Positions 1 through 64,000 of a stretch of 64,000 nt of DNA are shown in pieces. The notes under the pieces were generated by a model. That model saw nothing but the letters and a program-made list of their open reading frames with translations, ran no database searches and was not told the DNA's origin. Numbering within the stretch: the stretch's first letter is position 1; every line of letters starts with the position of its first letter. The translations under genes were made by a program, and so were the position numbers. The stretch comes from a virus: positions 1 through 64,000 of IMG/VR virus record IMGVR_UViG_3300045988_102008; one strand, given 5' to 3'.

Positions 1-210
1 TCTTCCAACAAAATTAAGGATTGCAGAGCTTTAAAACAGCATTTTGTAGTTTCTTCCAACAAAACTCAATAGATCAGAGCTTTAAAACAGCACAATGTAG
101 GATTTTCCAACAAAATTAAGGATTGCAGAGCTTTAAAACAGCACAATGTAGGATTTTCCAACAAAATTAAGACTTACAGCGTTTTTAAAACAGTATTCTG
201 TAGGTAAGAG
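1..210. repeat. Tandem direct repeat array, ~51-bp unit x4 with decaying identity; the array probably continues upstream of the window
   Basis: Units begin at 1, 52, 103 and 154. Each carries ccaacaaaattaagga..gagctttaaaacagca. Units abut with no unique spacers. Confidence 0.8.
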
Positions 211-276
211 TTAAGGACTGCATTATGTGAGTATTTTTTTTCAATCGGAATGTTTAACAATTAAAACATAAACAAC

Positions 277-555
277 ATGAACGTATATGACTTTGCGCCT
301 GACTTAGATTTGAGTAAGGAGGTAGAAGGTTCTATTTTCGGGGTAAAAGGAATAGAAGGCAGTGATGGAATAGTATATGCTAAGGTAGTTAGCTGTGTAG
401 ACGTTAAGGATTACAGTTGTGATAGGTGTATTTTTTCTGATTGTTATAAGAATGAATGTTTATTATCGCGTAGTGATAGTTGTGTAGATGGAGATTGGAT
501 TTGTAGGTACGAACAGGCTGCCATAGAGGGGGGAGTAGGCGGCGCCTTGGGCTAA
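277..555 (+). CDS. Small Cys-rich protein; paralog of 2121..2369
   Basis: ATG start. Shares the pattern DLS.KE...C..CIF...C....DW.C with ORF 2121..2369. Confidence 0.55.
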   Translation: MNVYDFAPDLDLSKEVEGSIFGVKGIEGSDGIVYAKVVSCVDVKDYSCDRCIFSDCYKNECLLSRSDSCVDGDWICRYEQAAIEGGVGGALG

Positions 556-647
556 GGCCTGCGGTTGTAGGTGGAACGTAGGTCGGAGCAGAGCCGGAAC
601 GGTTTATTGTGGAACTAAAAAAAAAATAAAAAGGAGGAGATAGCGAT

Positions 648-728
648 ATGAAAAAGGCATTTAAGATATTTTCTATTATGTTTGTCATAGAAATAGTGCT
701 GATAGCTATTTTAGATGCTATGGCGTAA
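648..728 (+). CDS. Tiny hydrophobic peptide (26 aa, MKKAFKIFSIMFVIEIVLIAILDAMA)
   Basis: A strong SD (AAAGGAGGAGA) lies 8 nt upstream of the ATG. Below the ORF-track size cutoff. Confidence 0.25.
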   Translation: MKKAFKIFSIMFVIEIVLIAILDAMA

Positions 729-775
729 GTGAGAAAAATTTCTTCATTAATTTTCTTATGCTTTAGACAGAATGC

Positions 776-857
776 TCCCATCTGCGAAGATCGGAGCATT
801 TGCTTTATGGGATTCATGGTGCGGTAGGCTGGTTCGATTCCGGCGATCTCACACAAC
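776..857 (+). other. tRNA-like element with a canonical T-arm (GCTGG-TTCGATT-CCGGC) then GATCTCACA; a full cloverleaf could not be folded by eye
   Basis: GGTTCGATTCC T-loop consensus. The 3' half is paralogous to the element at 2040-2103. Lies in ORF-free intergenic DNA. Confidence 0.3.
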
Positions 858-875
858 ATTAAAATAGGGAAGAAC

Positions 876-1280
876 ATGTTAAAAGAAGAATTTGAAGAAC
901 TGATTAAAAGGGAGGTAAACGAAAATCAGTATAAAAACATAGAAACGGCATACGAGGCTTTGCCGGAGTATATGGATAAGATGTATTTAGCAAATGCTAT
1001 TTCAAATGATATTGGGAAAGCTATTAATGTCTTATCGTTTTTAGGATCGTATATAAGCGAGTTAATGGGTTCGATAATAATCGAAAGGCAAAAGGTGGAA
1101 TCATGTGCCTATGATTTAATAAATAAATCGCATGAGGAGGATGACTTGAAAGCAAGAGAGATTGCCGTGCGATTAATAGGAGAGAGGGAAACAGTGGCAT
1201 ACACAGTAAAAGAAGGGCTGCCATTGTGGGAACAAGATAAAAAGTTTATAATAGAATTAATGAAGGAGGAAAGAAAATGA
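876..1280 (+). CDS. Hypothetical protein
   Basis: ATG-initiated ORF of 134 aa, tightly packed with neighbours. Confidence 0.55.
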   Translation: MLKEEFEELIKREVNENQYKNIETAYEALPEYMDKMYLANAISNDIGKAINVLSFLGSYISELMGSIIIERQKVESCAYDLINKSHEEDDLKAREIAVRLIGERETVAYTVKEGLPLWEQDKKFIIELMKEERK

Positions 1281-1618
1281 AAGACGGTATTGTATTGCAT
1301 CCAGAGCATGGGTTGAATCCATCCATAGAACTATGCATAGTATGCGGCGAAGAGATGGGGATTGCTTTATTAGGGAATAACATCAAAGGGCAGGCGCCGC
1401 ATCATATATGCACGGGCGGAGTATGTGACAATTGCAAAAAGATAATAGATGACGGAGGCTGTTTTATTATCGAAGTCGAGGATGGATCAGATCAAAAGAA
1501 TCCGTATCGTACAGGGAGATATTGTGCGATAAAGAAAGAGGCGGCAAAGAAGATATTTGGACAGGAGCATAATATTGTGTACATGGAAAAGTCTGCATAC
1601 AGTCAAATAATACCATAA
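1277..1618 (+). CDS. Cys-rich putative zinc-binding protein
   Basis: ATGA overlap with the upstream gene. CxxC...CxxC pattern (CIVCGEE..CDNCKK). Confidence 0.55.
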   Translation: MKDGIVLHPEHGLNPSIELCIVCGEEMGIALLGNNIKGQAPHHICTGGVCDNCKKIIDDGGCFIIEVEDGSDQKNPYRTGRYCAIKKEAAKKIFGQEHNIVYMEKSAYSQIIP

Positions 1619-1632
1619 AAATAAAGAAGGAT

Positions 1633-1947
1633 ATGTTTACAAAAGAAGAGCGATTATTCATATGGAAAAAGGTATATGAGATGATTGATAGGTTAGAGGA
1701 TGGGGAATACATATGTGTTGCGTTAAGAAATGTAGTGTTTATGTATCTCAAAACACATAAAAATATATATGAGTTTCGTTCAGACGAAATGGTGAGAATA
1801 TATTTCCCGGAATTGGAGGAGAAGATAAGTATGGCCACAGAACCAGAGGAAACAAGAACGTTTTATGGGTGGTTTGGTTGTCTTAGTCCAGAAACGAAGG
1901 AGGTAAGGCTGAATATTGTGAAAGATATTATAAAAGAATTAGAATAG
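1633..1947 (+). CDS. Hypothetical protein
   Basis: ATG start with SD-like AAGAAGGA upstream. 104 aa. Confidence 0.55.
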   Translation: MFTKEERLFIWKKVYEMIDRLEDGEYICVALRNVVFMYLKTHKNIYEFRSDEMVRIYFPELEEKISMATEPEETRTFYGWFGCLSPETKEVRLNIVKDIIKELE

Positions 1948-1993
1948 TATTTTTGTTAATCTATTTTATTCATCAAATTAAGTTTTGGGTTTT

Positions 1994-2033
1994 GGCATGT
2001 CGGTTCGTGAGGATAGACATGCCTATTTCTGTA
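1994..2033 (+). terminator. Putative intrinsic terminator
   Basis: 8-bp GC-rich stem ggcatgtc/gacatgcc followed by tatttctgtat. Confidence 0.5.
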
Positions 2034-2039
2034 TCATAG

Positions 2040-2103
2040 AGGGATGACGCGGCGTGCCGGTGCGTATGTGCCGGTCCTGGTTCGATTCTGGGCATCTCAC
2101 AAA
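2040..2103 (+). other. Second tRNA-like T-arm element (CCTGG-TTCGATT-CTGGG + CATCTCACA), paralogous to 776-857
   Basis: Same ggttcgattc...atctcaca 3' module as the first element. Cloverleaf not resolved. Confidence 0.3.
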
Positions 2104-2120
2104 CAATAAAACATAATTAT

Positions 2121-2369
2121 ATGGAAGTAATAACATTCGGTCCGAACATGGATTTGTCTTCTAAAGAAGCAGGGGATGTATTTAGATTAAAATTGTATGG
2201 CATAGAGTATGAGGTCAAAGTAGTTAGTGACGACGAAGAGCCTGTTATGTTCTGCAAAGATTGTATATTTTTTAACAACACAGGACGGTGTTCACTCTCA
2301 GAATCGCAAGACTGGTGCCTTAAAAAGCAAGTTGTTTACTGTAAAATAAGACATGATGAGAGAATTTAA
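2121..2369 (+). CDS. Small Cys-rich protein; paralog of 277..555
   Basis: ATG start. Conserved Cys spacing shared with ORF 277..555. Confidence 0.55.
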   Translation: MEVITFGPNMDLSSKEAGDVFRLKLYGIEYEVKVVSDDEEPVMFCKDCIFFNNTGRCSLSESQDWCLKKQVVYCKIRHDERI

Positions 2370-2550
2370 TACGAAAGACGCCAATTTCTTATGGTGTCAA
2401 ATGGGTAAGATTGACGGGGTGATAGAAACTCTGAACCGTACCGGAGGAGAAATGCCGACAATTATAGCCGGAGTGCTAAAAAGAATAAGAGACGATATAG
2501 ATAAGTTTGTAGATAATAAAACGAAAGATTATGAGAATATACAAGAATGA
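2353..2550 (+). CDS. Hypothetical small protein
   Basis: ATG start, 65 aa, chained with neighbouring genes. Confidence 0.45.
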   Translation: MMREFNTKDANFLWCQMGKIDGVIETLNRTGGEMPTIIAGVLKRIRDDIDKFVDNKTKDYENIQE

Positions 2551-2764
2551 TATTATAAAGGCGTCAGCAATAAGCACCGGAGCCGACAGAGGTGTGTTGC
2601 TGTGTTCAATAACAGATTCAGGCTTTACGTCTATAGCGGGCGTAATATCGGCTGTTAAGGATAAGTTACCAAACGAAGATCACAAGAAGATGGTTTTTGA
2701 AATCTTGAATGATACGAAAAAAGAGTACGGAAGATATAATAATTGCGGAACAAAAGTATTGTAA
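2531..2764 (+). CDS. Hypothetical small protein
   Basis: ATG start, 77 aa. Confidence 0.45.
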   Translation: MRIYKNDIIKASAISTGADRGVLLCSITDSGFTSIAGVISAVKDKLPNEDHKKMVFEILNDTKKEYGRYNNCGTKVL

Positions 2765-2883
2765 TAAAGAGTAGAAAACAATATGTTTATGTAATATTAG
2801 TTTTTTCATTTTTATTGAAAGGAGCGCCGGCCTGTGAAGGTATGCGCTCTTTGTATTTGTATAATACATAAAACAATAATAAT

Positions 2884-3138
2884 ATGACAGATAATAACAT
2901 AGATGTGAATATCGTACCTGTAAGGAATGGTGCGAAACGAGTTGTGGTATCATATTATCATTATTCACGCAAGGACAAAAATCACATGAGTTCTCAAACG
3001 GATTACGTGTGGGAAACAAAGAATGAAGAAATGTTTAAATACTTTGAGGCCAGGAGGACAAAAGTATTTTATAGTCAGATTCGTGCCACGTGTAGATTCT
3101 ATGGCAAGAAAAATGTACGTAAATACAAAAAGCTATGA
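2884..3138 (+). CDS. Hypothetical protein
   Basis: ATG start, 84 aa. Confidence 0.5.
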   Translation: MTDNNIDVNIVPVRNGAKRVVVSYYHYSRKDKNHMSSQTDYVWETKNEEMFKYFEARRTKVFYSQIRATCRFYGKKNVRKYKKL

Positions 3139-3944
3139 TATTAAAAACGACAACCAACGAGTTTTGTTTCATCAGCGTAAGTTTCTATGAAACAATAGCA
3201 GATCCTCGATATTTCTTTGAACAAGATTATGAAGAGATGCCGGAATATGAGGAAGAATCGGATTTTGATTTTGATTCTTATTGCAATAAGTTTATTCCTT
3301 TTGTACAGGAATGGGCGAATGAGGTAAGTGAACGCCTTTACGGATATGGCGTGAATAACATAAAGGTAACATCGGTCGGACATCCGAGAGAATATAATTA
3401 TGGTACTGATTGGATGAACATAGAGGTAGAGTTTTGTGATGAATGGAGGCAAAAGATGTTATCTAACATTGGTAAGATTATCAATGATGATAAATGCAAG
3501 AAGTATGCGGAGGCTAATTATAGGTCGGTATCAGGATACATCTTTTTAGGGCCTGAAGATTTAAAGGAATTTGAAAAGGAAATAATAGAAAGAAAGTCGG
3601 ATTCTGGATATGATGTAACAGTATTATTAAATATGTATCTAACTTTGGCTTTTGTAAAAGAATTTGGATTTAAAGCCGGAGAAGCGTGGAGTGAAATAAC
3701 AGTACATGCTTACGAATGTTTATCATATTCTGATTTTGCAACAACAGAGATGCTTATACCGGAAGGTTCAGAGCATTTATTCAAAGACATTTACACGGCA
3801 AAGGCCGACGAATTATATCATCATGTCCTGGATAAATTCGGATGGGCGTGGCGTGATCCGAAATATAAATCGGAAACAGAATTATGCGCGATGTTAAAGT
3901 GGGCAAAAGAGAAAGGCTTAACCATTGAAGAGTTAAGTATTTAA
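3135..3944 (+). CDS. Hypothetical acidic protein (269 aa)
   Basis: ATGA overlap with the upstream ORF. Long ORF with no competing frame. Confidence 0.6.
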   Translation: MILKTTTNEFCFISVSFYETIADPRYFFEQDYEEMPEYEEESDFDFDSYCNKFIPFVQEWANEVSERLYGYGVNNIKVTSVGHPREYNYGTDWMNIEVEFCDEWRQKMLSNIGKIINDDKCKKYAEANYRSVSGYIFLGPEDLKEFEKEIIERKSDSGYDVTVLLNMYLTLAFVKEFGFKAGEAWSEITVHAYECLSYSDFATTEMLIPEGSEHLFKDIYTAKADELYHHVLDKFGWAWRDPKYKSETELCAMLKWAKEKGLTIEELSI

Positions 3945-3971
3945 TTGTTAAACATAAGGCAGTAGTGGTGC

Positions 3972-4256
3972 GTGAGTATAGGTGCTGCCGTTAAATTATT
4001 TTATAATATGAAAAAGGAAGAGATTCAAACTATTTTATACACAATCAAAGAAGGAGATAGTATTAAGATTAAAGTACAAGACAAAAGTGAAGAAATAAGA
4101 CTACGGGACCATGTAAGAAGAGTACAGAAATACGGATACAGGTTTTGTTTGTCTCATTTGCATGATGGAATTTTCTATCTGGAGAAGTTGGAAGAGGGAG
4201 ATAAAGATAAATACTATAGAGTAATAAACAGAGGAAATGGAAAGACCGGAGTATAA
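3972..4256 (+). CDS. Hypothetical protein (GTG start at 3972, or ATG at 4008)
   Basis: The track ORF begins with GTG. The first in-frame ATG is at 4008. Confidence 0.5.
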   Translation: MSIGAAVKLFYNMKKEEIQTILYTIKEGDSIKIKVQDKSEEIRLRDHVRRVQKYGYRFCLSHLHDGIFYLEKLEEGDKDKYYRVINRGNGKTGV

Positions 4257-4530
4257 TAAGCTACGCAAAATGGCTAAGACTACTCCAGGTTTGATAGTGG
4301 ACGAGGCGCAAAACATGATGCGTGTATCGCTGTATGATAATGGGGAACTTAAGAAGGTGGTAGTAGTAATGAAATGCGATTCTTTTTTACAGTCAAAAAG
4401 TAACATAGAAAAGATAATGTTATTATCATCTTCTATAGAAGATAGAAAAAACAAAGAAAAAAATAAAACAAAATCAGAAAATGAACAGAATAACAAAAAT
4501 AAGAGAAGAAATAGGAGGAAAACAGGTTGA
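4237..4530 (+). CDS. Hypothetical protein with a K/N-rich C-terminus
   Basis: ATG start with AGGAA upstream. Confidence 0.45.
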   Translation: MERPEYNKLRKMAKTTPGLIVDEAQNMMRVSLYDNGELKKVVVVMKCDSFLQSKSNIEKIMLLSSSIEDRKNKEKNKTKSENEQNNKNKRRNRRKTG

Positions 4531-4864
4531 TTTGACCTTTTACGGGCGCTTTTGCAGCCTTATCGAAGGTGATAGAAAGATAATACTAAGGGCGATAAAA
4601 AACGGTCGAAAGAAGGGCGTAATAGGAGCCATTCAGCCTGGGAGGCATGATAGAATTTGGACCACATGGTCTGTCGCTTTTGAGGATCTGAAGGTAGGGG
4701 ATACGGTAGAGTTCAGTACATCTGGGAAATACAATCCAGGTTTTCATTCTACAGAAAAGTATGTAGGGTGTGTAGAATGGATAAAAGGATCGGAATGTGC
4801 GATAAAAACCGGTAAGGGAATAGCAGTAGTATTAATTAAACACGTGGAAAGGGTGGTAAAATAA
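4481..4864 (+). CDS. Hypothetical protein
   Basis: ATG start, 127 aa. Overlaps the upstream ORF by 50 nt. Confidence 0.5.
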   Translation: MNRITKIREEIGGKQVDLTFYGRFCSLIEGDRKIILRAIKNGRKKGVIGAIQPGRHDRIWTTWSVAFEDLKVGDTVEFSTSGKYNPGFHSTEKYVGCVEWIKGSECAIKTGKGIAVVLIKHVERVVK

Positions 4865-5145
4865 TGGATTTAAGGATGTTTATAGACCTATTTCAGGAGA
4901 TTGAGGTAGAGAACTTGTTTAAAGCGTTAGATTTATGTATGGAATATGTAAGATTAGATTTACATGTGTTTAATGTAGGAGCTTATGTAACATGTTCATA
5001 CAGTAACGATCTTGAATCGCTTTCACAGGCAGAAGGTTGTAATGTGAATATGATAATAGAGGTGCCCTACTTGTTTGAAGCATTTATGGAATACGCTTCA
5101 CCGGAACTGAAAGCTTATTATGATGAACTAACAAAAGAAGTATGA
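4864..5145 (+). CDS. Hypothetical protein
   Basis: ATG overlapping the upstream stop codon. Confidence 0.5.
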   Translation: MDLRMFIDLFQEIEVENLFKALDLCMEYVRLDLHVFNVGAYVTCSYSNDLESLSQAEGCNVNMIIEVPYLFEAFMEYASPELKAYYDELTKEV

Positions 5146-5615
5146 AAGAGGAAGTAAAACGGATAAAGAAGTTGGTAGGCATAGATCATAACAGATGGGA
5201 GCAACCTTGTACATGTGATAAATGCAAGAACATGTGTAAGGTTCCTTGTATTGGTACGCCAAAAGACATAGAGGCTATCATAGATGCCGGATACGCTGAC
5301 AGGTTAAAAGAAACAATGTGGATGGTAGGGTATCTTGCAGTGAAAGAAAAACCAATAGCGATGATCCAGCCGACAGAGAAAGACGGATGGTGCGCATTCC
5401 GCCAGCCGGACGGTCTCTGCGAGCTGCATGACCGTGGACTAAAGCCGACCGAAGGAGTTCTGGCTTCTTGTAAGGTGATTGAAGAAGACAATGTCCCAAC
5501 ATATGAAACGTCTGTACTTAGAGCAGTAGCTCATGAGTGGGTTAAGGTAGAGAACTTCGCAACTATAATGAGGGTCGTTTTTAAATACTTGCATGAAAAT
5601 GAACGTAGAAAATAA
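5142..5615 (+). CDS. Cys-rich hypothetical protein
   Basis: ATGA overlap. CTCDKCKNMCKVPC motif. Confidence 0.55.
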   Translation: MKEEVKRIKKLVGIDHNRWEQPCTCDKCKNMCKVPCIGTPKDIEAIIDAGYADRLKETMWMVGYLAVKEKPIAMIQPTEKDGWCAFRQPDGLCELHDRGLKPTEGVLASCKVIEEDNVPTYETSVLRAVAHEWVKVENFATIMRVVFKYLHENERRK

Positions 5616-6003
5616 ATTAGATAAAGTGGTTAAGATCCTAAAAGAAAAAGGATTTATTGTGTATAAGAAAGGCGGGAAAGAGCCAGGTGTGTTTTATGCT
5701 AAAGAAGGCGACAGTCGAATAGGGTTCGTTTATCCAAACAACGGATATATATACGACAGGATAAAAATATGGTCTTTTTCAAGGGTGTATAAACCGCATA
5801 AGAAAACAGGGTCTTCGTGTTTAATGTGTGTCAGCGACGAATTTACTATAGAGAATGCGATTAAGAACATAGAGGATAGACTGTGGGTAAATTACATAAA
5901 AGACGGTAACAGAAAACGACCAGAAGAATATAAAAATATAAGAGAATTTGTTGGTAGCTTCACTAAATTCTACAGCTCTGTAGAATTAGTTGAGGTTAAG
6001 TAG
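5593..6003 (+). CDS. Hypothetical protein
   Basis: ATG start, 136 aa. Confidence 0.55.
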   Translation: MKMNVENKLDKVVKILKEKGFIVYKKGGKEPGVFYAKEGDSRIGFVYPNNGYIYDRIKIWSFSRVYKPHKKTGSSCLMCVSDEFTIENAIKNIEDRLWVNYIKDGNRKRPEEYKNIREFVGSFTKFYSSVELVEVK

Positions 6004-6080
6004 TTTACATGCGAGTTAGTTGCCGGCACTGGTCTGTGAAGATAGGTGTCGTTTTTTTTATTCAAGAAAGGAGAACAAAG

Positions 6081-6332
6081 ATGGAGAAAAGAGACAGGGA
6101 GATGCCTTACGAGGTAGTCATACAGGAAAGAAAAAGAGTGGATTTATACGGTAACGTAGTGTATTATATCTACTGGTTTGATAAATATGGGAACGATATT
6201 ACAAACGAATGGAAATTCTGGAGCAAGGGTCCGAAAAAGAAATACGATAGAGTTAATCGTTATCTAACGGATAGTTGGATAAAGGAATACTGTAAGAACA
6301 ACAATTTAAAAATAAGTAGAATAAAGGAATGA
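6081..6332 (+). CDS. Hypothetical protein (ATG at 6081 preferred over the track start at 6009)
   Basis: An SD-like aaaggagaacaaag lies immediately upstream of ATG 6081. Confidence 0.5.
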   Translation: MEKRDREMPYEVVIQERKRVDLYGNVVYYIYWFDKYGNDITNEWKFWSKGPKKKYDRVNRYLTDSWIKEYCKNNNLKISRIKE

Positions 6333-6419
6333 AGCCAGGAAAGTATGTTATGGTAACAAACGAGCGTGGCGCCTTGGATGTTATAAAAGAAAAATTTGAC
6401 AACATAAATATAGTGGAAT

Positions 6420-6779
6420 ATGGATCTGAATGAATTGTACAAAGAAATAGAAAAAGCAGAGGTTGATCTGAATGCAAAAAGATTAAAGTACATCAAAGAG
6501 GCATTAGCGGAGAACGGTGGAAGTATAAAGCTAAAATTTAAAGAATGGCGAGAAGCTAATAATACGTTTGACTTTGATGATCAGTTTCCGGTGATAATAG
6601 AAATTAATGGGATTCCTATGTTTTTAACGGAGGTGTATGTCAAAAAAAACGATTTTCGTATAGTTCTGCTGGATTATGATGATATGACTTTAGGTGATTA
6701 TGATAATACAGGGGAAAATGAACAGGTTGCTTATTTTATTAACTATTGTTTAAATCAAGACAAAGATGGGAAAGAGTAG
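6420..6779 (+). CDS. Hypothetical protein
   Basis: ATG start, 119 aa. Confidence 0.5.
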   Translation: MDLNELYKEIEKAEVDLNAKRLKYIKEALAENGGSIKLKFKEWREANNTFDFDDQFPVIIEINGIPMFLTEVYVKKNDFRIVLLDYDDMTLGDYDNTGENEQVAYFINYCLNQDKDGKE

Positions 6780-6954
6780 AAAAGATTATGAGAAGTTTCT
6801 TAACTCAATATCTCCAGATAGAGACGATGAGGCATGGATCATTGGAGGAAAGAACAGGTATTGCGGTAGAGAGAATTATGGCACTATGATCAAAAGGTAT
6901 GATCCTATTGGTTTTAATGTAGGGTACAGAGAGTGGGCAGAACAGCCAGAGTAA
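6766..6954 (+). CDS. Hypothetical small protein
   Basis: ATG start, 62 aa. Confidence 0.4.
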   Translation: MGKSRKDYEKFLNSISPDRDDEAWIIGGKNRYCGRENYGTMIKRYDPIGFNVGYREWAEQPE

Positions 6955-7056
6955 GGTGGCGCCTGCCCTGCCATGAGGTCGGCCTGGCTGTCTGTGGCCA
7001 GGACCGTATATTAGTCAGATAGTGAACGACGAAAACAATACAAATGTTTGTTAATT

Positions 7057-7527
7057 ATGAGAGTAGAAGATTTAACGAAGTTTGAAGGAGAATGCCCTAA
7101 CATAGTCATATTTGGTACATATATGGATATTAGGGTTCCATTAACGAAGAAATGGAAGAAAATTATTAACGAGAGAGGAGATAAGCCAAACACGTATCAT
7201 AACTGTTTGATTAGTTATATCTCAGAGCAGATCGCGTTGTCCGGATTCAACATGAAAAGCATTGGGAACTTGTTAATAAAGGGAATAGTTTTCAATCAAA
7301 ACGATTACTATAAGTATAACGACGTAGGAGGATTCCCGGCGACTATCAACAATTTGGGATATTGGGATAAAAACAGGGTAGAGCTAAATGAAGATTTTCA
7401 CACTGTTAGGCTATTTAATACAGTAAGTGTATATGGATTGATGTTTGGACCCATAAAACAAAATAATTTCATTACGCTGGAAAACGATATAATGCAGATT
7501 AATATTGGCAGCATAACTTATATCTAA
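7057..7527 (+). CDS. Hypothetical protein (ATG at 7057; the track start at 7048 is TTG)
   Basis: First ATG in frame. Confidence 0.5.
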   Translation: MRVEDLTKFEGECPNIVIFGTYMDIRVPLTKKWKKIINERGDKPNTYHNCLISYISEQIALSGFNMKSIGNLLIKGIVFNQNDYYKYNDVGGFPATINNLGYWDKNRVELNEDFHTVRLFNTVSVYGLMFGPIKQNNFITLENDIMQINIGSITYI

Positions 7528-7541
7528 AGAGATAAATTAAC

Positions 7542-8147
7542 ATGAAAACGAAGATAGAAAACCTAAGTTTTATAGTCCTGATATCTTTCCAGTTTGGTAT
7601 AGGAACAGATAAGACATATTCATCCGAAGCTATATCAGATTTGAAAAAGGGTAAATACTTCATAGATAAATGTTCAAGTAGAGACGTAATACCTTTAGAA
7701 GAAAGTGATAATGGGTGCGTAGAACATAATTATGTAGGGCGTATAAATTTAGAGGGACTAAATAAACTGTTATGGAATTGGATTTATCCAGACAGCATAA
7801 CCAATACAGGTGGAAGTCTGGCTCTTCAGTATGGATTATGCGAAGCCATCATGTTTGAAGGAACAATAAAACAAAAACATGGCATAGATACGAGTCTTAC
7901 CATATATAAGATGAACAAAGCTATAACAGGGAAGAGTGATACGTATCCGTTGCCATACAGATGTCAGATAGCAGAAGGAATGGCGGGGTATTGCACGTAT
8001 AGTGTATGTGTGACTCCTGTAGAGGAAACGAATGGAGAATATGAATTATGTGAAGAGGTTTTTGATTTCTTTGAATCAATACAAAAACACCCATGTTGCG
8101 ATTGGGAACAAGATTTTGAAGAGTTCTTTTACAACGATAATGATTAG
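7542..8147 (+). CDS. Hypothetical Cys-containing protein with a hydrophobic N-terminus
   Basis: ATG start, 201 aa. N-terminal hydrophobic stretch LSFIVLISFQFGIG. Confidence 0.55.
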   Translation: MKTKIENLSFIVLISFQFGIGTDKTYSSEAISDLKKGKYFIDKCSSRDVIPLEESDNGCVEHNYVGRINLEGLNKLLWNWIYPDSITNTGGSLALQYGLCEAIMFEGTIKQKHGIDTSLTIYKMNKAITGKSDTYPLPYRCQIAEGMAGYCTYSVCVTPVEETNGEYELCEEVFDFFESIQKHPCCDWEQDFEEFFYNDND

Positions 8148-8150
8148 GAT

Positions 8151-8465
8151 ATGACATTCAAAGAATTTATGAAAGAAGTAGGCTATGATCTGATGACTAC
8201 CTTTTGGGAAGATTTCAGCATAGCCGACAAGTATGGTATAGCAGGTGTCAAAGATACCTACAAACGTGCGTTCAGCGAATGGAAAGACGATTATAAGTTC
8301 TTTACAGAATTGACGCTGGTATTGAATCATAAAATCTGGCAGAATTATGAAAGCAATCGTGAACTGGCTGCATTGTATGACCGGTTGTGGCGAGAAGCTG
8401 ACGAGTATGCCATGAACAATTTTAAGGGAGAAGAACTTGATTATTATTACAGAATAACCGATTAG
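8151..8465 (+). CDS. Hypothetical protein
   Basis: ATG start, 104 aa. Confidence 0.5.
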   Translation: MTFKEFMKEVGYDLMTTFWEDFSIADKYGIAGVKDTYKRAFSEWKDDYKFFTELTLVLNHKIWQNYESNRELAALYDRLWREADEYAMNNFKGEELDYYYRITD

Positions 8466-8467
8466 CT

Positions 8468-8644
8468 ATGTTATACCCGTTTTCATTGACGCTTGACTTA
8501 TATATACAAGCCGAATCGTTTGAAGAAGCCAAGAAATTAGCGGAAGCATACGTTCAAGATGCTTCGTTAGATACGACTGACTATCCGGAAATAGTGCAGG
8601 ATGTGTTGGAAGTAGCAGAGTATGAAATAACCGATGTAGAATAA
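8468..8644 (+). CDS. Small acidic protein (58 aa), not in the ORF track
   Basis: ATG 3 nt after the upstream stop. Fills a gap that otherwise has no gene. Confidence 0.35.
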   Translation: MLYPFSLTLDLYIQAESFEEAKKLAEAYVQDASLDTTDYPEIVQDVLEVAEYEITDVE

Positions 8645-8659
8645 CAAATAACCAATATT

Positions 8660-9073
8660 ATGGCAGTAATATGTACAAAATGTGGCAGCACGGATGTTTT
8701 GTGTGAAGCCCTTGTTAACCCGAATACCGAAAAAGTGGTAAGTTATCATGATGGAGCCTTTATGTATGGGTATTGTAATAATTGTAAGGATGAATCAATG
8801 CTGACAGATACAGAGGGTGTTAAATGCGATATGGAAAACAAATATCGGCAGTTTTGTAAAGTTCGGAAGAAAAAGCCGGATTATGCGGAATGCCAAATAG
8901 TCTGGAAAGAAGACGGGAAAGACGAGAGAGTGAGAATCAAATTATCACAGAATGTGGATGAAGCCACGGATGATACAATCTTTTTCTATTGCAACGGATT
9001 GGAAGAATTGAAATCCCTTGCAGAATTTGGTGGGGAAGATTTTATAGTGACGGATTTTTGGAAGTTTTATTGA
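8660..9073 (+). CDS. Zinc-ribbon protein (CTKCGS...CNNCKD); paralog of 9311..9664
   Basis: ATG start. Paired CxxC motifs. Confidence 0.55.
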   Translation: MAVICTKCGSTDVLCEALVNPNTEKVVSYHDGAFMYGYCNNCKDESMLTDTEGVKCDMENKYRQFCKVRKKKPDYAECQIVWKEDGKDERVRIKLSQNVDEATDDTIFFYCNGLEELKSLAEFGGEDFIVTDFWKFY

Positions 9074-9087
9074 TAAATCAGATAACA

Positions 9088-9300
9088 ATGGAAGAAAAAA
9101 TTAAAATTGCCGTATTGTGTCTCGATGTCTTGGATGTCGATATTATCACAGTGGACAAATCGTTTATTGACGAAAACTTTGGTGGGGACATTGAAGCGTT
9201 CCTCACTGAGCATTGCCAATATGACCTTGATAATGTTCAGTGGATGAGTGGCGAGAATATTAATGTGAATTTGGATATGACTGAAGAGTCTTTTGGTTGA
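9088..9300 (+). CDS. Hypothetical small protein (ATG at 9088 rather than the overlapping track start at 8989)
   Basis: The first ATG is 15 nt after the upstream stop. Confidence 0.45.
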   Translation: MEEKIKIAVLCLDVLDVDIITVDKSFIDENFGGDIEAFLTEHCQYDLDNVQWMSGENINVNLDMTEESFG

Positions 9301-9310
9301 ATTAAAAACA

Positions 9311-9664
9311 ATGATTATGGAAAAGTCTATAGAAACTGTTTATTATTGTTCTAATTGTGGTTCAAGTAACACAAGTTCAATGGCGTGGGTCAATAATATA
9401 GATAACCGCATCGAGGAATATATTGGCGGTAGGCGTGATGAAGACAGCAATTTCTGCAATGTGTGTGACACCAATGTCCGCTTGATGAATCTTATGGAGC
9501 TATGGGATAAGTTTTCTGAAATCCCAATTAATAACGACGATGAAATTGAAGAAGATTTCCTATGTTTTCCTGCTGGCACTTATCGCTTTGATATTTGGCA
9601 TTGGTTTGATGAACGATGTCCGAACGGAGTGGCAGAAGATTTGATGTATAACACTGAAAAATGA
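9311..9664 (+). CDS. Zinc-ribbon protein (CSNCGS...CNVCD)
   Basis: ATG at 9311. Cys pattern similar to 8660..9073. Confidence 0.5.
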   Translation: MIMEKSIETVYYCSNCGSSNTSSMAWVNNIDNRIEEYIGGRRDEDSNFCNVCDTNVRLMNLMELWDKFSEIPINNDDEIEEDFLCFPAGTYRFDIWHWFDERCPNGVAEDLMYNTEK

Positions 9665-9670
9665 ATAATC

Positions 9671-10015
9671 ATGAAACATACCGATTTTTACAAACTGATA
9701 GAAGAAATCAAGTTACAGGAACAATGTGAATTAAAAGCAGCCATCAAATCTGTCGGTGGTTGCTATATATGGGATATATATGATGGTGAAGCCGAATATC
9801 CAATCATAGCAGTAAACATGGATAGTATATCTCTGAATCCGACAGATGTGGAGATATATGAAGTTCAAATTGTGAACAATGTGCTTAAAATAAAGGGAAG
9901 AGACAAAGAAAGCAGAGAAGTAGTAGAATTTGAACCGAACGATGTATTCGCCGGACACTTGTCGTACATCATAGATTATCTGCCGGGTGACGAGGATGTG
10001 AGTGGTGCAAACTAA
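9671..10015 (+). CDS. Hypothetical protein
   Basis: ATG start, 114 aa. Confidence 0.5.
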   Translation: MKHTDFYKLIEEIKLQEQCELKAAIKSVGGCYIWDIYDGEAEYPIIAVNMDSISLNPTDVEIYEVQIVNNVLKIKGRDKESREVVEFEPNDVFAGHLSYIIDYLPGDEDVSGAN

Positions 10016-10031
10016 AAATGGAGGATTGAAT

Positions 10032-10553
10032 ATGGCAACAAAGAAATTTGATAGAACCGTGTGGCATGGTACGGATTGTGACAAAGTTACCAGCCTTTTT
10101 GAGTATGGGTTATTGGTGAGATATATTACCAAAGAAAAAAGCTGGCAATGTATATACCGTAATCCTTATGAACCAAACAAGTTTTCATACAGTTGGATAA
10201 GCGAGGAAGATATGCGTGAGATGTTTTTGACAGGTTGGGCAAAAGATGATTTGAAGTCGTTTTGTTCCTATGTCGGTGATACTTGGAATGACTGGTTGCT
10301 TCGTCCGGTCGCTACAAGAATATATGATTTGGTTTCCTATTATGGAGCGGAAGAGATATTCGGAAACAGTTACCGGACTTACACAGCAAAGGAAGTTTGC
10401 CTCAGTCTGCGTATAAAATATATGGAAGAATATGAATATTGGGCTGACGATGAGAGTGCGTTACGAGAGGAATTGCATAACAATCAATATGAAGACCGCC
10501 TTTATTATAAAAATGGAGACGTATATGTTGGACAATTAAACGAAATAGCATGA
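10032..10553 (+). CDS. Hypothetical protein with an N-terminal W-H-G-T motif (possible PARP/DT-like ADP-ribosyltransferase fold; weak)
   Basis: GGAGGA SD then ATG at 10032. VWHGTD...GLLV resembles the H-G-[ST] motif of H-Y-E class ARTs. Confidence 0.55.
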   Translation: MATKKFDRTVWHGTDCDKVTSLFEYGLLVRYITKEKSWQCIYRNPYEPNKFSYSWISEEDMREMFLTGWAKDDLKSFCSYVGDTWNDWLLRPVATRIYDLVSYYGAEEIFGNSYRTYTAKEVCLSLRIKYMEEYEYWADDESALREELHNNQYEDRLYYKNGDVYVGQLNEIA

Positions 10554-10822
10554 AAACACAAGAAGAATATGCCTATAAGATTGGTGAAATCGTTCTCAGG
10601 GATGTGGAAAGCTGCCAGAGTGACTGGTTCCTTATTGATCAGGAAATATTTATGCTTCCTGAAAACCGGAACAAGGCATTTATTTTGGGAACCCGGAAGA
10701 CCGGATGTGATTTAATAATACTGGGTGGCACTAATTGTGATGAAGGTAGTATGGATTGGCTTTTTGGGAGTCTTGGCAATGAAAATTTCTATATATGTCA
10801 ACCGTTATCTTTCTATAAATAA
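10550..10822 (+). CDS. Hypothetical protein
   Basis: ATGA overlap with the upstream gene. Confidence 0.5.
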   Translation: MKTQEEYAYKIGEIVLRDVESCQSDWFLIDQEIFMLPENRNKAFILGTRKTGCDLIILGGTNCDEGSMDWLFGSLGNENFYICQPLSFYK

Positions 10823-10938
10823 CAGCGAGAAATTAAGAAAGTGAATCCGCTGTACGCTTTTAAGTTAGCTACTGCTTATTTCAGGGGACAGGGCATGGTC
10901 CCTGTATTTGAAGATAGTAATTGTAAATTAATGAAGCT

Positions 10939-11175
10939 ATGAGTATAAAGGTAACAAGATACAGGCTTCCAGTTTATTGGGCTCGTGCTCTGATAAATGG
11001 TGATTATACAGGTTTGTCAGATAATGAAGAACGAGAAATAAGGAATTTCTTGGAACGAGTAAAAGAAGATCCCGTAGATGTAGACTGGAAAACAGAAGGT
11101 TTTTATTGGTACAATAACGCTAATAATACACCGGGAGAATGTGCAGATTTTATTTTTTACAAGCGTAATGATTAA
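10939..11175 (+). CDS. Hypothetical protein
   Basis: ATG start, 78 aa. Confidence 0.5.
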   Translation: MSIKVTRYRLPVYWARALINGDYTGLSDNEEREIRNFLERVKEDPVDVDWKTEGFYWYNNANNTPGECADFIFYKRND

Positions 11176-11186
11176 ACTAAAATAAT

Positions 11187-11345
11187 ATGGAAACTGCAAA
11201 CAAACTAATTTATTCAAGTACAAAATTCTTTACAGAAAACAAAGAAGAATACAGAATAACAGTCACAATATCTTTAGATGATGATTGTCATAACAATATG
11301 TGTGACTGGAGCGTAACGGCTGATATTAGACAGAAAGATCAATAA
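11187..11345 (+). CDS. Small protein (52 aa), not in the ORF track
   Basis: ATG-initiated ORF filling the 11176-11363 gap. Confidence 0.3.
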   Translation: METANKLIYSSTKFFTENKEEYRITVTISLDDDCHNNMCDWSVTADIRQKDQ

Positions 11346-11363
11346 GGAACGTATGTAGAGTAT

Positions 11364-12083
11364 ATGGGAGGTTGCTGCCACGATGAAGTTGCAAAACATT
11401 TTCCGGAATTGGCGAAATTCATATCGTTGCATCTTTGTAACCATTATGGTGCTCCTATGTATCCGGTGGAAAATGGCATATATCACGTTAGAAGAAGTGG
11501 TATGTCTGTGGCAATGGAGTATTTGCGTATATCAGAACAAGAATGCGTAGAATTATATAAAGCCTCTGAGGATAAGATGTATTTCAAGTATCTGCTTTTC
11601 AATCTGGGGATTGTGGATAGATGGAAACGTGAATCAGACGAGCTTCTTGTTGAACTTGAAGACCTGTGTGGCAAGAAATGGGTAAATCCATATACACCGG
11701 AAAAGGAAAGGTTTACTTTGACATTAATGGACGAGGAACGTTTGCTTATTGAAGAGCGCATTAAAGCCGGGTATTATTCTGCGGAAAATATCGAAAAACG
11801 CCGGGAAGAGGCTCATAAGGCAAAGATGGTGGAAAAGCGTGCCAAGATTTGTGAGCAATATGACAAAGAAATCAGACAAGCAGAAGTTGAAAAGAAGATA
11901 ATGCTCTGTGTGTTTGATTATGGGTTATCTACTGATAACGCCATATATTATCCTCACACGAACACTTTGTCTTTCAACTGGAACGGTTATGGAGAAAAAA
12001 TCACACAGGAAGAGTTTGATGATTTTGTAAACAACGTAGACCGCTCTCAGTTGCCGGAAGGTATCAAGTTTGAGCTTAAATAA
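11364..12083 (+). CDS. Hypothetical protein (239 aa)
   Basis: ATG start. Long ORF. Confidence 0.55.
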   Translation: MGGCCHDEVAKHFPELAKFISLHLCNHYGAPMYPVENGIYHVRRSGMSVAMEYLRISEQECVELYKASEDKMYFKYLLFNLGIVDRWKRESDELLVELEDLCGKKWVNPYTPEKERFTLTLMDEERLLIEERIKAGYYSAENIEKRREEAHKAKMVEKRAKICEQYDKEIRQAEVEKKIMLCVFDYGLSTDNAIYYPHTNTLSFNWNGYGEKITQEEFDDFVNNVDRSQLPEGIKFELK

Positions 12084-12093
12084 AATACAGGAT

Positions 12094-12384
12094 ATGGAAA
12101 GATTGAATTTCGAAACACTGTTTCGTGTCGTAAGATGGGATTACAACCGCTGCTTTAAGGATGAGTCGTTGGACAAAGATTTGTTCATGGAAAAATACGG
12201 GAAAGTTATGGGGGAACATTATTACAACAAGTTTGTCCATGAGTTTAACGGGAATATCCTGAAGATGATTGGTTACTTCAGAGGTTCCGAAAAAGAAGGG
12301 CAAGTGTTCTGCGATATGATAACCGAATGTATTGAAAAATATGAACAAAGAGGATTATATAGTAGAGGTAAGTTAAACAATTAA
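12094..12384 (+). CDS. Hypothetical protein (ATG at 12094; the track start at 12070 is TTG)
   Basis: First ATG in frame, 11 nt after the upstream stop. Confidence 0.5.
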   Translation: MERLNFETLFRVVRWDYNRCFKDESLDKDLFMEKYGKVMGEHYYNKFVHEFNGNILKMIGYFRGSEKEGQVFCDMITECIEKYEQRGLYSRGKLNN

Positions 12385-12478
12385 AAAGATACTTATATGA
12401 ACAATTCAATGGTCGCTCACTTGTGCTGGCTCAAAGGTATTCTATGTTGAATGTAATATATCATATTGTATCGGCAAC

Positions 12479-13264
12479 ATGCTCTTTGTTACCAATATGT
12501 TGGAATCCATTAAAGATGCTATTGAAAAATACAAAAAAGCAAGAGCCGAATTGTCCTATCGAGATATTTGGGGAACGTTTAAAAATCTGATGGATTATAT
12601 TGAGTTTTTCGATATGGGGACTCCCAAGAGTCTTCTTAAAAAGAGCACAAACGAATGGCTTGGAACTAACCATGAATTATCACGGAAATCAGATAAGATT
12701 AAACGTGAACATGTCCGTGAATTGAAACACATTTTCCAGATATTATTGAATCATCAAGCACTGGAAGTCCTTGGAACCGTTATTGTGATTGTAGATGAAG
12801 TTTGTGGTGAAGGAACTTGGTTGAAATATCGGGAAAGAGTTGAAAAATATAGAATAAATATAGAAGCAAAACAGGAAAAAAAGCGAAGGGCAAGGGAAGA
12901 AGAATTAGACAAATTTCGTAAGGATTTTTATGAAAAATTAGAAAAATGGAAGTCGGGAGAACTTAATTTCTTGCATTCATATTATTTTATTGATTGTGCT
13001 GACGTAAATGCCTGGATGCGTATAAAAGGAGGAATTATTGAAACGAGCAAACAAATAAAAATCGGGATAGAAGAAGCCAGAAGAATGTGGCAGGTGGTGT
13101 CGCTGTTGCACCGGGGAGGCCCGTTCCGACATGGCCTGGTAGAGGACATGAATGGCAACAAGTGGAGCATAAACCGGTATGAAAACGATATACTGACAGC
13201 CGGATGTCATCGTATTGCGTATAGCGAGATGGAAGGTATTGCAAAACAACTGGGATGGGCGTAA
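12479..13264 (+). CDS. Hypothetical protein (261 aa)
   Basis: ATG start. Confidence 0.55.
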   Translation: MLFVTNMLESIKDAIEKYKKARAELSYRDIWGTFKNLMDYIEFFDMGTPKSLLKKSTNEWLGTNHELSRKSDKIKREHVRELKHIFQILLNHQALEVLGTVIVIVDEVCGEGTWLKYRERVEKYRINIEAKQEKKRRAREEELDKFRKDFYEKLEKWKSGELNFLHSYYFIDCADVNAWMRIKGGIIETSKQIKIGIEEARRMWQVVSLLHRGGPFRHGLVEDMNGNKWSINRYENDILTAGCHRIAYSEMEGIAKQLGWA

Positions 13265-13304
13265 GTAGCCCATCCTGTTTTATAACAATTAAAAACGAAA
13301 AAAT

Positions 13305-13979
13305 ATGGAAAATTCAATTGTTGTTCCGTTTGATTTAAATACGGCGAGAAAAATTAAAAGCGGAGAAATAGAAGGTTCAGTATTAATTGGTAATATTAAA
13401 ATAGAATTTGTATATGAGTCAAAAGACTGTGCAGATCGTTATAATTTACTTTTTGTAAAAAAAGATGAATCTGGGATAAGTGCTATATATGCCGATACAG
13501 AAGGTCGTACTTTTTTCAACAACGTTCTGGAATTGGAAGTAGAGGCTGGAGCGTATTTTAAGAAAGGAGATGTATTAATAAGCACGCTTGGGAACCCATT
13601 TATATATAATGGTATTATTAATAGAGAAGGAGATATGGGATGCATATATGGTATATCGGCATATGGCGAGATTACATCTGAAGAAGTTCCAATATGGACA
13701 AGTGTGTGTGGTGAGGATAAATCCAAGTATGTTAGATTAGCCACAGAGGAAGAGAAAAAATCTTTTGCTGAAAGAATTGCTAATACAGAAAACCTTAAAA
13801 AAGCAGGAATAATAAAACAATATCTAAGTGAGTACGAATACTTGCTGACTAAAGAAAAGTTATGCGATTGTGGATCAGAACATAAGGTAGGAGAATGTGA
13901 ATGTGGATCCCAAAAGGCGCATGATACATTAGGGATTAAATATGATTCGTTTGGAGCAATATTAAAAAACTTTGGATAA
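13305..13979 (+). CDS. Hypothetical protein (224 aa) with C-terminal CDCGSEHKVGECECGS
   Basis: ATG start. Confidence 0.55.
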   Translation: MENSIVVPFDLNTARKIKSGEIEGSVLIGNIKIEFVYESKDCADRYNLLFVKKDESGISAIYADTEGRTFFNNVLELEVEAGAYFKKGDVLISTLGNPFIYNGIINREGDMGCIYGISAYGEITSEEVPIWTSVCGEDKSKYVRLATEEEKKSFAERIANTENLKKAGIIKQYLSEYEYLLTKEKLCDCGSEHKVGECECGSQKAHDTLGIKYDSFGAILKNFG

Positions 13980-14455
13980 TGGATATAGTAAGTAAATACA
14001 CCGCCTTGTTAGGACAACAGAAGCTAAAAGAATCATTTGTGAAAGATTTGGAGCTTGTATTATCAAGAAAAAATCCTAATATAGAAAAAGGGAAACTTAA
14101 TTTCATTCGTTATTCAGAAATGAAAAATTGGAGTGTAAGAGAGTTGTTTGGTGAAGACTTGGAACAAGCTGATAGGGCTTTAATAAACAAGGTGTATCAT
14201 ATGCTATTTGATATAGGTTCGGATTTTGAATCGGTTATAAGAATGCTATATAGCTTTCGTAACGGACCTAAATCGGGGATAAAAGTGGCGGATCCAGAGG
14301 ATAATTACGAATGGACTAACAAGGACGGAAATGAAAAATATTCTACTAAAAATCTCCCAAAAGCGCATTTTAGATGGGATTGGAGAAGATATACCTTATC
14401 AAAAGAATCCGTTGATAAAATAACGGAGTTTGTAGACACCATATTAGAATCATAG
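13979..14455 (+). CDS. Hypothetical protein
   Basis: TAATG overlap with the upstream gene. Confidence 0.55.
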   Translation: MDIVSKYTALLGQQKLKESFVKDLELVLSRKNPNIEKGKLNFIRYSEMKNWSVRELFGEDLEQADRALINKVYHMLFDIGSDFESVIRMLYSFRNGPKSGIKVADPEDNYEWTNKDGNEKYSTKNLPKAHFRWDWRRYTLSKESVDKITEFVDTILES

Positions 14456-14462
14456 AGAAATT

Positions 14463-14717
14463 ATGAACGAAGTAATTTTAAGCAACATGTTAGGATGTCA
14501 GACATATTGTATATCAGACAGTCCTTCGAATAGATACTGTCTTATTGGACCTATTGAGTGCAATGAGAAGTTAATAGAAGTGTTTAAGAAGGGGATAACA
14601 GTAAAACTCAAATACGTGGAAAAACGGGTCCTGGATGCATTTACGGACAACGGAATCGACCTGAGTAATTACACTCATTGTATTATTGTGAAGCGGAATT
14701 TTTATCTCGCTTGGTAA
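14463..14717 (+). CDS. Hypothetical small protein
   Basis: ATG start, 84 aa. Confidence 0.45.
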   Translation: MNEVILSNMLGCQTYCISDSPSNRYCLIGPIECNEKLIEVFKKGITVKLKYVEKRVLDAFTDNGIDLSNYTHCIIVKRNFYLAW

Positions 14718-14735
14718 CGGCAAAACATAAACAAT

Positions 14736-15398
14736 ATGAATAATTTTGTAATAGATACTCCAGATAATTTCTGGCAAATAAGATGGCTTGACAAGTATAT
14801 GGAAGGCCACAAAGGATTCATAGCTGGTGGATGTTTTAAAAATATCCTTTCCGGAGAAAGAGTAAAAGACATTGATATTTTCTTTGAAAGTGAAAGCGAT
14901 TTTCAGGAGGCTATTGATTCGTTCAATGATGAAAAACATCAGAAAGAAGGATGGAAATTTAAGTACAGAAATGAGAAGGCATGTGCGTTCCAGAAAGAGG
15001 GAGAAAAGGTATGGATAGAGTTCATAGAGTCAGAGTTTGGAAAGCCGAAAGAGATTCTTAGGAGCTTCGATTTTACTGTGACAAAAATGGCTTACTATAA
15101 GGAGCCCAAATACGAAGAAAAAGAAGATGATTATTTTCCATTCTCATCTGCAAGTATAGTAGCATACGAGTACAAACTACTCTATCATGAGAAATTCTTC
15201 GAACATCTTCATATGAAGAGGCTGGTCATTGACGAAAATATTCCTTTTCCAGTAAGTACATGGGAGCGCTCATATCGGTATAAAGGATATGGTTACAATA
15301 TGTGCCGGGAGACAAAGAAAAAACTTCTACAGGCTATTAAAGGTGTAAACGTAGAGGAGGAAGATGTATCTTTGTACACTACTGGAGGATGGGATTAA
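14736..15398 (+). CDS. Minimal Pol-beta-superfamily nucleotidyltransferase (220 aa)
   Basis: FIAGGCFKNILSGERVKDIDIFF fits the hG[GS]-x9-13-DhD NTase signature. Candidate third acidic residue in SFDFTV. Confidence 0.6.
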   Translation: MNNFVIDTPDNFWQIRWLDKYMEGHKGFIAGGCFKNILSGERVKDIDIFFESESDFQEAIDSFNDEKHQKEGWKFKYRNEKACAFQKEGEKVWIEFIESEFGKPKEILRSFDFTVTKMAYYKEPKYEEKEDDYFPFSSASIVAYEYKLLYHEKFFEHLHMKRLVIDENIPFPVSTWERSYRYKGYGYNMCRETKKKLLQAIKGVNVEEEDVSLYTTGGWD

Positions 15399-15856
15399 CC
15401 TATAAAACAAAATTGCTTATGAAAACATTAGAACAACTTAAAGGATTAGCATCAAAATGTTTAGACGGTAGAGATTTTAACAGACTGGCTGAATTTATCC
15501 CATATAACATGATAAAGGATTTCGGTATGGAGCCGAACGAAGAATACAATAACGAAGAAAGGTGGAACAGTACTGTAGTTGAATTTACCAGGGAGAATGT
15601 TTTGAAACAGCTTGAAGAAGATGTAAGATTCGGTTTTGAAAAGGCATTAAATCAGAGAGGAATATCAGCCAGTTTAATGTTTGAATGTGTAATGATGTGG
15701 AACTACATCCTGGAAGAAGGTCTTGAAGACTGGGATGAGGATGATTATAGATTTTACGGGCTACCTCTATTTAAAGCTACGGCTGTAAAATACGGATGGG
15801 ATAATCCTATAGGGGAAGACAGCGGGAGAGAAAGAAAATATGATTCACAGTATTAA
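15389..15856 (+). CDS. Hypothetical acidic protein
   Basis: GGAGG SD then ATG. 155 aa. Confidence 0.5.
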   Translation: MGLTYKTKLLMKTLEQLKGLASKCLDGRDFNRLAEFIPYNMIKDFGMEPNEEYNNEERWNSTVVEFTRENVLKQLEEDVRFGFEKALNQRGISASLMFECVMMWNYILEEGLEDWDEDDYRFYGLPLFKATAVKYGWDNPIGEDSGRERKYDSQY

Positions 15857-15867
15857 ATGGGCATATC

Positions 15868-16722
15868 ATGAGCACAAGTAAAGAATACAGGGCGGTAAGG
15901 AACTGTATATTAAATGAACTTCACCTTACCAAAGAAGATATAATCAAAAACATAGAGCCGTTATTGGAGAAACACGTAAAACGGTACATGGTTAATACAT
16001 ATGGAGGTGACAACCAGATAGAAAACTGGATCAGATGCATGGTGAATGATGAACTCAAACAAAGAGATCATGATTTTGTAAGAAGAGCGTGCGAGAATGT
16101 CATCAGGAATCATGTATTAAATGAATTGAATATAATCGTAAGATCCAAAAGTGAGAAATGTACATGTGAAAACAGAGTACCATCCGAAGAGGATAAGAAA
16201 GAGTCAACTGACGGACTATATATAATCTACGAAGACGGACATGCAGAGCCGTTTACCGGCGATAACTCCAAAGATTGTGTACGATACATCGGGTTGAAGC
16301 ACAGATACATGTCATTTGCAATCTCACTGACGGAGCATGATATCGTACAATTGCTTGACGATGATAGCCGTGAAGAATCCGGAAGTGGGACATATTACGA
16401 ACGTGAATGTGATGCGCTGTTTGACATTGACGGACGTGGCAATACGGAACGCCTTGTAGCCAGAAATCCAAAATTGAGAAATCTGCTGGAAGATGGCGAG
16501 TATATACCATCTCTTGGTCAATTAAATTTAATGGCCCATTATATGAACGAACTAAACAAAGCATTCGCTTATGTTTCGGCATCTCCCCTCTCCTCGACGT
16601 GGTATTGGTCCAGTACTGAGAGCAGCGAGGCCGTCGCGTGGTACGTGGTCTTCTCCAGTGGCCTCACGGGCACCGGCAACAAGCACATCGGAGACATGGT
16701 TCGGGCGGTAATTGATTTTTAA
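15868..16722 (+). CDS. Hypothetical protein; C-terminus resembles the DUF1566/Lcl-C-like motif (YWSSTESSEAVAWYVVFSSG...VRAV)
   Basis: ATG start, 284 aa. C-terminal motif recalled from the DUF1566 family. Confidence 0.55.
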   Translation: MSTSKEYRAVRNCILNELHLTKEDIIKNIEPLLEKHVKRYMVNTYGGDNQIENWIRCMVNDELKQRDHDFVRRACENVIRNHVLNELNIIVRSKSEKCTCENRVPSEEDKKESTDGLYIIYEDGHAEPFTGDNSKDCVRYIGLKHRYMSFAISLTEHDIVQLLDDDSREESGSGTYYERECDALFDIDGRGNTERLVARNPKLRNLLEDGEYIPSLGQLNLMAHYMNELNKAFAYVSASPLSSTWYWSSTESSEAVAWYVVFSSGLTGTGNKHIGDMVRAVIDF

Positions 16723-17064
16723 AAGGATTACAATGATAACATCAAGGTGATTATACACCACTTTACGCAAAAAAGCGTAAAACAATATACATTTGTATGA
16801 AACTTCATACTGGGTATCACCAATACCCTCTACCGGTTGCTCGAAAGTGAGATCACCGGATTCTTTTACTAAACAAAACGTTTTTGATTTTACTTACCCA
16901 ACGAATATTTTTTTTAGGGTAAAACCTTATATCAAAGACCTCTTTTACCCAACCGTCTTGTCCGAAACAAGGGACTATATGATTCGATTGAGTAAAACAA
17001 AGTTAGAGAAGAAAAATATGAAATTAAATAACATCCGTATGTTTTATAACATAGCCAGTATAAA

Positions 17065-17862
17065 ATGATATATAAAGTAAAAATAAAAGACAACACAAAA
17101 ACTCCATTTGAATATGTTTCTGACATAGAGGCGTTTGAAAATGGCAGAGAATTTATTTTCAAGCCAGGAGTGAATGTGATTATAGGGAAAAACGGTAGTG
17201 GAAAATCAACTTTACTTAACATCATATCAATGTATGCGTTATGTGATAAGTCCATGTGCTCTGAAATGCCGGATGAGGCGCTGGATTTTCCACCTATATT
17301 TGATGATGATGACAAGGTTCTTGATGGGATTGATATATCATCCGATTATATAGGGAAAGTATTCCGTTTATTGCCGTCAACGGAGACAAATCGAGATAGT
17401 GTATTAAAAAACATCAGCAATTTCGATTTGTATGCGAATAGTATTCAAAAATCTTATGGGGAAAAAGTGGTGTTATCACTGGAATCGCTTTTCAATTTAA
17501 TGTTCAACCAAAAGGATTATGCGTTTCCAATGCAAGATCTTGCAGAATACAAGAAAAAATCAAATGCGTTTTGGATTAAAAGAATTGACAACCTGTTGAA
17601 GTATTATAGAAGGAACTGCATAACATTAACAGAAAGCAGTTTTGAGTACACGGTTCTCATGGATGAGCCAGACAGGAACCTTGACATTGACAACATAATG
17701 CAGATTCACAATGTATTGTCATTCCATAAACCACAAACGCAAATTATAGCCATAATACACAATCCGGCATTGATTTACAAGTTAAGCAAATTAGATTGTG
17801 TGAATTTCATAGAGATGACAGAAGGGTATCTTAATAAAACTTGTACATTTGTGTCCAACTAA
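17065..17862 (+). CDS. Small ABC-type/AAA_21-like ATPase (265 aa)
   Basis: Walker A VIIGKNGSGKSTLLNI, Walker B/D-loop LMDEPDRNLD, H-loop IIAIIHNP. Confidence 0.7.
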   Translation: MIYKVKIKDNTKTPFEYVSDIEAFENGREFIFKPGVNVIIGKNGSGKSTLLNIISMYALCDKSMCSEMPDEALDFPPIFDDDDKVLDGIDISSDYIGKVFRLLPSTETNRDSVLKNISNFDLYANSIQKSYGEKVVLSLESLFNLMFNQKDYAFPMQDLAEYKKKSNAFWIKRIDNLLKYYRRNCITLTESSFEYTVLMDEPDRNLDIDNIMQIHNVLSFHKPQTQIIAIIHNPALIYKLSKLDCVNFIEMTEGYLNKTCTFVSN

Positions 17863-17873
17863 TTAAAAGTGAT

Positions 17874-18182
17874 ATGAACTGGAAGAAATACAAAGAGGAA
17901 AAACCTCCAGAGGGAGAAGAAGTGTTGGCTTATCATCCAAGTTGGATAGATGAAGATTTCAACCCAAGAGGTATAAGAATAGGATTCTGGAATGGAGGGG
18001 ACGATTTTAAATCGGCTCATTGGTGGGATTATCAAGATTGTTATATTACAATCTCTCATTGTGATTGTGATGATAATTCGCTTTTTAGTGATAGAATAAA
18101 AAACAGCATAGAGCCAGAGTTATGGATATCACTTGATGTTATTACAAATTACTTACCTGATATAAAACAAAATCACTTATAA
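17874..18182 (+). CDS. Hypothetical protein (ATG at 17874)
   Basis: First ATG, 12 nt past the ATPase stop. Confidence 0.5.
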   Translation: MNWKKYKEEKPPEGEEVLAYHPSWIDEDFNPRGIRIGFWNGGDDFKSAHWWDYQDCYITISHCDCDDNSLFSDRIKNSIEPELWISLDVITNYLPDIKQNHL

Positions 18183-18184
18183 CA

Positions 18185-18568
18185 ATGAGCTATTTTATAT
18201 TAATGGGAAGAAGAATCCCCAAGCAAGCCATAACAGGCTTCAGATTCCAAAATGAAACAGACAACATTCGTCCTTTCCTGTCAATCAGGATAAGAGGGAA
18301 GGAGGAAATTATACCCCTTAAAGATAAAAGGGAAATACTGTCCGTGAAAGCGCATCTGTGTTCTATCTTTTCGGGGTTTGTAAAAATAGGTGACTGGTAT
18401 CTCAAGATGTCGGAAGTTAAGGAGTATAAGCCGGTGACTGCCGAAGATATGAACCCCTATATCTTGTTTAAGACATCTAAGTTTGGAAATATAAAAGTTC
18501 GTTTCCCGAAAGATGAAGACATGGATGCCGAATTATTGGTGTTAGATCAACTTTTTGATGTAGAATGA
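18185..18568 (+). CDS. Hypothetical protein
   Basis: ATG 3 nt after the upstream stop. Confidence 0.5.
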   Translation: MSYFILMGRRIPKQAITGFRFQNETDNIRPFLSIRIRGKEEIIPLKDKREILSVKAHLCSIFSGFVKIGDWYLKMSEVKEYKPVTAEDMNPYILFKTSKFGNIKVRFPKDEDMDAELLVLDQLFDVE

Positions 18569-18592
18569 ATTATTGATCATATTTTAGAAATC

Positions 18593-18844
18593 ATGACCTG
18601 GAAAGAATTAAAAGACAAAATATCCCTTATGACAGAAGAAGAGCAACAGCAAGAAGTTGCAGTTTGGGGAGAATATCTGAATTTGATGAAAGATTGCTCC
18701 TTGGAGAAAACAAATGAGAATATGTACTACAACTCTGAATGGGATTATACTCGTGAAGAGAGTGAATTGGAACCGGAAGACAAGAATGACCCTGATGTAC
18801 ATAAGGTATATGAAGCAGGAATGCATTATATTTATTCGAATTGA
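18593..18844 (+). CDS. Hypothetical acidic small protein
   Basis: ATG start, 83 aa. Confidence 0.45.
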   Translation: MTWKELKDKISLMTEEEQQQEVAVWGEYLNLMKDCSLEKTNENMYYNSEWDYTREESELEPEDKNDPDVHKVYEAGMHYIYSN

Positions 18845-18864
18845 TATTAAAACAAACTAAAGAT

Positions 18865-19176
18865 ATGAAACCGATATTAAACATAGAAGACGTCGATAAA
18901 TTGAAGACAGATGAAAAGTTAATTGAATGTATAGCAGGGAAGGTGAATTATTACAGATTCCTGTGTTTTCATCCGAGAAATTCCAATTTTGTGATTTTAC
19001 TAAATCATTGTGAAGAACCTGTACGGTTTCATTATAAGAACTTGATAGACCGATTTTTTACGGATTATACGCAACGTGATATTATCACCTATCGTAAGGA
19101 TTATGCCTTAAAGGAAATAAAGGAATTTGAACAAGCATTATCTGAATTAGAAGGTAAGGGCAATTTAGAAGATTAA
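18865..19176 (+). CDS. Hypothetical protein (ATG at 18865; the track start at 18841 is TTG)
   Basis: First ATG in frame. Confidence 0.5.
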   Translation: MKPILNIEDVDKLKTDEKLIECIAGKVNYYRFLCFHPRNSNFVILLNHCEEPVRFHYKNLIDRFFTDYTQRDIITYRKDYALKEIKEFEQALSELEGKGNLED

Positions 19177-19200
19177 CTAACATCTAAAAAGAACTAAGTC

Positions 19201-19398
19201 ATGGATAACGAGTATATCTACTACAATAAGCCAACGACTAAAGAGCCTGTTATGGATGAAATAGAAGCCAGCCTTCCGATGTGGGAAAATAAACCACCGG
19301 CATATAAAGGTTCTTCTTACAAATCCGGAAGAAGCGAAAAGCAGATCAAGAAAGATCGTAAGAGGAAGAAAATGAATAAACGTAATCGTAAAAAATAA
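19201..19398 (+). CDS. Small protein with a strongly basic K/R tail
   Basis: ATG start. C-terminus KKDRKRKKMNKRNRKK. Confidence 0.45.
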   Translation: MDNEYIYYNKPTTKEPVMDEIEASLPMWENKPPAYKGSSYKSGRSEKQIKKDRKRKKMNKRNRKK

Positions 19399-19405
19399 GT
19401 GAGCC

Positions 19406-19657
19406 ATGACAGCCGAGAAGTTTAAATCTATTTGCGAAGAGAAAGGAATAACTTGGAATGATCTTATTCGCATTAGGGTTATCAGACCAAAGAAATTTCT
19501 CGGATTCTTTAGGCAATTAACAGGTATAACAATCGAAGGTGCGTTCAATGGCTGTTCTGCTTGTGTTGAAATAATGGCCGATGATGACAACGGTGTTTCA
19601 ATGATGCACTATATTGATTACGAAGATGTTATAGGAGTTGAATTAATTAAAAATTAA
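19406..19657 (+). CDS. Hypothetical small protein
   Basis: ATG start, 83 aa. Confidence 0.45.
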   Translation: MTAEKFKSICEEKGITWNDLIRIRVIRPKKFLGFFRQLTGITIEGAFNGCSACVEIMADDDNGVSMMHYIDYEDVIGVELIKN

Positions 19658-19757
19658 AAATAATTGAGTGAACAGTTTGCAAAAATCAGTACGAATGCGT
19701 TGTTAGGATTATCAACATCCGCCACATAAGATCTATGATGATAAAAAAATCAGAGAT

Positions 19758-19985
19758 ATGCTTAACAAAGCAAGTGCTGATATAATGAAATGGTGCGACG
19801 AAAATATGGAAAAATACAACAAAGAACTCAAAGAATCCAGGTCTACAAAAAAACATTGCGAAGGACTAAGAAAGCATATCGCAAATCTCGAAAGACGCCT
19901 TTTAAGGCATACATTGGCAAATGTTATTTTATCTATTATATCAGTTGCGACTATAATTGCCCTTTTCACATTAATTCAAAACTAA
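19758..19985 (+). CDS. Small protein with a C-terminal transmembrane helix
   Basis: ATG start. LANVILSIISVATIIALFTLI hydrophobic tail. Confidence 0.45.
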   Translation: MLNKASADIMKWCDENMEKYNKELKESRSTKKHCEGLRKHIANLERRLLRHTLANVILSIISVATIIALFTLIQN

Positions 19986-19992
19986 AAAAAAT

Positions 19993-20238
19993 ATGAATAA
20001 GAATATAATCAACAACGCTCAACTTTTAGAGATTAAAACTAAGATTAGACAACTTGGAGCAATGATGAATGCATATCAATGCAGGTTTGTGGTTTCTTCG
20101 GGTCAATTGTTTTTTGTGGATGATGAATATGCTGGAACGGTTAAACTGACTAATCTTGATAATGGAGAATCTAACATATCATTCCCTTCATGTGACGATG
20201 GATTGATAATCAATCCAGCCGATAAGCATATTAAATAA
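19993..20238 (+). CDS. Hypothetical small protein
   Basis: ATG start, 81 aa. Confidence 0.45.
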   Translation: MNKNIINNAQLLEIKTKIRQLGAMMNAYQCRFVVSSGQLFFVDDEYAGTVKLTNLDNGESNISFPSCDDGLIINPADKHIK

Positions 20239-20282
20239 TTTCAAAACTAAAAATATTTAAATTAATTAAACAATAATAAGAC

Positions 20283-20549
20283 ATGAAACAAGATATAGAA
20301 TTTGCTGTTCCTCTTTTTAAAGCTGGTGCAGAATGGCGCATTAACAGCGTGTGGCATTCTATAACAGTAATTCCAGATTGCCACCGTTTTATTGTGTTTC
20401 TCCCTAAGAAATCAACAATAGGATCAAAGAATCCAATTATGGGTATATTGGAAGAGAACAGAACTTTTATATCCAGCCGTCCAGGATGTATTTTATGCAG
20501 ATTAGATGAAATGGAATCATGGGCTTATTTGGATGATCTATTACCTTAA
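20283..20549 (+). CDS. Hypothetical small protein
   Basis: ATG start, 88 aa. Confidence 0.45.
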   Translation: MKQDIEFAVPLFKAGAEWRINSVWHSITVIPDCHRFIVFLPKKSTIGSKNPIMGILEENRTFISSRPGCILCRLDEMESWAYLDDLLP

Positions 20550-20582
20550 GTAATTATATACTCAATTTTAAAAGTTAGAATT

Positions 20583-20831
20583 ATGAAAAAATATTTAACA
20601 GACAAAGAAAAAGAGGAAAGAATGAATTACCTTACCATTCATAAATGTAAAAACGAGGATGAACGTAAAGAGTTAAAAGAATTATGTGATTGGTATTTTA
20701 AGGATACTCCTACATTAACTATGTCTTTTTCTTTAACAGAAGAAGATCTTCGGGTAACAATGGAAAGGGACGTGGAGTTGTCGGCGGTAGCCGGAGCGGT
20801 AAAGAATCAACACCATAAGAAGAAAATTTGA
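20583..20831 (+). CDS. Hypothetical small protein
   Basis: ATG start, 82 aa. Confidence 0.45.
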   Translation: MKKYLTDKEKEERMNYLTIHKCKNEDERKELKELCDWYFKDTPTLTMSFSLTEEDLRVTMERDVELSAVAGAVKNQHHKKKI

Positions 20832-20837
20832 AAGGTT

Positions 20838-21041
20838 ATGACCGACAGAGAACTTCTTGAAGAAAACAATAAGATGTTAAAGGAAATTCTAAGTTTTGTG
20901 AGAAAAGTTGATTCTGCTGAATACAGGGATCATCAAGACTTTATGGAATTTCTTAGAAATGTGGCAGCCGATATATGGGTAGAATATACGGAGCCTGAAC
21001 AAAGAAGTAAGTTGTTTAATTTAATAAATAAAGAAAAATGA
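20838..21041 (+). CDS. Hypothetical small protein
   Basis: ATG start. ATGA overlap with the next gene. Confidence 0.45.
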   Translation: MTDRELLEENNKMLKEILSFVRKVDSAEYRDHQDFMEFLRNVAADIWVEYTEPEQRSKLFNLINKEK

Positions 21042-21706
21042 AAACAGTTTTTGATTTAAGCAGAGATGAGATTGTGGCATTGACAGACGAAGAGATAAGT
21101 CTGTATATAGACAAAGAGCTTGTTGGTAAGGGTATTCCAATTGAAGCTAAAAATTGGAATATAAAGAACGAAAAAGAAGTCGTGTATCCAAGAACTGGAG
21201 TTCCAGTATTTATGTTAAAAGATGTCGGCATCGGTTTTAGAACCATAGAAGGTGCAACTGAGGTGGCTAATTTGCTTGTTAAATATAATGCATTTAAAAT
21301 AGAATCAAGGTTTCTGACAGGATCGTATGAACAGTTTTGGATCATAAAAGAAAGTGTTTGCCCGGCTATTAAAGGGGAAGCGGGGTATAGCAAAGAAGAG
21401 TTTGATAAGGTAAACAAGGAAAACAAAGATCCAGAATTGGAAAGTATAAATTCCTTCAATAACACTTTGAAAAATGCCAATGAAATTAAAGACAGGGTGT
21501 TGAAATACGTGTACAACGTAAAACAAGAGCGTTCATATAACAATGACCTGGTTGGCATCTTTGAAAGGTATAAAGATATAGCAGATGGTGATATGGAGGT
21601 AGCTATGAATTTTATTAAGGAAGCCTATCCATTCAATGAAGAAACAGAGTCGTTTATCAGAAAAAAGTTTGACATGCCTATACCGGACGAATCAAAAGAG
21701 CAGTAA
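21038..21706 (+). CDS. Hypothetical protein (222 aa)
   Basis: ATG start. Long ORF. Confidence 0.55.
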   Translation: MKTVFDLSRDEIVALTDEEISLYIDKELVGKGIPIEAKNWNIKNEKEVVYPRTGVPVFMLKDVGIGFRTIEGATEVANLLVKYNAFKIESRFLTGSYEQFWIIKESVCPAIKGEAGYSKEEFDKVNKENKDPELESINSFNNTLKNANEIKDRVLKYVYNVKQERSYNNDLVGIFERYKDIADGDMEVAMNFIKEAYPFNEETESFIRKKFDMPIPDESKEQ

Positions 21707-21780
21707 TTAAGCTAAATTAAATCATTTTGAATCTTTTTTATTATCAAAAGACATATCTTTGCCCAAAAAAAACAAACATA

Positions 21781-22035
21781 ATGGAAGAAAAAGAGATAAA
21801 AGAAGCTATGATTGAAGCCCTGACGCACTTAGAGGGGTGTAAGTATTTCGTGGCTACGATAGTAAATGAAGAGGAAAGAAGATTTGATATGAGCCAAAGA
21901 ATGTCACAGCATCAATTGGCGTTAGTTATAAAAGGCATCTTATCCAACAATGAGATGATGATGATGGACGTTTTGCAGTGGTGTTCTGAAAGATTTAAAA
22001 ATAGTATAGAGAAAGGAAAGAAATCAACTAATTAA
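21781..22035 (+). CDS. Hypothetical protein (ATG at 21781)
   Basis: ATG preferred over the track start at 21727. Confidence 0.45.
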   Translation: MEEKEIKEAMIEALTHLEGCKYFVATIVNEEERRFDMSQRMSQHQLALVIKGILSNNEMMMMDVLQWCSERFKNSIEKGKKSTN

Positions 22036-22046
22036 ATATTAATACA

Positions 22047-22517
22047 ATGAATCGCTGGTTTGAAATTACGGTAAAAGCCGAGATTGATAATATCGAGAAC
22101 GGCAAAAAAAAGAAAGTAACTGAAAAGTATTTAGTGGATGCCTTGTCTTATACAGAGGCAGAATCAAGATCTTTAGAGATTTTCAAGGATTTATTTAAAG
22201 TATTCGATATTGTTAAAATAAATCCTATTAAAGTGTCGGAAATCTTCTTCAATGGAGAAGCTGAGTACTGGTATAAGTGTAAGGTAAATTACATTACACT
22301 GAATGAAAAGAAAGGTAAAGAAAAGAAAACTCCATGCTATATGTATGTCCAGGCCGGCAATCCTAAGGATGCCGAAGCTGTGTTAACTAAAGGTATGCAG
22401 GGCACGTTAGGAGACTGGAATTGTGAGTCTATTGCAGAAACGAAAATCATTGAAGTGTTTAAATACGATCTGCAAAAAGGCGTAGAAAAATTGGGAGAAA
22501 AGAAAACTGATGATTGA
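22047..22517 (+). CDS. Hypothetical protein
   Basis: ATG start, 156 aa. Confidence 0.55.
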   Translation: MNRWFEITVKAEIDNIENGKKKKVTEKYLVDALSYTEAESRSLEIFKDLFKVFDIVKINPIKVSEIFFNGEAEYWYKCKVNYITLNEKKGKEKKTPCYMYVQAGNPKDAEAVLTKGMQGTLGDWNCESIAETKIIEVFKYDLQKGVEKLGEKKTDD

Positions 22518-22740
22518 TGTTGTTTCCCGTGTAGCACTTGCGACGGCAATTGTATTATTGGTAGTAGCAGGTGCTACTTTGCTGATAGTGATTAAGACCG
22601 AAGAAGTACCGAGATGGTTAATGAACTTACCATATACGTTATCTTTAACGGCAGTATCCTTTTCAAGCATATCACTTGTATTGAAATATAAAGAGTGGAA
22701 AAGAAATTGTACGTCTGCGAAAGATGTGGACGAAAAGTAA
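22510..22740 (+). CDS. Small membrane protein with two predicted TM helices (holin-like topology)
   Basis: ATG start. ALATAIVLLVVAGATLLIVI and LSLTAVSFSSISLVL hydrophobic segments. Confidence 0.45.
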   Translation: MIDVVSRVALATAIVLLVVAGATLLIVIKTEEVPRWLMNLPYTLSLTAVSFSSISLVLKYKEWKRNCTSAKDVDEK

Positions 22741-23210
22741 TGATAAGAAGTCATGGCTTATGCCAGGCTTGCAGGAGCAAAGAGTTGACTCCGAAGAAAA
22801 AAAACAGAATTACATCCATTAAAAACAGCAGCAAGAAGAAAAAGTTAGAAAACCCGGATTTATCCGGGTTTTTTCGTCTTATGCTGGAAGAGTTGAATAC
22901 TATTCGAATGTCTATGACTGGTAAGGCTATTCATTTTCCTACAGTATGTAACGTCTGTCACATACTTCCGAAAAGGTTATATAAGTCGGTTGCCACTTGC
23001 AGAGATAATATAGTTTTCCTTCATGAATCGGAGCATACGGTATTCGACATGTATCTTGACCGGATGGAATTTGATAAACTTGAAACAGAATTTCCTTTTG
23101 TATGGAAGTATGCGGTAAAGAAGGTACTGGATATGGAAAGCAGGGGAATGATTAAAGAAAGAGGTAGATTAATTATTGAAATAATTGATAGATATGAGAA
23201 AACTTTATAA
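22695..23210 (+). CDS. Zinc-ribbon / HNH-like protein (start uncertain: GTG 22695 or ATG 22740)
   Basis: CERCG...CQACR zinc ribbon. CNVCH...DN...HESEH resembles a partial HNH motif. Confidence 0.5.
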   Translation: MEKKLYVCERCGRKVMIRSHGLCQACRSKELTPKKKNRITSIKNSSKKKKLENPDLSGFFRLMLEELNTIRMSMTGKAIHFPTVCNVCHILPKRLYKSVATCRDNIVFLHESEHTVFDMYLDRMEFDKLETEFPFVWKYAVKKVLDMESRGMIKERGRLIIEIIDRYEKTL

Positions 23211-23370
23211 AATAAGAATAGAAGCTGACGATGAAACTATCTTTTATGCTCACATACAAAGAGAGAGTTATGGCAAGGATATAGCTATCGTAGTGAAAGA
23301 TAGAGATCAAGATGAAGTGGAAACAGTGTTACATTGTATTAAAGAAGAATTGATTAGAGGAAGATCATGA
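23194..23370 (+). CDS. Hypothetical small protein (ATG at 23194; the track start is TTG)
   Basis: First ATG in frame, 58 aa. Confidence 0.35.
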   Translation: MRKLYKIRIEADDETIFYAHIQRESYGKDIAIVVKDRDQDEVETVLHCIKEELIRGRS

Positions 23371-24683
23371 AAGAGAAAATAAAAATATTGACAGATTTAG
23401 GGTTTGTCCCTATGGTAGAAGGAGAAGGAAATACGTTGTTTAGAATGAACGATGTTGTGATGTCGGTGTCAGATCCTAACCAAACACCAGAGCAGTTGAA
23501 GAAGGAGGTTATGTCTTTAATAAAGAACAGAGACATAGCAGAAAGAGGTGGACAGGTTCCAGTAGTTAAAGAGCCGGCGCCTGAGCCAGAGCAGGACCAG
23601 AAGGAGGAACCGGAAGCTCCGGCGGAGGAAGCCGCTCCTAACCCTGGAGAAGAAGATTTGAATCCGTTTACAGAAAATCAGGAAACGTTAGAACCGTTTT
23701 ATATCTGTGATGAGTTAAAGAAGATCGAGACTCCCAAATTCGTAAGATTGACATTAGACGGTAATCGTTTTTATGTAAGAAAGATGGACGATGGGACAGC
23801 CAAGATATATGCTTCGGTAACAACCATGATCAGAGACGGATTCGTAGATGACAAGACGGCTCTTCAAGAATGGAGGCAGGAGATGAGGATGATTGGTCGC
23901 AATCCGGAAGAAGTATCAGAATATGATGCAGATAAAGGAACGATCATGCACTACCTATACGGATTGTACTTGACAGGTAGAGATATGGTCTTAAATCGAA
24001 GTTTTATAGTTAAGACAGTGCAAGAAGGCAAGCTTAAGATATCGAAAAAGAATCTTGACAAATTCTTTGGTAGCATAGATGATCTTGACGATATGATTGT
24101 TAGGGTTATGAAGTTTGCTAAATTTTGTTCGGAGTATAAGGTTAAGCCGATGATGATTGAAAGAATATTATCATTAGAAGATTATTTGGTAGCTACGCCG
24201 ATAGATGCGATGGTTAAAATGACATTCAAATACAAAGAAGAAGGTTATTTTGGAGCCGTGTATCAAAGGGCTACGGGGCAGTTCAAAAAAGGCGATCCGA
24301 AGAAGGAAGTGAGAGAAGTGGAGAAAGAAGAGATTGTTATCTTAGATTTTAAATCGGGTGACATACGAAATGAACATGCTTTTCAGTTGGAGGCTGAAAG
24401 GAGAATGGTTAAAAACTGGTACGGAATTGATGCACGTATTATGAATTTTTCTCCAAAAAGCACGAACAGTAAAGGTTATACGCTAAAAGAATGGTCTGAT
24501 AAAAATGCTGCTATGGAGAAGGCAGACTGTGTATTCCAACAAGGGATGTTGAATCACCTTAGAAAAGATAAGAGGTTTAAGGTAAGAAAAGGAGTGCTGA
24601 ATATCAATAAGCCATACAATGAAGAGGATCATATTGTTGTATATGATATTGCTGAGGAAATGTCTAAAAGATTCGTAATATGA
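23367..24683 (+). CDS. PD-(D/E)XK-like nuclease with an acidic/Pro-rich N-terminal linker
   Basis: ATGA overlap. IVILDFKSGD resembles RecB/Cas4-type motif III (hhDhK). Confidence 0.6.
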   Translation: MKEKIKILTDLGFVPMVEGEGNTLFRMNDVVMSVSDPNQTPEQLKKEVMSLIKNRDIAERGGQVPVVKEPAPEPEQDQKEEPEAPAEEAAPNPGEEDLNPFTENQETLEPFYICDELKKIETPKFVRLTLDGNRFYVRKMDDGTAKIYASVTTMIRDGFVDDKTALQEWRQEMRMIGRNPEEVSEYDADKGTIMHYLYGLYLTGRDMVLNRSFIVKTVQEGKLKISKKNLDKFFGSIDDLDDMIVRVMKFAKFCSEYKVKPMMIERILSLEDYLVATPIDAMVKMTFKYKEEGYFGAVYQRATGQFKKGDPKKEVREVEKEEIVILDFKSGDIRNEHAFQLEAERRMVKNWYGIDARIMNFSPKSTNSKGYTLKEWSDKNAAMEKADCVFQQGMLNHLRKDKRFKVRKGVLNINKPYNEEDHIVVYDIAEEMSKRFVI

Positions 24684-24913
24684 GTGATATTGTTATTCCT
24701 GAAGGAGATTATGTGGAAATCGTAAAACCGATATGTATCAATCCTTTTGGTGATTATTTTATTAACATCAAAAGGGGGTCAAGATTAAGATTATCGAAAG
24801 ATTTGAAAATAGGGGATAAGTATGCAATATGCATACTCACATCTTACGAGAAATATGGCAAGAATGTTAATGTAGTAATGCCTATACTGGTTAGAAACAC
24901 AAGAAGAGTATGA
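24680..24913 (+). CDS. Hypothetical small protein
   Basis: ATGA overlap with the upstream gene. Confidence 0.45.
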   Translation: MSDIVIPEGDYVEIVKPICINPFGDYFINIKRGSRLRLSKDLKIGDKYAICILTSYEKYGKNVNVVMPILVRNTRRV

Positions 24914-25260
24914 AAAGAAAAATTAGAAGAACCGGGGAGATAATAGACGTAATCACCTTCAGCGGCTCAACTATAAGAAGCGACTATGACAAAATACAAT
25001 TCTATGACAGCAAAGGAAGTGTGATAAATGAGAGTTTAAATTATTATCTCGATACCCTTCCTGTGGATGATGAAAACAAAGACGTAGACTGGGAACAACG
25101 TAGATTCGATCTTGTTAAGGCTTATTCTATTGAGTTTATCAAAACACTGCATAGAAAAGGAGAGATAGATTGCGGAGTATATGTACCAGATGTGGTGTCA
25201 TGGTCTATAACTATAGCAGATAGAATCATAGAAGCAATGAGAGGAGTTCAAAATGCTTGA
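24910..25260 (+). CDS. Hypothetical protein
   Basis: ATGA overlap with the upstream gene. Confidence 0.5.
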   Translation: MKRKIRRTGEIIDVITFSGSTIRSDYDKIQFYDSKGSVINESLNYYLDTLPVDDENKDVDWEQRRFDLVKAYSIEFIKTLHRKGEIDCGVYVPDVVSWSITIADRIIEAMRGVQNA

Positions 25261-26266
25261 TTTCAGAAGATACGAAAACGTACCTCGGTTTCAACTTGAC
25301 CGCAGGCCCGGAAGGAGCCGACTGAAGCTAACCTGCCCGGCTTGCGGAAAAAGCCGGTGCCTCACTCCTTATATTGATGTGGCAACAGGTCAGGTTGTTG
25401 GCAACGAGTTCGGAAGATGCGATCATGAACGGACTTGCGGTTACGATAAACGACCTACTGGTAAGGATGTAGGTGACAAAGATCTTTGGATTTCAGGAAA
25501 CAAGTGTATAAGAGCTTATCGCCCTCCTGTAAATCCTGACGTTGTAAATTACATACCTTTTAGCGAGTTTGAGAGGACTGTAGTTCCAGACGATAGAAAC
25601 ACTGTATTTAGATTTTTATCATCTCTATGGGGAAAAGAAAGGGTGTCTGATGTATTCAGGAGGTATCATGTAGGAACAATGGACTTATGGGGATGGAAAG
25701 GATGTTGTATATTCTGGCAGATAGACAAAGATTTTGTATGCAGAACCGGCAAGATCATGGACTTTTATATAAAAACCGACGGCCAGGGGAATGAGATTGA
25801 TGTAAAAAGAGTGAAGGAAAAAGACGGCGACAATGAGCGGCCTCATGTTATGTTTTATCACTCGTTGCATGCAAGAGACTTCTTGTTTAGACAATGCCTG
25901 TTCGGAGAGCATCTTCTAAGCCAGTATCCGGATAAGGTGGTTAATTTGGTGGAATCAGAAAAGACGGCTATTATATGCGCTGTGAATAAACCAGATGAGT
26001 TATTTGTAGCTACCGGTGGGTTGCAGAATCTAAGGCCGGAAGTGATAGATGTCTTAAAAGATAGAAAGACTGTAGCTTTTCCGGACAAAGGACAAGCATT
26101 TGAGACATGGAGTAAAAAGATAGATGGGATGATGATGAAGTCAAGGATAAAAGTATCGGACTATCTTCAAAATGTTGAAAATGTAGGAGACGGAGATGAT
26201 GTGGCAGATTTGATAATTAGTAACAAGGTAAAAGAAAAACAGTATGAGCCTGGATGTTTATATTAA
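25253..26266 (+). CDS. Zinc-ribbon + TOPRIM-like protein; putative DNA primase
   Basis: N-terminal CPACG...CDHERTC zinc ribbon. LVESEKTAI (TOPRIM Glu) and VAFPDKGQA (degenerate DxD). Confidence 0.6.
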   Translation: MLDFRRYENVPRFQLDRRPGRSRLKLTCPACGKSRCLTPYIDVATGQVVGNEFGRCDHERTCGYDKRPTGKDVGDKDLWISGNKCIRAYRPPVNPDVVNYIPFSEFERTVVPDDRNTVFRFLSSLWGKERVSDVFRRYHVGTMDLWGWKGCCIFWQIDKDFVCRTGKIMDFYIKTDGQGNEIDVKRVKEKDGDNERPHVMFYHSLHARDFLFRQCLFGEHLLSQYPDKVVNLVESEKTAIICAVNKPDELFVATGGLQNLRPEVIDVLKDRKTVAFPDKGQAFETWSKKIDGMMMKSRIKVSDYLQNVENVGDGDDVADLIISNKVKEKQYEPGCLY

Positions 26267-26597
26267 GAACAAGAAAAAAGAAGAGGATCGTGAATGGGTT
26301 GCAAACATCACCCACAACATGAACAAGATGGCACAAAGAATATTCGTATCAGAAAATAAAGAAACGCTGTACGATTATGTTTGGAGACCAGAAGAATTGG
26401 GTAGGGAAATAGATACCGATGAGATGAAGAATGTACTTACAAAAGGTATATGTGTTATGATCTCTAAGAGAAAAAGTCTTTTGAGATACGAGCCGGAAAA
26501 CGGATGGGGGTCTTATGATTCATTTCTTAAGTTTCTTATCAAATACAAAGAGGCGTGTGAAGATCATCCGGGTTATATAATTGAAGCAAGTAGATAA
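26244..26597 (+). CDS. Hypothetical protein
   Basis: ATG start, 117 aa. Confidence 0.5.
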   Translation: MSLDVYIKNKKKEEDREWVANITHNMNKMAQRIFVSENKETLYDYVWRPEELGREIDTDEMKNVLTKGICVMISKRKSLLRYEPENGWGSYDSFLKFLIKYKEACEDHPGYIIEASR

Positions 26598-26601
26598 CAA
26601 C

Positions 26602-26859
26602 ATGGAAAATTATAAAAATACTTTAAACGAGGTAGTGGTGATCGAATCATCACCAGAAACGTATTTTGTTTACGCTATTCGTAATGCTATTCGTATCTCT
26701 AAATGTGCGTATCCGACAGCCAAGAAAGTAATTTTCAAAAGAGAGGACGTAGAGGTAGAGATTTCGGAAATGGAAACTGAAAACAGTTTGTATGAAAAGT
26801 TTAAAGAAAAACAAAAGAATAGGGTATGGAACTTAATGAGCGCCAACAACGGGTTTTAA
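26602..26859 (+). CDS. Hypothetical protein (ATG at 26602; the track start is TTG)
   Basis: First ATG, 5 nt after the upstream stop. Confidence 0.45.
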   Translation: MENYKNTLNEVVVIESSPETYFVYAIRNAIRISKCAYPTAKKVIFKREDVEVEISEMETENSLYEKFKEKQKNRVWNLMSANNGF

Positions 26860-27392
26860 GAGGCGAAATTTGTCCTTATTGCGGAAGAGAAACCGAGTTG
26901 ATCAATGCCGATAAAATATATAGCAGAAAAGGCTTAGGGATGGTTATGATGTGCAAACCATGCAACGCTTATGTCGGTGTTCATGAATCAGGGCCGAATA
27001 AGGGAAAAGCTAAAGGCCGGCTTGCGGGGCCATCACTGAGGTCTCTTAAGATAAGAGTCCATGCTGAACTTGATAGACTGTGGTCTACGCCGGAGGAACG
27101 GGAAAGGATGTATAAAGATTTATCTGAATTTCTCGCTATACCAGAAGAGTACACACATATAGGTATGTTTGGAGAGAAGACAATGGGAAAAGTATTTCAG
27201 TTCTGTCATGTAAACAAAGAACGATCAGGTTCGAGAATAGAATGGCATAAGCCTGGAGATAAGTGCCCTAATAAGAACAATCAAATAGTGTCAGGAAGTA
27301 GCGCATGTAGAGGATGTCCTGAGTATCTTCATGATGAGAAAGACGGGTATGTCTGGTGTGATCCTGATATGAGCTACGGCAGGTTGAAATAG
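26826..27392 (+). CDS. Multi-Cys zinc-finger protein
   Basis: CPYCG...CKPCN N-terminal and ...CRGC C-terminal clusters. ATG start. Confidence 0.55.
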   Translation: MELNERQQRVLRGEICPYCGRETELINADKIYSRKGLGMVMMCKPCNAYVGVHESGPNKGKAKGRLAGPSLRSLKIRVHAELDRLWSTPEERERMYKDLSEFLAIPEEYTHIGMFGEKTMGKVFQFCHVNKERSGSRIEWHKPGDKCPNKNNQIVSGSSACRGCPEYLHDEKDGYVWCDPDMSYGRLK

Positions 27393-27444
27393 GGCGCGAA
27401 TTGCCTATCTTTGTGCTATTATTAATCAAAAAAAATATAAGCAC

Positions 27445-27723
27445 ATGGGCAGATCAACAGAGTACTACAGGACTCATCCCGAAGCCAGGAAGAAAAAGGC
27501 TAAAAAGGACAAGGAGATAAATGCCAGACCGGAACAGAAAGCCAAACGCCGGGAGCTTGGTCGTAAAAACTACGAAACGGACAAGAAGAAAGGCAAAAGC
27601 TGGAGGAAAGGCAAGGATTGTTCTCATACCAAGAATGGTCTTAGGTATAAATCAGTAAAAGCTAATAGGGGATCCAAATCGGATACAAAAGGTGACAAAA
27701 ATGCAAGAGGGTCTGAAAAATAA
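27445..27723 (+). CDS. Highly basic K/R-rich small protein (nucleic-acid-binding candidate)
   Basis: ATG start. About 35% Lys+Arg. Confidence 0.5.
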   Translation: MGRSTEYYRTHPEARKKKAKKDKEINARPEQKAKRRELGRKNYETDKKKGKSWRKGKDCSHTKNGLRYKSVKANRGSKSDTKGDKNARGSEK

Positions 27724-28825
27724 AATAGATATAAGAAGGATATTCAAAACCTCTAAACAGGTTATGGAAGAGGCGTATGAGAATATCTTGAAATACAGGC
27801 GGGGAGAGCTTATCCCCGCTAAAACCGGATACGATTATATTGACGAGGCTTTGCTTGGAGGTATTTTTCCTCAGCACGCTATTGCCATAGGAGCCCGGCC
27901 ATCTGTAGGTAAATCGTATGTGGCCCAAAAGATATTGGAAAATGTGATGAATCCGATGATCAACCCGCAAGCAGAAGATTATTTTCTTGTTAATTGCGAG
28001 TTCGAAATGAATCCTCAAGATCTTCTTCTTCGCAGAATGAGCCAGGATATGAAAAAGCGAGCTCCCGAAATATTAAGAAGGCAAGATTCTAATACAGTAG
28101 AAGAGATGAGGATGTTTGAAATCCTTCAAGGTGAAATCAGAAATAATATAATATACATCGATGCTCCGTGTACGGTAAAAGAGTTTGAGGCGGCTGTGTA
28201 TCATATAGCGACCAAACACAAAGACAAACGTCTTATAATATTTAAAGTCGATCATATTGCTTTGATAAAAAGAATGGGATTGGATCCTAAGTCGGCTATA
28301 GATGATTTGGTGGCGGTTATGAACGAAGCTAAATTAGTATATAAAAACATATTTTTCCTCATCATATCCCAATTCAACAGAGAGATAGAAGGAAGGATAA
28401 AAAGCCCACAAGAGCAGCCTCCGCGTCTTTCTGATTTTTACCAATCTGATACGCTGGGTCAGTTATGTACGTTAATGATAGGTTTGCACAATCCTCGTAG
28501 GTACGGGCTGGATAAGTATATGATATTTGGGAAAGATTGGTATCAGACTCTTGATAGGTTTAAAACTGAAAACAAAACATCATTCAGGACAGCCGGACTG
28601 GTGTTTCATCATATACTGAAGGTAAGGCAAGTTAGTATGGAAGAGCTTACTAATACAATCCACCCAGAGATCCTGCCGGGGCATGGATGGATGTACGGAG
28701 AGGGCGGGACGAAGTTCGTGAACCCCAACCAGCCGCCGACGCCGCCTAAGCTCTATACTGTGGAAGACGTTACGGACAATCAGGAACAAGAACAAGAGAC
28801 AAAAGAAGAACAGTCATTGTATTAA
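27701..28825 (+). CDS. DnaB-family replicative DNA helicase (RecA-like C-terminal domain)
   Basis: H1 GARPSVGKS, H2 LIIFKVDHIAL, H3 SQFNREIEGR, H4 LMIGLHNPRRY. ATG at 27701 (the track start at 27692 is GTG). Confidence 0.75.
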   Translation: MQEGLKNKIDIRRIFKTSKQVMEEAYENILKYRRGELIPAKTGYDYIDEALLGGIFPQHAIAIGARPSVGKSYVAQKILENVMNPMINPQAEDYFLVNCEFEMNPQDLLLRRMSQDMKKRAPEILRRQDSNTVEEMRMFEILQGEIRNNIIYIDAPCTVKEFEAAVYHIATKHKDKRLIIFKVDHIALIKRMGLDPKSAIDDLVAVMNEAKLVYKNIFFLIISQFNREIEGRIKSPQEQPPRLSDFYQSDTLGQLCTLMIGLHNPRRYGLDKYMIFGKDWYQTLDRFKTENKTSFRTAGLVFHHILKVRQVSMEELTNTIHPEILPGHGWMYGEGGTKFVNPNQPPTPPKLYTVEDVTDNQEQEQETKEEQSLY

Positions 28826-28839
28826 AAAAAATAAGAACC

Positions 28840-29442
28840 ATGAGACTGACAGTAGAAGAAAACGAATACCTGATAAGTAAGTTCCTTTTGGTTCTTACTG
28901 AGTTTGCAGGAGATGAAAGAGAGATGTTTTTAATCAACTCCATACATGATAAGGCGGTGGCGGATATGAATTATCGTCTTCCGTCTTTAATAAGCAGAGA
29001 ACGTAAAAGACGAGTCATTGAGCTCCTTAAAGAAGGAACCAGAATAATCAAGGACTTTTCCGGCTATGCAGGTGATATGGGTATGATTAACGAATACGAT
29101 CGCCTAAAGAAAGAAATAGGAACCGTCCAAGACCAGCTTGGTGACGTAGAAGGTCAACTTCGGGCAGCAGGAGAAGTTATTAAAAAAGAACTTGATATGA
29201 TTGCTGACCGAATCAAAGAAGATCTTCTTGATCGAGAACTGGCTAAAAGTAATGCCGAGGCTGAAAGAAAAGCCAAAGTGGATCCGAGATACGAAGTAGC
29301 TTTAGGTGATTACAAGGAGATGCTGGAAGTGATTTTTACAACCAGAAACAAGTATTCTACGGTAGATTCTGTACATGACGATCTTCGACAGTCGGTATCT
29401 ACCGGTAGAAATTCGATTATCAAAGAAGGGTACAACAGTTAA
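28840..29442 (+). CDS. Hypothetical coiled-coil protein
   Basis: ATG start, 200 aa. Confidence 0.55.
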   Translation: MRLTVEENEYLISKFLLVLTEFAGDEREMFLINSIHDKAVADMNYRLPSLISRERKRRVIELLKEGTRIIKDFSGYAGDMGMINEYDRLKKEIGTVQDQLGDVEGQLRAAGEVIKKELDMIADRIKEDLLDRELAKSNAEAERKAKVDPRYEVALGDYKEMLEVIFTTRNKYSTVDSVHDDLRQSVSTGRNSIIKEGYNS

Positions 29443-29457
29443 AAACAAGGAGGAAAT

Positions 29458-29667
29458 ATGGAAAAGAAGGAATTTAAAGTAGGAGAAGTGTTTGATGCCG
29501 GACTTGTGAGATTAAAATGTGTGGATGCTCCAGAGCCAGACTTAGGATGTGAAGGATGTATATTTAACGACCACATTACATGCGGGTCGGTAGATGTAGT
29601 CGCAGGCCCGTGTAATCACGTAGAGAGGGAGGATGGTAAGGATGTTATTTTTATTAAAGCTGATTAG
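29458..29667 (+). CDS. Small Cys-containing protein
   Basis: AAGGAGG SD then ATG. Confidence 0.45.
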   Translation: MEKKEFKVGEVFDAGLVRLKCVDAPEPDLGCEGCIFNDHITCGSVDVVAGPCNHVEREDGKDVIFIKAD

Positions 29668-29669
29668 GC

Positions 29670-30383
29670 ATGTACATCAATTTCAGACAACTTGCAGCAT
29701 CAGACATGACCCCTAATGATCTGGCTAATCTTCTTGCTATAAGACAGAAGGATACGGTTATGATCGAAGCCATGCTGGAAAAAGATGCTGGGAGGTATAT
29801 AGAGCTTGGCCTGGTTGAGAAATTAAAATCAGGTGTGATGAGATTAACCAACAAAGGAACGTCTTTTGTGAATTATATAGAGACACCGGAAATGGCGGAC
29901 GAGGTCCTAGAAACGTTGAAGATTATGATAGGAATGTACGAATCATATTCAAAAGACATAGGTGTCAGCAGAAAAGAAGCGGAATCCAGATTATGTTGGT
30001 TTATGGGTAACACCTCATTCAAGAAAGAGGTCATACTTCAGGTAACGGAATCTTATATAGCAGAGTCAGGAGATTATACGATGAGCTTATGTAACTTCAT
30101 ATGGAAACCGCCTTCTCAGGCTTTTTCAGTCCATATGAACCTTAAAAATTCAAAGCTCTTTGACTTAATAGCTGAAAAATTTAAGATCGCTACCGAGCCT
30201 TATTTGGAGTCTAAGAAGAATAAGGAAATGGATTGGTTGTTTGCCGTATCTAAATTGCCTACGCCGCCGGCTAAAGGCAATCCGGATTATTTGTTTACCG
30301 GAAGTTCTGAAACAGACAAAGAGCGATTGAAAAACATAAAAACATACTTATTTAACAAAATTAGAAAGCAATGGAAAAAGTAA
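29670..30383 (+). CDS. Hypothetical protein (237 aa), first gene of the ACP/NfeD/flotillin cluster
   Basis: ATG 3 nt after the upstream stop. Confidence 0.55.
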   Translation: MYINFRQLAASDMTPNDLANLLAIRQKDTVMIEAMLEKDAGRYIELGLVEKLKSGVMRLTNKGTSFVNYIETPEMADEVLETLKIMIGMYESYSKDIGVSRKEAESRLCWFMGNTSFKKEVILQVTESYIAESGDYTMSLCNFIWKPPSQAFSVHMNLKNSKLFDLIAEKFKIATEPYLESKKNKEMDWLFAVSKLPTPPAKGNPDYLFTGSSETDKERLKNIKTYLFNKIRKQWKK

Positions 30384-30622
30384 GAATCAGAAAGATAATA
30401 GAGGATATAATTATTACTCAGTTTCTTAATTCGGAAATGGATATAGTTCATGAAGAAGATGTGTCGTTTAAAGAACTTGGATTAGACTCTATTGATCGAA
30501 TTGAGCTTGATGCGATGGTGGAACAAAAATTCAATATTGTTATTATTGATTATGATATGGAGACCATCAAAGATATGACTGATCTTGTTTACAAAATAAT
30601 AACAGAAGGGTATGGGAAGTGA
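30371..30622 (+). CDS. Acyl-carrier-protein-like protein (PP-binding domain)
   Basis: SFKELGLDSIDRIELDAMVEQKF aligns with the ACP motif [24 protein letters not shown]. The Ser in LDSI is the predicted phosphopantetheine site. Confidence 0.65.
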   Translation: MEKVRIRKIIEDIIITQFLNSEMDIVHEEDVSFKELGLDSIDRIELDAMVEQKFNIVIIDYDMETIKDMTDLVYKIITEGYGK

Positions 30623-31106
30623 TATAATTTTATGCATGGCTTTAATAGCGTCATTTGCTTTTGTTATACAGTTTTTGTTGTCGATATTAGGATCTGATCT
30701 GGATACGGATATTGACATTAACAGCGCTTCTGATTTAAGCATGTCTTTGTCGGACATCATATCATTCAAGGGCATAACACATTTTATTCTTGGATATAGC
30801 TGGACCACATACTTTTCGGGTTCCCATTTAGTAGGGGTCGTAATAGGGTCGTTTTTCTTTATCGTTTTGTTTTATGTATATAAGTTACTTCTTAAGTTAA
30901 AGCAAGAAATGGTGTACGAATGTCCGGAAGATTTAAATGGCAGAGAGGTGGAGATAGTGTTTAGATCAGGGAAGAATCATTATATGGTAAATATTGTGAA
31001 AAATGGAAGACAAGAGCAAATGAGAGTAAGATGCTTGTCTGGAAAAAATTACAAAAACGGTGACAAGGTGAATATAAAATACGAAGAAGGAGAATTAAGC
31101 ATCTAA
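30612..31106 (+). CDS. NfeD-like membrane protein (YuaF/YqiJ-like)
   Basis: Three N-terminal TM helices plus a C-terminal G/V-rich beta-barrel-like tail. Immediately upstream of the flotillin gene, as in nfeD-floT operons. Confidence 0.6.
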   Translation: MGSDIILCMALIASFAFVIQFLLSILGSDLDTDIDINSASDLSMSLSDIISFKGITHFILGYSWTTYFSGSHLVGVVIGSFFFIVLFYVYKLLLKLKQEMVYECPEDLNGREVEIVFRSGKNHYMVNIVKNGRQEQMRVRCLSGKNYKNGDKVNIKYEEGELSI

Positions 31107-31139
31107 TTTTTTTTTATCAACAATTAAATTTTAAAAGTT

Positions 31140-32840
31140 ATGACAATAATCATGTACGTGTCAGCTATTTTAGCTGTAGTGATTATTTTGACAATCATCG
31201 GAGTCTTATCAAGGTATCGTAGATGTAAGCCTAATCAAGTCTTGGTCGTTTATGGTAAGACAGGTGGGGAAAAGAAATCGGCGAAATTATATCATGGTGG
31301 AGCGGCATTCGTCTTGCCTATTATTCAAAGCTATGATATTTTGTCTATGGAGCCTATGCAAATAGATTGCAAGCTTACCGGTGCTTTGTCATCTCAGAAT
31401 ATTAGAGTAGATGTACCTACGACCATTACAGTAGCTATCAGTACAAATCCCGAAATCATGCAAAATGCGGCAGAAAGACTTTTGGGGATGGATACCGAAT
31501 CTACTGAAAATCTTATTACGGACATCGTTTACGGTCAGATGCGTTTGATTATTGCTGAAATGACAATCGAAAAACTTAATTCTGACAGGGATGAGTTTTT
31601 GGATAAGGCAAGAAAGAACATTGATAACGAGCTTAATAAGTTAGGTCTTTACCTCCTGAACATCAACATCAGTGACATCAGAGACGAAGCCGGTTATATT
31701 ATGAACCTTGGTAAGGAGGCTGAAAGTAGGGCTCTGAACGAAGCACAGGCTAATATCGAAGAACAGGAGAAACTGGGTGCTATTAAGATTGCTGTACAGC
31801 AAAAGGAAAAAGAAACGGCTGTAGCTAATACCCAAAAAGAGCAAGAGATTCAAATTGCCTATACTGAAAAAGAAAAGGAAACGGTAGTAGCTGAAACAAA
31901 GAAAGAAAAAGAAGTAGCTTTGGCTTTAACCGATAAAGAAAAACAGATCGGTGTAGCTCAAGCCGATAGAGATAGGGCTGCGGTTATTGCAAAGACTTTG
32001 GCTGATAAGGAATCAGCGATCGCAAGATCTAAGGCAGAACTTGAAGTAAACAAAGCTGAAGCCGAAAGAATGGAAGAAGTCGGGAAGAATAAAGCTGAAG
32101 CTGATAAACAAGCAGCTATAGCAATACAAGACTCTGAAGCTCAGATTAAGAAAGCTGAGGCTGAGAAAAATGCTTCTGTAGGCTACAACAATGCTCAGAA
32201 AGAGGTTGCTGTATCAGAATCAGAGCTACAGGTTATCAAAGCTCAATCAGAAAAGAAAGCCGGAGAAGAGAGAGTTAAATCGGAAGCGGCTGTAAAAACA
32301 GCAAAAGAGCTTGCCGACAAAGAAGTGGAAGAAGCTAAGGCTAAGAAAGTTCAGGCTGCGCTTAAGGCTGAAAAGATTGTGCCGGCTGAAACCCAGAAGG
32401 AAGAGGCTATATTACAAGCTGATGCTGAGGCAGAGAAGATCAAACGCCGGGCTGAGGCTGAGGCGGCAGCACATTTGGCAAAAGCTGAGGCAGAGGCAAA
32501 GGCTATTCAGATGAAACTGGAGGCAGAAGCCGAAGGTAAGAAAAAGTCGTTAATGGCAGAAGCCGACGGATTTAAGGCTATGGTGGAAGCAGCAGAATCC
32601 AATCCTCAGATCGCCATCCAGTACAAGATGGTTAATCAGTGGAAAGAAATTGCCGGAGAACAGGTTAAGGCATTTGAGCACATTAACCTCGGAAATATCA
32701 CGGTATTTGACGGCGGTCAGAACAGTACCGGTAATTTTCTTAACAATGTTGTTAAGACCGTCGCTCCGGCATTGGGAGTCATTGATCAGCTTCCGATTGC
32801 AGATACTTTAAAGAAGTTAAAAGGAGATGACAAAAAATAA
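31140..32840 (+). CDS. Flotillin / SPFH (band-7) family protein (FloT/YqiK-like)
   Basis: N-terminal TM, then YRRCKPNQVLVVYGKTGG (SPFH start). Long coiled-coil with AEAEA-type repeats (AEAEAAAHLAKAEAEAKA). Confidence 0.8.
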   Translation: MTIIMYVSAILAVVIILTIIGVLSRYRRCKPNQVLVVYGKTGGEKKSAKLYHGGAAFVLPIIQSYDILSMEPMQIDCKLTGALSSQNIRVDVPTTITVAISTNPEIMQNAAERLLGMDTESTENLITDIVYGQMRLIIAEMTIEKLNSDRDEFLDKARKNIDNELNKLGLYLLNINISDIRDEAGYIMNLGKEAESRALNEAQANIEEQEKLGAIKIAVQQKEKETAVANTQKEQEIQIAYTEKEKETVVAETKKEKEVALALTDKEKQIGVAQADRDRAAVIAKTLADKESAIARSKAELEVNKAEAERMEEVGKNKAEADKQAAIAIQDSEAQIKKAEAEKNASVGYNNAQKEVAVSESELQVIKAQSEKKAGEERVKSEAAVKTAKELADKEVEEAKAKKVQAALKAEKIVPAETQKEEAILQADAEAEKIKRRAEAEAAAHLAKAEAEAKAIQMKLEAEAEGKKKSLMAEADGFKAMVEAAESNPQIAIQYKMVNQWKEIAGEQVKAFEHINLGNITVFDGGQNSTGNFLNNVVKTVAPALGVIDQLPIADTLKKLKGDDKK

Positions 32841-33379
32841 ATACAATGGCCCAAGGTTACACTTGGGCCTAATTGAAGAAGCAAAAGCAGCATTCATAGA
32901 TTTCCTGCCGGCAGGGACAGTGATTTTAAGTGCTTTACTAATTACGATATTTTTAACATGGATTTTGGACAAGATTTAGAACCAGAAGAACTGACCAAGC
33001 ATTATGATCGGTGTTATAACCCCAAATAGTATTAACCCAATATAATTCTATTATAAAAGTTTAATACATCTCTTTCAGAGATCGGGTTATTAGCCTAAGC
33101 CTTGAAACAGAGGCTACGTTATTTGAGAATAAATAGTTACCAAGGAATGTTTATCCAAGTTTCTTGCTCTAAGGATGGTGATTAAACAGGAGTAGTGTAT
33201 TTGACGAAACAGTGTTGCCATTATATAAAACCTCTTATAACATTGGCGATGGGTACTTACAGGAGAAATCCTGACTTATCCCTAACGGGATTTACATCTA
33301 CCAAGGAGACCGGAAGGTCTCCGAGGGGATGTATTAAAACATATGAATAGCTTTAAATATATTTAATAGAATATGAGAT

Positions 33380-33727
33380 ATGGAATTGATTTTGAAACAG
33401 AAGAAGAGGAGGATGAAGAGTATGACTGACGAGGAATTTGTATTGGATAATAAGAAAAAGATTATAGTAAGAAAAAGAATATCTTATTTAAACAAAGGGG
33501 ATAAAGTGTGGATTGTGTCTTCCGACGGGTATCTGCTACACACGGACGTGGTTAGAGCCGAACGCGGACGGTCTTATGTGGATATAGACGGTATCCTGTA
33601 TTGGAAACGAGGATTGGATGGCAAGCATCGTAATCGTAATAACTACATGCAGTTTGCCATGACACCAGAAGACGGTAAGAAGTATGTCGTATATTACCCG
33701 GAAGGATTTAAAGACAATGACTTATGA
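33380..33727 (+). CDS. Hypothetical protein
   Basis: ATG start, 115 aa. Confidence 0.5.
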   Translation: MELILKQKKRRMKSMTDEEFVLDNKKKIIVRKRISYLNKGDKVWIVSSDGYLLHTDVVRAERGRSYVDIDGILYWKRGLDGKHRNRNNYMQFAMTPEDGKKYVVYYPEGFKDNDL

Positions 33728-34743
33728 TGGTCCCGGAAACGCATTTGCTATATAAGGAGTTTAATGGTGTGAAACGTCTTGCCATATCTTATTCCCAGAT
33801 AGACACGTTTCTTACCTGTCCAATGAAATGGTATAAAACTTACGTGGAGGGCAAAAGGTCTACGGAAAAACAAGAAGCTACGTCTTATGGTACAGTTATT
33901 CATAAGACACTGGAATACTTCTTCAAGAACGGAAGACAGCCTTCTGGCAAAGACCTGGGGGAAGCTATAAGTTACTATGCTTACCAAGAAGACATACCTT
34001 GGCAATCACCGGAAAATATGATGATAGCCATGAAGCAATCTGGAGAGCTTCTTGCTTGGATTGTGGATCTGTTTAAAAAAGACGGCAATAGGTTTATGAT
34101 AGCTGATAGTGATCTTAATCCCTGCGAGAAACTTATCAGACACGGCGCTATAGTTGGAGTCGAAGAAGATTTTGTGCTGCCGTACCGTCTTCCTAAGCCT
34201 GTTAACATAAATGGAGTAATTCATACTCATGTGTACATAGTAGGATCGGTAGACCTTCATCTGGCTATAAAAAGCAAGAACGTAGTTCACCATTATGTCA
34301 TAGATTGGAAATCAGGTAATAAGGTTTTTGATTCTAAGAAGTTGGAAACGAATTTACAGCATCCTATATATTCATTTTACATCTATAGAAAATATGGTGG
34401 AGTTCTTCCAGATATGAACATCTATTTCTTTACCAGGACCAGGCAGTACCAAAAGGTTAAGGTGGATGAGGAACGTAAAACAAAATCTATAGAGATGCTA
34501 AATGACACTTTGTCTAAAATGTATGATTTTGAAGATAATAGTGTAAAATCATTTCAAGCGTACATCCAGGGAGCAGAAGGAGCCAGGTATAGCAAGCGGC
34601 GTGCCACCCTAAGCCAGCCTGTTCCGCAAAACAAACAACCCTACCCGTCAGCACTGTGTTATTATTGTGACTTTGGATTACATAACAAAAACGAATGCCC
34701 TTTCTCTTCGGATTGGGATCCGTCTAAAAAGATAAAACGATGA
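33724..34743 (+). CDS. Cas4/RecB-like PD-(D/E)XK exonuclease with a 4-Cys (Fe-S) cluster
   Basis: N-terminal Cys (TCPMKWY). VIDWKSG motif III. C-terminal CYYCDFGLHNKNEC. Confidence 0.7.
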   Translation: MMVPETHLLYKEFNGVKRLAISYSQIDTFLTCPMKWYKTYVEGKRSTEKQEATSYGTVIHKTLEYFFKNGRQPSGKDLGEAISYYAYQEDIPWQSPENMMIAMKQSGELLAWIVDLFKKDGNRFMIADSDLNPCEKLIRHGAIVGVEEDFVLPYRLPKPVNINGVIHTHVYIVGSVDLHLAIKSKNVVHHYVIDWKSGNKVFDSKKLETNLQHPIYSFYIYRKYGGVLPDMNIYFFTRTRQYQKVKVDEERKTKSIEMLNDTLSKMYDFEDNSVKSFQAYIQGAEGARYSKRRATLSQPVPQNKQPYPSALCYYCDFGLHNKNECPFSSDWDPSKKIKR

Positions 34744-34910
34744 AATACGATGATGTTCAAAAGTTAAGAACAAAATACCGGCAAGATCCGGAAGTTATAA
34801 ACTTGACATACATGAGAGACGTTGCTGTACGATGCGGGAATTTCAAGAAAGCGTTTGAGCTTCAGGAGAAGCTGGAGGATATATGGTTCAACTATTTAAA
34901 AGGAGTGTAA
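34740..34910 (+). CDS. Small protein (56 aa), not in the ORF track
   Basis: ATGA overlap with the nuclease stop. Confidence 0.35.
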   Translation: MKYDDVQKLRTKYRQDPEVINLTYMRDVAVRCGNFKKAFELQEKLEDIWFNYLKGV

Positions 34911-35233
34911 TGAAAGAAGATCTAATATGTGGAGTAGCGATCCTTTTGTATTTAGTTTTATTATACTTGCTCACGACAGCTTTCATAAAAACAGGTAGAG
35001 CAGTAGATCGTTATAAGATAAAGAAGAAAACTGACAAAATCAAAGTAGGTCAAAGATACGAACATAAGAACTACTTTGAGGATCCATTTGAAAGAGGCAA
35101 GCATGTGATTAAGATATTAGACATAAAAGAAGGGTACGCTCTATATGAGTACGAAGAAAAACTATATATACGTTCTTCTGTGAGTCTTGAAGATATTGCT
35201 AAAAGATATGTTTTAATTACTGATATAAAATAA
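34910..35233 (+). CDS. Membrane-anchored hypothetical protein (ATG at 34910 overlapping the upstream stop)
   Basis: N-terminal TM helix GVAILLYLVLLYLLTTAFI. Confidence 0.5.
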   Translation: MKEDLICGVAILLYLVLLYLLTTAFIKTGRAVDRYKIKKKTDKIKVGQRYEHKNYFEDPFERGKHVIKILDIKEGYALYEYEEKLYIRSSVSLEDIAKRYVLITDIK

Positions 35234-35239
35234 GGGATT

Positions 35240-35626
35240 ATGGAAAAGAAAGTCACAATCAAAGAAGGGATGGATATTTTTTACAAAAATGCAGGGAAAG
35301 GTATATGGGTCTATATTGGACTTTTTGGAAATAAAGTGCTATCCATTTTAAAAAACAAAGGTGTTATTGCATGCGAAAACGATGCTGAATATTGCGTGTT
35401 GATGGATGGAGAAGATCATTTCATAAGTATAGCAAAAGACATGAGTCACGACTATTGTTGTGAGTACGTTGTAGAAAGAGCAGAAGCCTACAGAGACTAC
35501 CCCTCCAAAGGTGCTACATGCAGTGTATGCCTGTTTGAAGATAATGAGAATAAAGCAAGGGAGATGTTGAAAGAGGCGATAATAGAACTTTCAAAAAATA
35601 ATATAATAGATTGTGATGGGCTTTGA
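35240..35626 (+). CDS. Cys-rich hypothetical protein
   Basis: ATG start, 128 aa. Confidence 0.5.
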   Translation: MEKKVTIKEGMDIFYKNAGKGIWVYIGLFGNKVLSILKNKGVIACENDAEYCVLMDGEDHFISIAKDMSHDYCCEYVVERAEAYRDYPSKGATCSVCLFEDNENKAREMLKEAIIELSKNNIIDCDGL

Positions 35627-37037
35627 ACTTAGACCTTACCAGAAAGAAGCAGTAGATGCCGGGCTTGAGTTTCTTACAGGAAGATCTAAAAAGCCTGGCA
35701 TAATAGTAGCCCCATGCGGAGCGGGTAAGAGCCTTCTGATATCCAAGATAGCACATGAGATAAATAGACCAACGTTAGTATTGCAGCCATCAAAAGAAAT
35801 TCTGGAGCAGAATTATGCTAAGGCTGTATCGTTTGGCTCCGAACCTACTATATACTCTGCCTCATGTGGCGTAAAGGAAGTATCGGCTATGACTTATGCT
35901 ACACTTAAAAGCATAAAGAAAGACGTAGCAAGGTTGAAAGATACAGGGATAGATACCTTATTGATAGACGAATGTCATTCAGGATATTCTCCTGAAGAAG
36001 GTTCTGAATTTATGGAGTTTATGAGCGAGTTTCCCGAGGCGAAGGTGCTGGGCTTCACCGCCACTCCCTGCCGCCTCAGAGCCTACAGTTCCATGCTGGA
36101 AGGAAACTATAGCAAACTTAATATGCTGACAAAAGACGAGCATAACTTCTTCAAGAAGTTAGTTCATGTAATACAAATACAAGAGCTAACTTCTCAAGGT
36201 TTTTGGTGTCCACTTAAGTACGAACGATGGTCATTTGATGAATCGGCTCTGATGCTAAACAGTACCGGAGCCGAATATACCAACGAATCTATTAAAGAAA
36301 GCATCGTACGAAATGGCTTAAACAACTCTATCTACAAGCGTCTTCTTCAGCTTATGAACGAGCGTAAAGCCATTTTGGTTTGTATGGATTCTATCGAATC
36401 ATGTAATAGAATATCAGAGTTTATGAATGCCAAAATGGGAGCCATAACCGGTGTCGTAACATCGCTAACAACCAAAAAGAAAAGAGAGCAAATCATATCA
36501 GATTTCAAAGAAGGTAAGTTGAAGGTGGTTTTTAATTATTCAACGCTTGCTACCGGATTTGATTTTCCTGAACTTGATTGTGTGATGTTTGGTCGACCTA
36601 CTTTCTCATATTCAACGTATTACCAAATATTAGGCCGCGCCGTCCGCATCCATCCTGATAAGAAAGAGGCGCTGATAGTTGATTGCTGCGACAACATGAG
36701 ACGTTTTGGTCGGATAGAAGACTTGACGATCGAACAATTTCCTTCTAAGGGCTGGTGTATGTTTGCCGGCAATCAACTTCTGTCCAATATAAGGATGGGT
36801 GATATTATTACCAAAGACGAAATTCTTCGCCGGGCAGCCTCACTTAAATCTGTGAATGGAGATGGTAGGAGAGAAGACGATCTTGACAGCATAATAATGT
36901 GGTTTGGAAAATATGAAGGAATTAGATTCAAGGACATACCGGTGTCGTATTTTAGGTTCTTGGCTGAGAATATGGCAGTAAAACCGGGAGATAGGAAAGA
37001 AAAGATTATCGAATATTATAATAGGATAAAGGCATGA
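35616..37037 (+). CDS. Superfamily-2 DExH-box helicase
   Basis: Motif I APCGAGKS, II LIDECH, III TATP, VI QILGRAVR. Confidence 0.75.
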   Translation: MGFELRPYQKEAVDAGLEFLTGRSKKPGIIVAPCGAGKSLLISKIAHEINRPTLVLQPSKEILEQNYAKAVSFGSEPTIYSASCGVKEVSAMTYATLKSIKKDVARLKDTGIDTLLIDECHSGYSPEEGSEFMEFMSEFPEAKVLGFTATPCRLRAYSSMLEGNYSKLNMLTKDEHNFFKKLVHVIQIQELTSQGFWCPLKYERWSFDESALMLNSTGAEYTNESIKESIVRNGLNNSIYKRLLQLMNERKAILVCMDSIESCNRISEFMNAKMGAITGVVTSLTTKKKREQIISDFKEGKLKVVFNYSTLATGFDFPELDCVMFGRPTFSYSTYYQILGRAVRIHPDKKEALIVDCCDNMRRFGRIEDLTIEQFPSKGWCMFAGNQLLSNIRMGDIITKDEILRRAASLKSVNGDGRREDDLDSIIMWFGKYEGIRFKDIPVSYFRFLAENMAVKPGDRKEKIIEYYNRIKA

Positions 37038-37390
37038 ACAACAAGAGAAGAAAAAAAATATCGGATGTTATCAAAAACGTAAATAAGTATAAAACAGATT
37101 TTGAATACATCAAATCAAAGTTATCGGAGTTGAAGTACAACATAAATTCAGCCAAGGATGATGTTGATATGATTTTAGATGAAGAGACTGAGGCGAGAGA
37201 TAATATACCGGAATCGTTACAAGACTCAGAAAAATATTGGGAATCAGATCAGGCTGTAACTGATATGGAAGAGGTGGTTGATGACATGGAAGGCATTATA
37301 AACGATTTAGATGATGTGATTTCAACCATAGATGGGAACATCAAAACCATAAATGGTTCTATAAAAGTAAATTTAGAAGAAATAATGTGA
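37034..37390 (+). CDS. Hypothetical acidic protein
   Basis: ATGA overlap with the upstream gene. Confidence 0.5.
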   Translation: MNNKRRKKISDVIKNVNKYKTDFEYIKSKLSELKYNINSAKDDVDMILDEETEARDNIPESLQDSEKYWESDQAVTDMEEVVDDMEGIINDLDDVISTIDGNIKTINGSIKVNLEEIM

Positions 37391-37492
37391 GTCCATAAAA
37401 ACACTATAAGTAAAATTTAACACTATAATCTTTTATTAATGTATCATGATGTATATATTTGCATCATGATATTTTTTTTAGTGTTATATTTC

Positions 37493-38230
37493 ATGAAAAC
37501 AAATGTTACAATGGTATCGAAAGATCGGGAACTGTTTGGTGTTATAATTAAACAAGATACCAAAACATCATTTATGTCCTTAACAGACTTACAAGAGGCT
37601 TATACGAGAAAAAGGATAGAAATGGGATGGAATGAAAAGAGAATAGAAAACATTCTGTCCAACAAAGAAAGTGCTGAACGAATATACTATATCCTTGAAA
37701 AACAAGGATATACAATAGAAGCAGGATTTCCTGGTTTTATCCAATCTGTTGAAAAAGAATCACTTATAAAAGTGATGAAAAAGATGGGGGCTTATAAAAC
37801 TATGGGAAGAGGAGAGAATAGGAGAACGATGTGCAATCCTTATATATGGGTTCTTGTAGCTATGGAGCTTAACCCTATGCTGTATGCTGAAGTAGTAACA
37901 TGGTTGACGGACAAACTTATTTTAAATAGGATAGAGGCAGGAGATAAATATAATGTCCTATCAAGGGCTATATCAAGATTTCCTGATGCAGATTATACAA
38001 GAATGGCTAAAGGCCTCAATTGGATCGTTTTTAACGAACATGAGAGCATGATAAGAAACAGAGCAACTCAAGAGCAGTTAAAAGAACTTGAAATGCTTCA
38101 ATCCAATCTTGCATTTTGTATAGAAATGGGAACCATATCTTCTTTTTCCGATTTAATAAACATGATGGGGACTATATATAAGAAAAAGTGGGGATCGGGA
38201 GCAGTGTCTTCTAAAAATATAAAATCTTAA
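37493..38230 (+). CDS. Hypothetical protein (start uncertain: 37439, 37493 or 37511)
   Basis: Long ORF. Several candidate in-frame ATGs. Confidence 0.5.
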   Translation: MKTNVTMVSKDRELFGVIIKQDTKTSFMSLTDLQEAYTRKRIEMGWNEKRIENILSNKESAERIYYILEKQGYTIEAGFPGFIQSVEKESLIKVMKKMGAYKTMGRGENRRTMCNPYIWVLVAMELNPMLYAEVVTWLTDKLILNRIEAGDKYNVLSRAISRFPDADYTRMAKGLNWIVFNEHESMIRNRATQEQLKELEMLQSNLAFCIEMGTISSFSDLINMMGTIYKKKWGSGAVSSKNIKS

Positions 38231-38234
38231 AATA

Positions 38235-38522
38235 ATGGAAACAAGTGAATTAAGGGAAATACTTAAATTGTATGGTCTTCAGCATGATGTTGTTATCAAC
38301 AAAAGTTCAAAAAGGTATTCTATTGTCTTAGATAATAACATAATAGGAACCAATCACGCTGAAGAGAGGGTGGTTGTATTCCGTCCTATACCAGAAGGGA
38401 AAAACACGTTCTGCATGGAACGAGATAGGTTCTATACGGAGTTTGAAGAGGCTTTTGATGATGATAAGGCTATAGAAGCTGTAAGACAATATTTTGAAAA
38501 CAATAAAAACAGAAAGTCATGA
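38235..38522 (+). CDS. Hypothetical protein
   Basis: ATG start, 95 aa. Confidence 0.5.
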   Translation: METSELREILKLYGLQHDVVINKSSKRYSIVLDNNIIGTNHAEERVVVFRPIPEGKNTFCMERDRFYTEFEEAFDDDKAIEAVRQYFENNKNRKS

Positions 38523-38860
38523 ACGAAAACGAAATATTTAGGTTGAAGGGCAGAATAGCCATATCTAACCTATCACGTGAGGATAAGAACATGATAAATA
38601 GCATCCTTGATGGTGTCAACAAAAAGGATGAAGAGGAAAAAGGATATGTCTATACCGTGAGAGTAAAACTAAACAACGGAAAGGTTGTATATGCTACTTT
38701 ATTTTTTAAAAGCAAGACCGGTCCTACATTTGAAGACTTAAAGAGGGAGCTTGATGATGTGGGAGTTAAAAATGACGATTATAGCAATAACGGCACAATC
38801 ATCATTAACCGCATTGTTATGAGCGGAGAAGAATTTGATCGCTTTATAGGCGAAGAATAA
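38519..38860 (+). CDS. Hypothetical protein
   Basis: ATGA overlap with the upstream gene. Confidence 0.5.
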   Translation: MNENEIFRLKGRIAISNLSREDKNMINSILDGVNKKDEEEKGYVYTVRVKLNNGKVVYATLFFKSKTGPTFEDLKRELDDVGVKNDDYSNNGTIIINRIVMSGEEFDRFIGEE

Positions 38861-38909
38861 AATAATGGGCTATATTATTATACTAATTGATTAAAACAAC
38901 GATAAAACG

Positions 38910-39476
38910 ATGGAAAAGATGGACAATAATACTAAAAACATCCTTTATCCAAAAGGATCTATTTTTCGTACATTGAAAGATGATAAAATAGATAAAAGTA
39001 CTATAATGTACAAAGGATCTATAGTAGTTGCAGTAACAAATATAAAAGAAAATGACAAGTTTGCTGAAGTTTGTTACAATGGAAACACAATTATTATAGA
39101 AACAGATATTATGGAACTTGTTCTTGTAGGAGATCCAGAAAAAAGTACTTCAATAAAATCAGTGAAAAATGACATCATTGACGACAAACTACGATGGGAT
39201 TTGCTTCCGATGGAAGAGATTGAGGACATTGTAAAAGTCTATCATGCCGGAGCCAAGAAATATGGGCCTAATAATTGGCAGAATCTTGACAATGGCTTTG
39301 AACGGTATCGTGCGGCGGCTGCCAGGCATATAATGGCATACCTGAAAGGAGAGAGAACGGATAAAGAGACGAACGTGCACCATTTAGCTGCGGCTGCATG
39401 GAATGTGATAACTATGTTGTGGTATGATAAACACGGAAAAGGATTAATACCATTAAATAAGGAGGAAAAGAAATGA
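38910..39476 (+). CDS. dATP/dGTP pyrophosphohydrolase-like domain protein
   Basis: RWDLLPMEEIEDIVKVYHAGAKKYGPNNW...HLAAAAWNVITMLWY matches the phage dGTP-diphosphohydrolase N-domain motif as I recall it. Confidence 0.6.
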   Translation: MEKMDNNTKNILYPKGSIFRTLKDDKIDKSTIMYKGSIVVAVTNIKENDKFAEVCYNGNTIIIETDIMELVLVGDPEKSTSIKSVKNDIIDDKLRWDLLPMEEIEDIVKVYHAGAKKYGPNNWQNLDNGFERYRAAAARHIMAYLKGERTDKETNVHHLAAAAWNVITMLWYDKHGKGLIPLNKEEKK

Positions 39477-39781
39477 CAAAAAAACAAATGATTCAACTGT
39501 TAGACGACGAGCTTGATGCAATGAACAAACATAGAAGTAATATTGAAAGAATTAAAAAGGAATATTTCGATTCTGTTTATGGGTTAAAGAATGGAGATAA
39601 AGTGAGTGTTCTTTACAAACGTTCGAAAGAGCCTCTTGTTGGTTTCTTTAAGAACGTGCAAATCACGAATACTGGAACAGTTATATTTACAATCCAGAAA
39701 GCTAATAAAGAAGGAAGACCTGGAAGAGGATCTTATTTGGTGTATGAAGACGATTTGAGCGAAATCAAAAAAGTAGAATAA
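39473..39781 (+). CDS. Hypothetical protein
   Basis: GGAGG SD. ATGA overlap. Confidence 0.5.
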   Translation: MTKKQMIQLLDDELDAMNKHRSNIERIKKEYFDSVYGLKNGDKVSVLYKRSKEPLVGFFKNVQITNTGTVIFTIQKANKEGRPGRGSYLVYEDDLSEIKKVE

Positions 39782-39782
39782 C

Positions 39783-40313
39783 ATGATTAGAGCAAGATTT
39801 TACATTAGAAAGGATGACTGTGATAATGATTACCGTCCAGTCAAATGGCCTATAAAACATCCATATTGGTGTAGTGCAGAATCCAGTAATTCATTTGTAT
39901 TGGTGGCGTATGCTGAAGATGAAGACAGCATAAAAGAACTGTGGCCGGAGGCGTATGATATTAATGTCTTAGAAAAAGATACCGAGATTAGATTTACATT
40001 AAGATTTCCTAAACCGGAATGGTATGAATTGTACGAAAGGGAATTAGAAGAATGTGATAGGTTTATATGGATTACAGATGCGTGCATGAGAGACGGTGTA
40101 ATAAGAAAAGTAAAAGCTAAAATAGAAGATTATGGTGGTCTTTTGTTAGCCGACATTCCTGATAGGATCACTCCTTATGAAATAGGAAGGGATGCTTTTG
40201 AGAGCAAAGAAGAAGCTTTAAAACATGCAGAGGAACGGAGAACGCACCTGATCGAGTCAATTAAGAAACAATTGAATGAACTTGAAAATCTAAAATTCGA
40301 ATGTGATGATTAA
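39783..40313 (+). CDS. Hypothetical protein
   Basis: ATG start, 176 aa. Confidence 0.5.
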   Translation: MIRARFYIRKDDCDNDYRPVKWPIKHPYWCSAESSNSFVLVAYAEDEDSIKELWPEAYDINVLEKDTEIRFTLRFPKPEWYELYERELEECDRFIWITDACMRDGVIRKVKAKIEDYGGLLLADIPDRITPYEIGRDAFESKEEALKHAEERRTHLIESIKKQLNELENLKFECDD

Positions 40314-41019
40314 CTACGCAGCAAAAGCCAGGAAGGCTTATTTGATAAACAATTTCGATAAGATTCTTAACAGTCTTAACACACTTCATTCAACGGTTGA
40401 GACCATGACATTATTTGTAAACGACCAGGCTTATAATTACATTCTTAAGCTAAAGGAAGTGGTTAAGGGCGGTCCTATGTACAGACATAATGTCAAACGA
40501 TTCTTGAATGATATGGATAAGGAGATAAGGAAATACAATGCTTCTATCTACTACATAAATAAAGAGCGTAGTGAGGTTATAGCTGATATAACACAAGTTA
40601 TGGAAGACTGTCTCATGCCATACATAGACGACCTGGCCGGCGCTATAAGGGCAGCCGTGTGGTCGAAGGGCGTGTCCGAGGAGCGGACGGAAGCGGCGGT
40701 ACTGTCCCTAATCGTATCCTCCTTAGCCACGACATCAGGCAGACTTATTTCAGGTGGATATCAGATTATGAAAGAAATGGGTGGGGGTCAAGGTGGTAAT
40801 CCATTTACGTTTATGAGCATTGATAAGATAAGACACTTATCTACATCATTATCTGATGCTATTACCGGTGGAGAAATTGCTCTTGAAGAAAAAGAAGCCA
40901 ATGACATAACTAAGACGATGGATGTTTTTATTGAGAAAATGTCTGATTCGGATATTGTTGATAAGGTGATCAGCATACTCGAAGAGGCAGAATCTAAAAA
41001 TAAGGAGGAGCGATCGTGA
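40306..41019 (+). CDS. Hypothetical protein (ATG at 40306)
   Basis: The track start at 40303 is GTG. The ATG is one codon later. Confidence 0.55.
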   Translation: MINYAAKARKAYLINNFDKILNSLNTLHSTVETMTLFVNDQAYNYILKLKEVVKGGPMYRHNVKRFLNDMDKEIRKYNASIYYINKERSEVIADITQVMEDCLMPYIDDLAGAIRAAVWSKGVSEERTEAAVLSLIVSSLATTSGRLISGGYQIMKEMGGGQGGNPFTFMSIDKIRHLSTSLSDAITGGEIALEEKEANDITKTMDVFIEKMSDSDIVDKVISILEEAESKNKEERS

Positions 41020-41207
41020 ATTATTTGGATGGGTATGTAGAAGAAGTTCTTTCTGAGCCGTACTATGATGATTACGGCTCTGGGGTTTTTAGGTGGTGGG
41101 TGAAAGTGTCTTACGTTTGTGAAGGAATAGGAGCTGTCACTACCTTAATGTTTGATACGAGAGAAGAAGCGGAAGCTGTAAAACCAGGTTACAAATTTTT
41201 ATGCTGA
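41016..41207 (+). CDS. Small protein with a GTG start
   Basis: A strong SD (AAGGAGG) lies 7 nt upstream of the GTG. No in-frame ATG until near the C-terminus. Confidence 0.4.
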   Translation: MNYLDGYVEEVLSEPYYDDYGSGVFRWWVKVSYVCEGIGAVTTLMFDTREEAEAVKPGYKFLC

Positions 41208-41214
41208 AAATAAT

Positions 41215-41448
41215 ATGAAGTATTTTATTTTATTGATGACATTAGTATTATCATCATGTTCAAATAATCATCAGGTTAATGACGGATGGGTTATATATGA
41301 TCTACGTCCTTTACAGGGTGGACGTGTGATGTATTATGCTGAAGACGAAATAATTTCAATATTTAAACATAATAGAATCATAAAATTCGTTGGACACCAA
41401 GGGGAATACAATATCGGAGATTCTATTAAGATCGTGAAAGTAAAATAA
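41215..41448 (+). CDS. Small predicted lipoprotein
   Basis: Signal peptide plus lipobox MKYFILLMTLVLSSC. Confidence 0.5.
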   Translation: MKYFILLMTLVLSSCSNNHQVNDGWVIYDLRPLQGGRVMYYAEDEIISIFKHNRIIKFVGHQGEYNIGDSIKIVKVK

Positions 41449-41449
41449 T

Positions 41450-41938
41450 ATGGAAAATAATTTAAAACTCGTATGTCCAAAATGTGGCACCCCTCACCAG
41501 CCTCATTCTCCGCACACGATGGATGCAGATGGATTTGAAAGGAGTGAGATAAGAACTGTCATGGAAGACAGGGGGTGGTGCTACGAATGCTCTTTTTGGC
41601 AAAACTTGTACGACAAGCACAAAGACGATCCTGGATGGGTTAGGATAGACGGTGTAAGCTGGGTGCTTAAGCCTATGGTGGAAAACGTACCGAGCGGATG
41701 GAACACCCTTGGATGTGGTGGAAGAAAAATGTATATCAATATCGAAGGGAAAGGCATTGTTGTATCAAATAACTGCTGGTGTCAAGGTGATGTTTCGGAC
41801 GCATTCAAGGATCTGATGCCTGATAATGCTACCTGGGCTACGAAGGAGGAATTTGACAAAGCTCCTGTAGTAGGATATATTATAGAAGGTATTGGTTTAG
41901 TTTTCACAAATAGGGAAGGTCATGAAATTAATGCTTAG
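41450..41938 (+). CDS. Cys-rich hypothetical protein; last gene of the + block
   Basis: ATG start. CPKCG...CYEC. Confidence 0.55.
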   Translation: MENNLKLVCPKCGTPHQPHSPHTMDADGFERSEIRTVMEDRGWCYECSFWQNLYDKHKDDPGWVRIDGVSWVLKPMVENVPSGWNTLGCGGRKMYINIEGKGIVVSNNCWCQGDVSDAFKDLMPDNATWATKEEFDKAPVVGYIIEGIGLVFTNREGHEINA

Positions 41939-42059
41939 AAACTTGTTTCATATTCCTCTTAGAATAGTTGAAAGGAAATCAACTAATGGGGAAGTAAGAA
42001 AGAAGAAAAGAGGGTAAAGGTAGTGGACTCTTGTTACAATAAACGGTTTTAACAATTAT

Positions 42060-42098
42060 GGCACCAATAGTTCTTGGTGCCATAATTGTTTTTTATTT
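42060..42098 (+). terminator. Intrinsic terminator closing the + strand block
   Basis: ggcaccaa/ttggtgcc 8-bp stem followed by ataattgttttttattt. Confidence 0.5.
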
Positions 42099-42117
42099 AA
42101 ACTCATATCGCAATTGT

Positions 42118-42170
42118 TTGGTACAACATAAAAGAAACCGGTTCCCTATCATCCCTGACTGAGAACCGGT
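42118..42170 (-). terminator. Intrinsic terminator closing the - strand block
   Basis: accggttc/gaaccggt stem. The minus-strand downstream sequence is ttcttttatgtt. Confidence 0.45.
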
Positions 42171-42306
42171 AAGAAAACAATTTCAGAAAAAATTAAACCT
42201 ACATAATCTTTCAAGTAAGAACAAAAAACGTACAATCTACTCTTTGACGATGCTAATATAGCATATTGGAATCATACCAAAACAATGCAAGTCCGATATT
42301 CTTCGT

Positions 42307-45300
42307 CTATTTGTAGCTAACATCATCGTCTCCTTCCGAATCAGGAGTGGCGCCGATGAAGAACATCATTGACTTGTTGTTCGTCTGCTGCCACCAATTA
42401 TAGGCGCGCGCTACGTCTTCCGGCGTCTTGATATTATACCATTGTTTGATAAACGTCTGTTTGGCGAGTTGCCTAAATAACTTAGACTCTCCCTTGTATG
42501 TACCGGATGTTACTTTATCAAGTGAATAATTCCTAAGATCGGTAAGATCCTTCAGCTTCCGTCCCATGACGAACGGATCGTTAATGATATCTACCACGTT
42601 AAGCTCCATAATAAACGGCATCTGTGAAGCTATTTCGTTTATGGTTCTGAATCCGACATAGGATCCAAATTGAGTAAGCCAACTTTCTTCGTTTTCATCA
42701 TCATCACGCCATCCGGCAAGAAGCATAGATACGGCCTGCACGATAAGGAACGTGCCGGCATAGACACTGAGACGTTTGAGATTGGTTTTTTCTACCTCAT
42801 TCATATTGTCTTTATTTTCGTTCCAGGCATCTATGATGTTTTTCATACCAGACTCGGAAGCTAAGCTAAATGTTTTGGCTATCATATTCTTTAACGTAAT
42901 TGACAGTCCTTCCTCTTCTTGCATTGTCTGGAAATTGAAGCCACGTCTTTTCCACAGACGTTGAGCCGCCAGCACCAACCATCCTCGGTGGGCGGTCATG
43001 AACCTAGCTATCCAGTTGCGCGATGCGGCAGTTCGGTTTTCTTCATTCAAAGATCCGTTACATATCTGCGACAAGCTACGAACTTGATTTCTGGTTATAG
43101 CCATCTGGGTTTCAACTTCCTCAACAGTAACACCTGATCCGGGCTTTACAACCACCTTCCCATCCACGACATCTACCATACTCCATAAAGTACGATCTTT
43201 TAATGCATTCCATTCTCTTTTTATGGTACTCTGTTCTTTATTACGTTCTTTTTCCATCTTGAAATCTTGGAACGTGTAGAACCGACCTTTGTAATAACGA
43301 ACATTGTCCATAGTAGCAATCATAACCTGCGGATCAAGAGGGTAGTTCAGGATTTCCATAAAAGCATACATAGGCGAACGCATTAAGGTCCTGGCCACTC
43401 TATTGTATCCGGCACCATACATACGATTTCGGATATTGAATATCCCCATTCTCTCACCTATGACATATAATTTGCTTTTCCTATCTATGTCTCCGGTTTC
43501 TGCTATACAAGATGGCGCAAGGCGTGAAAATTCAGCCGATGCGTATTTAAGGGAGTCTTTGCTTATATACTGTCCTACGGCAGATTCCATGATGAGGTTG
43601 ATATGACCTGTTAAGGCGCCGGTAGCTGCCACAAACGGAGACAGTGCCAAGTTCATGACCGACATAAACCTTTCAACAGCCATCATAATTCTTGTAAGGT
43701 CTACCGTATATCCTCCGATGTTCACCGTAAGTTTTTTGGTGTTCATCCTAATGCCATAATAATGATCGTTGAAGAAGTCCCTGAACATCTGATATGCTTG
43801 GGTTGCCTCAGCTTTCTTACCGCCTTCAAATTGCTTATTCAGTAACATCTGCTCCAGTCCTTGAGCGAGCTCTATAGACTTCTGCTTTTCGTTGTATAAC
43901 GATGACTGCATCATAAGCATCGAATAAGAGTAGCCAAAATCGTGAGATACATCATCTTGGTTCTCCAATTCATATATGTAGTATTTAGGTATAGACCTAA
44001 GTCTGTCTTCCGGGTCATACACTTCTCCTTGCCTGGTCTTACCATATAGAGAATCGTCTACTCTGTCCAGGCACAGATCTGATACAAAATTACGAACCGT
44101 ATTTTTGAAGTTAATACCCAATCCTTCCATACGTTCTATGTCTTGTTTTGATATCTGTGGAATAGCATACAGGTTCGGGCTCTGCTCTTTGTATAGATCA
44201 AGGGATTGTCTTTTTATTTCCTTGAGTTTTTGAATCATATTCCACTGCTCTACGTTTTTAGTAGCAACTTCATTACCGTCAGCATCATACTTGATACCAA
44301 AGTCATTGAAATACGATTCATCACGATACAGGCTTTTCTTAGGCATGCGATGACCATACCCATGATCTTTTACATAATCAGGATTACGACCGTTATTTTC
44401 GGCTTCAGATTCAGCCACCCATGCCCTTGCAGGGTCGAAAGACAGGTACGATATGTCCATGCCATAATCTTGGGTGGATGTACCGTTTTGTACGTCCTTA
44501 ACCATCTGCGCCACATCTATCTCACCTCGACCGATTTTGTCGATCATAGCTGCATATCCGGTAGGCGCCATGCGTTTATAGTACGAAAAAACCTGGCTTC
44601 TGGCAAATTCATTAACAATAGCATTAGCTTCTTCTACGCCCTCTTCTCTTGTATTATTTAAAAATAAGCTGGCCATCTTAGCATTAACAGCATTCCTGAA
44701 ATCTCTACCGTCTAATTCTTTGCTTATACCAAGCTTTTCTGACAGGTAGTTGGTTTCAGATACGGTAAACAGATATCGGTTATCAGCAGCCTTAAACAGC
44801 TTATCCCTTAAAGCCTGAATCCTTTTTGCTTTCTTCGCCGTAGTATGACGTTGTACGAACTTCCATTCCACTTCCTTGGAGTCAGCAAGAGCATTTAAAT
44901 AAGACTGATTTACTTCGTTTTCAGCCTTACTGCTTTTAGTAAGGTACTTATCAATATCTTCAAGACCCACCATCTTAGCATAATCTATCAAAATAGCGTA
45001 ATCGGCTTCAATAGCTTCAGATGCGGCCCTAAAAGCATCTCTTTCAGATGAGGTAAATGTCGCTTCGTTAATTTCTCCGATATCAGCCACATCTCGGTTG
45101 TTTCCGATTGTTTCCTTGATAATGGCCTTATTTTTTTCTATATCTTTCACAATCGAATCCACGTCAGTCGCATCTCTATCACTTGTCGTAGAGCTAATGA
45201 TATCATGCGCCATTTTAAGATACGAAGCCTTGTTGTTTGATTCGGTGCGCGCCGACTGTTCCGATTCTACGTCATTCCAAAACCGATCATTAAATGACAG

Positions 45301-48300
45301 GTGACCTCCCAACATAAGTGTCTTCAGCGCAGCTTCCCCTCCAGATTCACGCTGAATAGTTCTCAATTTTTGCAGAAATGATTCTGATACGGCATTAGTG
45401 ACATTATTTGATTCTTTTCTCCAAACTTCATTTATGGCTTGTATTTCTTTAGCCATCTTGAGTTGATCACCGGTTTTTTCCACTCTCCTGGTTCCTACAT
45501 ATATGTATTCTGAAGCTGCTTCCTTACGTTGTTTACGAAGCAGTCCTTCTTCTTCGTAGTTACTACTCTTATAGTAAGCAACCTCATCAAAATTACCATT
45601 GCTATCAATAAAAGGCTGCCTCAATATCCGCTTCTGCCGAGAAAGAGCATTAAGGTATTCTTTGGTTGTTTGAGAAACCGGATGCCCTAATTCTTCTTCG
45701 GCCTTTTTGTATATGGATTCCATTCTTGTGGCATAACTTTCACTAAATTCCAGTTCTGAATTTTCAGCATCCCACTTCTCCATCTGTTCTGTATAAATCT
45801 TTTCCTGCTCGATGGTAAAAATATCGGTATTAACCCTATCGGACGACGGTTTAAATTTAGCGTTCTCGGTAACCGTATTTCCGTCCTTGTCAACTACTTC
45901 TCTTTTAAATACGTAATTACGGTTATTGTCAACCACATCATTGATTTCTTCTTCTGATATCTCTATGTTCATGGCGGTCGCAAACGCTCGCATCTGCGCC
46001 AGCTTCTTATTACGATCGTATTTAGCCATATCAAGAGCACTACGAAGATAATTAGAAATTTTTCCGTCTACTTTCTGAAGCAGTTTTTCAAATTCAGATT
46101 TGTTAAAACCATGCTTTTTCGCATATGCCAGGAAGTCGGATATGGCGGGCTGGGCATTCACCATCGCATTGTAATTGTCTTTGGCAATCATAGTTCCAAG
46201 AGCGTTATTGAACGGGCTGGAAGAATGCTCTAATATACCAAACCACCTACTTATCCAAGAAACATCGTGTTGAACCTTGTCAAAAAATTCTTTTACTCTC
46301 TTTACCTTATCTGCCGGCACATGAAGTTCGTTCATTAACTTATCAAGCAACGTGCTTTCATCAAGGTCTTGTACTGATTTAATATCAGACTGAATACCAT
46401 TGATGTCTGCAATGACGGTATTGATCCTATTTGTATAATCCTGCTTTTCACGTTCATCAAATTCGGTACTTCTGTTACGGATATATCCTCGAGAATCGTT
46501 CATGATCGGAAGAACCTGATTGTTGATAATATCTACGTTCTTTCGATCATTGGTATTGAGGTGAAGCTTGCCGTCTTTGGTATCACCATGAAGGATGGTG
46601 TTCACCACATTGCTTAAGTATCTGACCTGAGCTTCGGCTGTAGAGATCATGCTGTTCATGGCAGCCGCCATCTCATTCTTGTCTATTTCGGTCTCTACCT
46701 TATTTATCTTATCTTCTATGGTCTTAAGCTGAGCAAGGGTCATAGACGTAGTTACAGCCCTATCAGAGCTTATCTGACGTAAGTCTCTTAACGTTTTTCT
46801 CAATGCCCTGATTTTAGACTCAAGAAACTTGTTCTTGTTCATAGAAGAAAGGGAGTATAATGTAAAGTCATTATCCTTCAAAAGAGAAGTATCAAATCCT
46901 TTATCTATGTCGGTAATAGCAAGATCACGAATATTTTTAATAACGTTATTCAAATCCTGTCTTTGGGTTGATAAAGCTGATTTAAGCCAGTTTACAATTC
47001 CAGAGAGAAGCTGCCGGACGCGCCCCAGGAAGGAGGTGGGCTCTACCGGCGCCTGTGCTGTGCCGGTCTGCATCTCCCTGGCGAGGATCTTTCCAAGAAT
47101 TTCTCTCCTAACAGCATTATCAAGTTCAGAGCCTTCATATACCTTACCGTATGTATTATAATACTGACCTGCATACTGATTCCATTCTTCAGTGCCTTCT
47201 ACATCTTGCAAAACAGATTCAACAGCATTCTGATCTCTGTACGCCTCTACGAGAAAGTGTGCTGTTTCTTCTACTAAGTCAGACAAAGTAGCATCTTCAC
47301 CGACTGCTATTACGTTATTGGCAATATCCGCCAATGCCTTAGCAGAAGGTTCGTGTCCGTATTTAGTTTGGTACTTCTCTATATAATCGGTCATGCCAAC
47401 GACACTAACGCCCAGCGTTTTCAGTATCTCAACAATAGAATTTCGTTGATTACGTTCCTCTTGGCTATAATCCGATACGATCTTAGCTTTAGTATCAGCA
47501 TAAAGATCATTGTCTTCTAATATGAATGAAACTACAAGCGCATCAAAATGATCGTACTTGGCGTCCAATTCATTGTATCTTCCAGACTTAAGATCGCTCT
47601 TTATCTGCTCCTTACTAACCCTTTCCGTTCCTCCGGTGGCGAGTCTCATAGTCACCTTACTATTATCCAATGAATTTATGGTTATCATGCCTTGATCATT
47701 CATGGAAACATCAGAACCAAAATGATTACGGAGCTCAGTGTAGGATAATGCTGAATTGAAAAGCCTAATTTGTCCTGCATGTCCTTCTCCTGTAAGATAA
47801 TAGCTTCTTGTTTCCGGATCGAATATCTTGGATCCGGACAAAAGACCTTTCTTTATAAGGTAGTTTATTATCCCACCTTTTGTTGATAAAGAAGTGGAAG
47901 TAGAGGCGGTCATAACAGGTATAAAAGATTTGGGGTTGTTAAGGACATACTTTCCAGCCTTGTAAGTAATGTCTGCCACTCCATCCACGGTAGATTCTTG
48001 AACGATGCCGGATAAGAACCCTATTCTGATATCATTCCCGCCAGAGCGAAGAGCTTCTCCGTAATCTTCAAATAATTGACTACGATCGTTCATAAAAAAC
48101 AAACGAGGCTCTCCGGTCTGATACGTTACACCCACAGGATTAGAATCTGCTTCTGGTAACTCCTCTGGGCTAAATATCTTAAGACCGTCTTTTATAACCA
48201 TATAATTAACACCCTTATCCCGTACCATAGATACGGGAGTGAAGTCCGAAGATATAGCATCTTGTAGATACTGCCCGGCGTCTATTCCCGGTCCTTCCGG

Positions 48301-48729
48301 TACGGAAATACTTGACGGGACCATAGCATCCACCAACATAATATTATCACCCAGATCTTGGCTGTAGAATCCAAAGCCCGATTCTTGAATCCCATAAGGT
48401 GCATCTGATTTCGACACAAGAATAGGGTTGCTCATCTTAGAAGCCTTATCCAGCACCCTTTCTCTATAGGCTTCCGGAATAAGGTCGATATTGGATTTTA
48501 CCTTATTATAAGCCTGTTTGTTGATAGGCACATTCCTTCTCCAGTCACCAAAAGCCTTTAAGAACTTATTAGAAAATACGGTTTTAAAAACAGTAGTAGC
48601 CCGTTCCCTATTCTCCATAAGAGGAATAGATGCTATTTTATCAAACAACATAGACCTGTCCCCTGATCTGGTAGAGACAGAAACAACTTTATTTTTATTA
48701 TCTCTTTTAATAATACACGTTGATGTCAT
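42307..48729 (-). CDS. Giant protein (2140 aa), function unknown; putative virion-associated or ejected protein
   Basis: Uninterrupted 6.4-kb ORF with an ATG start. Cysteine-poor. No Walker, RNAP DxDGD or nuclease motifs recognised. Confidence 0.8.
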   Translation of the reverse strand: MTSTCIIKRDNKNKVVSVSTRSGDRSMLFDKIASIPLMENRERATTVFKTVFSNKFLKAFGDWRRNVPINKQAYNKVKSNIDLIPEAYRERVLDKASKMSNPILVSKSDAPYGIQESGFGFYSQDLGDNIMLVDAMVPSSISVPEGPGIDAGQYLQDAISSDFTPVSMVRDKGVNYMVIKDGLKIFSPEELPEADSNPVGVTYQTGEPRLFFMNDRSQLFEDYGEALRSGGNDIRIGFLSGIVQESTVDGVADITYKAGKYVLNNPKSFIPVMTASTSTSLSTKGGIINYLIKKGLLSGSKIFDPETRSYYLTGEGHAGQIRLFNSALSYTELRNHFGSDVSMNDQGMITINSLDNSKVTMRLATGGTERVSKEQIKSDLKSGRYNELDAKYDHFDALVVSFILEDNDLYADTKAKIVSDYSQEERNQRNSIVEILKTLGVSVVGMTDYIEKYQTKYGHEPSAKALADIANNVIAVGEDATLSDLVEETAHFLVEAYRDQNAVESVLQDVEGTEEWNQYAGQYYNTYGKVYEGSELDNAVRREILGKILAREMQTGTAQAPVEPTSFLGRVRQLLSGIVNWLKSALSTQRQDLNNVIKNIRDLAITDIDKGFDTSLLKDNDFTLYSLSSMNKNKFLESKIRALRKTLRDLRQISSDRAVTTSMTLAQLKTIEDKINKVETEIDKNEMAAAMNSMISTAEAQVRYLSNVVNTILHGDTKDGKLHLNTNDRKNVDIINNQVLPIMNDSRGYIRNRSTEFDEREKQDYTNRINTVIADINGIQSDIKSVQDLDESTLLDKLMNELHVPADKVKRVKEFFDKVQHDVSWISRWFGILEHSSSPFNNALGTMIAKDNYNAMVNAQPAISDFLAYAKKHGFNKSEFEKLLQKVDGKISNYLRSALDMAKYDRNKKLAQMRAFATAMNIEISEEEINDVVDNNRNYVFKREVVDKDGNTVTENAKFKPSSDRVNTDIFTIEQEKIYTEQMEKWDAENSELEFSESYATRMESIYKKAEEELGHPVSQTTKEYLNALSRQKRILRQPFIDSNGNFDEVAYYKSSNYEEEGLLRKQRKEAASEYIYVGTRRVEKTGDQLKMAKEIQAINEVWRKESNNVTNAVSESFLQKLRTIQRESGGEAALKTLMLGGHLSFNDRFWNDVESEQSARTESNNKASYLKMAHDIISSTTSDRDATDVDSIVKDIEKNKAIIKETIGNNRDVADIGEINEATFTSSERDAFRAASEAIEADYAILIDYAKMVGLEDIDKYLTKSSKAENEVNQSYLNALADSKEVEWKFVQRHTTAKKAKRIQALRDKLFKAADNRYLFTVSETNYLSEKLGISKELDGRDFRNAVNAKMASLFLNNTREEGVEEANAIVNEFARSQVFSYYKRMAPTGYAAMIDKIGRGEIDVAQMVKDVQNGTSTQDYGMDISYLSFDPARAWVAESEAENNGRNPDYVKDHGYGHRMPKKSLYRDESYFNDFGIKYDADGNEVATKNVEQWNMIQKLKEIKRQSLDLYKEQSPNLYAIPQISKQDIERMEGLGINFKNTVRNFVSDLCLDRVDDSLYGKTRQGEVYDPEDRLRSIPKYYIYELENQDDVSHDFGYSYSMLMMQSSLYNEKQKSIELAQGLEQMLLNKQFEGGKKAEATQAYQMFRDFFNDHYYGIRMNTKKLTVNIGGYTVDLTRIMMAVERFMSVMNLALSPFVAATGALTGHINLIMESAVGQYISKDSLKYASAEFSRLAPSCIAETGDIDRKSKLYVIGERMGIFNIRNRMYGAGYNRVARTLMRSPMYAFMEILNYPLDPQVMIATMDNVRYYKGRFYTFQDFKMEKERNKEQSTIKREWNALKDRTLWSMVDVVDGKVVVKPGSGVTVEEVETQMAITRNQVRSLSQICNGSLNEENRTAASRNWIARFMTAHRGWLVLAAQRLWKRRGFNFQTMQEEEGLSITLKNMIAKTFSLASESGMKNIIDAWNENKDNMNEVEKTNLKRLSVYAGTFLIVQAVSMLLAGWRDDDENEESWLTQFGSYVGFRTINEIASQMPFIMELNVVDIINDPFVMGRKLKDLTDLRNYSLDKVTSGTYKGESKLFRQLAKQTFIKQWYNIKTPEDVARAYNWWQQTNNKSMMFFIGATPDSEGDDDVSYK

Positions 48730-48774
48730 AGTAAAACATTTTTGTTATGAGACAAAGGTAGTTAAAAATCAAGC

Positions 48775-48819
48775 ATATCATAAAAAATAAAGCCACCTAA
48801 CTTCTCAGTCTGATGGCTT
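48775..48819 (-). terminator. Putative intrinsic terminator (minus strand)
   Basis: aagccacc/gatggctt imperfect stem. T-run on the minus strand (ttattttttatg). Confidence 0.4.
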
Positions 48820-48871
48820 AAAAATAATATGAAAAAAAATTATAATCTGACGAAAAATCGTCAAGTTCAGC

Positions 48872-49195
48872 TTATATGTAATGCATGTACCCATCTCGGT
48901 GTATAAACCTTCCCGATTCAAAGCGCTCAATATCTTCAGGGCAAATAGAGCCTGAATCTTCTCTCCTGGCTTCAAACCAAAGCCCCGGCTTACGAAGTCG
49001 GCAAGTTATGATATAGTTGAAGCAATTGTGCGTAAAATGGAAAACAGATCCTACAGGGAAATACCTATCAGCTTGAAATACGATTCTTTTTCGTTTAGTA
49101 TCAAACGTGATATCTCCTACTATCTTAGCCACGTAATAGCTTCTGCCATTTAACGTTTCATCTGTTTGTGGTATCCAATAATAACCTCTTGCCAT
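48872..49195 (-). CDS. Hypothetical protein (ATG at 49195)
   Basis: Internal ATG preferred over the track start. Confidence 0.45.
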   Translation of the reverse strand: MARGYYWIPQTDETLNGRSYYVAKIVGDITFDTKRKRIVFQADRYFPVGSVFHFTHNCFNYIITCRLRKPGLWFEARREDSGSICPEDIERFESGRFIHRDGYMHYI

Positions 49196-49404
49196 GCCAC
49201 AAATATATAAAAAAAATCGGACAAGATACATGTCCTACTTTATATTACTTTGATTCGTTTTCAAACCGCTTTATAAGAGAAGCAATATCATCACCACAAA
49301 TAAACATCATTCGACGTTCTTCTTTTGGTTTATGAGACACTGGGATGGTTTTGTTTATCTTAATCTGATTCGCCAGACCTCTGCCTAAACGAATATCAAC
49401 TTTT

Positions 49405-49722
49405 TTACCTTTCATGAATTATTTGTTTAAACAGACCAATTCCATCTATTATAATATGACCGCTTCGCATACGACCATTATTAGGATTATAAAGAAAATT
49501 AAAACCACTTTCTTTTTCTTGTCTTTCAAAAGAACTGATATCCTTTCCTCTACGAGCTCTTCCAAAAGCCTTCTTGAACAACTTTCCTCTGAAGGTCTTG
49601 ACAAGGTTCTTGGTAGCGTTATTACCGGCTCTTATCGTTACTTTCCTTGCCTGGTCTTCTGAGACAAAACTGCTTCGGAAAATATACGATGCTGCTGCTT
49701 GTATATCTTGTTTAGTAATCAT
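49405..49722 (-). CDS. Hypothetical basic protein
   Basis: ATG start, 105 aa. Confidence 0.5.
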   Translation of the reverse strand: MITKQDIQAAASYIFRSSFVSEDQARKVTIRAGNNATKNLVKTFRGKLFKKAFGRARRGKDISSFERQEKESGFNFLYNPNNGRMRSGHIIIDGIGLFKQIIHER

Positions 49723-50075
49723 ATGCCAAACATTCCTTTCAGAATACCGATCTCTATTCCATATATCAGTTTCGTTTCATCTTTATCATATACGTCAAAA
49801 AAGGATTCACTTGAGTCCTTTGGATTTGCGTTCAATTGAACTATGCAATTACCAGCATAAACCTTAAGCTTATAATTATCAGAATATATATCCTGCAACA
49901 TGATTTCAAATGTTGCAATTAATTGTTTAACAAGGATTACGTTAAATGAAAAAGACTCTTTGCCATCACCCTTAAATGTAATATAATCAAAATCCTTGGT
50001 ATTGTCAAATTCGTACTCTACCCGACTGTCGTCCATCATATCATAAGTGATTGACTTTTTGATTTTAAACCCCAT
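49719..50075 (-). CDS. Hypothetical protein
   Basis: ATG start. ATGA-type overlap with the next gene. Confidence 0.5.
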   Translation of the reverse strand: MGFKIKKSITYDMMDDSRVEYEFDNTKDFDYITFKGDGKESFSFNVILVKQLIATFEIMLQDIYSDNYKLKVYAGNCIVQLNANPKDSSESFFDVYDKDETKLIYGIEIGILKGMFGI

Positions 50076-50092
50076 GTTGTTTTGTTTTTTAG

Positions 50093-50398
50093 TTAATATA
50101 GATCTTCTGAATACAATTGTTCTCTAATGGCACTCCTATCTACTACCATTTCCTGATTATTGTTTCTAACAAGTTCAGATGCCTCCTCTCTTGTTAAAAA
50201 CCGATTCTTGCTTGTCAAAAATCCTTGAACACTGCGGTTTTTATGGGCTATACCGTATGCCGCAAGTTGAGATAGTATAGAGGGGTGTCTCAATCCACAG
50301 AACACGGTACCGGATGGTATATTGGTGGGCTGATAGGGACGTTTCTTGTCGTCCTGTACCCAGATGGCCGCGCATATCACGATTTCTTTATTGCACAT
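50093..50398 (-). CDS. Hypothetical protein
   Basis: ATG start, 101 aa. Confidence 0.5.
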   Translation of the reverse strand: MCNKEIVICAAIWVQDDKKRPYQPTNIPSGTVFCGLRHPSILSQLAAYGIAHKNRSVQGFLTSKNRFLTREEASELVRNNNQEMVVDRSAIREQLYSEDLY

Positions 50399-50400
50399 GA

Positions 50401-50676
50401 CTATAAATTTAATATTCCGTTTTTACCAATATGTTTCTTTTCTTCTTCAGTAGGCCATTCTTTCTTGAACTTACCATGCCACGTTCCAGGAACTACCACC
50501 ACTTCGCCTCCCTTACTATATTCAATAGCGGCACATTCAGAACAAAGAGGCTTGCCTTCATATCCCTTTAGCGACTTATCGTAAATACGATTCTTACAAG
50601 GTCTTATAAGAGCCCAGTAATATGATGTGGCTGTATTATCTATACAGCCACATTTTGAACAAACAAACAAACTCAT
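50401..50676 (-). CDS. Zinc-ribbon protein (CSKCGC...CSEC)
   Basis: ATG start. Paired CxxC motifs. Confidence 0.5.
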   Translation of the reverse strand: MSLFVCSKCGCIDNTATSYYWALIRPCKNRIYDKSLKGYEGKPLCSECAAIEYSKGGEVVVVPGTWHGKFKKEWPTEEEKKHIGKNGILNL

Positions 50677-51464
50677 CCCGCAATCTCCCAGTCATTAGAC
50701 ATAATATCATGTTCGGTTGGATTCCAATTTGATGCTACTTTTTGACCTGTATCTACCATCAATATATTTACGTCAGATTCTACAATAAACATACAGATAT
50801 ACTTTTTACCCCAATCGATTCTTTTTATCTTACGACCTAATTTAAGCTGTTCTAAAGCCTGTTCGAATGTCATGCCACGACGAGGCAGTTTGAGATACTT
50901 TTCAAGTCTGTCGGCAGCTTCATTTGGTGTATGGCCATCGTATTCGAAAGCGGTTTCTCTTTCAGGAACATCAAACAAATCCCAGTATTTGCTTTCATAG
51001 TGATTAGATACCTGACCGGTAGGTAGGATCGCCATCACAATAAACCAATCATCAGAACCGAAGCATTTTTCTCCATCGCTGTGTCTCCTTGATTTGCAAA
51101 CTTCAACCTGTCCGTTTCTGGCTAATAGATTAAAGAAGGCGGCGTTATACAACATGCGGTACCGATACAATTCATTGAAAGTATGGTATCCATCAGAGAC
51201 TTCTCCCACGTCTACAGGCTTCTTGTTTTGAATACTACCCAAAATATTCTCTATATAGAGCTGTATTTTATACATACCCATTTCGGTGTGGCCGTATTTG
51301 TTCAAGATATTATTGACATCGTATTGTATATTAAAATCTTTTTCAAATTCTACTTCAGGATGATTAGGATAGTAGTAATCTACTGATGCTTCTAACACGG
51401 ACTTTACGTGTTCCATTACCCTCGTAGCATCATCATGTTTAAAAAAAATGCTTAATTCTTTCAA
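50673..51464 (-). CDS. Two-domain protein: unknown N-domain plus a C-terminal DUF2829 (Tad2-like) domain
   Basis: C-terminus MTFEQALEQLKLGRKIKRIDW...DIMSNDWEIAG matches the DUF2829 pattern (FxEAlxxLKxGkkvxRxxW ... DWEI). The track start is TTG; the first ATG is at 51416. Confidence 0.6.
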   Translation of the reverse strand: MKELSIFFKHDDATRVMEHVKSVLEASVDYYYPNHPEVEFEKDFNIQYDVNNILNKYGHTEMGMYKIQLYIENILGSIQNKKPVDVGEVSDGYHTFNELYRYRMLYNAAFFNLLARNGQVEVCKSRRHSDGEKCFGSDDWFIVMAILPTGQVSNHYESKYWDLFDVPERETAFEYDGHTPNEAADRLEKYLKLPRRGMTFEQALEQLKLGRKIKRIDWGKKYICMFIVESDVNILMVDTGQKVASNWNPTEHDIMSNDWEIAG

Positions 51465-51607
51465 CGAATTTAATATCTTCGTTGATTGCTGATTCGAACT
51501 CTTCTTTTGTCATCACTCTAATTACATCTTTTTTAAAATCGTCTAATCCCATGATTTATTTTAAATTAGTTGTTATTATACTTTTACATTTAAGATTAAT
51601 GTTTTCA

Positions 51608-51823
51608 TTATTTTGGCAAAATATTCATATAACACGGCACATCTACTACGTCTCTTCTACGGATCCGCTTATCAAAATAAGAAACCATATAAGTATTTTT
51701 ACCTTCGTGATCAGGTCTGGGATCGAAACATTCAAAAACGAATCTTGTTCTACCTTCAAGATGACCAAACATGAAAACAAATTCGCCACCGTATCTTTTA
51801 TTAGCCAATTCTTCTACGGTCAT
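51608..51823 (-). CDS. Hypothetical small protein
   Basis: ATG start. ATGA overlap with the upstream gene. Confidence 0.45.
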   Translation of the reverse strand: MTVEELANKRYGGEFVFMFGHLEGRTRFVFECFDPRPDHEGKNTYMVSYFDKRIRRRDVVDVPCYMNILPK

Positions 51824-52047
51824 AATCTGTCCCCTCCTAATCCTGAATTGATGCTAACATACTTGACACGGACATCATTTCCACGTCCAAGCTGACCCCA
51901 GCCGGGCGATGGCGTTCCCTTAGCCGGAGCAGGGACAGCCCTAAGCCGAGACCAGTCCTGCTTTTGCCTCATGGCTTCAGCCTCTTTGTAATACCGGTTA
52001 CACAGTTCTTGATCTTCGTAACCAACGTAATCTTCCTTATTTTCCAT
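51820..52047 (-). CDS. Hypothetical small protein
   Basis: ATG start, 75 aa. Confidence 0.45.
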   Translation of the reverse strand: MENKEDYVGYEDQELCNRYYKEAEAMRQKQDWSRLRAVPAPAKGTPSPGWGQLGRGNDVRVKYVSINSGLGGDRL

Positions 52048-52107
52048 AAAAAATACTTTTTCAACAAAAGTACGACATTCACGAATTAATTAGATTTAAA
52101 ATAAAAC

Positions 52108-52152
52108 AATATGAATTAAAATAAAAACCCGATACGTTAAAATCGCATCGGG
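52108..52152 (-). terminator. Putative intrinsic terminator (minus strand)
   Basis: cccgatacg/cgcatcggg stem. Minus-strand tttttatttt follows. Confidence 0.45.
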
Positions 52153-52175
52153 CCTGGTATTGAAAAAAAATAGGT

Positions 52176-52352
52176 TCAGATCTTGGGTAAAGATTCGAGC
52201 CAATTTTTAACATCTTTATATTTAGGGTCTTTGTCTATTCTATCTTTCAGTTCATGCAATGCTGAGTCCATAACCGTATTCGGTACGCCAATCAACTCTC
52301 CTATTAAATACAATGGGGTTTTATTCGATTTAGATTCGTGTGCTATATTCAT
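52176..52352 (-). CDS. Small protein (58 aa), not in the ORF track
   Basis: ATG-initiated ORF in an otherwise non-coding 470-bp gap. Confidence 0.3.
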   Translation of the reverse strand: MNIAHESKSNKTPLYLIGELIGVPNTVMDSALHELKDRIDKDPKYKDVKNWLESLPKI

Positions 52353-52515
52353 GTCAAAAAAAAAGTTATGTGAAACAAACCGGCCACGGGTATTCTATTG
52401 CCCGCCGACCGGTATAACATTTTTATTCTTTTTTTCCAAACGGGAAAAACGGGAATGCGGGAATCATATTTTTTACTATGGCTCCCGCACCACCGGAAGG
52501 ACCTGGATCTGGATC

Positions 52516-52809
52516 TCAGGTCAGATCCTTCCAGTTTATTTTTTCGCCGAGGTAATCTTGCACGGCAAGCCATCTTATAAAGGCTACTCCTTCGGGAGCA
52601 TCCGGATCATCCAAATACATTAACGTAGCTTTCACCAACTCGTTCTCACATTTGAAGACCTTCGGAAAACCATCCGAATAGTACATTGCAAAGACATATT
52701 GGACATCGCCCCATGTCGCTTTATCCGGCTTCTTCGCTCCGCACTTTTCAAAAATATCTTTTATTTCCGGCTGCTTCCAGATCCTCTTGGATCCATCGAC
52801 GTTGACCAT
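52516..52809 (-). CDS. Hypothetical protein
   Basis: ATG start, 97 aa. Confidence 0.5.
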   Translation of the reverse strand: MVNVDGSKRIWKQPEIKDIFEKCGAKKPDKATWGDVQYVFAMYYSDGFPKVFKCENELVKATLMYLDDPDAPEGVAFIRWLAVQDYLGEKINWKDLT

Positions 52810-52902
52810 CTTCTTTACCGCCTCATCAGCAAGAGCATTAGAAAAATGGTAGCCGTAAGTATCTACATATTTCTGATAAGCTGGATCCTCTGCGTCTGCT
52901 CC

Positions 52903-53280
52903 TCAATAAGAACGACCTCTGCCACGTCCGCGACCTCTACGCATCTGAGGTCCGTCACCGTAGTATCTGTCGTCTCCATAGTAATCGGTCGGGTAGGATT
53001 CGTAACCCATCCTCCGGTATTCCCGGTCCTCCATTTCATGACGACGTTCGCGCTCTTCGAGCCTTCTTTCCCTTTCTTCCAGCTCGTTTTCGCGTTCTTC
53101 CATTTCCTTCATCTTCTCATGCATACCGTAATGATCATAAGGAGGAAGGAACCCATGTCCGTACTCCATGTACGTCCCATCAGAACGACGGCTTCTGCCT
53201 CTGCCTCCACCTCGCCTGTCTTCTATCTCATCATATCCAGGATATTCTCTGTGTCCTGAATTTAAATCATATACTATCAT
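52903..53280 (-). CDS. Low-complexity RG/RE-rich protein (RGG-box-like)
   Basis: RRGGGRGRSRR... EERERRLEERERRHE ... RRGRGRGRGRSY. ATG start. Confidence 0.5.
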   Translation of the reverse strand: MIVYDLNSGHREYPGYDEIEDRRGGGRGRSRRSDGTYMEYGHGFLPPYDHYGMHEKMKEMEERENELEERERRLEERERRHEMEDREYRRMGYESYPTDYYGDDRYYGDGPQMRRGRGRGRGRSY

Positions 53281-53287
53281 ATTATAC

Positions 53288-53776
53288 TTATTTCAAACGT
53301 TCTACAATCAACTTCTTTAAATCTTCGAATGAATCAGTAAGGTCATTCACCTTATTTTCTATACCAGCTATTTTACGATCCTGCTCTCTCGTTTGTTTGA
53401 ATGCCGGATTGATGTCTTCTAATATAGATTCACAAGCCTCTATCTTGGCACGATGGGTATCTACGCTGTCTATTATGTCTTGACTGGTGCTTTTTATAGC
53501 ATTCAGTTCGTTCATAATCGGATCTATGCTGGTAGATAATGTTATACCCATAGCCTTAGCCACATTTTGGGATTCCGGGACCGTATAGGTCTTGGTTTCG
53601 CCAGTGAGCTCTACCGTCAGATCCACCACGCGGGTCTGCATCGCCTGATACTGACCCGGCTGAGGAGGAAGATACCTGGGTTCGGATACGGCTACTACCT
53701 TTCCCAATTCGTATTTAGGTACTGTATTAGTATCAAGGGTATGTACCTGAAACCCCTTCTTCAAATCTGAAAACAT
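53288..53776 (-). CDS. Hypothetical protein (ATG at 53776; the track start is TTG)
   Basis: 162 aa. Confidence 0.55.
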   Translation of the reverse strand: MFSDLKKGFQVHTLDTNTVPKYELGKVVAVSEPRYLPPQPGQYQAMQTRVVDLTVELTGETKTYTVPESQNVAKAMGITLSTSIDPIMNELNAIKSTSQDIIDSVDTHRAKIEACESILEDINPAFKQTREQDRKIAGIENKVNDLTDSFEDLKKLIVERLK

Positions 53777-53832
53777 GATCAAAATATTATTTAGGTGAAA
53801 ATAGGGTGATGATCTCCATCACCCTACTGAAA

Positions 53833-54246
53833 TCATTTACCTGCTTTAACTTCAGACGCCTGGGCTGCCGCTACTGGAACACAGCAATCCATTAATCTTA
53901 ACACGCCACGAACTTTATTGAAGTACAGAAGGCGTTCTGTGCCATTTACCATAGCAGCACCCGTTACAGCTACGTTAATAGGGTTCACGACATTCACTCC
54001 CGTAACCGAGCAACAGGTGTCGGCTCCTACTGTTGAAACTGTGCTGTTTGCCGGGACCGCAATCTGTACCGGTAGAGCACTTCCGGCTGTGGGGACTACT
54101 TGCCTTATCTTAAGAAGGATAAGACCCTCACACGGAAGGGCGATCCAAGCCCGTGGGTTAATACCGAAGATTGTATTTGTCGTACTGACAATAACATTCT
54201 TCGTAACCATCTCATACAACGATCCTATTTTAGAAACACAAGCCAT
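53833..54246 (-). CDS. Hypothetical protein
   Basis: ATG start, 137 aa. Confidence 0.5.
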   Translation of the reverse strand: MACVSKIGSLYEMVTKNVIVSTTNTIFGINPRAWIALPCEGLILLKIRQVVPTAGSALPVQIAVPANSTVSTVGADTCCSVTGVNVVNPINVAVTGAAMVNGTERLLYFNKVRGVLRLMDCCVPVAAAQASEVKAGK

Positions 54247-54269
54247 ATTAGCCTCCTCTCTTAATAAAA

Positions 54270-55277
54270 TCAGACAGCAGCGTTGTTATTGCAACATCCG
54301 TTGTTACATCCACATCCGTTATTGCAGTAACCTCCTCCGAATACCTGTCCCCAAGAATAAGCCTGGTAAGGAGAACAAGAGGGGTAGGCTGGGACGGCCG
54401 TCGGGCGTAATTGACCAACGATATTCTGGGTTTGTTGCTGAGATAATGCCGAAGCTGTCAAAGCCGCTTTTTCTTCACGAAGTTGAGCAATAGTGTTCTG
54501 CATCTCCCTCATTTCCAACTGACAGAATTTGTCGTTGATCATAACGGTTTGAGCGTCAAGTTTCGCAGACAAGATATTGAATTGGCTTGTAGCTTGCTCA
54601 CGATTGTTAGCCAGACCTTGGTTGAGACCGTTCTGCAAGATATTGGTTTGTTCCAACGTGCGAAGCTGGTTATCAAAACCTTGCTGAGTAATCATTCCCT
54701 GAGTCTGGCAAGTGCTTTGATTGATCAACGAACTCAGATTGCAGCAGCAAGAGCTGATTTGATTTCCGATTTCACAACCTTGTTGTTGAACTGCGTTGAT
54801 AACAGCCTGAGAAGTCATACCTACCTGACCAGCTACTTTATCAATAGCACCCTGTACGTTGCAGATAGCGTTCTGAAGTTGAGTAGTAGAACAGTTCAAA
54901 GCAGAAGCGATCTGATCTATAGCGCTACGATTACCTTGAATTGCCTGCATCAGAAGCTCACGACCGTAATCGTTATTCAACTGAGCGGGTAAACCATTGG
55001 CGCAACAATCACCACCATTTCCAAAACCGTTACCGAAGCCGCGTCCACCCCACAGCCAGAACAAAACAATTATCCAGAGCCACCAACCGTTAGCCCCACC
55101 GAAACCGTCCTGGTTATTACGACCGTTCATCAAAGCCGCCACCAGATTCGGATCCATTTTATTACCACCTATCAAATTAGCAAACATGCCGGGAATCATT
55201 GAAAGAAGACCGTTAGTGGCTGCACCACCACCGTTAGCCCCGGCTCCATCTAAAAGGACGATTTTATCACCACCCAT
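54270..55277 (-). CDS. Gly/Asn/Gln/Cys-rich protein with one Trp-rich TM helix (ATG at 55277)
   Basis: GAGANGGGAATNG..., WWLWIIVLFWLWGG, GFGNGFGNGG, Q/N-rich centre, C-terminus GGGYCNNGCGCNNGCCNNN. Confidence 0.6.
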   Translation of the reverse strand: MGGDKIVLLDGAGANGGGAATNGLLSMIPGMFANLIGGNKMDPNLVAALMNGRNNQDGFGGANGWWLWIIVLFWLWGGRGFGNGFGNGGDCCANGLPAQLNNDYGRELLMQAIQGNRSAIDQIASALNCSTTQLQNAICNVQGAIDKVAGQVGMTSQAVINAVQQQGCEIGNQISSCCCNLSSLINQSTCQTQGMITQQGFDNQLRTLEQTNILQNGLNQGLANNREQATSQFNILSAKLDAQTVMINDKFCQLEMREMQNTIAQLREEKAALTASALSQQQTQNIVGQLRPTAVPAYPSCSPYQAYSWGQVFGGGYCNNGCGCNNGCCNNNAAV

Positions 55278-55610
55278 AATTTTATAGTATTTAATTGTTA
55301 AACATACGTGCATGAAGCACGTAACAAAGATCATGATTGCAGGGTGGAATACAGGTATGTTTGTTTCCTATAGAAGAGAAGTATTTTCAGCAAAAACGGA
55401 AGTATAATACACAATAATTAATTTTCCCCCATTTAAGGGGAAAACCTGATAATCATAAACTTTTGCCTTTCCCATTTTGGGTAAAGCACTGTAAAACAAA
55501 CCAGGGCCCGCATCACTGCGAACCCTGATCTACACTAATCTAAACTAATACCATGAAAAACTTAAATCTAAAAACTAAAGAACACACAAATGTATGAAAA
55601 TGTACGCTTT

Positions 55611-55808
55611 TCACAAAGAATCTGTATCCTGTTCTTTTGTGTGATTCAAGACATGGGATATAGTTCTGATACTTAATCCGGTTTGATTTTGTATCAGATT
55701 ATAAATATAGGATTTTGAAACTACAGTTCTTAATTGACCTAAATCATTCATAATGTTTTTATACATAAGATGAATGCTGTTATTACGTTTGATGGTACTG
55801 ATTCTCAT
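55611..55808 (-). CDS. Small protein with a LacI-type HTH-like segment (QTGLSIRTISHVLN)
   Basis: ATG start, 65 aa. Sits inside a 700-bp intergenic region. Confidence 0.35.
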   Translation of the reverse strand: MRISTIKRNNSIHLMYKNIMNDLGQLRTVVSKSYIYNLIQNQTGLSIRTISHVLNHTKEQDTDSL

Positions 55809-55944
55809 TTCCTACCGTTATTAGTTACGTTCTGTTCTTACCTTCCCTATTTTCTATAATCCCTTCCTGAAACTAATATTGCAAACTTAATAAAAATAAT
55901 TCATAAACAACGAAAATCTAACTTTTCTTGTATGTTATTGATAT

Positions 55945-55987
55945 ACGTGCATATATAAGAAAAGTGAGACTTTCACAAGCCTCACTT
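55945..55987 (-). terminator. Putative intrinsic terminator after the 752-aa gene
   Basis: aagtgag/ctcactt 7-bp stem. Minus-strand ttttcttatatat follows. Confidence 0.4.
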
Positions 55988-56032
55988 CCCAAATTATAAC
56001 TATGAAAAAACTATATTATATATATACAAAAA

Positions 56033-58291
56033 TTATTTGCATTCTAATTTGTTAAGATCATCCAATTCAGACTTGCTTATGGTCATATCTTGCGTCAAGC
56101 CAGATCTGTTTTGGTATGGAGCGTAATCGGTTTCTACTGTCTTAGCCTTCTGGGTAGAATCGTATTTCACCTCCGATTCGGTCCCTGTCAGATTTTGGTA
56201 GATAGAGCCGGAACTACTTTCGCTTACTTTAGACCATATCTTATTACCTACTCTTATAAAATTATCATAAATACCTTCGGCTGTTATAACACCATCTTGC
56301 TCTACGATATTAGGGCCCGATTTTTCTTTTAACAGATACGGGTGCCTGGTGTAAAAATAGTGTTCAAAATCATTCCCGGCATACGAAGAGTCATACTTCT
56401 CCAAATAAAACAATTCTGATAAAAAAGGGTCGGTACTGGTCATGCTATAATCAAACAACATCAACCTGTCTTTTCCAGATAAAGATAATTCTATTGATTT
56501 CAAAATATCAGGATCATCAGAAATAAGACCCAAAGATGGACCAGGTTTGAAGTCAAGATACTTATAGGCATTATCATATAATTTTGTTTTATGGAGTTTG
56601 TTGTCAAGGTAAGATTGGTATAAATCGAATAAGGATAATGGGTTTTCGCTATCTTGTTTTTTGTTCATGTACCGACTAAATTCCCGATCCACATCCACAT
56701 AAGGGACGCTGGGTACCGCCGGATGCCCAAACGCCAGCCTGGTCATTATCATGTCCTCCGTGTTCTGAGAATCCATAAACGATCTGACGTATTTTTTTAT
56801 AGAATCCATGAGCGTATTATCATCTACGTTCCATACTTTCTCTTTATCCAAAACGCCGTTCTTAAAACAAGATTCAGGATATATTTTAGCGGGGAAGTAA
56901 GTTTGATTGTGCTTAGCCAATGCCGTTGATATTTGATACATATCATTAAGATCATCTTTATTGATCCTTTGATATAAATTATCTTCCACCTTAAGCAATG
57001 AGTGCTTCTCAAATGTTTCTACTGGATCTATATCGGATTCAGAATAAACGATATTCAAATTATCCATATTCTCTGGTAACGATCTAAAATAATAATCTGT
57101 ACTATCACCAAGAACATCATCGATAGAAGATGCCAGCGTAGGAGCATAATTCACATCATTGTGCCTGGCCACATAAATATCAAGATCCAGCATCAAATTA
57201 TCTATCTTAGCCAAAGATTCTTCTGTGCCATCATAAGCCTCTGACGCCCCTATTATATCTATGCCAAACCACATACAAGCCTCTTCTATATCCCATATCA
57301 TGCTTCTTAAATCAGATTCGGTGTCAGCATTAACCCTATTTAAATAAGCTGATATACGAGCTCTTAGAAATTCTATTTTACCGGGATTATAATAAGACAG
57401 GTCTTGTAGCTTAGATAAAGACCTTTTCTTTCCTTCTACCACATCATCGCCTTCTATGTTTATTACCGGCATTTTTTTCATAGATGAAAACTCATCAAAC
57501 ATAGATTCAGCAAATTTTTTATCAGAAACAAATTTCTCGACCAGCTCAGGATACAGGTTCCTCAACGATTCAAAAGCAGATGAAAATTCAGAAAAGTTTT
57601 TTATGCCGCCTACTGTTTTGCACATAGCCCAATAAAGCTCAGAAGGATTATATGGTACTTTTTTACCAAATTGGTTAAACACTCCCTCCTTGTAAACAAT
57701 AGGACCATACTGATAGCCAACAGACATAAAATAATTATCCTTTTCCCTATCATGTTCGTTAATAGAACAATCTATTAACTTTCTCATGGAAGTCGAAACC
57801 TCATTTAAAACAGAAGGATCGGATAAGATACGACTTATCTCTGTTTCATCATACAAACCGGATCTCCTTAATTTCTGCTCATTCAGTATCAAACTGCCAT
57901 CTACATAAAAATCGAAGAGGATAGCATTAGACAATGAAGACGCATTGAAAAAATAATGAGTAGACAAAAGGAAATCCCTTACATCCTTAATGTCCTGAGC
58001 CGTTAAAGGATCAGCAAAATAAGTCTGACGCTTCATATACGACAGCACGTCTTCTAAAAGAGGTTCGCCATTGGGATCGGTATTAAACATCTCCCCTGGA
58101 GCCGGGTTATTCCAATGACCGTAATACGACAAAAAACCAGGAGTGTAAGCCTTAGCCCATACCTGAAGAGCCCGCTCACTGTTTCCTAATACCTTTAAAG
58201 CACTTTCGTAAAGAACGGAAGGCTCCCCGTTAGGAGCCTCAACCCGTTCTATTTTATTTTCCTTCTTTTCTATCTGACATTTGACACCCAT
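56033..58291 (-). CDS. Large hypothetical protein (752 aa), putative virion protein
   Basis: Uninterrupted ORF with an ATG start. No recognisable motifs. Confidence 0.75.
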   Translation of the reverse strand: MGVKCQIEKKENKIERVEAPNGEPSVLYESALKVLGNSERALQVWAKAYTPGFLSYYGHWNNPAPGEMFNTDPNGEPLLEDVLSYMKRQTYFADPLTAQDIKDVRDFLLSTHYFFNASSLSNAILFDFYVDGSLILNEQKLRRSGLYDETEISRILSDPSVLNEVSTSMRKLIDCSINEHDREKDNYFMSVGYQYGPIVYKEGVFNQFGKKVPYNPSELYWAMCKTVGGIKNFSEFSSAFESLRNLYPELVEKFVSDKKFAESMFDEFSSMKKMPVINIEGDDVVEGKKRSLSKLQDLSYYNPGKIEFLRARISAYLNRVNADTESDLRSMIWDIEEACMWFGIDIIGASEAYDGTEESLAKIDNLMLDLDIYVARHNDVNYAPTLASSIDDVLGDSTDYYFRSLPENMDNLNIVYSESDIDPVETFEKHSLLKVEDNLYQRINKDDLNDMYQISTALAKHNQTYFPAKIYPESCFKNGVLDKEKVWNVDDNTLMDSIKKYVRSFMDSQNTEDMIMTRLAFGHPAVPSVPYVDVDREFSRYMNKKQDSENPLSLFDLYQSYLDNKLHKTKLYDNAYKYLDFKPGPSLGLISDDPDILKSIELSLSGKDRLMLFDYSMTSTDPFLSELFYLEKYDSSYAGNDFEHYFYTRHPYLLKEKSGPNIVEQDGVITAEGIYDNFIRVGNKIWSKVSESSSGSIYQNLTGTESEVKYDSTQKAKTVETDYAPYQNRSGLTQDMTISKSELDDLNKLECK

Positions 58292-58357
58292 GTTATGAAA
58301 AATATTAAATTCAATAAAATCTATTACATTTCTTTATAAGTTTCGGAATGTACCTTC

Positions 58358-59539
58358 TTAACAAAATACATTCGTAATCCTTACCGGGTTAAACAATAAC
58401 CCTCTATCGATTATCCTACGAATTGATTCACAAGAATCACCGACTACTTTTCTCATAATGTTTAATGCTCCATTTACATCGGCATTAATGAGCTTTCCTG
58501 TAGAGGATTGAAATAATCCTCGTTTTCTCCTTTTTCCTAAATAGTTTTCATGTTTTCCTATCTTCTCAAATGCAAGAGAATCACATTTTGAAGTATATGA
58601 TTCTTCATTGATAACTATTTCAATACCAGCTAATTCACATTTGTATTCTAAGTAACTAACTAATCTCGCAAAAGGGATTTGGGTAAACTTTTGGTTATTC
58701 TTTTTACCTATATTTACATTTTGTTTCCATCCCTTGTTATAGCCTACAACTAATTTTGTTATCTTGGAATCGATAAGTAAATCAACTATCTTTCTACTGA
58801 TTTTATGAAAGACATCTTCTATGTACTGTTCTCTATCATAATATAATTTCTTCATTCGTTTCGTTATCCCTTTTATCTTTTGTAAATCCTTGATACTATT
58901 TAATTTAGCAAGTATTTTATTAAATAATTGATTGTATGATTTAACAAATTTACCGCTAAATAGAACAGTAAAATATTCACTAACTAATGTTACAAGATTG
59001 TTTATTCCTAAATCAATGGAAGCTATTTTCTCTTCTCTACCTTTAGACACTTCAGTATCTTTTACCTCATAAATGATTTCTATCTTATATCCACACGCTA
59101 ACGGTTTTATTCTAATCTGCTTGAAATCTTTTATCAAATCAGAATACTTCTCATATTGAGGAATGGGTATTGAAATATCTTTTGATAGGATTATTTTCCC
59201 ATCTTTTATTTTGCAACTCTGGCTCGTGTAATACAAATTGAACTCAGAACCTCTCTTTTTGTAATTTGGAAGACCTGGTTTTTCTTTGTATTTATTATGA
59301 TTTTTCTTATAATCTTGGACAGATTTGTAGTAACCTTTAATGTTTTTATCAAGAATACGAAGAACTTGTTGTGAACATTGCGCCTTTAATAATCTATAAT
59401 TAATATCTCCATCCAAGTTCTTAGTATTCTTCATGATAGTATCAAGTTCAAAATAAGATAACCACTTATCTTCTTTAGAAAGTGTTTCTCTGAAAATATA
59501 TAACGCCTGATTGTACAAGTTATTGCTAATCTTGCACAA
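58358..59539 (-). CDS. tnpB: TnpB-like RuvC-fold nuclease (IS200/IS605 OrfB family), zinc finger absent
   Basis: RuvC-I IASIDLGINN, RuvC-II IVINEESYTSK, RuvC-III LINADVNGALNIMRKV. N-terminal QQVLRILDKNIKGYY region. TTG start only. No CxxC...CxxC zinc finger. Confidence 0.7.
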   Translation of the reverse strand: MCKISNNLYNQALYIFRETLSKEDKWLSYFELDTIMKNTKNLDGDINYRLLKAQCSQQVLRILDKNIKGYYKSVQDYKKNHNKYKEKPGLPNYKKRGSEFNLYYTSQSCKIKDGKIILSKDISIPIPQYEKYSDLIKDFKQIRIKPLACGYKIEIIYEVKDTEVSKGREEKIASIDLGINNLVTLVSEYFTVLFSGKFVKSYNQLFNKILAKLNSIKDLQKIKGITKRMKKLYYDREQYIEDVFHKISRKIVDLLIDSKITKLVVGYNKGWKQNVNIGKKNNQKFTQIPFARLVSYLEYKCELAGIEIVINEESYTSKCDSLAFEKIGKHENYLGKRRKRGLFQSSTGKLINADVNGALNIMRKVVGDSCESIRRIIDRGLLFNPVRITNVFC

Positions 59540-59722
59540 AGATGATATATTTTCATTCTGACCTATGTTGAACTTATATACTAATCTTATGATTTTTAAT
59601 ACATTAAATGCTGTTTACAAATCATACATCTAAGATACGAATTACATTTGTATTACAGAATAGAATCTATTATTTTTAATGTTATTTTGCACCATAGTGA
59701 TAAATATTTTAGGCAAAGTTAA

Positions 59723-60253
59723 TTATAAAACCGACTTATACAATGACGGATCCCAAACTCCTTCTATATAAATCTCTGGAAAACTCAAACTGCCATCACG
59801 AAGAGTGGTAACTTTCAAACTGGGAATGTTAAGAACAGTGCTAACATCACTAAACTCACCATTCAACTTAATAGCATTTCCACTATTATCAGCTTCATAA
59901 TAATAATAACAATAATTTTCATTAAGACTCGGATCATATTCGTACCAATATGTTAGATCTTGCATATGGTCTTCTATATTACCAATTTTATTTCCACCTA
60001 ATATAAAAATACCATTATTGCTATGATGATAAACCGTAGATTCATAATTACCATAATTCCAGTCACTATTAAACACTATATCACTGACATCGGAATCATG
60101 ATCTTTTAATACAGGCCCTATATGTATATGGATTTTATTAAACTGACATACATAAGGTCTTTTTCCTCCAAGCCTTTTTATATCTTCATTGGATAACTTA
60201 TTATAACATCCTCCCACAAAATTATCCGCAGCATTAAAAAATCTCCTTCTCAT
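59723..60253 (-). CDS. Hypothetical protein (ATG at 60253)
   Basis: The ATG lies 2 nt after the upstream stop. The track start at 60262 is GTG. Confidence 0.5.
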   Translation of the reverse strand: MRRRFFNAADNFVGGCYNKLSNEDIKRLGGKRPYVCQFNKIHIHIGPVLKDHDSDVSDIVFNSDWNYGNYESTVYHHSNNGIFILGGNKIGNIEDHMQDLTYWYEYDPSLNENYCYYYYEADNSGNAIKLNGEFSDVSTVLNIPSLKVTTLRDGSLSFPEIYIEGVWDPSLYKSVL

Positions 60254-60255
60254 AC

Positions 60256-63200
60256 TCAACACTCCTTGTTTAACTCATTTATCGAATCCGAATTATCAGA
60301 ACCTTCTACAAGATTCTTATTCCTATCTATCTCTTCCTGGCTCATGTTACTCATCATATTTTGTATTTTTCTACCAGATTGAGATAAAGAACGGATGAAT
60401 GCGCTGGAACTTATCTTAACTCCAAGATCCGGTTTTGCCCTAAACGCTTCACCGGTACTGATATTATACAAATCATACACACCTGAGTTCATATAGAATT
60501 TATATATCCAGTTTCCACCAGCTTTTTTGTACCCTAATTTGGTTAACTCGACTACACTCATACCAAATTTAATGCCATTACGACCCATTATCTTCTCCGG
60601 TATAGGTTCTACCTTAGCCGGAACAGATGTATATGCTTCATCGCCGCCGTACAGGAAATAAGGGGTTGTCACCCTTGATATGTGAGTAAGCGACTCTTCG
60701 GACATACGAAGCTCATCTTTCTCAGCCTTAGATTCTTTCCTTGGATTGGATATTCTAATAAAAGGATCGTATGTCAAAAAGGTTAAGCCGTATTCTACTT
60801 TATAACCCGACACGCCGTTAAGATCCCTTATAGCCTTAGTCGTATGCGAGTGATTGATGGTGTCTATACCATACCTTGATTCCATATCGGTCATAATACT
60901 ATTAACCTCATCTCCCTCTACATAAACCTCTTCTCCTTCCGGGATAGAGGTTATGCCGGCAGCCCTTCTAAGTAGCCATAAAGTAACTTCAGCAATGTCA
61001 GAGAACTTATCTCCGTTCTTCCTATAGTTATCTACTCTTCCTTCTTCAGATCCAGGTAATTCGACATTTCTTTCAACTTCGACATTTGTTCTGGATTGTC
61101 CTTTGCCTTCTCCATCTCCCTTTTTATCGCCATCTTCCTCAGTGCGTACTGCACCGCCTTCTGCACTTCCTTCTTTTCCATTATTTAAAATATTATCTGA
61201 TTCTGACTCTATAGACTCCACAACAGCATCATACTCTGGAATGCCGCTAAGGAAATCTGCTACGTTATTCAAAAACTCTATTTTTTCCTCGTTTGTCATA
61301 TCAAGGCTTTCCACGGGCCCCCATATGGCGGGCAAGTTGTTTGATTTTATTACAGTAGAAACATCTTCTATAGTTTGGTTGTCCACCGTAGGCAAAACTT
61401 TAGAAACCAAACTATTGATATCAGATTCCATTTTTTCTACTTCCTCTTTTGTGCCATATTCTTTTAGGGTATCCATGCCATTGACTCTAAGAGAATAATT
61501 CAAAGCCTTGCTTGGAACAAAATTAATATATTTCAAAAAGTTTTTCAACTCTGATATAATTTGTTCGTCAGATCTTGGCCCAACATAATCCTCGACTACC
61601 TGATCTGTTTGAGAACGAAGCCAAGAAACGTATTCTTCTAAAGTCTTACCACCTTTACCGGAAGGAGTGGATATTTTATCACCTACTGTTCCTTTAGGTT
61701 CTAATCCCATTTCCTCCTTAAGACTTTTAGGATTACCTCTCTCACGAAGAAATCTCAAATCACCTCCTACAATCTTCCTTGCTATAAAATCAAAAATATT
61801 AGCATAAGGCGGCAATCCCTCTTTTTCTATATGAGATTCTATTTCGTTTAACATAAGAGAGAAGTTTTTCCTGGAGGTACGCTTCTTGCCAGGTAAAGAC
61901 TGCGCATCTTGTGCCGCAGGAGCCGGCTGAGCTAATGGCGCCGGCTGAGTCTCCCGGGCAGCCCCTTCCTCTGGCATTTCCTCTTCATAAACTTCCACAT
62001 CTTCTACCTTAGAAGTAACGGTCTTACCCTCATCAGAGAAAGGAAGATCATCCTCTATAAGCGATTTAGGCCTGGAAGATGATTTGCCAAACTGAATCCT
62101 GATCTTAGGAGCGACAAACATCTCACCTTCGAAATCTATTCCAGATTCTACTTCAGACGTCACAATGTCTTTCACGCTCCTACTTCCATCTTCTACCCAC
62201 TTAACAACATCAGGAACCGTAGATAATTTTTCTATAGCCTCACGAGCTTTTCTAAGCCCTGAAATAGGATTCAAATACGATACTTGATACGAAGCCGGAT
62301 CAAGACCTAACTTGGTTAGATACGCATTAAGATCTTGTATGTCATCTTGACCCATCTGTAGCAATTCAGAATCACCAGATTCAAGCAGCATATCTATAAA
62401 AGACATCCATTTCTGCCCTTCCTCTGATTCTACAGAACGTAGGCTAACTGGGAAAAGATAATTAAGACCGTTTTTACCTTTGATGACGACTACCGGAACT
62501 CTTACATTTTTGTAATTATTCCCCTTGTCATTTAATATAGAATAAGCAAATGGGAAGCCTGTGTATTTAGATCCGTTCTTAAGCATGACTTTGCCATTTA
62601 ATACATATCCAACATCAGATACTTTTTCAGCACCTTTTTCGGTAATAGGGAGATTTTCTACCTGACCATATCCTTGACCGTTCACCTTCATGTTAAACAC
62701 CGGTCTTCCGGGAAGGGTCTGGGCAACAACATGCGTGCCGACGCCGATGGTAGCCGACCGGCCGGCGTCCTTCTTCCACTTGTTAAAAGCCGTTCTTCTT
62801 ATTTTACTTATACCATCTATGCCTCCTGTATCAGCTTTTACAACAGAAACGAATCTGTTCCCACTCATGACCTTGATAACCATATTGGACACCAGTTTAT
62901 TCTCAGCAGATTCTATTCTTTTTTTATCGCCGGACTGAACAGCATCATTGTATTCGGCAAAAAGAGACTGATTATAAGTATCATTTACATCTATTTCGAG
63001 ATTAACCTTATCTCCTTTTTTCAAAGAAGATAATGCTTCCTGATCTATTTTATCTACCTCATTCTCTCCGAATCCGACACCCGTTCTGTACGGAACCAAT
63101 TCATCTGAATCAAGACGCTTATAAACCAAAGAATAGGAATTACCCACGTCCTGAATAGACACGTCTGTGTAACGGTTAAGAACACGAGCCGATTCTTTGT

Positions 63201-63996
63201 CTATAGACCATCTCGCATGATAAGGAAGTTCTATCACGGTAGCTGTTTCTCCACCTATGTTAAGGAAATACCTTTTAGTCCCATTAGCGTTCGTTTCAGA
63301 GCTTATTTGAATAGGAACCAATGATTTTATAGAAGATATAAATTTATCGGCTCTAAGACCCGCAATTTCATACCTTTCGTTGCCATCGTTGGATATTCTT
63401 CTAACCATCAACGTCTCTGGATTTTGGGCACTATCTATGTTAGCTCCAGGCGTATTATCGGATTCATCTAACTCATTTACAAGAGAATCTATATTGGTAT
63501 CATCCTCCCCAAAATTACTTAACGTAGATTCGGAAATACGACCTTTATCAATAATCCTGTTTTGTTCGATATAAGGAAGGAGATCTGTGATGTTTCCAAC
63601 CTGGCCAAGATCTTCTATGGTAAATACCGAATCGGCAAGCTTATCTTCGTCAACCTTCTCCCCTTTATCCCGTCTGTTCATTATATCAACATACGAAGAA
63701 ATAGCATCATCAAGTTCCTTCCTTTGATCTGGTTCTAAATTGGATTTAGCCATATCAATAATAGCTTTATTATCCTCATACACAGATCTCGGACTTGTAA
63801 GCCTATCAGCCTTCTCAGATAATGATTTTATGAGATTAACAGGACTGTCACCCAAAGATGATACATAATCATCAAAATCTTGTTTGTATTTATCATACAC
63901 ATCTTTTTCTCTCGCAGTAAGAAGATCAGCATTGCCTGTATATAGTTTATCAATTATAGACTGCCTTACGGCCGGAACCATAATAGGATTATCCAT
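60256..63996 (-). CDS. Large acidic protein (1246 aa) with a Pro/Ala/Gln linker; putative virion protein
   Basis: ATG at 63996, 4 nt from the window edge. Uninterrupted 3.7-kb ORF. Cysteine-poor. Confidence 0.8.
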   Translation of the reverse strand: MDNPIMVPAVRQSIIDKLYTGNADLLTAREKDVYDKYKQDFDDYVSSLGDSPVNLIKSLSEKADRLTSPRSVYEDNKAIIDMAKSNLEPDQRKELDDAISSYVDIMNRRDKGEKVDEDKLADSVFTIEDLGQVGNITDLLPYIEQNRIIDKGRISESTLSNFGEDDTNIDSLVNELDESDNTPGANIDSAQNPETLMVRRISNDGNERYEIAGLRADKFISSIKSLVPIQISSETNANGTKRYFLNIGGETATVIELPYHARWSIDKESARVLNRYTDVSIQDVGNSYSLVYKRLDSDELVPYRTGVGFGENEVDKIDQEALSSLKKGDKVNLEIDVNDTYNQSLFAEYNDAVQSGDKKRIESAENKLVSNMVIKVMSGNRFVSVVKADTGGIDGISKIRRTAFNKWKKDAGRSATIGVGTHVVAQTLPGRPVFNMKVNGQGYGQVENLPITEKGAEKVSDVGYVLNGKVMLKNGSKYTGFPFAYSILNDKGNNYKNVRVPVVVIKGKNGLNYLFPVSLRSVESEEGQKWMSFIDMLLESGDSELLQMGQDDIQDLNAYLTKLGLDPASYQVSYLNPISGLRKAREAIEKLSTVPDVVKWVEDGSRSVKDIVTSEVESGIDFEGEMFVAPKIRIQFGKSSSRPKSLIEDDLPFSDEGKTVTSKVEDVEVYEEEMPEEGAARETQPAPLAQPAPAAQDAQSLPGKKRTSRKNFSLMLNEIESHIEKEGLPPYANIFDFIARKIVGGDLRFLRERGNPKSLKEEMGLEPKGTVGDKISTPSGKGGKTLEEYVSWLRSQTDQVVEDYVGPRSDEQIISELKNFLKYINFVPSKALNYSLRVNGMDTLKEYGTKEEVEKMESDINSLVSKVLPTVDNQTIEDVSTVIKSNNLPAIWGPVESLDMTNEEKIEFLNNVADFLSGIPEYDAVVESIESESDNILNNGKEGSAEGGAVRTEEDGDKKGDGEGKGQSRTNVEVERNVELPGSEEGRVDNYRKNGDKFSDIAEVTLWLLRRAAGITSIPEGEEVYVEGDEVNSIMTDMESRYGIDTINHSHTTKAIRDLNGVSGYKVEYGLTFLTYDPFIRISNPRKESKAEKDELRMSEESLTHISRVTTPYFLYGGDEAYTSVPAKVEPIPEKIMGRNGIKFGMSVVELTKLGYKKAGGNWIYKFYMNSGVYDLYNISTGEAFRAKPDLGVKISSSAFIRSLSQSGRKIQNMMSNMSQEEIDRNKNLVEGSDNSDSINELNKEC

Positions 63997-64000
63997 AGCA

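Follow-up and report, generated by a model that had tools for sequence, protein, structure and literature searches.

The window analysed here, a 64,000-nt stretch of DNA, belongs to a crAss-like phage with a genome of roughly 150 kb, whose hosts are Bacteroidales of the human gut. Four of its genes had been predicted to be co-directional and to overlap or abut one another, and all four ORFs were recovered on the + strand. In order, they encode a 237-aa protein (29670–30383), an 83-aa acyl carrier protein (ACP)-like protein (30371–30622), a 164-aa NfeD-like protein (30612–31106) and a 566-aa flotillin (31140–32840). The first two junctions are overlaps of 13 and 11 nt, and the NfeD-like and flotillin genes are separated by 33 nt of AT-rich sequence. 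A fifth ORF on the same strand, absent from the original prediction, encodes 50 aa (32827–32979). The setting in a replication block, which had also been proposed, is borne out by a DnaB-like helicase gene upstream of the cluster and genes for a PD-(D/E)XK exonuclease and an SF2 helicase downstream. A scan for sigma-70 promoters and terminators returned counts close to the shuffled expectation, and covers neither Bacteroides nor crAss promoters.

Three of these genes are already in the databases, since the 95% identical genome of csAssE-Sib (GenBank OR575929.1) carries the labels ‘acyl carrier protein’, ‘transmembrane protein’ and ‘flotillin family protein’. Our searches found no literature on csAssE-Sib or on crAss-like phages together with flotillin. 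The one paper joining ‘crAss-like’ with ‘acyl carrier protein’ is unrelated to the ACP gene of the window, and for Bacteroides flotillin the searches gave vesicle reviews only. No lysogeny is evident in the inspected region; antirepressor-like genes are annotated elsewhere in a relative's genome.

The co-directional packing, with overlapping start and stop codons, invites the reading that the four genes form a single functional operon, in which the ACP would give acyl or lipid chemistry to a phage NfeD–flotillin microdomain that, like HflK/C, modulates the FtsH protease of the host. Both the flotillins of Bacillus subtilis and HflK/C of Escherichia coli do associate with FtsH. However, all neighbouring genes of the same arm are packed equally tightly, and the packing is therefore no specific evidence for a four-gene unit.

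The ACP-like and winged-helix genes

The 83-aa product (30371–30622) had been read as an ACP-like PP-binding protein with a GLDSI serine site, and this identification holds. It matches PF00550 above the gathering score (28.4 bits, cut-off 20.8) and phrog_5934, ‘acyl carrier protein’ (2.2e-8). It is also matched, at E-values of 1e-5 or weaker, by 58 solved ACPs in the PDB, with the GLDSI serine aligned to the serine of their DSL motif. The best of the AcpP equivalog models of NCBIfam reaches 29 bits against cut-offs of 66–106. Judged by its sequence, the protein is a divergent ACP-like protein and not an orthologue of the housekeeping AcpP, against which it stands at 28 bits where cut-offs are about 70. 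The motif GLDS[IVL]D is kept in the 40 most frequent of 48 ACP alleles and in a second phage species. The phage ACPs of phrog_5934 are likewise small, acidic PP-binding proteins with a conserved DSx serine, but the window's ACP differs from them in having its start coupled to a winged-helix gene, a helix II that is hypervariable among alleles and a sister lineage without the serine.

Two properties of this gene count against its working as part of a flotillin operon. It evolves differently, with a dN/dS of 0.4–0.6 (calculated over few sites) as against ~0.06 for the flotillin. Furthermore, the annotation of the complete, 95% identical genome lists no phosphopantetheinyl transferase (PPTase), acyltransferase, fatty-acid enzyme or other enzyme that handles lipids or ACP. 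Phosphopantetheinylation of the phage ACP, itself putative, would need the AcpS of the host.

The 237-aa protein (29670–30383) has an N-terminal MarR-like domain with the winged helix-turn-helix fold and a helical C-terminal domain. Such a domain points to DNA binding, which again fits poorly with a role beside a flotillin. An Sfp-type PPTase had been considered because of the size of the protein and its coupling to the ACP; this was ruled out by the lack of an ACPS match and by the MarR-like winged-helix/helical fold. A PADLOC search for defence genes gave a marginal LmuC-like match for this protein (E 0.002) and no other, the NfeD-like protein and the flotillin included. By analogy with FabT and acyl-ACP, the winged-helix protein and its translationally coupled ACP might form a carrier-protein-dependent DNA-binding regulator, a weaker proposal. 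Conserved as part of the replication block, the 237-aa gene lies outside the cassette formed by the later genes of the cluster.

The flotillin, its NfeD-like partner and the 50-aa ORF

The product of 31140–32840 has the architecture of a flotillin: a hydrophobic anchor at about residues 5–24, an SPFH/Band 7 domain (30–211), an Ala/Glu/Lys-rich coiled coil (~212–449) and a C-terminal Flot domain (450–559). Both domain models match above threshold, PF01145 (Band_7) with 6.5e-26 and 91.9 bits against a cut-off of 23.6, and PF15975 (Flot) with 8.6e-10 and 39.2 bits against a cut-off of 27. The anchor and the AEAEA/KAEAE repeats can be read directly from the sequence. The original call of a flotillin with an SPFH domain and AEAEA repeats was thus correct. 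In the DNA, the repeats appear as dispersed copies of GCTGAGGCTGA; Tandem Repeats Finder reports no significant tandem array in the gene, the AEAE-coding repeats being dispersed and degenerate. HflK/HflC, whose assembly with FtsH is likewise an SPFH-family membrane assembly and has a historical tie to the biology of phage lambda, differ from the window's protein, which is marked as a flotillin by its Flot domain and EA-rich coiled coil.

Within the flotillins, the phage protein is distant from the best-known members. On the NCBIfam equivalog model for FloT (NF058507) it scores 146.5 bits against a cut-off of 700; on sequence, it is a flotillin without being an equivalog of B. subtilis FloT. 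E. coli YqiK is 24% identical to it (E 6e-20). The flotillins of Bacteroides, Parabacteroides, Prevotella and Phocaeicola, in contrast, are 62–67% identical to it.

The 164-aa protein (30612–31106) is harder to place. A structural model has three predicted transmembrane (TM) helices (residues 2–26, 52–69 and 72–96) followed by a C-terminal, five-stranded OB-like beta-barrel (112–163), and an acidic DTDxDID loop and an SFKGxxHF motif are invariant. The window protein has no match in Pfam, NCBIfam, PHROGs or PADLOC. The NfeD model proposed for it in the original prediction, PF01957, finds nothing at E-values up to 1, and only 3 of 79 members of the family reach that model, weakly (best E 6e-5). 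A profile of the family matches YuaF (2k14) with an E-value of 0.074. Membership of the YqiJ family was also entertained and then dropped, as the profile comparison was non-significant: hhalign aligns the family profile with E. coli YqiJ co-linearly at a probability of 1.3% and an E-value of 0.04. The YqiJ models PF21001 and PF07290, both of which E. coli YqiJ itself matches, are absent from the 25 Pfam families most frequently matched by the 79 members. As direct HMM assignment to NfeD or YqiJ failed, the assignment rests on structure and synteny. In the window, in two phage species and in 79 of the 80 Bacteroidales genomes, the gene is followed immediately, in the same direction, by an SPFH gene. 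The host proteins at this position are 29–41% identical to the phage protein, share its TM-plus-OB architecture and contain its DTDxD and SFKGxxHF motifs. The prediction of an NfeD-like, multi-TM protein is therefore upheld by fold and synteny but not at the level of an HMM threshold.

The wider family comprises about 428 cluster representatives. Structure, weak profile links and synteny support its being the NfeD-type partner of Bacteroidales flotillins, a family barely reached by Pfam, which matches neither the window protein nor the two Bacteroidales homologues tested. The proposed parallel with the yuaF–floT and yqiJ–yqiK operons stands. Sequence similarity of the phage genes to S. aureus nfeD–floA, B. 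subtilis yuaF–floT and E. coli yqiJ–yqiK is low, and in the case of YqiJ non-significant.

The 50-aa ORF (32827–32979) overlaps the flotillin stop codon by 14 nt and ends in a C-terminal hydrophobic helix; its product is predicted to be a small, tail-anchored membrane protein. Both phage species have the ORF in this overlapping arrangement (50 aa, or 52 aa in the relative L004), and it is absent from all 80 host flotillin loci. At the five of these loci that were inspected on the 3' side, the flotillin gene is followed by a hairpin and T-run or by the next gene. Most of the deletion alleles described below take out the 50-aa ORF along with the flotillin. It belongs with the cassette, as a phage-specific addition to a host-derived pair.

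Origin and boundaries of the cassette

The Bacteroidales chromosomes carry the pair with the gene order and spacing of the phage, and nothing resembling the rest of the cluster: within 4 kb of the host flotillin, no homologue of the ACP or of the 237-aa protein is found at any of the 80 loci. Among phages, single-sequence scans of IMG/VR gave genomes of the same species only, and the wider context comes from a search with the 237-aa family. Close relatives, with flotillins 83% and about 98% identical to that of the window, keep the whole neighbourhood, as had been expected; this conservation is a further point in favour of a four-gene operon. In distant relatives, the replication block contains the 237-aa gene, accompanied or not by an ACP, and a flotillin is absent. 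One of these, L249, has the ACP next to the 237-aa gene, with an aspartate in place of the serine. In one relative, two radical-SAM genes and a methylase gene occupy the equivalent stretch of the block. As the host loci are two-gene loci and the distant relatives lack the flotillin, a two-gene host cassette, joined by the phage-specific 50-aa ORF, was therefore captured once.

Natural deletions draw the same boundary. The cassette is deleted in 15 of 80 sampled phage genomes, through at least eight independent deletion alleles, one of them spanning 31110–32951. These alleles remove the flotillin with or without the NfeD-like gene and always keep the ACP and the 237-aa gene. Thus the NfeD-like protein and the flotillin form a two-gene module, and the ACP and 237-aa genes are unrelated phage genes. 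The claims that the four genes are one functional unit and that the ACP is linked to the flotillin do not survive these comparisons, and the operon in which the ACP would serve an FtsH-modulating microdomain is improbable.

In a phylogenetic tree, the phage flotillins are monophyletic and sister to the flotillins of the Bacteroidales hosts. Since the phage flotillin is only 62–67% identical to that of any sampled host, the capture is not recent. The GC content of the phage cassette is below that of the host and partly ameliorated. The phage copy further differs from the chromosomal pair in its location in a replication block, in its loss from part of the phage population, in the overlapping 50-aa TM ORF and in a coiled coil longer by 33 residues. 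The dN/dS of the flotillin is ~0.06, with synonymous sites saturated between the two phage species. Where present, the cassette is under strong purifying selection, yet it is dispensable and repeatedly lost.

Its frequent deletion and close resemblance to host genes could also suggest a passenger, that is, host DNA recently acquired and lacking a phage function, or else an assembly chimera. At least 164 IMG/VR contigs contain the cassette, however, as do a complete genome in GenBank and numerous assemblies made independently, and it is common to two phage species whose flotillins are 83% identical. With the selection, the amelioration and the age of the capture as further objections, this reading is effectively refuted.

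Possible roles in the infected cell

Flotillins and their NfeD partners occur in nearly all bacteria; their physiological role is debated and has been studied mostly in Firmicutes. The reading that we regard as probable is that the NfeD/flotillin cassette, captured from the host, serves the crAss-like phage as an accessory membrane scaffold and holdase. The cassette was taken from a Bacteroidales chromosome into the phage replication block, the phage lineage adding the small tail-anchored ORF, and the ACP-like and winged-helix genes are older phage genes that merely border the insertion point. During infection, by analogy with bacterial NfeD–flotillin pairs, the two proteins would insert in the host inner membrane. 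There, the cytoplasmic OB barrel of the NfeD-like protein would bind the coiled coil of the flotillin, as OB strands beta3–beta4 do in S. aureus, and stabilize flotillin oligomers; such binding is the expectation for an NfeD-type partner (PMC11222466). The resulting scaffold would organize membrane microdomains and, as a holdase, keep hold of membrane proteins without ATP. The phage may gain in that the host membrane, or its own membrane proteins (the 50-aa product, for example), stay functional through a long productive infection.

The distribution of sequence change over the flotillin suggests another possibility. The SPFH and Flot domains are ~80% identical between phage and host, but the coiled coil only ~55%. 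The NfeD-like partner has also diverged (34–46% identity), and host SPFH domains are 96–97% identical among themselves across genera. This pattern fits retained assembly interfaces combined with an altered interface to partners or clients, and translation of the phage-specific tail-anchored ORF is coupled to that of the flotillin. The phage flotillin might then co-assemble with that of the host by way of the SPFH and Flot domains, its divergent coiled coil, its partner and the 50-aa product redirecting or disabling host microdomains. Such a hijacking or dominant-negative effect could bring phage proteins to the membrane, or could prevent the cell from mounting a membrane-stress or abortive-infection response. 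Hetero-oligomers of phage and host flotillin are putative, however. Faster evolution of a phage-borne copy is to be expected anyway, and among the hosts, too, no region is less conserved than the coiled coil (84–85%). We consider this reading doubtful.

The same divergence could, at a still lower likelihood, mean that the cassette is more than a spare copy of the host operon and encodes a membrane platform orthogonal to that of the host and adapted to the phage. The 50-aa protein, the diverged coiled coil and the NfeD-like partner that diverged along with it would constitute a phage-specific flotillin assembly, which might co-opt or poison host microdomains through the SPFH/Flot interfaces, or might tether a phage process to the inner membrane, for instance replication, assembly or non-lytic persistence. 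If this were true, presence or absence of the cassette would be a host-dependent switch in natural crAss-like populations.

That the cassette is accessory, lies in a variable genome region, as morons and exclusion genes often do, and encodes membrane proteins might instead suggest superinfection exclusion or competition between phages, with a scaffold that alters the envelope so that rivals cannot inject their DNA or trigger lysis. We know of no exclusion system that uses a flotillin, and the PADLOC search matched neither cassette protein. The inspected region is without evident lysogeny, the antirepressor-like genes of the relative lying elsewhere. A role in exclusion is accordingly judged very unlikely, and the accessory scaffold remains the reading that we prefer.

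SPFH-family genes have been described in lytic phages, with no function established (PMC1524935, PMC10892097, PMC13239085). Flotillin or SPFH annotations are found in Vibrio phage KIT04, the T4-like phages 44RR, Aeh1 and RB43, Vi01-like phages and GIB1. The flotillin of KIT04 is ~30% identical to that of the window, and the 82-aa ORF upstream of it has no NfeD-like signal. For the T4-like and Vi01-like phages, the listings give no more than SPFH/Band 7 domain matches or an SPFH lipoprotein. Unlike the cassette described here, none of these has been demonstrated to comprise an entire host operon, partner gene included, and none comes with population-level deletion data.

A complete flotillin operon has thus been taken from its Bacteroidales host by a very abundant phage lineage of the human gut. 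As the ACP lies outside this module, an over-reading of gene adjacency is also corrected. Strong purifying selection together with repeated loss amounts to a natural gain-and-loss experiment, in which a comparison, on a Bacteroides host, of phages with and without the cassette could reveal what a flotillin scaffold contributes during infection. The cassette could, in turn, illuminate the role of the highly conserved flotillin of the Bacteroidales themselves.

Gene arrangement and identity of the encoded proteins

The ORF listing confirms four co-directional genes on the + strand, encoding p237 (237 aa; 29670-30383), an acyl carrier protein (ACP, 83 aa; 30371-30622), an NfeD-like protein (164 aa; 30612-31106) and a flotillin (566 aa; 31140-32840). 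p237 and ACP overlap by 13 nt, ACP and the NfeD-like gene by 11 nt, and an AT-rich spacer of 33 nt precedes flotillin. A further + strand ORF of 50 aa (32827-32979), absent from the original prediction, has a 14-nt overlap with the flotillin stop codon. The replication-block setting is also borne out, with a gene for a DnaB-like helicase on the upstream side; the downstream flank encodes a PD-(D/E)XK exonuclease and an SF2 helicase. This SF2 helicase (35613-37037, 474 aa) is too short for the intein/homing-endonuclease signatures (Hom_end_hint, Intein_splicing, LAGLIDADG) seen in its homologues from two distant relatives (L250 8014-9837 and L252 6142-8571). Near position 42000, GC skew and AT skew change sign as the gene blocks switch from the + to the - strand.

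GenBank OR575929.1 ('phage csAssE-Sib') matches the region at 95% identity; this human-gut phage of 151 kb has structural genes of crAss type (muzzle, ring proteins) and encodes carbohydrate-binding proteins of Bacteroides type. As that record carries the labels 'acyl carrier protein', 'transmembrane protein' and 'flotillin family protein', the bare observation is already in public annotation; a literature search found no published discussion of these phage genes. This flotillin recurs, 97% or more identical, on at least 164 IMG/VR contigs and among hundreds of metagenome proteins.

Assignment of the 566-aa protein as a flotillin is secure in Pfam (PF01145 Band_7, 6.5e-26; PF15975 Flot, 8.6e-10), and a PHROGs search matched no family. 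It was matched by tblastn in only 9 of 50,697 GenBank phage records, several of which, short and unannotated, may on our reading be host fragments. Intact alleles range from 408 to 595 aa, the in-frame indels being confined to the Ala/Glu/Lys-rich coiled coil (31780-32500). The DNA here contains dispersed, degenerate AEAE-coding repeats, GCTGA(A/G)GC(T/A)GA, spaced in multiples of 3.

The proposed NfeD identity of the 164-aa protein stands in part. The protein has no match in Pfam, PHROGs or NCBIfam and the call fails at the HMM level, hence the label 'NfeD-like'; it is upheld by predicted fold, weak profile links and synteny. An exhaustive profile search gave a family of 428 cluster representatives, mostly of 160-180 aa. 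The AlphaFold2 model from a 78-sequence alignment is confident (pLDDT 89) and combines three long, hydrophobic helices with a beta-barrel at the C-terminus (residues 112-163). Links to NfeD at the sequence level are weak but all point in one direction: the family profile reaches YuaF at E 0.074, 3 members out of 79 hit PF01957 (best 6e-5), the alignment with E. coli YqiJ is co-linear and non-significant, and a viral homologue in BFVD, matched over its full length (34% identity, E 6e-13), is named 'NfeD-like C-terminal domain-containing protein'. We conclude that this is a divergent, short NfeD-type flotillin partner, synteny being the strongest argument. Between hydrophobic helices 1 and 2 (residues 27-58) lies an acidic loop, D-T-D-x-D-I-D, followed by S-F-K-G-x-x-H-F. 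The DTDxDID loop is invariant or near-invariant in the family, in phage and Bacteroidales host members alike, and might, at a guess, bind cations. Its charge conflicts with a simple positive-inside topology in which the OB domain is cytoplasmic.

The NfeD-flotillin pair in Bacteroidales hosts

The closest non-phage flotillin, P0158, is encoded at a cellular locus with housekeeping genes, directly downstream of a 165-aa gene whose product is 38% identical to the phage 164-aa protein. In P0158 itself (L002 6001-7980, 659 aa) ~100 SPFH residues are tandemly duplicated, STDPEVMQNAAER...NINISDIRDAA occurring twice; this could be an assembly artefact or real. A scan of one genome per species yielded 80 loci in Bacteroides, Parabacteroides, Phocaeicola, Prevotella and relatives, with flotillins 62-67% identical to the phage protein. 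An NfeD-like homologue (29-41% identity) lies immediately upstream in 79 of the 80, the exception being cut off by a contig end. Homologues of ACP, p237 and the 200-aa, 69-aa and 50-aa neighbours were found within 4 kb at none of the 80. Of five host loci inspected 3' of the flotillin gene, none has an overlapping small ORF, four have a hairpin followed by a T-run and one has a close next coding sequence.

In a neighbour-joining tree rooted on the flotillin of Vibrio phage KIT04, the two phage species (83% identical to one another) form one clade, sister to all Bacteroidales flotillins. The phage clade is 66-70% identical to every host flotillin in the tree, whereas host proteins share 84-95% with one another, except for a more divergent P. 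vulgatus copy. By region, phage and host share ~80% in the SPFH domain (host versus host, 96-97%), 80-84% in the Flot C-terminal domain and ~55% in the coiled coil, which is 33 residues longer in the phage. The GC content of the phage gene (41.9%) falls between the phage average (37.6%) and the B. thetaiotaomicron flotillin gene (48.9%). Together, the host synteny, sister clade, regional identities and intermediate GC indicate that a two-gene host operon was captured once, not very recently, and evolved faster in the phage afterwards.

ACP, p237 and the surrounding variable sites

The ACP call is sound (PF00550, 28.4 bits against a gathering score of 20.8; acyl carrier protein in PHROGs): the protein matches 58 solved ACPs, with the serine of GLDSI aligned to the DSL serine. 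What does not hold is the reading of the four genes as one unit, given host loci without ACP or p237 and p237 relatives without flotillin. ACP and p237 are not part of the cassette (the NfeD-like, flotillin and 50-aa genes), and genome comparison provides no link between ACP and flotillin. A search of Pfam, PHROGs and NCBIfam gave no match for p237. On crAss-like contigs its homologues extend down to 35% identity. In L250 (57%) and L252 (37%) the homologue lies in the replication block, and in L251 (36%) a helicase gene lies downstream, the upstream flank being cut off; all three lack ACP and flotillin. The 154-kb contig L249 (60%) has the order DnaB, 199 aa, 121 aa, p236, ACP-like (87 aa), DNA methylase, 98 aa, 53 aa, two radical-SAM proteins and PD-(D/E)XK exonuclease. 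A stretch of the L249 replication block with variable cargo runs from the ACP-like gene to the exonuclease (5941-8946) and includes the DNA methylase, the 98-aa gene, the small ORF and, side by side, the genes for the radical-SAM proteins (228 and 346 aa). Judged by eye, a YWKRG-DGKHR motif is common to the 98-aa gene and a 115-aa ORF of the window (33380-33727), and the two appear homologous; if so, the cassette fills a variable slot between ACP and the 115-aa gene.

The ACP gene is unusually polymorphic, with 48 alleles among 160 loci. The serine is kept in the 40 most frequent of these 48 and in the second phage species, and three alleles (L056, L071, L074) contain stop codons. In the ACP-like protein of L249 (5675-5938), a relative that has no flotillin, Asp replaces the attachment serine (GFDDLD), which would preclude phosphopantetheinylation. 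The dN/dS for ACP, a value from few sites, is 0.4-0.6 as against ~0.06 for all its neighbours, and substitutions gather in helix II, immediately past the serine. Annotation of the complete relative genome includes neither a PPTase nor a lipid enzyme.

Downstream of the cassette, the Rfam HEARO RNA (RF02033, the IscB-associated omega-RNA family) has a confident, full-length match at 33016-33260 (+) of 95.2 bits (gathering score, 83), with no IscB-sized ORF adjacent. It sits in a 361-bp indel segment (33018-33378), an insertion polymorphism counted in 13/80 and 18/80 same-species IMG/VR loci (~16-22%); csAssE-Sib lacks the segment and has no HEARO in the ~150 kb scanned. Insertion is directly 3' of TTAT (junctions GTGTTAT|AACCCC ... 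GAGATAT|GGAATT), which we take to be like the way in which IS200/IS605 elements pick their targets; the segment may thus be mobile but non-autonomous, with the guide RNA as its only cargo. In the second species, a further variable cargo site lies 3' of the dGTP diphosphohydrolase gene, where L004 (13180-13707) and L005 (12880-13707) differ: there is an IS605 OrfB/TnpB-like gene in one genome and an 820-aa NAMPT/NAPRTase-like gene in the other.

Selection, recurrent loss and proposed working of the cassette

Comparison of the window with close relatives gives flotillin a dN/dS of 0.06 and the NfeD-like gene one of 0.06-0.10, values that DnaB and the exonuclease share. Against the second species synonymous sites are saturated, yet protein identity is 83% (flotillin) and ~61% (NfeD-like); both genes are thus maintained by selection. 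Nevertheless, among 80 same-species IMG/VR genomes retrieved through ACP, the cassette is wholly or partly missing in 15, the fifteenth contig (L201) being uninformative as it ends inside the flotillin gene. Breakpoint mapping (L171, L174, L175, L187, L191, L196, L200, L215, L216, L219, L223, L238, L245, L247) gives at least eight independent deletion alleles within 30634-33356. The commonest, 31110-32951 (five contigs), cleanly removes flotillin and most of the 50-aa ORF, and 30986-33014 (three contigs) removes the NfeD-like C-terminus, flotillin and the 50-aa ORF. The others occur on one contig each: 31109-33356 (flotillin, the 50-aa ORF and the HEARO segment lost), 31219-33150 (most of flotillin, the 50-aa ORF and part of the HEARO segment), 31279-32860 (most of flotillin), 31198-32228 (internal to flotillin), 30634-32479 (the NfeD-like gene and most of flotillin) and 30907-32426 (an NfeD-flotillin fusion). 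Some deletions fuse the NfeD-like N-terminus in frame to the flotillin C-terminus, and such fusion ORFs are predicted proteins in independent Logan and ENA assemblies (P0020, P0027, P0030, P0033), one from the second phage species. Since selection keeps the cassette and deletions recur, it is an accessory, moron-like module, useful enough to be conserved, dispensable or costly enough for frequent loss.

Listings of SPFH/Band 7 ORFs go back to 2006 for T4-like phages (PMC1524935) and also exist for Vi01-like phages (PMC10892097); according to a 2026 paper, why a phage should carry an SPFH gene 'remains unclear' (PMC13239085). Vibrio phage KIT04 too has a full flotillin in its annotation. The bacterial nfeD-flotillin operon and the phage auxiliary gene as a category are already known; added here are the recognition of the partner gene, the Bacteroidales origin, two-gene rather than four-gene modularity, the variable-slot context, purifying selection and recurrent deletions.

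In bacterial flotillin operons NfeD comes first. Through an OB-like domain of five strands in the cytosol, the protein binds to the coiled coil of flotillin and makes higher oligomers more stable; the FloA-NfeD complex, at membrane microdomains, provides ATP-free holding of unfolded membrane proteins (PMC11222466). Because every architectural element needed for such a scaffold is present in the phage proteins, we infer that infection would provide the inner membrane of the host with a phage-encoded flotillin/NfeD scaffold. The SPFH and Flot assembly domains remain close to those of the host, the coiled coil and partner less so, and the phage-only 50-aa ORF, predicted to be tail-anchored, is translationally coupled to flotillin; the scaffold may therefore co-assemble with or compete against host flotillin, or recruit phage proteins. 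A role through FtsH, raised in the original prediction, is possible but gains no support from this analysis. The likely benefit of the scaffold to the phage would be that membrane function is preserved or reorganised during infection.

Follow-up and report, generated by a model that had tools for sequence, protein, structure and literature searches.

Does a gene in a 64,000-nucleotide stretch of viral DNA (the window; positions 1 to 64,000 of IMG/VR record IMGVR_UViG_3300045988_102008) encode a Tad2-type immune-signal sponge, and what would the domain fused in front of its Tad2-like end contribute? Phages are known to get past Thoeris, CBASS and Pycsar mainly by means of sponges and of enzymes that degrade the signal. 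A sequence-only reading of the window had placed the gene at 50673..51464, and the ORF list and sequence confirm an ORF there exactly as claimed, on the minus strand, with a TTG start and 263 aa followed by a stop. Pfam hmmscan of this 263-aa ORF returned two domains above gathering thresholds: WDGH (PF25311; aa 87-189, E=1.4e-36, 125.1 bits against a cutoff of 27 bits, profile positions 1-96 of 97) and Tad2-like (PF11195.14; aa 198-261, E=9.5e-13, 48.9 bits against a cutoff of 25 bits, profile positions 1-72 of 73). When the ORF was compared with PDB sequences by phmmer, only Tad2 proteins were matched, namely SPO1 Tad2 (8sme), HgmTad2/AcrIIA7 (8kbi) and ModTad2 (9eib). The Tad2 match of 50673..51464 is far above chance level, and the C-terminal DUF2829 domain proposed from the letters alone is borne out. 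What had been described as a 195-aa uncharacterised domain in front of it is instead a helical leader (aa 1-86) followed by the catalogued WDGH domain, a family with no assigned function. PHROGs matches of the ORF fell in function-less families, save one weakly annotated 'transcriptional regulator' family over the Tad2 part, and neither NCBIfam nor PADLOC had a match to the protein or to the two neighbours downstream of it.

Within the 263-aa ORF, the variable leader occupies 51207..51464 (minus strand, aa 1-86). It is helical and indel-prone, its model is of low confidence (pLDDT mostly below 60), and a segment of approximately 45 aa within it (aa 38-82; 51219-51353) has a column occupancy of only ~30/120 homologues, about one quarter of close homologues, being absent for example from homologues P0017 and P0030. 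WDGH follows at 50898..51206 (minus strand, aa 87-189), its eponymous motif reading YDGH (aa 175-178), and the minimal Tad2-like domain begins at Met198 (ATG 50873-50871) and spans 50676..50873 (minus strand, aa 198-263). Small co-directional ORFs without annotation surround the gene, in a cluster of the kind usual for accessory or early regions. Immediately downstream on the same strand, a 91-aa CxxC...CxxC protein (50401..50676; phrog_11861, unknown function), whose start overlaps the WDGH-Tad2 stop by 4 nt, is a constant neighbour across all related loci. The next gene (50093..50398, minus strand) encodes a 101-aa T4_Y16D-like protein (phrog_839; PF26092 by precomputed annotation), a family also found N-terminally fused to WDGH in homologue P0110.

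The start codon had been called ambiguous, TTG at 51464 or ATG at 51416, and this uncertainty could be traced to its source. A T8 homopolymer (CAT TTT TTT TAA A; 51441..51448, minus strand) breaks the reading frame of a gene that T7 relatives carry in one piece (291 aa), so that its true N-terminus lies in the other frame, in an upstream 37-aa ORF (MGLDDFKKDVIRVMTKEEFESAINEDIKFVERIKHFF, then a stop; 51439..51552, minus strand). Dropping one T from the run restored ...HFFKHDD..., and the frame-corrected product of 292 aa aligned end to end with homologue P0002 at 93% identity. Of 4,739 database homologues, the closest have lengths of 287-291 aa, with P0001 and P0002 (both 291 aa) starting MELKDFKDVIRVMTKEEFESAINEDIKFVERFKHFFKHDD. 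The nearest GenBank record, the 151-kb human-gut phage csAssE-Sib (92.7% identity across the locus), carries T7 and a single uninterrupted ORF annotated 'protein of unknown function (DUF2829)'. By performing exact-pattern scans of IMG/VR contigs with identical flanks, we counted T6 in 3, T7 in 56, T8 in 14 and T9 in none; T8 was found on at least three sequence backgrounds.

Related loci also revealed extensive exchange of modules. With the 67-aa Tad2 module as query, 20 proteins were matched, all near-identical (the count covers near-identical relatives), and these included stand-alone 66-aa ORFs of 98-99% identity. Within the same gene neighbourhood, locus L085 has the WDGH part deleted and Tad2 alone, L083 carries a different module upstream of Tad2, and 1-nt deletions in L084, L086 and L087 leave WDGH and Tad2 as separate overlapping ORFs. 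The Tad2 module is autonomous, as its stand-alone copy at the same locus demonstrates. Among other relatives, P0007 and P0004 have Bro-N or other N-terminal domains added, P0091 has an RRXRR nuclease-like domain where Tad2 would be, P0114-P0120 are WDGH, Sequestin (PF21825) and Tad2 triple fusions with Sequestin in the middle, and in P0130 the Tad2 module joined to WDGH has the canonical GWNGK.

One explanation of the split gene is that it has been inactivated or is decaying in the window genome, T8 and the indels marking a dispensable gene under frequent loss. T8 does split the gene, the T6 and T8 variants together make up 17 of the 73 contigs, and the 1-nt deletions, the WDGH deletion and the module replacement described above would all agree with repeated loss. 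However, WDGH and Tad2 both lie 3' of T8 and are intact, the part lost is only the poorly conserved leader, and the 263-aa ORF past the slip shows no further decay: from ATG 51416 onward, its coding DNA is 100% identical to three T7 contigs. The window T8 therefore either arose by slippage very recently or comes from the assembly, and a single-base error of the latter kind may be what lies behind it. Elsewhere T8 appears to be maintained, as 52 blocks of the collection index the protein of the P0030 lineage, and all six loci of that lineage that were read (L002-L007, from different samples) carry T8, with the gene split as in the window. Across 35 unique close relatives, pN/pS was 0.09 for WDGH and 0.45 for Tad2, with similar pS, and both domains are under purifying selection. 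Decay is, in our judgement, quite improbable. A product containing both domains would be reached by an internal start at TTG 51464 or ATG 51416, by a +1 slip on TTT_TAA with tRNA-Phe on UUU_U at the UAA stop, as the local sequence suggests, or by transcriptional slippage.

To judge the Tad2 module, we compared its pocket with those of solved proteins (SPO1 Gp34.65, 8SME-8SMG; HgmTad2/AcrIIA7, 8KBI-8KBM; ModTad2, 9EIB), with which the module shares an HMM match above threshold and a phage origin; unlike them, it is only 66 aa long and is fused to a 195-aa N-terminal region rather than standing alone. SPO1 Tad2 contacts its ligand through W25, N26, W73 and D79, plus T78, I63, T65 and S76 (10.1101/2023.05.01.538930). 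By the mapping taken from phmmer alignments, W25, T65, W73 and D79 are kept in the window as W218 (50811-50813, minus strand), T239, W247 and D253; I63 and S76 are conservatively replaced by V237 and T250; and N26 and T78 are changed to G219 and H252. The GWNGK present in all four solved ligand-binding Tad2s accordingly reads DWGKK in the window, with WGK in place of WNG, while the C-terminal DW motif is conserved. Counting homologues with a residue at the column, W218 is kept in 104/110, W247 in 100/105 and D253 in 102/107. At the Asn column, fused homologues have G in 47/109 and K in 30/109. The N26-type Asn occurs in only 21/109 of them, an observation that runs against a sponge reading. 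In HgmTad2, N22 and G23 hold the diphosphate of gcADPR, and the W21A/N22A and S90A/T92A/D93A mutants lost gcADPR binding (10.1101/2023.11.15.567273); the set W21, N22, S90, T92 and D93 corresponds in the window to W218, G219, T250, H252 and D253. As W21A/N22A abolishes binding in HgmTad2, the change of N26 to Gly could abolish or alter it here.

The module also lacks the insertion between beta2 and beta3: approximately 19 SPO1 residues (41-59) have no counterpart, and a short hairpin (IVESDV) is all that stands in their place. Compared with SPO1 Tad2 the module is without residues 36-59 (alpha2 and the dimer interface), and compared with HgmTad2 it is without residues 32-72 (the cGG/cGAMP pocket). 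Since helix alpha2 and the insertion make the V-shaped dimer interface of SPO1 Tad2 (10.1101/2023.05.01.538930), a tetramer is not assured; and since the insertion (~19-40 residues) builds the cGG/cGAMP pocket in HgmTad2 and SptTad2, the window module would have no cyclic-dinucleotide pocket. With Asn and T78 replaced and the insertion missing, gcADPR binding cannot be assumed. Tad2 homologues bind 3'cADPR, 2'cADPR, His-ADPR, N7-cADPR, cUMP/cCMP or cyclic dinucleotides, and about a quarter of the sponge homologues assayed (19 of 84; Acb2, Tad1 and Tad2 together) were inactive against all seven systems (PMC12393519). The sequence alone therefore does not fix the ligand of so minimal a variant: a nucleotide-type ligand is likely, canonical gcADPR uncertain. 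The sponge function first proposed for this gene is partly supported: the W/W/D core of the pocket is kept, but the phosphate-binding Asn (now Gly), T78 (now His) and the beta2-beta3 insertion are not.

Given its family, the protein might alternatively be an anti-CRISPR of the AcrIIA7 type, AcrIIA7 being a DUF2829 protein from human gut metagenomes. However, when Li et al. tried to repeat the Cas9 inhibition, neither HgmTad2 nor other Tad2 homologues showed it, and HgmTad2 proved to be a gcADPR and cGG sponge (10.1101/2023.11.15.567273). We hold an anti-CRISPR role to be very improbable.

We then turned to WDGH, which the window protein matches over the full length of the model. A domain-only AF2 model reached pLDDT 94.8 and pTM 0.82; its predicted fold opens with a short strand region at the N-terminus, continues with a long helix and three strands, and closes with a short helix and then a C-terminal one. 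Alignment of the window domain with 32 diverse family segments (33 sequences) revealed 23 invariant columns, D91, G92, H94, F96, E98, L99, Y100, R103, Y106, N112, K124, S125, H128, F135, F141, L147, G150, Q151, N154, H155, Y156, F164 and H178, all 23 of which are present in the window and four of which are His. The family motifs SDGYHTFxELYxYR, KSxxHxDG, LPTGQxSNHY and WDGHTP are likewise all present, the eponymous Trp being Tyr in the window; among close relatives with a residue at that position (window included), Tyr occurs in 106/118 and Trp in 9/118. We read this pattern of four His together with acidic, basic and amide residues as a putative ligand-binding or catalytic site. The window domain is net acidic (18 D/E against 11 K/R by residue count).

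Searches for a characterised relative of WDGH gave nothing on which to base a function. A profile search against PDB sequences found no relative, its sole match being a designed minibinder in the flank (E=3.4); a BFVD search returned uncharacterised WDGH family members only; and a literature search for WDGH or PF25311 yielded no relevant mention. Comparison with the signal-degrading enzymes Acb1 (2H-phosphoesterase), Apyc1 (MBL) and Acb5 showed no similarity of fold or sequence. Identity with Lockin or Acb5, families of Tal et al., was considered separately and rejected, as both folds and key residues differ.

The family is nevertheless widespread. Exhaustive HMMER against 1.84 billion cluster representatives found WDGH in 3,778 clusters (50% identity) at E<=1e-3, and in the best 150 of these the domain is 59-99% identical, within proteins of 140-638 aa whose flanks are unrelated. 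Among 50,697 phage records, 197 carry WDGH (phrog_3392, phrog_3769, phrog_21846), every one annotated hypothetical; they include Listeria phage P100 (gp128) and its relatives, large Bacillus phages, Lactococcus phages 1706 and P092 (gp62), pneumococcal prophages and P22-like Salmonella phages (BTP1 gp06, epsilon34 gene 6 and ST104 orf54), in the last of which the gene sits between the coat gene and gene 4. Genomes of at least 267 bacterial species, from Actinomycetota, Bacillota, Bacteroidota, Pseudomonadota and Saccharimonadales, also encode it, at 46-75% identity across the 80 loci kept and 53-75% in prophages of Nocardia, Streptomyces, Vibrio and Bifidobacterium. Conservation this high across phyla is unlike that of known sponges and speaks against a sponge reading of the domain. 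Compared with the window, where WDGH is set between a variable leader and Tad2, bacterial and prophage members are mostly stand-alone proteins of 106-160 aa that consist of the domain only; WDGH is autonomous.

Where WDGH is fused, Tad2 is its most frequent recognised partner, found in 5 of 150 diverse representatives, and Bro-N, Sequestin, GNAT, sigma70 region 4, Myb, YccV and FaeA were each seen once; a frequent but unannotated N-terminal module bears the motif FPEL-ESEDERIRK. Same-strand neighbours at 76 prophage loci are early or 'nin-like' genes such as HNH, RusA, YopX, methylase and PNKP, with Lsr2 alongside in actinobacteria. No anti-defence gene recurred at these 76 loci, nor did any partner save the lineage-specific Lsr2. 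In Bacillus phage Nate, a NADAR gene overlaps the WDGH gene, an anecdotal arrangement absent from the other phages examined.

Phages are documented to fuse sponge domains with one another, and Sequestin was discovered through such fusions (10.1101/2025.07.12.664507); Acb4-Tad2 from Pasteurella phage Pm86 and Sequestin (PF21825)-Tad2 are examples (Tal et al. 2025; 10.1101/2025.07.12.664507). Like these, the window protein is a multi-domain phage protein with Tad2 at one terminus, and its homologues go further in placing Sequestin between WDGH and Tad2. Many gut-phage proteins join WDGH to Tad2 or to Sequestin plus Tad2. It differs in that WDGH is not a known sponge, has a predicted alpha-beta3-alpha2 fold and is far more conserved. 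The explanation we favour, tentatively and with a likelihood that falls just short of even, is a two-module anti-defence protein in which a minimal Tad2-type binder is paired with an independent WDGH activity on a small conserved molecule. The gene would then be an accessory gene, modular in build, of a human-gut phage of ~150 kb, in which two autonomous modules have been joined. The C-terminal 66 residues would most likely oligomerise and sequester an ADP-ribose-derived or other nucleotide immune signal, given that the fold and the W218/W247/D253 pocket core are retained; with Gly for the phosphate-binding Asn and His for T78, they probably differ in specificity from canonical 3'cADPR/2'cADPR binders. 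WDGH is an independent, very highly conserved alpha/beta module of approximately 105 aa, in which four invariant His are accompanied by Asp, Glu, Arg, Lys, Asn and Gln that are likewise invariant, and it may bind or chemically process a small, universally conserved ligand, either a nucleotide or an NAD-derived molecule. By analogy, WDGH-Tad2 would act like the dual inhibitors Acb4-Tad2 and Sequestin-Tad2; the case that WDGH may itself be a second signal-binding module is one of guilt by fusion. What the analysis establishes is the identity and fold of the domains, the state of the pocket residues, the exchange of modules at the locus and purifying selection; oligomerisation, the ligand, an anti-defence effect and a binding or catalytic role of WDGH are proposals built on these.

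Two other accounts centre on WDGH. It may be the functional core of the protein and have no relation to immune signalling, acting as a nucleic-acid, nucleotide-metabolism or host-takeover early factor to which the degenerate Tad2-like domain is simply an oligomerisation or regulatory, ligand-sensing appendage. In most cases WDGH does stand by itself or between unannotated flanks: 145 of the 150 representatives are without Tad2, and most WDGH proteins have no sponge partner at all. Prophage copies adjoin RusA, YopX, HNH, DNA methylase, Lsr2, PNKP and DnaN-like genes, and the remaining recognised fusion partners are enzymes or domains related to DNA (Bro-N, sigma70 region 4, Myb, YccV, RRXRR and GNAT). 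The 53-75% identity across phyla suggests a universally conserved target, and the Tad2 module has lost the key Asn and the insertion and changes about five times faster at non-synonymous sites, a difference that fits either arms-race pressure or looser constraint. However, the two pocket Trp and the Asp of that module are kept under selection, and the existence of Tad2 as a separate 66-aa gene at the same locus suggests that the module does something in its own right, beyond serving as an appendage. The acidity of WDGH would be atypical for a DNA binder, and the domain also joins bona fide sponge domains, both Sequestin and a Tad2 with canonical GWNGK. We consider a core function outside immunity unlikely, though a serious contender. 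Alternatively, WDGH could be a widespread new phage counter-defence family whose fold has not been seen before, in the form of a small enzyme or binder, rich in His, that would destroy or capture an NAD- or nucleotide-derived immune signal, or block a conserved step of signalling immunity, and that phages would repeatedly have welded to Tad2 and Sequestin sponges to yield multi-target inhibitors. This we regard as doubtful, a minority prospect.

The object itself is already known, as both domains are in Pfam and a 97%-similar GenBank protein is labelled 'DUF2829'. What is added here is a Tad2 module of minimal, WGK type that does without the insertion, the observation that it is fused to WDGH repeatedly, and the case of WDGH itself, a widespread domain for which the PDB holds no structural relative and which can be tested as the possible source of a new phage activity. 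New anti-defence families have recently been found through fusions to known sponges, and WDGH is a sponge-fused domain that this search logic has yet to reach; its value as a candidate lies in the lack of any literature mention found or solved structural relative, and in its enzyme-like set of invariant residues. The 66-aa, insertion-less WGK module matters for deciding which DUF2829 proteins to label as sponges, and the T6/T7/T8 tract offers a natural test case for possible homopolymer switching or recoding of a phage accessory gene.

The WDGH-Tad2 gene is split by a T8 homopolymer (51441-51448, minus strand), associated with an ORF at 51439-51552. Across IMG/VR contigs the tract was read as T7 in 56 cases, T8 in 14 and T6 in 3, with no T9, and all six loci read from the lineage of homologue P0030 carry T8. 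Judged from its sequence, the stretch made by T8, CAT TTT TTT TAA A, is a plausible candidate for a +1 slip site at the stop codon. The T8 tract could reflect recoding, phase-variation-like switching or a tolerated truncation; an assembly error in the window is also possible, since the sequence downstream of T8 is identical to that of T7 contigs.

Downstream of the fusion lie two constant neighbours, both on the minus strand. The start of the first, encoding a 91-aa CxxC...CxxC protein (phrog_11861; 50401-50676), overlaps the WDGH-Tad2 stop, while the second encodes a 101-aa T4_Y16D-like protein (50093-50398; PF26092 by precomputed annotation). The Y16D family is fused to WDGH itself in homologue P0110. 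The Sequestin sponge is T4 Y16O, an ORF name of the same T4 series (Y16) as Y16D.

We also found WDGH genes in other phages. Bacillus phage vB_BanS_Nate (L081) carries a stand-alone WDGH gene, gp134 (3348-3803), which overlaps by 56 nt with the next gene, gp135 (3748-4548), encoding a NADAR family (ADP-ribose-related) protein: the two could be a coupled pair or a frameshifted fusion. Nate apart, no NADAR gene was seen beside WDGH in the remaining phages examined. In P22-like phages, the WDGH gene sits within the late morphogenesis operon, with the coat gene on one side and the head-tail adaptor gene on the other, as in Salmonella phage BTP1 (186 aa; 3321-3881 of L082); epsilon34, ST104 and phage L carry it at this site as well. 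This placement is moron-like, and these phages offer a genetically tractable system.

Dozens of otherwise dissimilar WDGH proteins share a recurrent N-terminal module marked by the motif (I)FPEL-ESEDERIRK-LI, as in the flanks of P0155, P0160, P0171, P0212 and many more homologues. The module, which is without a Pfam match, also lies C-terminal of the WDGH domain in some proteins.

Elsewhere in the window, a 2,140-aa ORF (42307-48729, minus strand) lies directly downstream of the small-gene cluster; as its counterpart in the related gut phage csAssE-Sib is annotated 'structural protein', and further PHROG matches include a helicase and an exonuclease, the window is a very sparsely annotated segment of a gut phage genome of ~150 kb. 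A 393-aa ORF (58358-59539, minus strand) matches the phrog_506 transposase (E=4e-40), and in L083, a relative with a different module upstream of Tad2, the Tad2 locus is followed, a few genes further on, by a gene with a TnpB-type annotation (OrfB_IS605 / Cas12f1-like_TNB). Taken together, these suggest that mobile IS605/TnpB elements reside inside this phage group. A 125-aa low-complexity ORF (52903-53280, minus strand) has RGG/RGR-rich ends (…RRGGGRGRSRR… and …RRGRGRGRGRSY) and an ERE/REE-rich charged helix at its centre.

Follow-up and report, generated by a model that had tools for sequence, protein, structure and literature searches.

The 64-kb window (the whole stretch of DNA analysed here) belongs to a phage whose nearest relative in the databases, and the only close one, is crAssE-Sib (OR575929; 151 kb, human gut, about 91% identical), an epsilon crAss-like phage (PMC11054128). 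In this window, an element of 1402 bp (58292-59693, minus strand) carries a gene for a TnpB protein and abuts the start codon of the gene for a 752-aa phage protein, which has an orthologue in crAssE-Sib (Table 1). The element lies between ORFs and interrupts none of them. It was originally predicted to sit between two large ORFs, but its upstream neighbour encodes only 179 aa, and the second large ORF, of 1246 aa, lies beyond that. The element is co-oriented with its neighbours inside a block of large structural genes. A scan for sigma-70 promoters gave no enrichment over shuffled sequences; the sigma-70 consensus is unsuited to a Bacteroidota-type host.

Table 1. Features of the element and of the neighbouring phage genes (positions in the 64-kb window)
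Feature	Position	Strand	Remarks
752-aa phage gene, downstream	56033..58291	-	Start codon abuts the element; orthologue in crAssE-Sib
Putative flank-derived guide region GGGTGTCAAATGTCAGATAG	58270..58289	-	Corresponds to codons 1-7 of the 752-aa gene; putative target in empty alleles
Right copy of AT core	58290..58291	-	Doubles as the first two bases of the 752-aa gene's ATG
Predicted omega-RNA (reRNA) scaffold, about 240 nt	58290..58529	-	Overlaps the last ~170 nt of tnpB, its stop codon and the right end; ends ...CAUAAC-AU
Right-end terminal segment ...AAATGTAATAGATTTTATTGAATTTAATATTTTTCATAAC	58292..58335	-	Kept at 41 distinct right flanks; last base C (58292)
Main stem of the predicted RNA (helix 7), 15 pairs	58336..58384	-	58366-58384 with 58336-58353, across the stop codon
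tnpB frame, 410 codons plus stop	58358..59590	-	Codon 1 is ATA (59588-59590); first standard start TTG at 59539
RuvC-III Asp371 (NADVNG, NADxN type)	58478..58480	-	Invariant in 17 homologues
Glu329-Glu330 (NEESYTSKC), proposed alternative RuvC-II Glu	58601..58606	-	E330 invariant and E329 nearly so in 17 homologues
RuvC-I Asp193 (SIDLG)	59012..59014	-	Invariant in 17 homologues
Left end (LE), 103 bp, starts GGTGCAAAATAACATTAAAAATAAT	59591..59693	-	Similarity to copies elsewhere begins here
Subterminal motif AATAGATTCTATT in LE	59659-59677	-	Direct repeat D3, also present in the right end
Left copy of AT core	59694..59695	-	Preceded by T at 59696 (flank ...TTTATCACT-AT); from comparison with crAssE-Sib
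179-aa phage ORF, upstream	59723..60262	-	From the ORF list

Boundaries of the element

The boundaries were set by comparison with the empty site of crAssE-Sib. Where the two sequences align across the insertion point, crAssE-Sib is about 1.36 kb short of the query, and there the orthologue of the 752-aa gene follows directly after a small ORF, with no insertion. The empty site (locus L001) reads ...TTTATCACT-AT-GGGTGTCAAATG, that is ...TCACT-AT-GGGTGTC (the empty allele can also be written TCACT-ATGGGTGTC...), while the filled site of the window reads ...TTTATCACT-AT-[GGTGCAAAAT ... TTTTTCATAAC]-AT-GGGTGTCAAATG. The junctions are thus exact (...CACT-AT-[1402 bp]-AT-GGGTG): AT flanks the element on both sides and occurs once in the empty site, and the right-hand AT opens the ATG that starts the 752-aa gene. 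A second site (51822-51823 of the window) has an insertion in nine contigs but none here or in crAssE-Sib; it follows the same AT rule, as do the junctions of a third empty/filled pair. No target duplication beyond the dinucleotide was found in these three comparisons. Repeat analysis of the element detected no terminal inverted repeat, and there is no second copy of it within the 64-kb window. Looking for an empty site in related genomes, as the original prediction had suggested, therefore reveals a mobile insertion.

Two other readings of the ends were tried and rejected. About 20 nt of native upstream sequence (AAATATTTATCACT-ATGG) resemble the right end (AATATTTTTCATAAC-ATGG), as a long target duplication might, but no such likeness occurs at other sites, and a 2-bp core is therefore preferred. 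In addition, the left end opens with 5 nt (GGTGC, AATGT) that resembled the right flank at two loci; 10 further sites gave no pattern, and the 5-nt variants follow element lineages, not flanks.

A TnpB without zinc finger and, in the window, without its start codon

The window holds a 393-aa ORF with a TTG start (58358..59539, minus strand). A profile search with it matched Pfam OrfB_IS605 (1.2e-19) and Cas12f1-like_TNB (1.2e-12), and NCBIfam guided_TnpB (NF040570) was matched with 155.4 bits (cut-off 100) over profile positions 8-389 of 389. An AlphaFold model made with 17 homologues (mean pLDDT 80) has as its Foldseek matches Cas12f, the TnpB proteins of ISFba1 (8iaz) and ISDra2 (8h1j, 8exa) and Fanzor2. 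By the three profiles, the frame at 58358-59590 (minus strand) encodes a TnpB, as had been claimed. A sequence search of the PDB with one protein and with a 17-sequence profile returned only a designed nuclease and dCas12f, with weak E-values; the fold search was needed to link the protein with TnpB and Cas12f. A type V CRISPR-Cas (Cas12f-like) system would call for an adjacent CRISPR array, and no repeat array was found in 58250-59740.

The three RuvC motifs reported earlier are present, with D193, E330 and D371 as their acidic residues. At the canonical RuvC-II position, however, stands Gly283 (LVVGYN) and not the glutamate of NEESYTSK; the canonical TnpB of a related phage (L024) has IFIEDLN there, and Glu329/Glu330 lie 6-7 residues before Cys336. 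On the basis of motif alignment and the literature, we propose that Glu329/Glu330 corresponds to the 'alternative E', or RIIr-type rearrangement, of published clades (PMC10691335, PMC10711439). This arrangement has been published for active clades, and in the largest clade with such a rearrangement the canonical Glu is replaced by Gly (PMC10691335, PMC10711439). By its motifs the protein may be likened to RIIr-5 (Altae-Tran et al. 2023; canonical Glu to Gly), with which it shares the Gly at the canonical position, and to the 'Ealt' clade of Yoon et al. 2023 (D-hydrophobic-G motif), which the DLG of RuvC-I recalls. Going by the published descriptions, it has in common with clades of rearranged RuvC-II, and with branches that have lost the finger, the Glu 6-7 residues before the first Cys position, the NADxN type of RuvC-III and the lack of a C4 finger. 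ISFba1 is different in this respect, as its E290 lies 81 residues before D371 (PMC11061315), a spacing that resembles that of Gly283 in the window TnpB (88 residues) and not that of E330 (41). ISDra2 TnpB, too, differs in having both the canonical Glu and a zinc finger.

The absence of a C4 zinc finger, which had also been predicted, is borne out by alignment with homologues and with the canonical phage TnpB: C336 and H347 are the sole possible ligands between E330 and D371, and the L024 protein has CxxC...CxxC at the equivalent place. CxxC pairs are lacking in all 17 aligned homologues, down to 59% identity. Since loss of the C4 finger has been published for large branches of TnpB (PMC10691335), the lack of it is no bar to membership of the family. 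Judged by these alignments, zinc-finger loss and the displaced Glu are traits of the whole clade, and both have already been described.

As noted originally, the ORF has no in-frame ATG and a TTG is available, but the family start lies 17 codons further up (59588-59590), where the window has ATA and 43 of the 43 other 410-codon copies have ATG. The homologues are 409-410 aa long with the N-terminus MRLVYKFNIGQNE. Direct reading of the window (...KIIRLVYKFNIGQNENISS) finds neither ATG nor GTG in frame upstream of the TTG, back to the stop at 59615-59617. An ATA at codon 1 accounts for the lack of an ATG and also for the sequence ahead of the TTG still reading like TnpB; an alternative genetic code is ruled out by the plain ATG of the relatives. 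Initiation at the TTG, which is codon 18, would drop the first beta-strand. Given the ATA start, the window copy probably yields little TnpB or none, and it is either a fresh knock-down or a variant, be it a minor one in the population or a sequencing error.

One may ask whether the element is a dead or decaying relic that makes no TnpB protein and is merely carried by the phage. The ATA start, as against ATG in every other 410-codon copy, and the absence of a transposase gene from the 64-kb window speak for this reading, which we nevertheless consider unlikely. The 410-codon frame is fully open, and the window copy has only two private codon changes among 44 copies of that length, the ATG-to-ATA change at codon 1 and I246M. 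Its catalytic residues are intact, as are the RNA structure described below and both ends. The dN/dS of the window copy is 0.065-0.158 against nine relatives and about 0.155 against the nearest copies at the same site, and on these values the TnpB family is under strong purifying selection and clearly alive. The decay suspected in the original prediction is thus at most a very recent knock-down, or else a sequencing or population variant, and the missing finger, which every homologue down to 59% identity lacks, is no sign of it.

Probable membership of the IS607 family and a predicted omega-RNA

Searches with tblastn found neither a Y1 nor a serine transposase in the 64-kb window, which extends the earlier remark that none is adjacent. 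The relatives are more informative. A TnpB 81% identical to that of the window (P0056) is encoded directly after, and overlapping, a 201-aa ORF on contigs of about 150 kb, and full units of this type occur in at least seven different genome contexts. The 201-aa ORF scores 171.9 bits (cut-off 110) with the NCBIfam IS607 family transposase (NF033518) and contains a Pfam Resolvase domain. The viral collection yielded 79 copies: 6 are full-length with the transposase gene, tnpA is reduced to remnants in 5, and the other 68 are TnpB-only, like that of the window. Very probably, the element is a non-autonomous (transposase-less) IS607-family OMEGA element and not a member of IS200/IS605. As there is no transposase gene in the window, the present-day mobility of this particular copy is putative.

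A TnpB is also found in IS200/IS605 elements, which use a Y1 transposase in single-strand 'peel and paste' transposition, and the position inside an operon, where splicing would help, might bring to mind an IStron (transposon plus group I intron). Both possibilities are extremely improbable. The relatives carry a serine (resolvase-type) transposase and not Y1, and the dinucleotide at both junctions fits crossover by a serine recombinase. IS200/IS605 elements insert 3' of a tetra- or pentanucleotide without duplication, whereas here AT stands on both sides. The window TnpB shares the fold of ISDra2/IS200-IS605 TnpB, an RNA-guided nuclease protecting its transposon, but that system differs in its Y1 transposase, its single-strand transposition and a TAM lying wholly in the left flank. 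As for an IStron, no group I intron of Rfam was matched (E<=5, 57800-60300), the left end measures no more than 103 nt, and the element interrupts no ORF. The outcome that the original prediction had set against its own reading, an ordinary recent insertion with tnpA and terminal hairpins, comes close to what was found, except that the family is IS607 and tnpA and terminal hairpins are missing. In an IS607 element, with a serine transposase in its relatives, neither Y1 TnpA nor terminal hairpins are expected.

The original prediction expected an omega-RNA at the 3' end of the gene, and covariance analysis finds a covarying structure there that includes the 7-bp hairpin it had pointed out. The hairpin (GAATGTA/TACATTC) is real, but its arms lie at 58367-58373 and 58346-58352 and not at 58333-58360, and it is only the tip of the 15-pair stem. 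In this stem (helix 7), both partners vary in 8 of the 15 pairs, and pairing is kept in 97.7% of cells. When 15 diverse copies were folded together with RNAalifold, the consensus comprised 51 pairs, of which 14 showed compensatory changes. On four of five measures the observed scores were equalled by none of 500 shuffles, and on the fifth by 2; sliding the 3' partners lowered pairing from 95% to 33-51%. A custom covariance model covering the 3' 159 positions recognises the structure in Hallella, Prevotella, Helicobacter mehlei and others, again at the 3' ends of the homologues. When distant bacterial copies are added, compensatory changes appear in 30 of 33 pairs, in an alignment that is fitted to the model and favours the structure. 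Rfam, searched over 57800-60300 at a permissive threshold (E<=5), gave chance-level matches only (Phe leader, SNORD50), with no RAGATH-18 (IS607-linked), IS605-orfB motifs or group I intron among them. We predict from this covariation that the structure over the 3' end of tnpB is the omega-RNA scaffold.

Target sites and possible homing between phages

Close relatives of the element (60-97% identical) occupy at least 41 different sites on phage contigs of about 150 kb, and over all loci the distinct flanks number 41 on the right and 26 on the left. The right end finishes with C in 41 of 41 cases and is followed by AT in 40; on the left, T precedes the AT (position -3) in 26 of 26, and the base before this T is A in 21 of them. 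G follows the core at 24 of the 41 sites, against 21% G in the window. The start codon of a downstream ORF (at least 40 codons) takes its AT from the core at 17 of the 41 sites, a start lies within 40 nt of the core at 10 further sites, and most elements are co-oriented with their neighbours. Such landing on start codons may result from survivorship in a tightly packed genome, or from the right end acting as an upstream region. Bacterial relatives of the element (Mycoplasmatota, Eubacteriales MAGs) also end in ...AAC-AT, so the trait is not confined to phages.

The state of the locus in the population was counted by an exact search of the viral collection with the 22-nt right flank. Among about 126 alleles listed, at least 10 have the element and at least about 116 lack it. 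Filled alleles, among the matches listed, have only the left flanks ...CACT or ...TATT, and the commonest empty allele, ...TTACA (A at -3), is never filled among these matches. This fits a requirement for T, but the filled alleles represent few independent events. A T at -3 could also stem from a preference of the transposase alone.

In IS607 elements, crossover takes place at matching dinucleotides, GG (PMC10690162, PMC10711439). The core is given as GG (PMC13565253, PMC10690162, PMC4058570), and a 2026 review describes GG integration as strict and the TAMs as G-rich (PMC13565253). The TAM of IS607 TnpBs includes the core, being GGG for ISXfa1 and TGGG for CboTnpB, and the omega-RNA scaffold runs through the core dinucleotide; right end and TAM differ at -3 (TCGG vs TGGG), which avoids self-cleavage, and TnpB rescues the excised element via homing (PMC10711439, PMC10690162). 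The AT core, as read from the junctions, is a departure from the described GG core. The (A)TAT target and the (A)CAT right end would repeat the TAM logic of IS607 with an AT core, an analogy that crosses a change of specificity.

The element agrees with the IS607 elements whose TnpB has been characterised (ISXfa1 of Xylella, CboIStron/CboTnpB of Clostridium botulinum, and ISFba1) in the serine transposase upstream of and overlapping tnpB in full-length relatives, the lack of terminal inverted repeats, the same dinucleotide at both junctions, the difference at -3 between target motif and right end, the overlap of the omega-RNA with the 3' end of tnpB and the many TnpB-only derivatives. It differs from them in its AT core and (A)TAT target, as opposed to GG and G-rich TAMs (TGGG, GGG, AGGAG), in having no zinc finger, RAGATH-18 RNA or intron, in the alternative position proposed for its RuvC-II Glu, and in its residence in phages.

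Could the nuclease instead have been domesticated, as the original prediction proposed, and serve the phage as an RNA-guided nuclease or regulator, for instance by repressing the 752-aa gene in the manner of TldR or by acting against competitors as a fixed weapon? It is co-oriented inside the structural-gene block, and the putative guide region spans the first codons of the next gene. TldR proteins, nuclease-dead TnpB-like repressors of phages, are likewise phage-borne relatives of TnpB with a guide next to a gene start. However, TldR has lost the RuvC residues and has a fixed regulatory target, whereas here the residues are kept and the guide follows the insertion site. Moreover, the site is empty in crAssE-Sib and the locus is polymorphic, with mostly empty alleles among those listed; the same element sits at the dozens of other sites described above with different flank-derived guides; full copies have a transposase gene; and there is no conserved partner gene. 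We therefore regard domestication as highly improbable, and what occupies the start codon of this crAss-like gut phage gene is an ordinary selfish element.

As to how this selfish element came to its site, it is hosted by epsilon crAss-like phages and is made up of the 103-bp left end, tnpB and a right end encoding the predicted omega-RNA scaffold. To judge from the junctions, the element would have been recombined as a circle into an AT dinucleotide (here part of T-ATG at the start codon of the 752-aa gene), with AT left on both sides; the serine transposase for this would have come in trans from a full-length copy. The right end would now be the upstream sequence of this gene, which retains its ATG.

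For its persistence, we infer TAM, guide boundaries, nuclease activity and homing by analogy with the characterised IS607 TnpBs. TnpB would bind an omega-RNA processed out of the 3' end of the tnpB transcript, and this RNA would take its final ~16-20 nt from the flank (GGGTGTCAAATGTCAG...). The putative guide region of the window is placed by likeness to ISXfa1 and CboTnpB (PMC10711439, PMC10690162), and the corresponding segment is different at every insertion site. The complex would cleave element-free alleles that read (A)TAT followed by the flank sequence, alleles that would arise after excision or be met in a co-infecting phage, and recombinational repair from the occupied genome would copy the element in. 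The occupied allele would be spared because its right end reads CAT and not TAT.

With this in mind, one may speculate further, and tentatively, that a largely phage-resident lineage of IS607 has exchanged GG and a G-rich TAM for an AT core and (A)TAT, and that it spreads by RNA-guided homing between co-infecting crAss-like phages. According to this speculation, which we hold to be possible but rather less than an even chance, the right end is a portable upstream region that keeps the next gene from being silenced when the element lands on a start-codon AT, and alleles with A before the ATG are escape variants. A parallel is offered by the homing endonuclease genes of T-even phages (Seg, Mob), which are also selfish nuclease genes lying between conserved phage genes and polymorphic among relatives, and which by analogy suggest spread in co-infection by cutting of the empty allele. 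In contrast to these, recognition here would be by an RNA guide and a short motif, not by protein, and the element has transposon ends and moves to new sites.

In annotation, the gene should be entered as the TnpB of a non-autonomous IS607-family element and not as a virion protein, a domesticated nuclease or a broken gene. A compact, finger-less nuclease of 410 aa with a predicted TAT-type motif may also be of interest to those who mine TnpB proteins for genome editing. What matters for the family lies at the level of the lineage: an IS607 lineage that works with an AT core and, as predicted, an A/T-rich, TAT-type target motif, where the characterised members have GG and G-rich TAMs, and that resides in phages and lands on start codons. 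This lineage is abundant and mobile in uncultured crAss-like gut phages. Since filled and empty alleles occur side by side in public data, it would provide a natural system in which to study possible RNA-guided homing between phages, comparable to that driven by the protein homing endonucleases of T-even phages.

Variation at the occupied site

Among the comparison contigs L186-L304, empty alleles of the site that the element occupies in the window have T before the ATG of the 752-aa gene in at least about 70 cases and A in at least about 46, and the filled alleles among the matches listed all have T. The A-before-ATG alleles could be resistant variants. The opening stretch of the 752-aa gene, 27 nt or longer (ATGGGTGTCAAATGTCAGATAGAAAAA), is present twice in at least about ten phage contigs, at a spacing of 650-680 nt; between the copies lie the 179-aa ORF cassette and the final ~60 nt belonging to the large gene upstream. 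This doubling looks like a cassette exchange or duplication, located exactly at the sequence that the predicted guide of the element would match. At the locus of the window's element, one contig, L035, has a tandem duplication of 12 bp at the right-end terminus.

Rearranged relatives of the element

Four copies (L046, L059, L060 and L089) have a common left flank, followed by right flanks that are progressively shorter; in L059 and L060, the two that were checked, the right flank resumes at an AT within the longer flank of L046. When L012 is compared with L005, the 142-aa gene that adjoins the right end is absent from L012. These shortened flanks look like deletions next to the right end, made at AT sites. 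The chimeric ORF P0109 in L002-L004 is a deletion derivative that joins, in one reading frame, ~130 N-terminal residues from the serine transposase with ~300 C-terminal residues from TnpB; it runs opposite to the neighbouring genes.

Further sites and guide-RNA-like loci

The same TnpB-only element fills a second site, empty in the window, in nine other phage contigs (L017-L025). Elsewhere in the window, a HEARO RNA (the omega-RNA of IscB) scores 95.2 bits against an Rfam gathering score of 83. No IscB/HNH ORF was found after it, the ORFs next in line being of 115 aa and then 339 aa, and the locus looks like an orphan guide-RNA gene. An RRXRR+HNH protein is encoded in the related phage L017. 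The covariance model of the TnpB-family omega-RNA has a second match in the window (35.8 bits, E about 1e-4), which contains three hairpins and lies in an intergenic gap of 340 nt with no adjoining tnpB ORF; this match may be either an orphan remnant that resembles an omega-RNA or a small RNA with no relation to the family.

Coordinates of the features discussed
Feature	Sequence	Position	Strand	Detail
Empty second insertion site	window	51822-51823		GGGGACAGATT-AT-GACCGTAG
HEARO RNA	window	33016-33260	+	
Second omega-RNA-model match	window	16760-16864	-	
RRXRR+HNH protein	L017	6503-7627		
Second-family TnpB	L024	5885-7024		379 aa
Duplicated right-end terminus	L035	around 3787-3812		TTTTCATAACAT twice
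Chimeric ORF P0109	L002-L004	6001-7287		428 aa
Doubled 752-aa gene start	L204	2215-2887		also L212, L223, L234, L238, L258, L259, L268, L280, L294

A second TnpB family and bacterial homologues

Related phages also carry an unrelated second TnpB family (in L024), with the canonical IFIEDLN glutamate, an intact CxxC...CxxC finger and a DRD-type RuvC-III, in agreement with the pair of dissimilar TnpBs reported in crAssE-Sib, the nearest database phage. The nearest bacterial homologues of the window's TnpB clade, 57% identical, are from Prevotellaceae (Prevotella sp., Hallella absiana and Hallella mizrahii; L106-L108), a possible clue to which hosts these uncultured phages infect.
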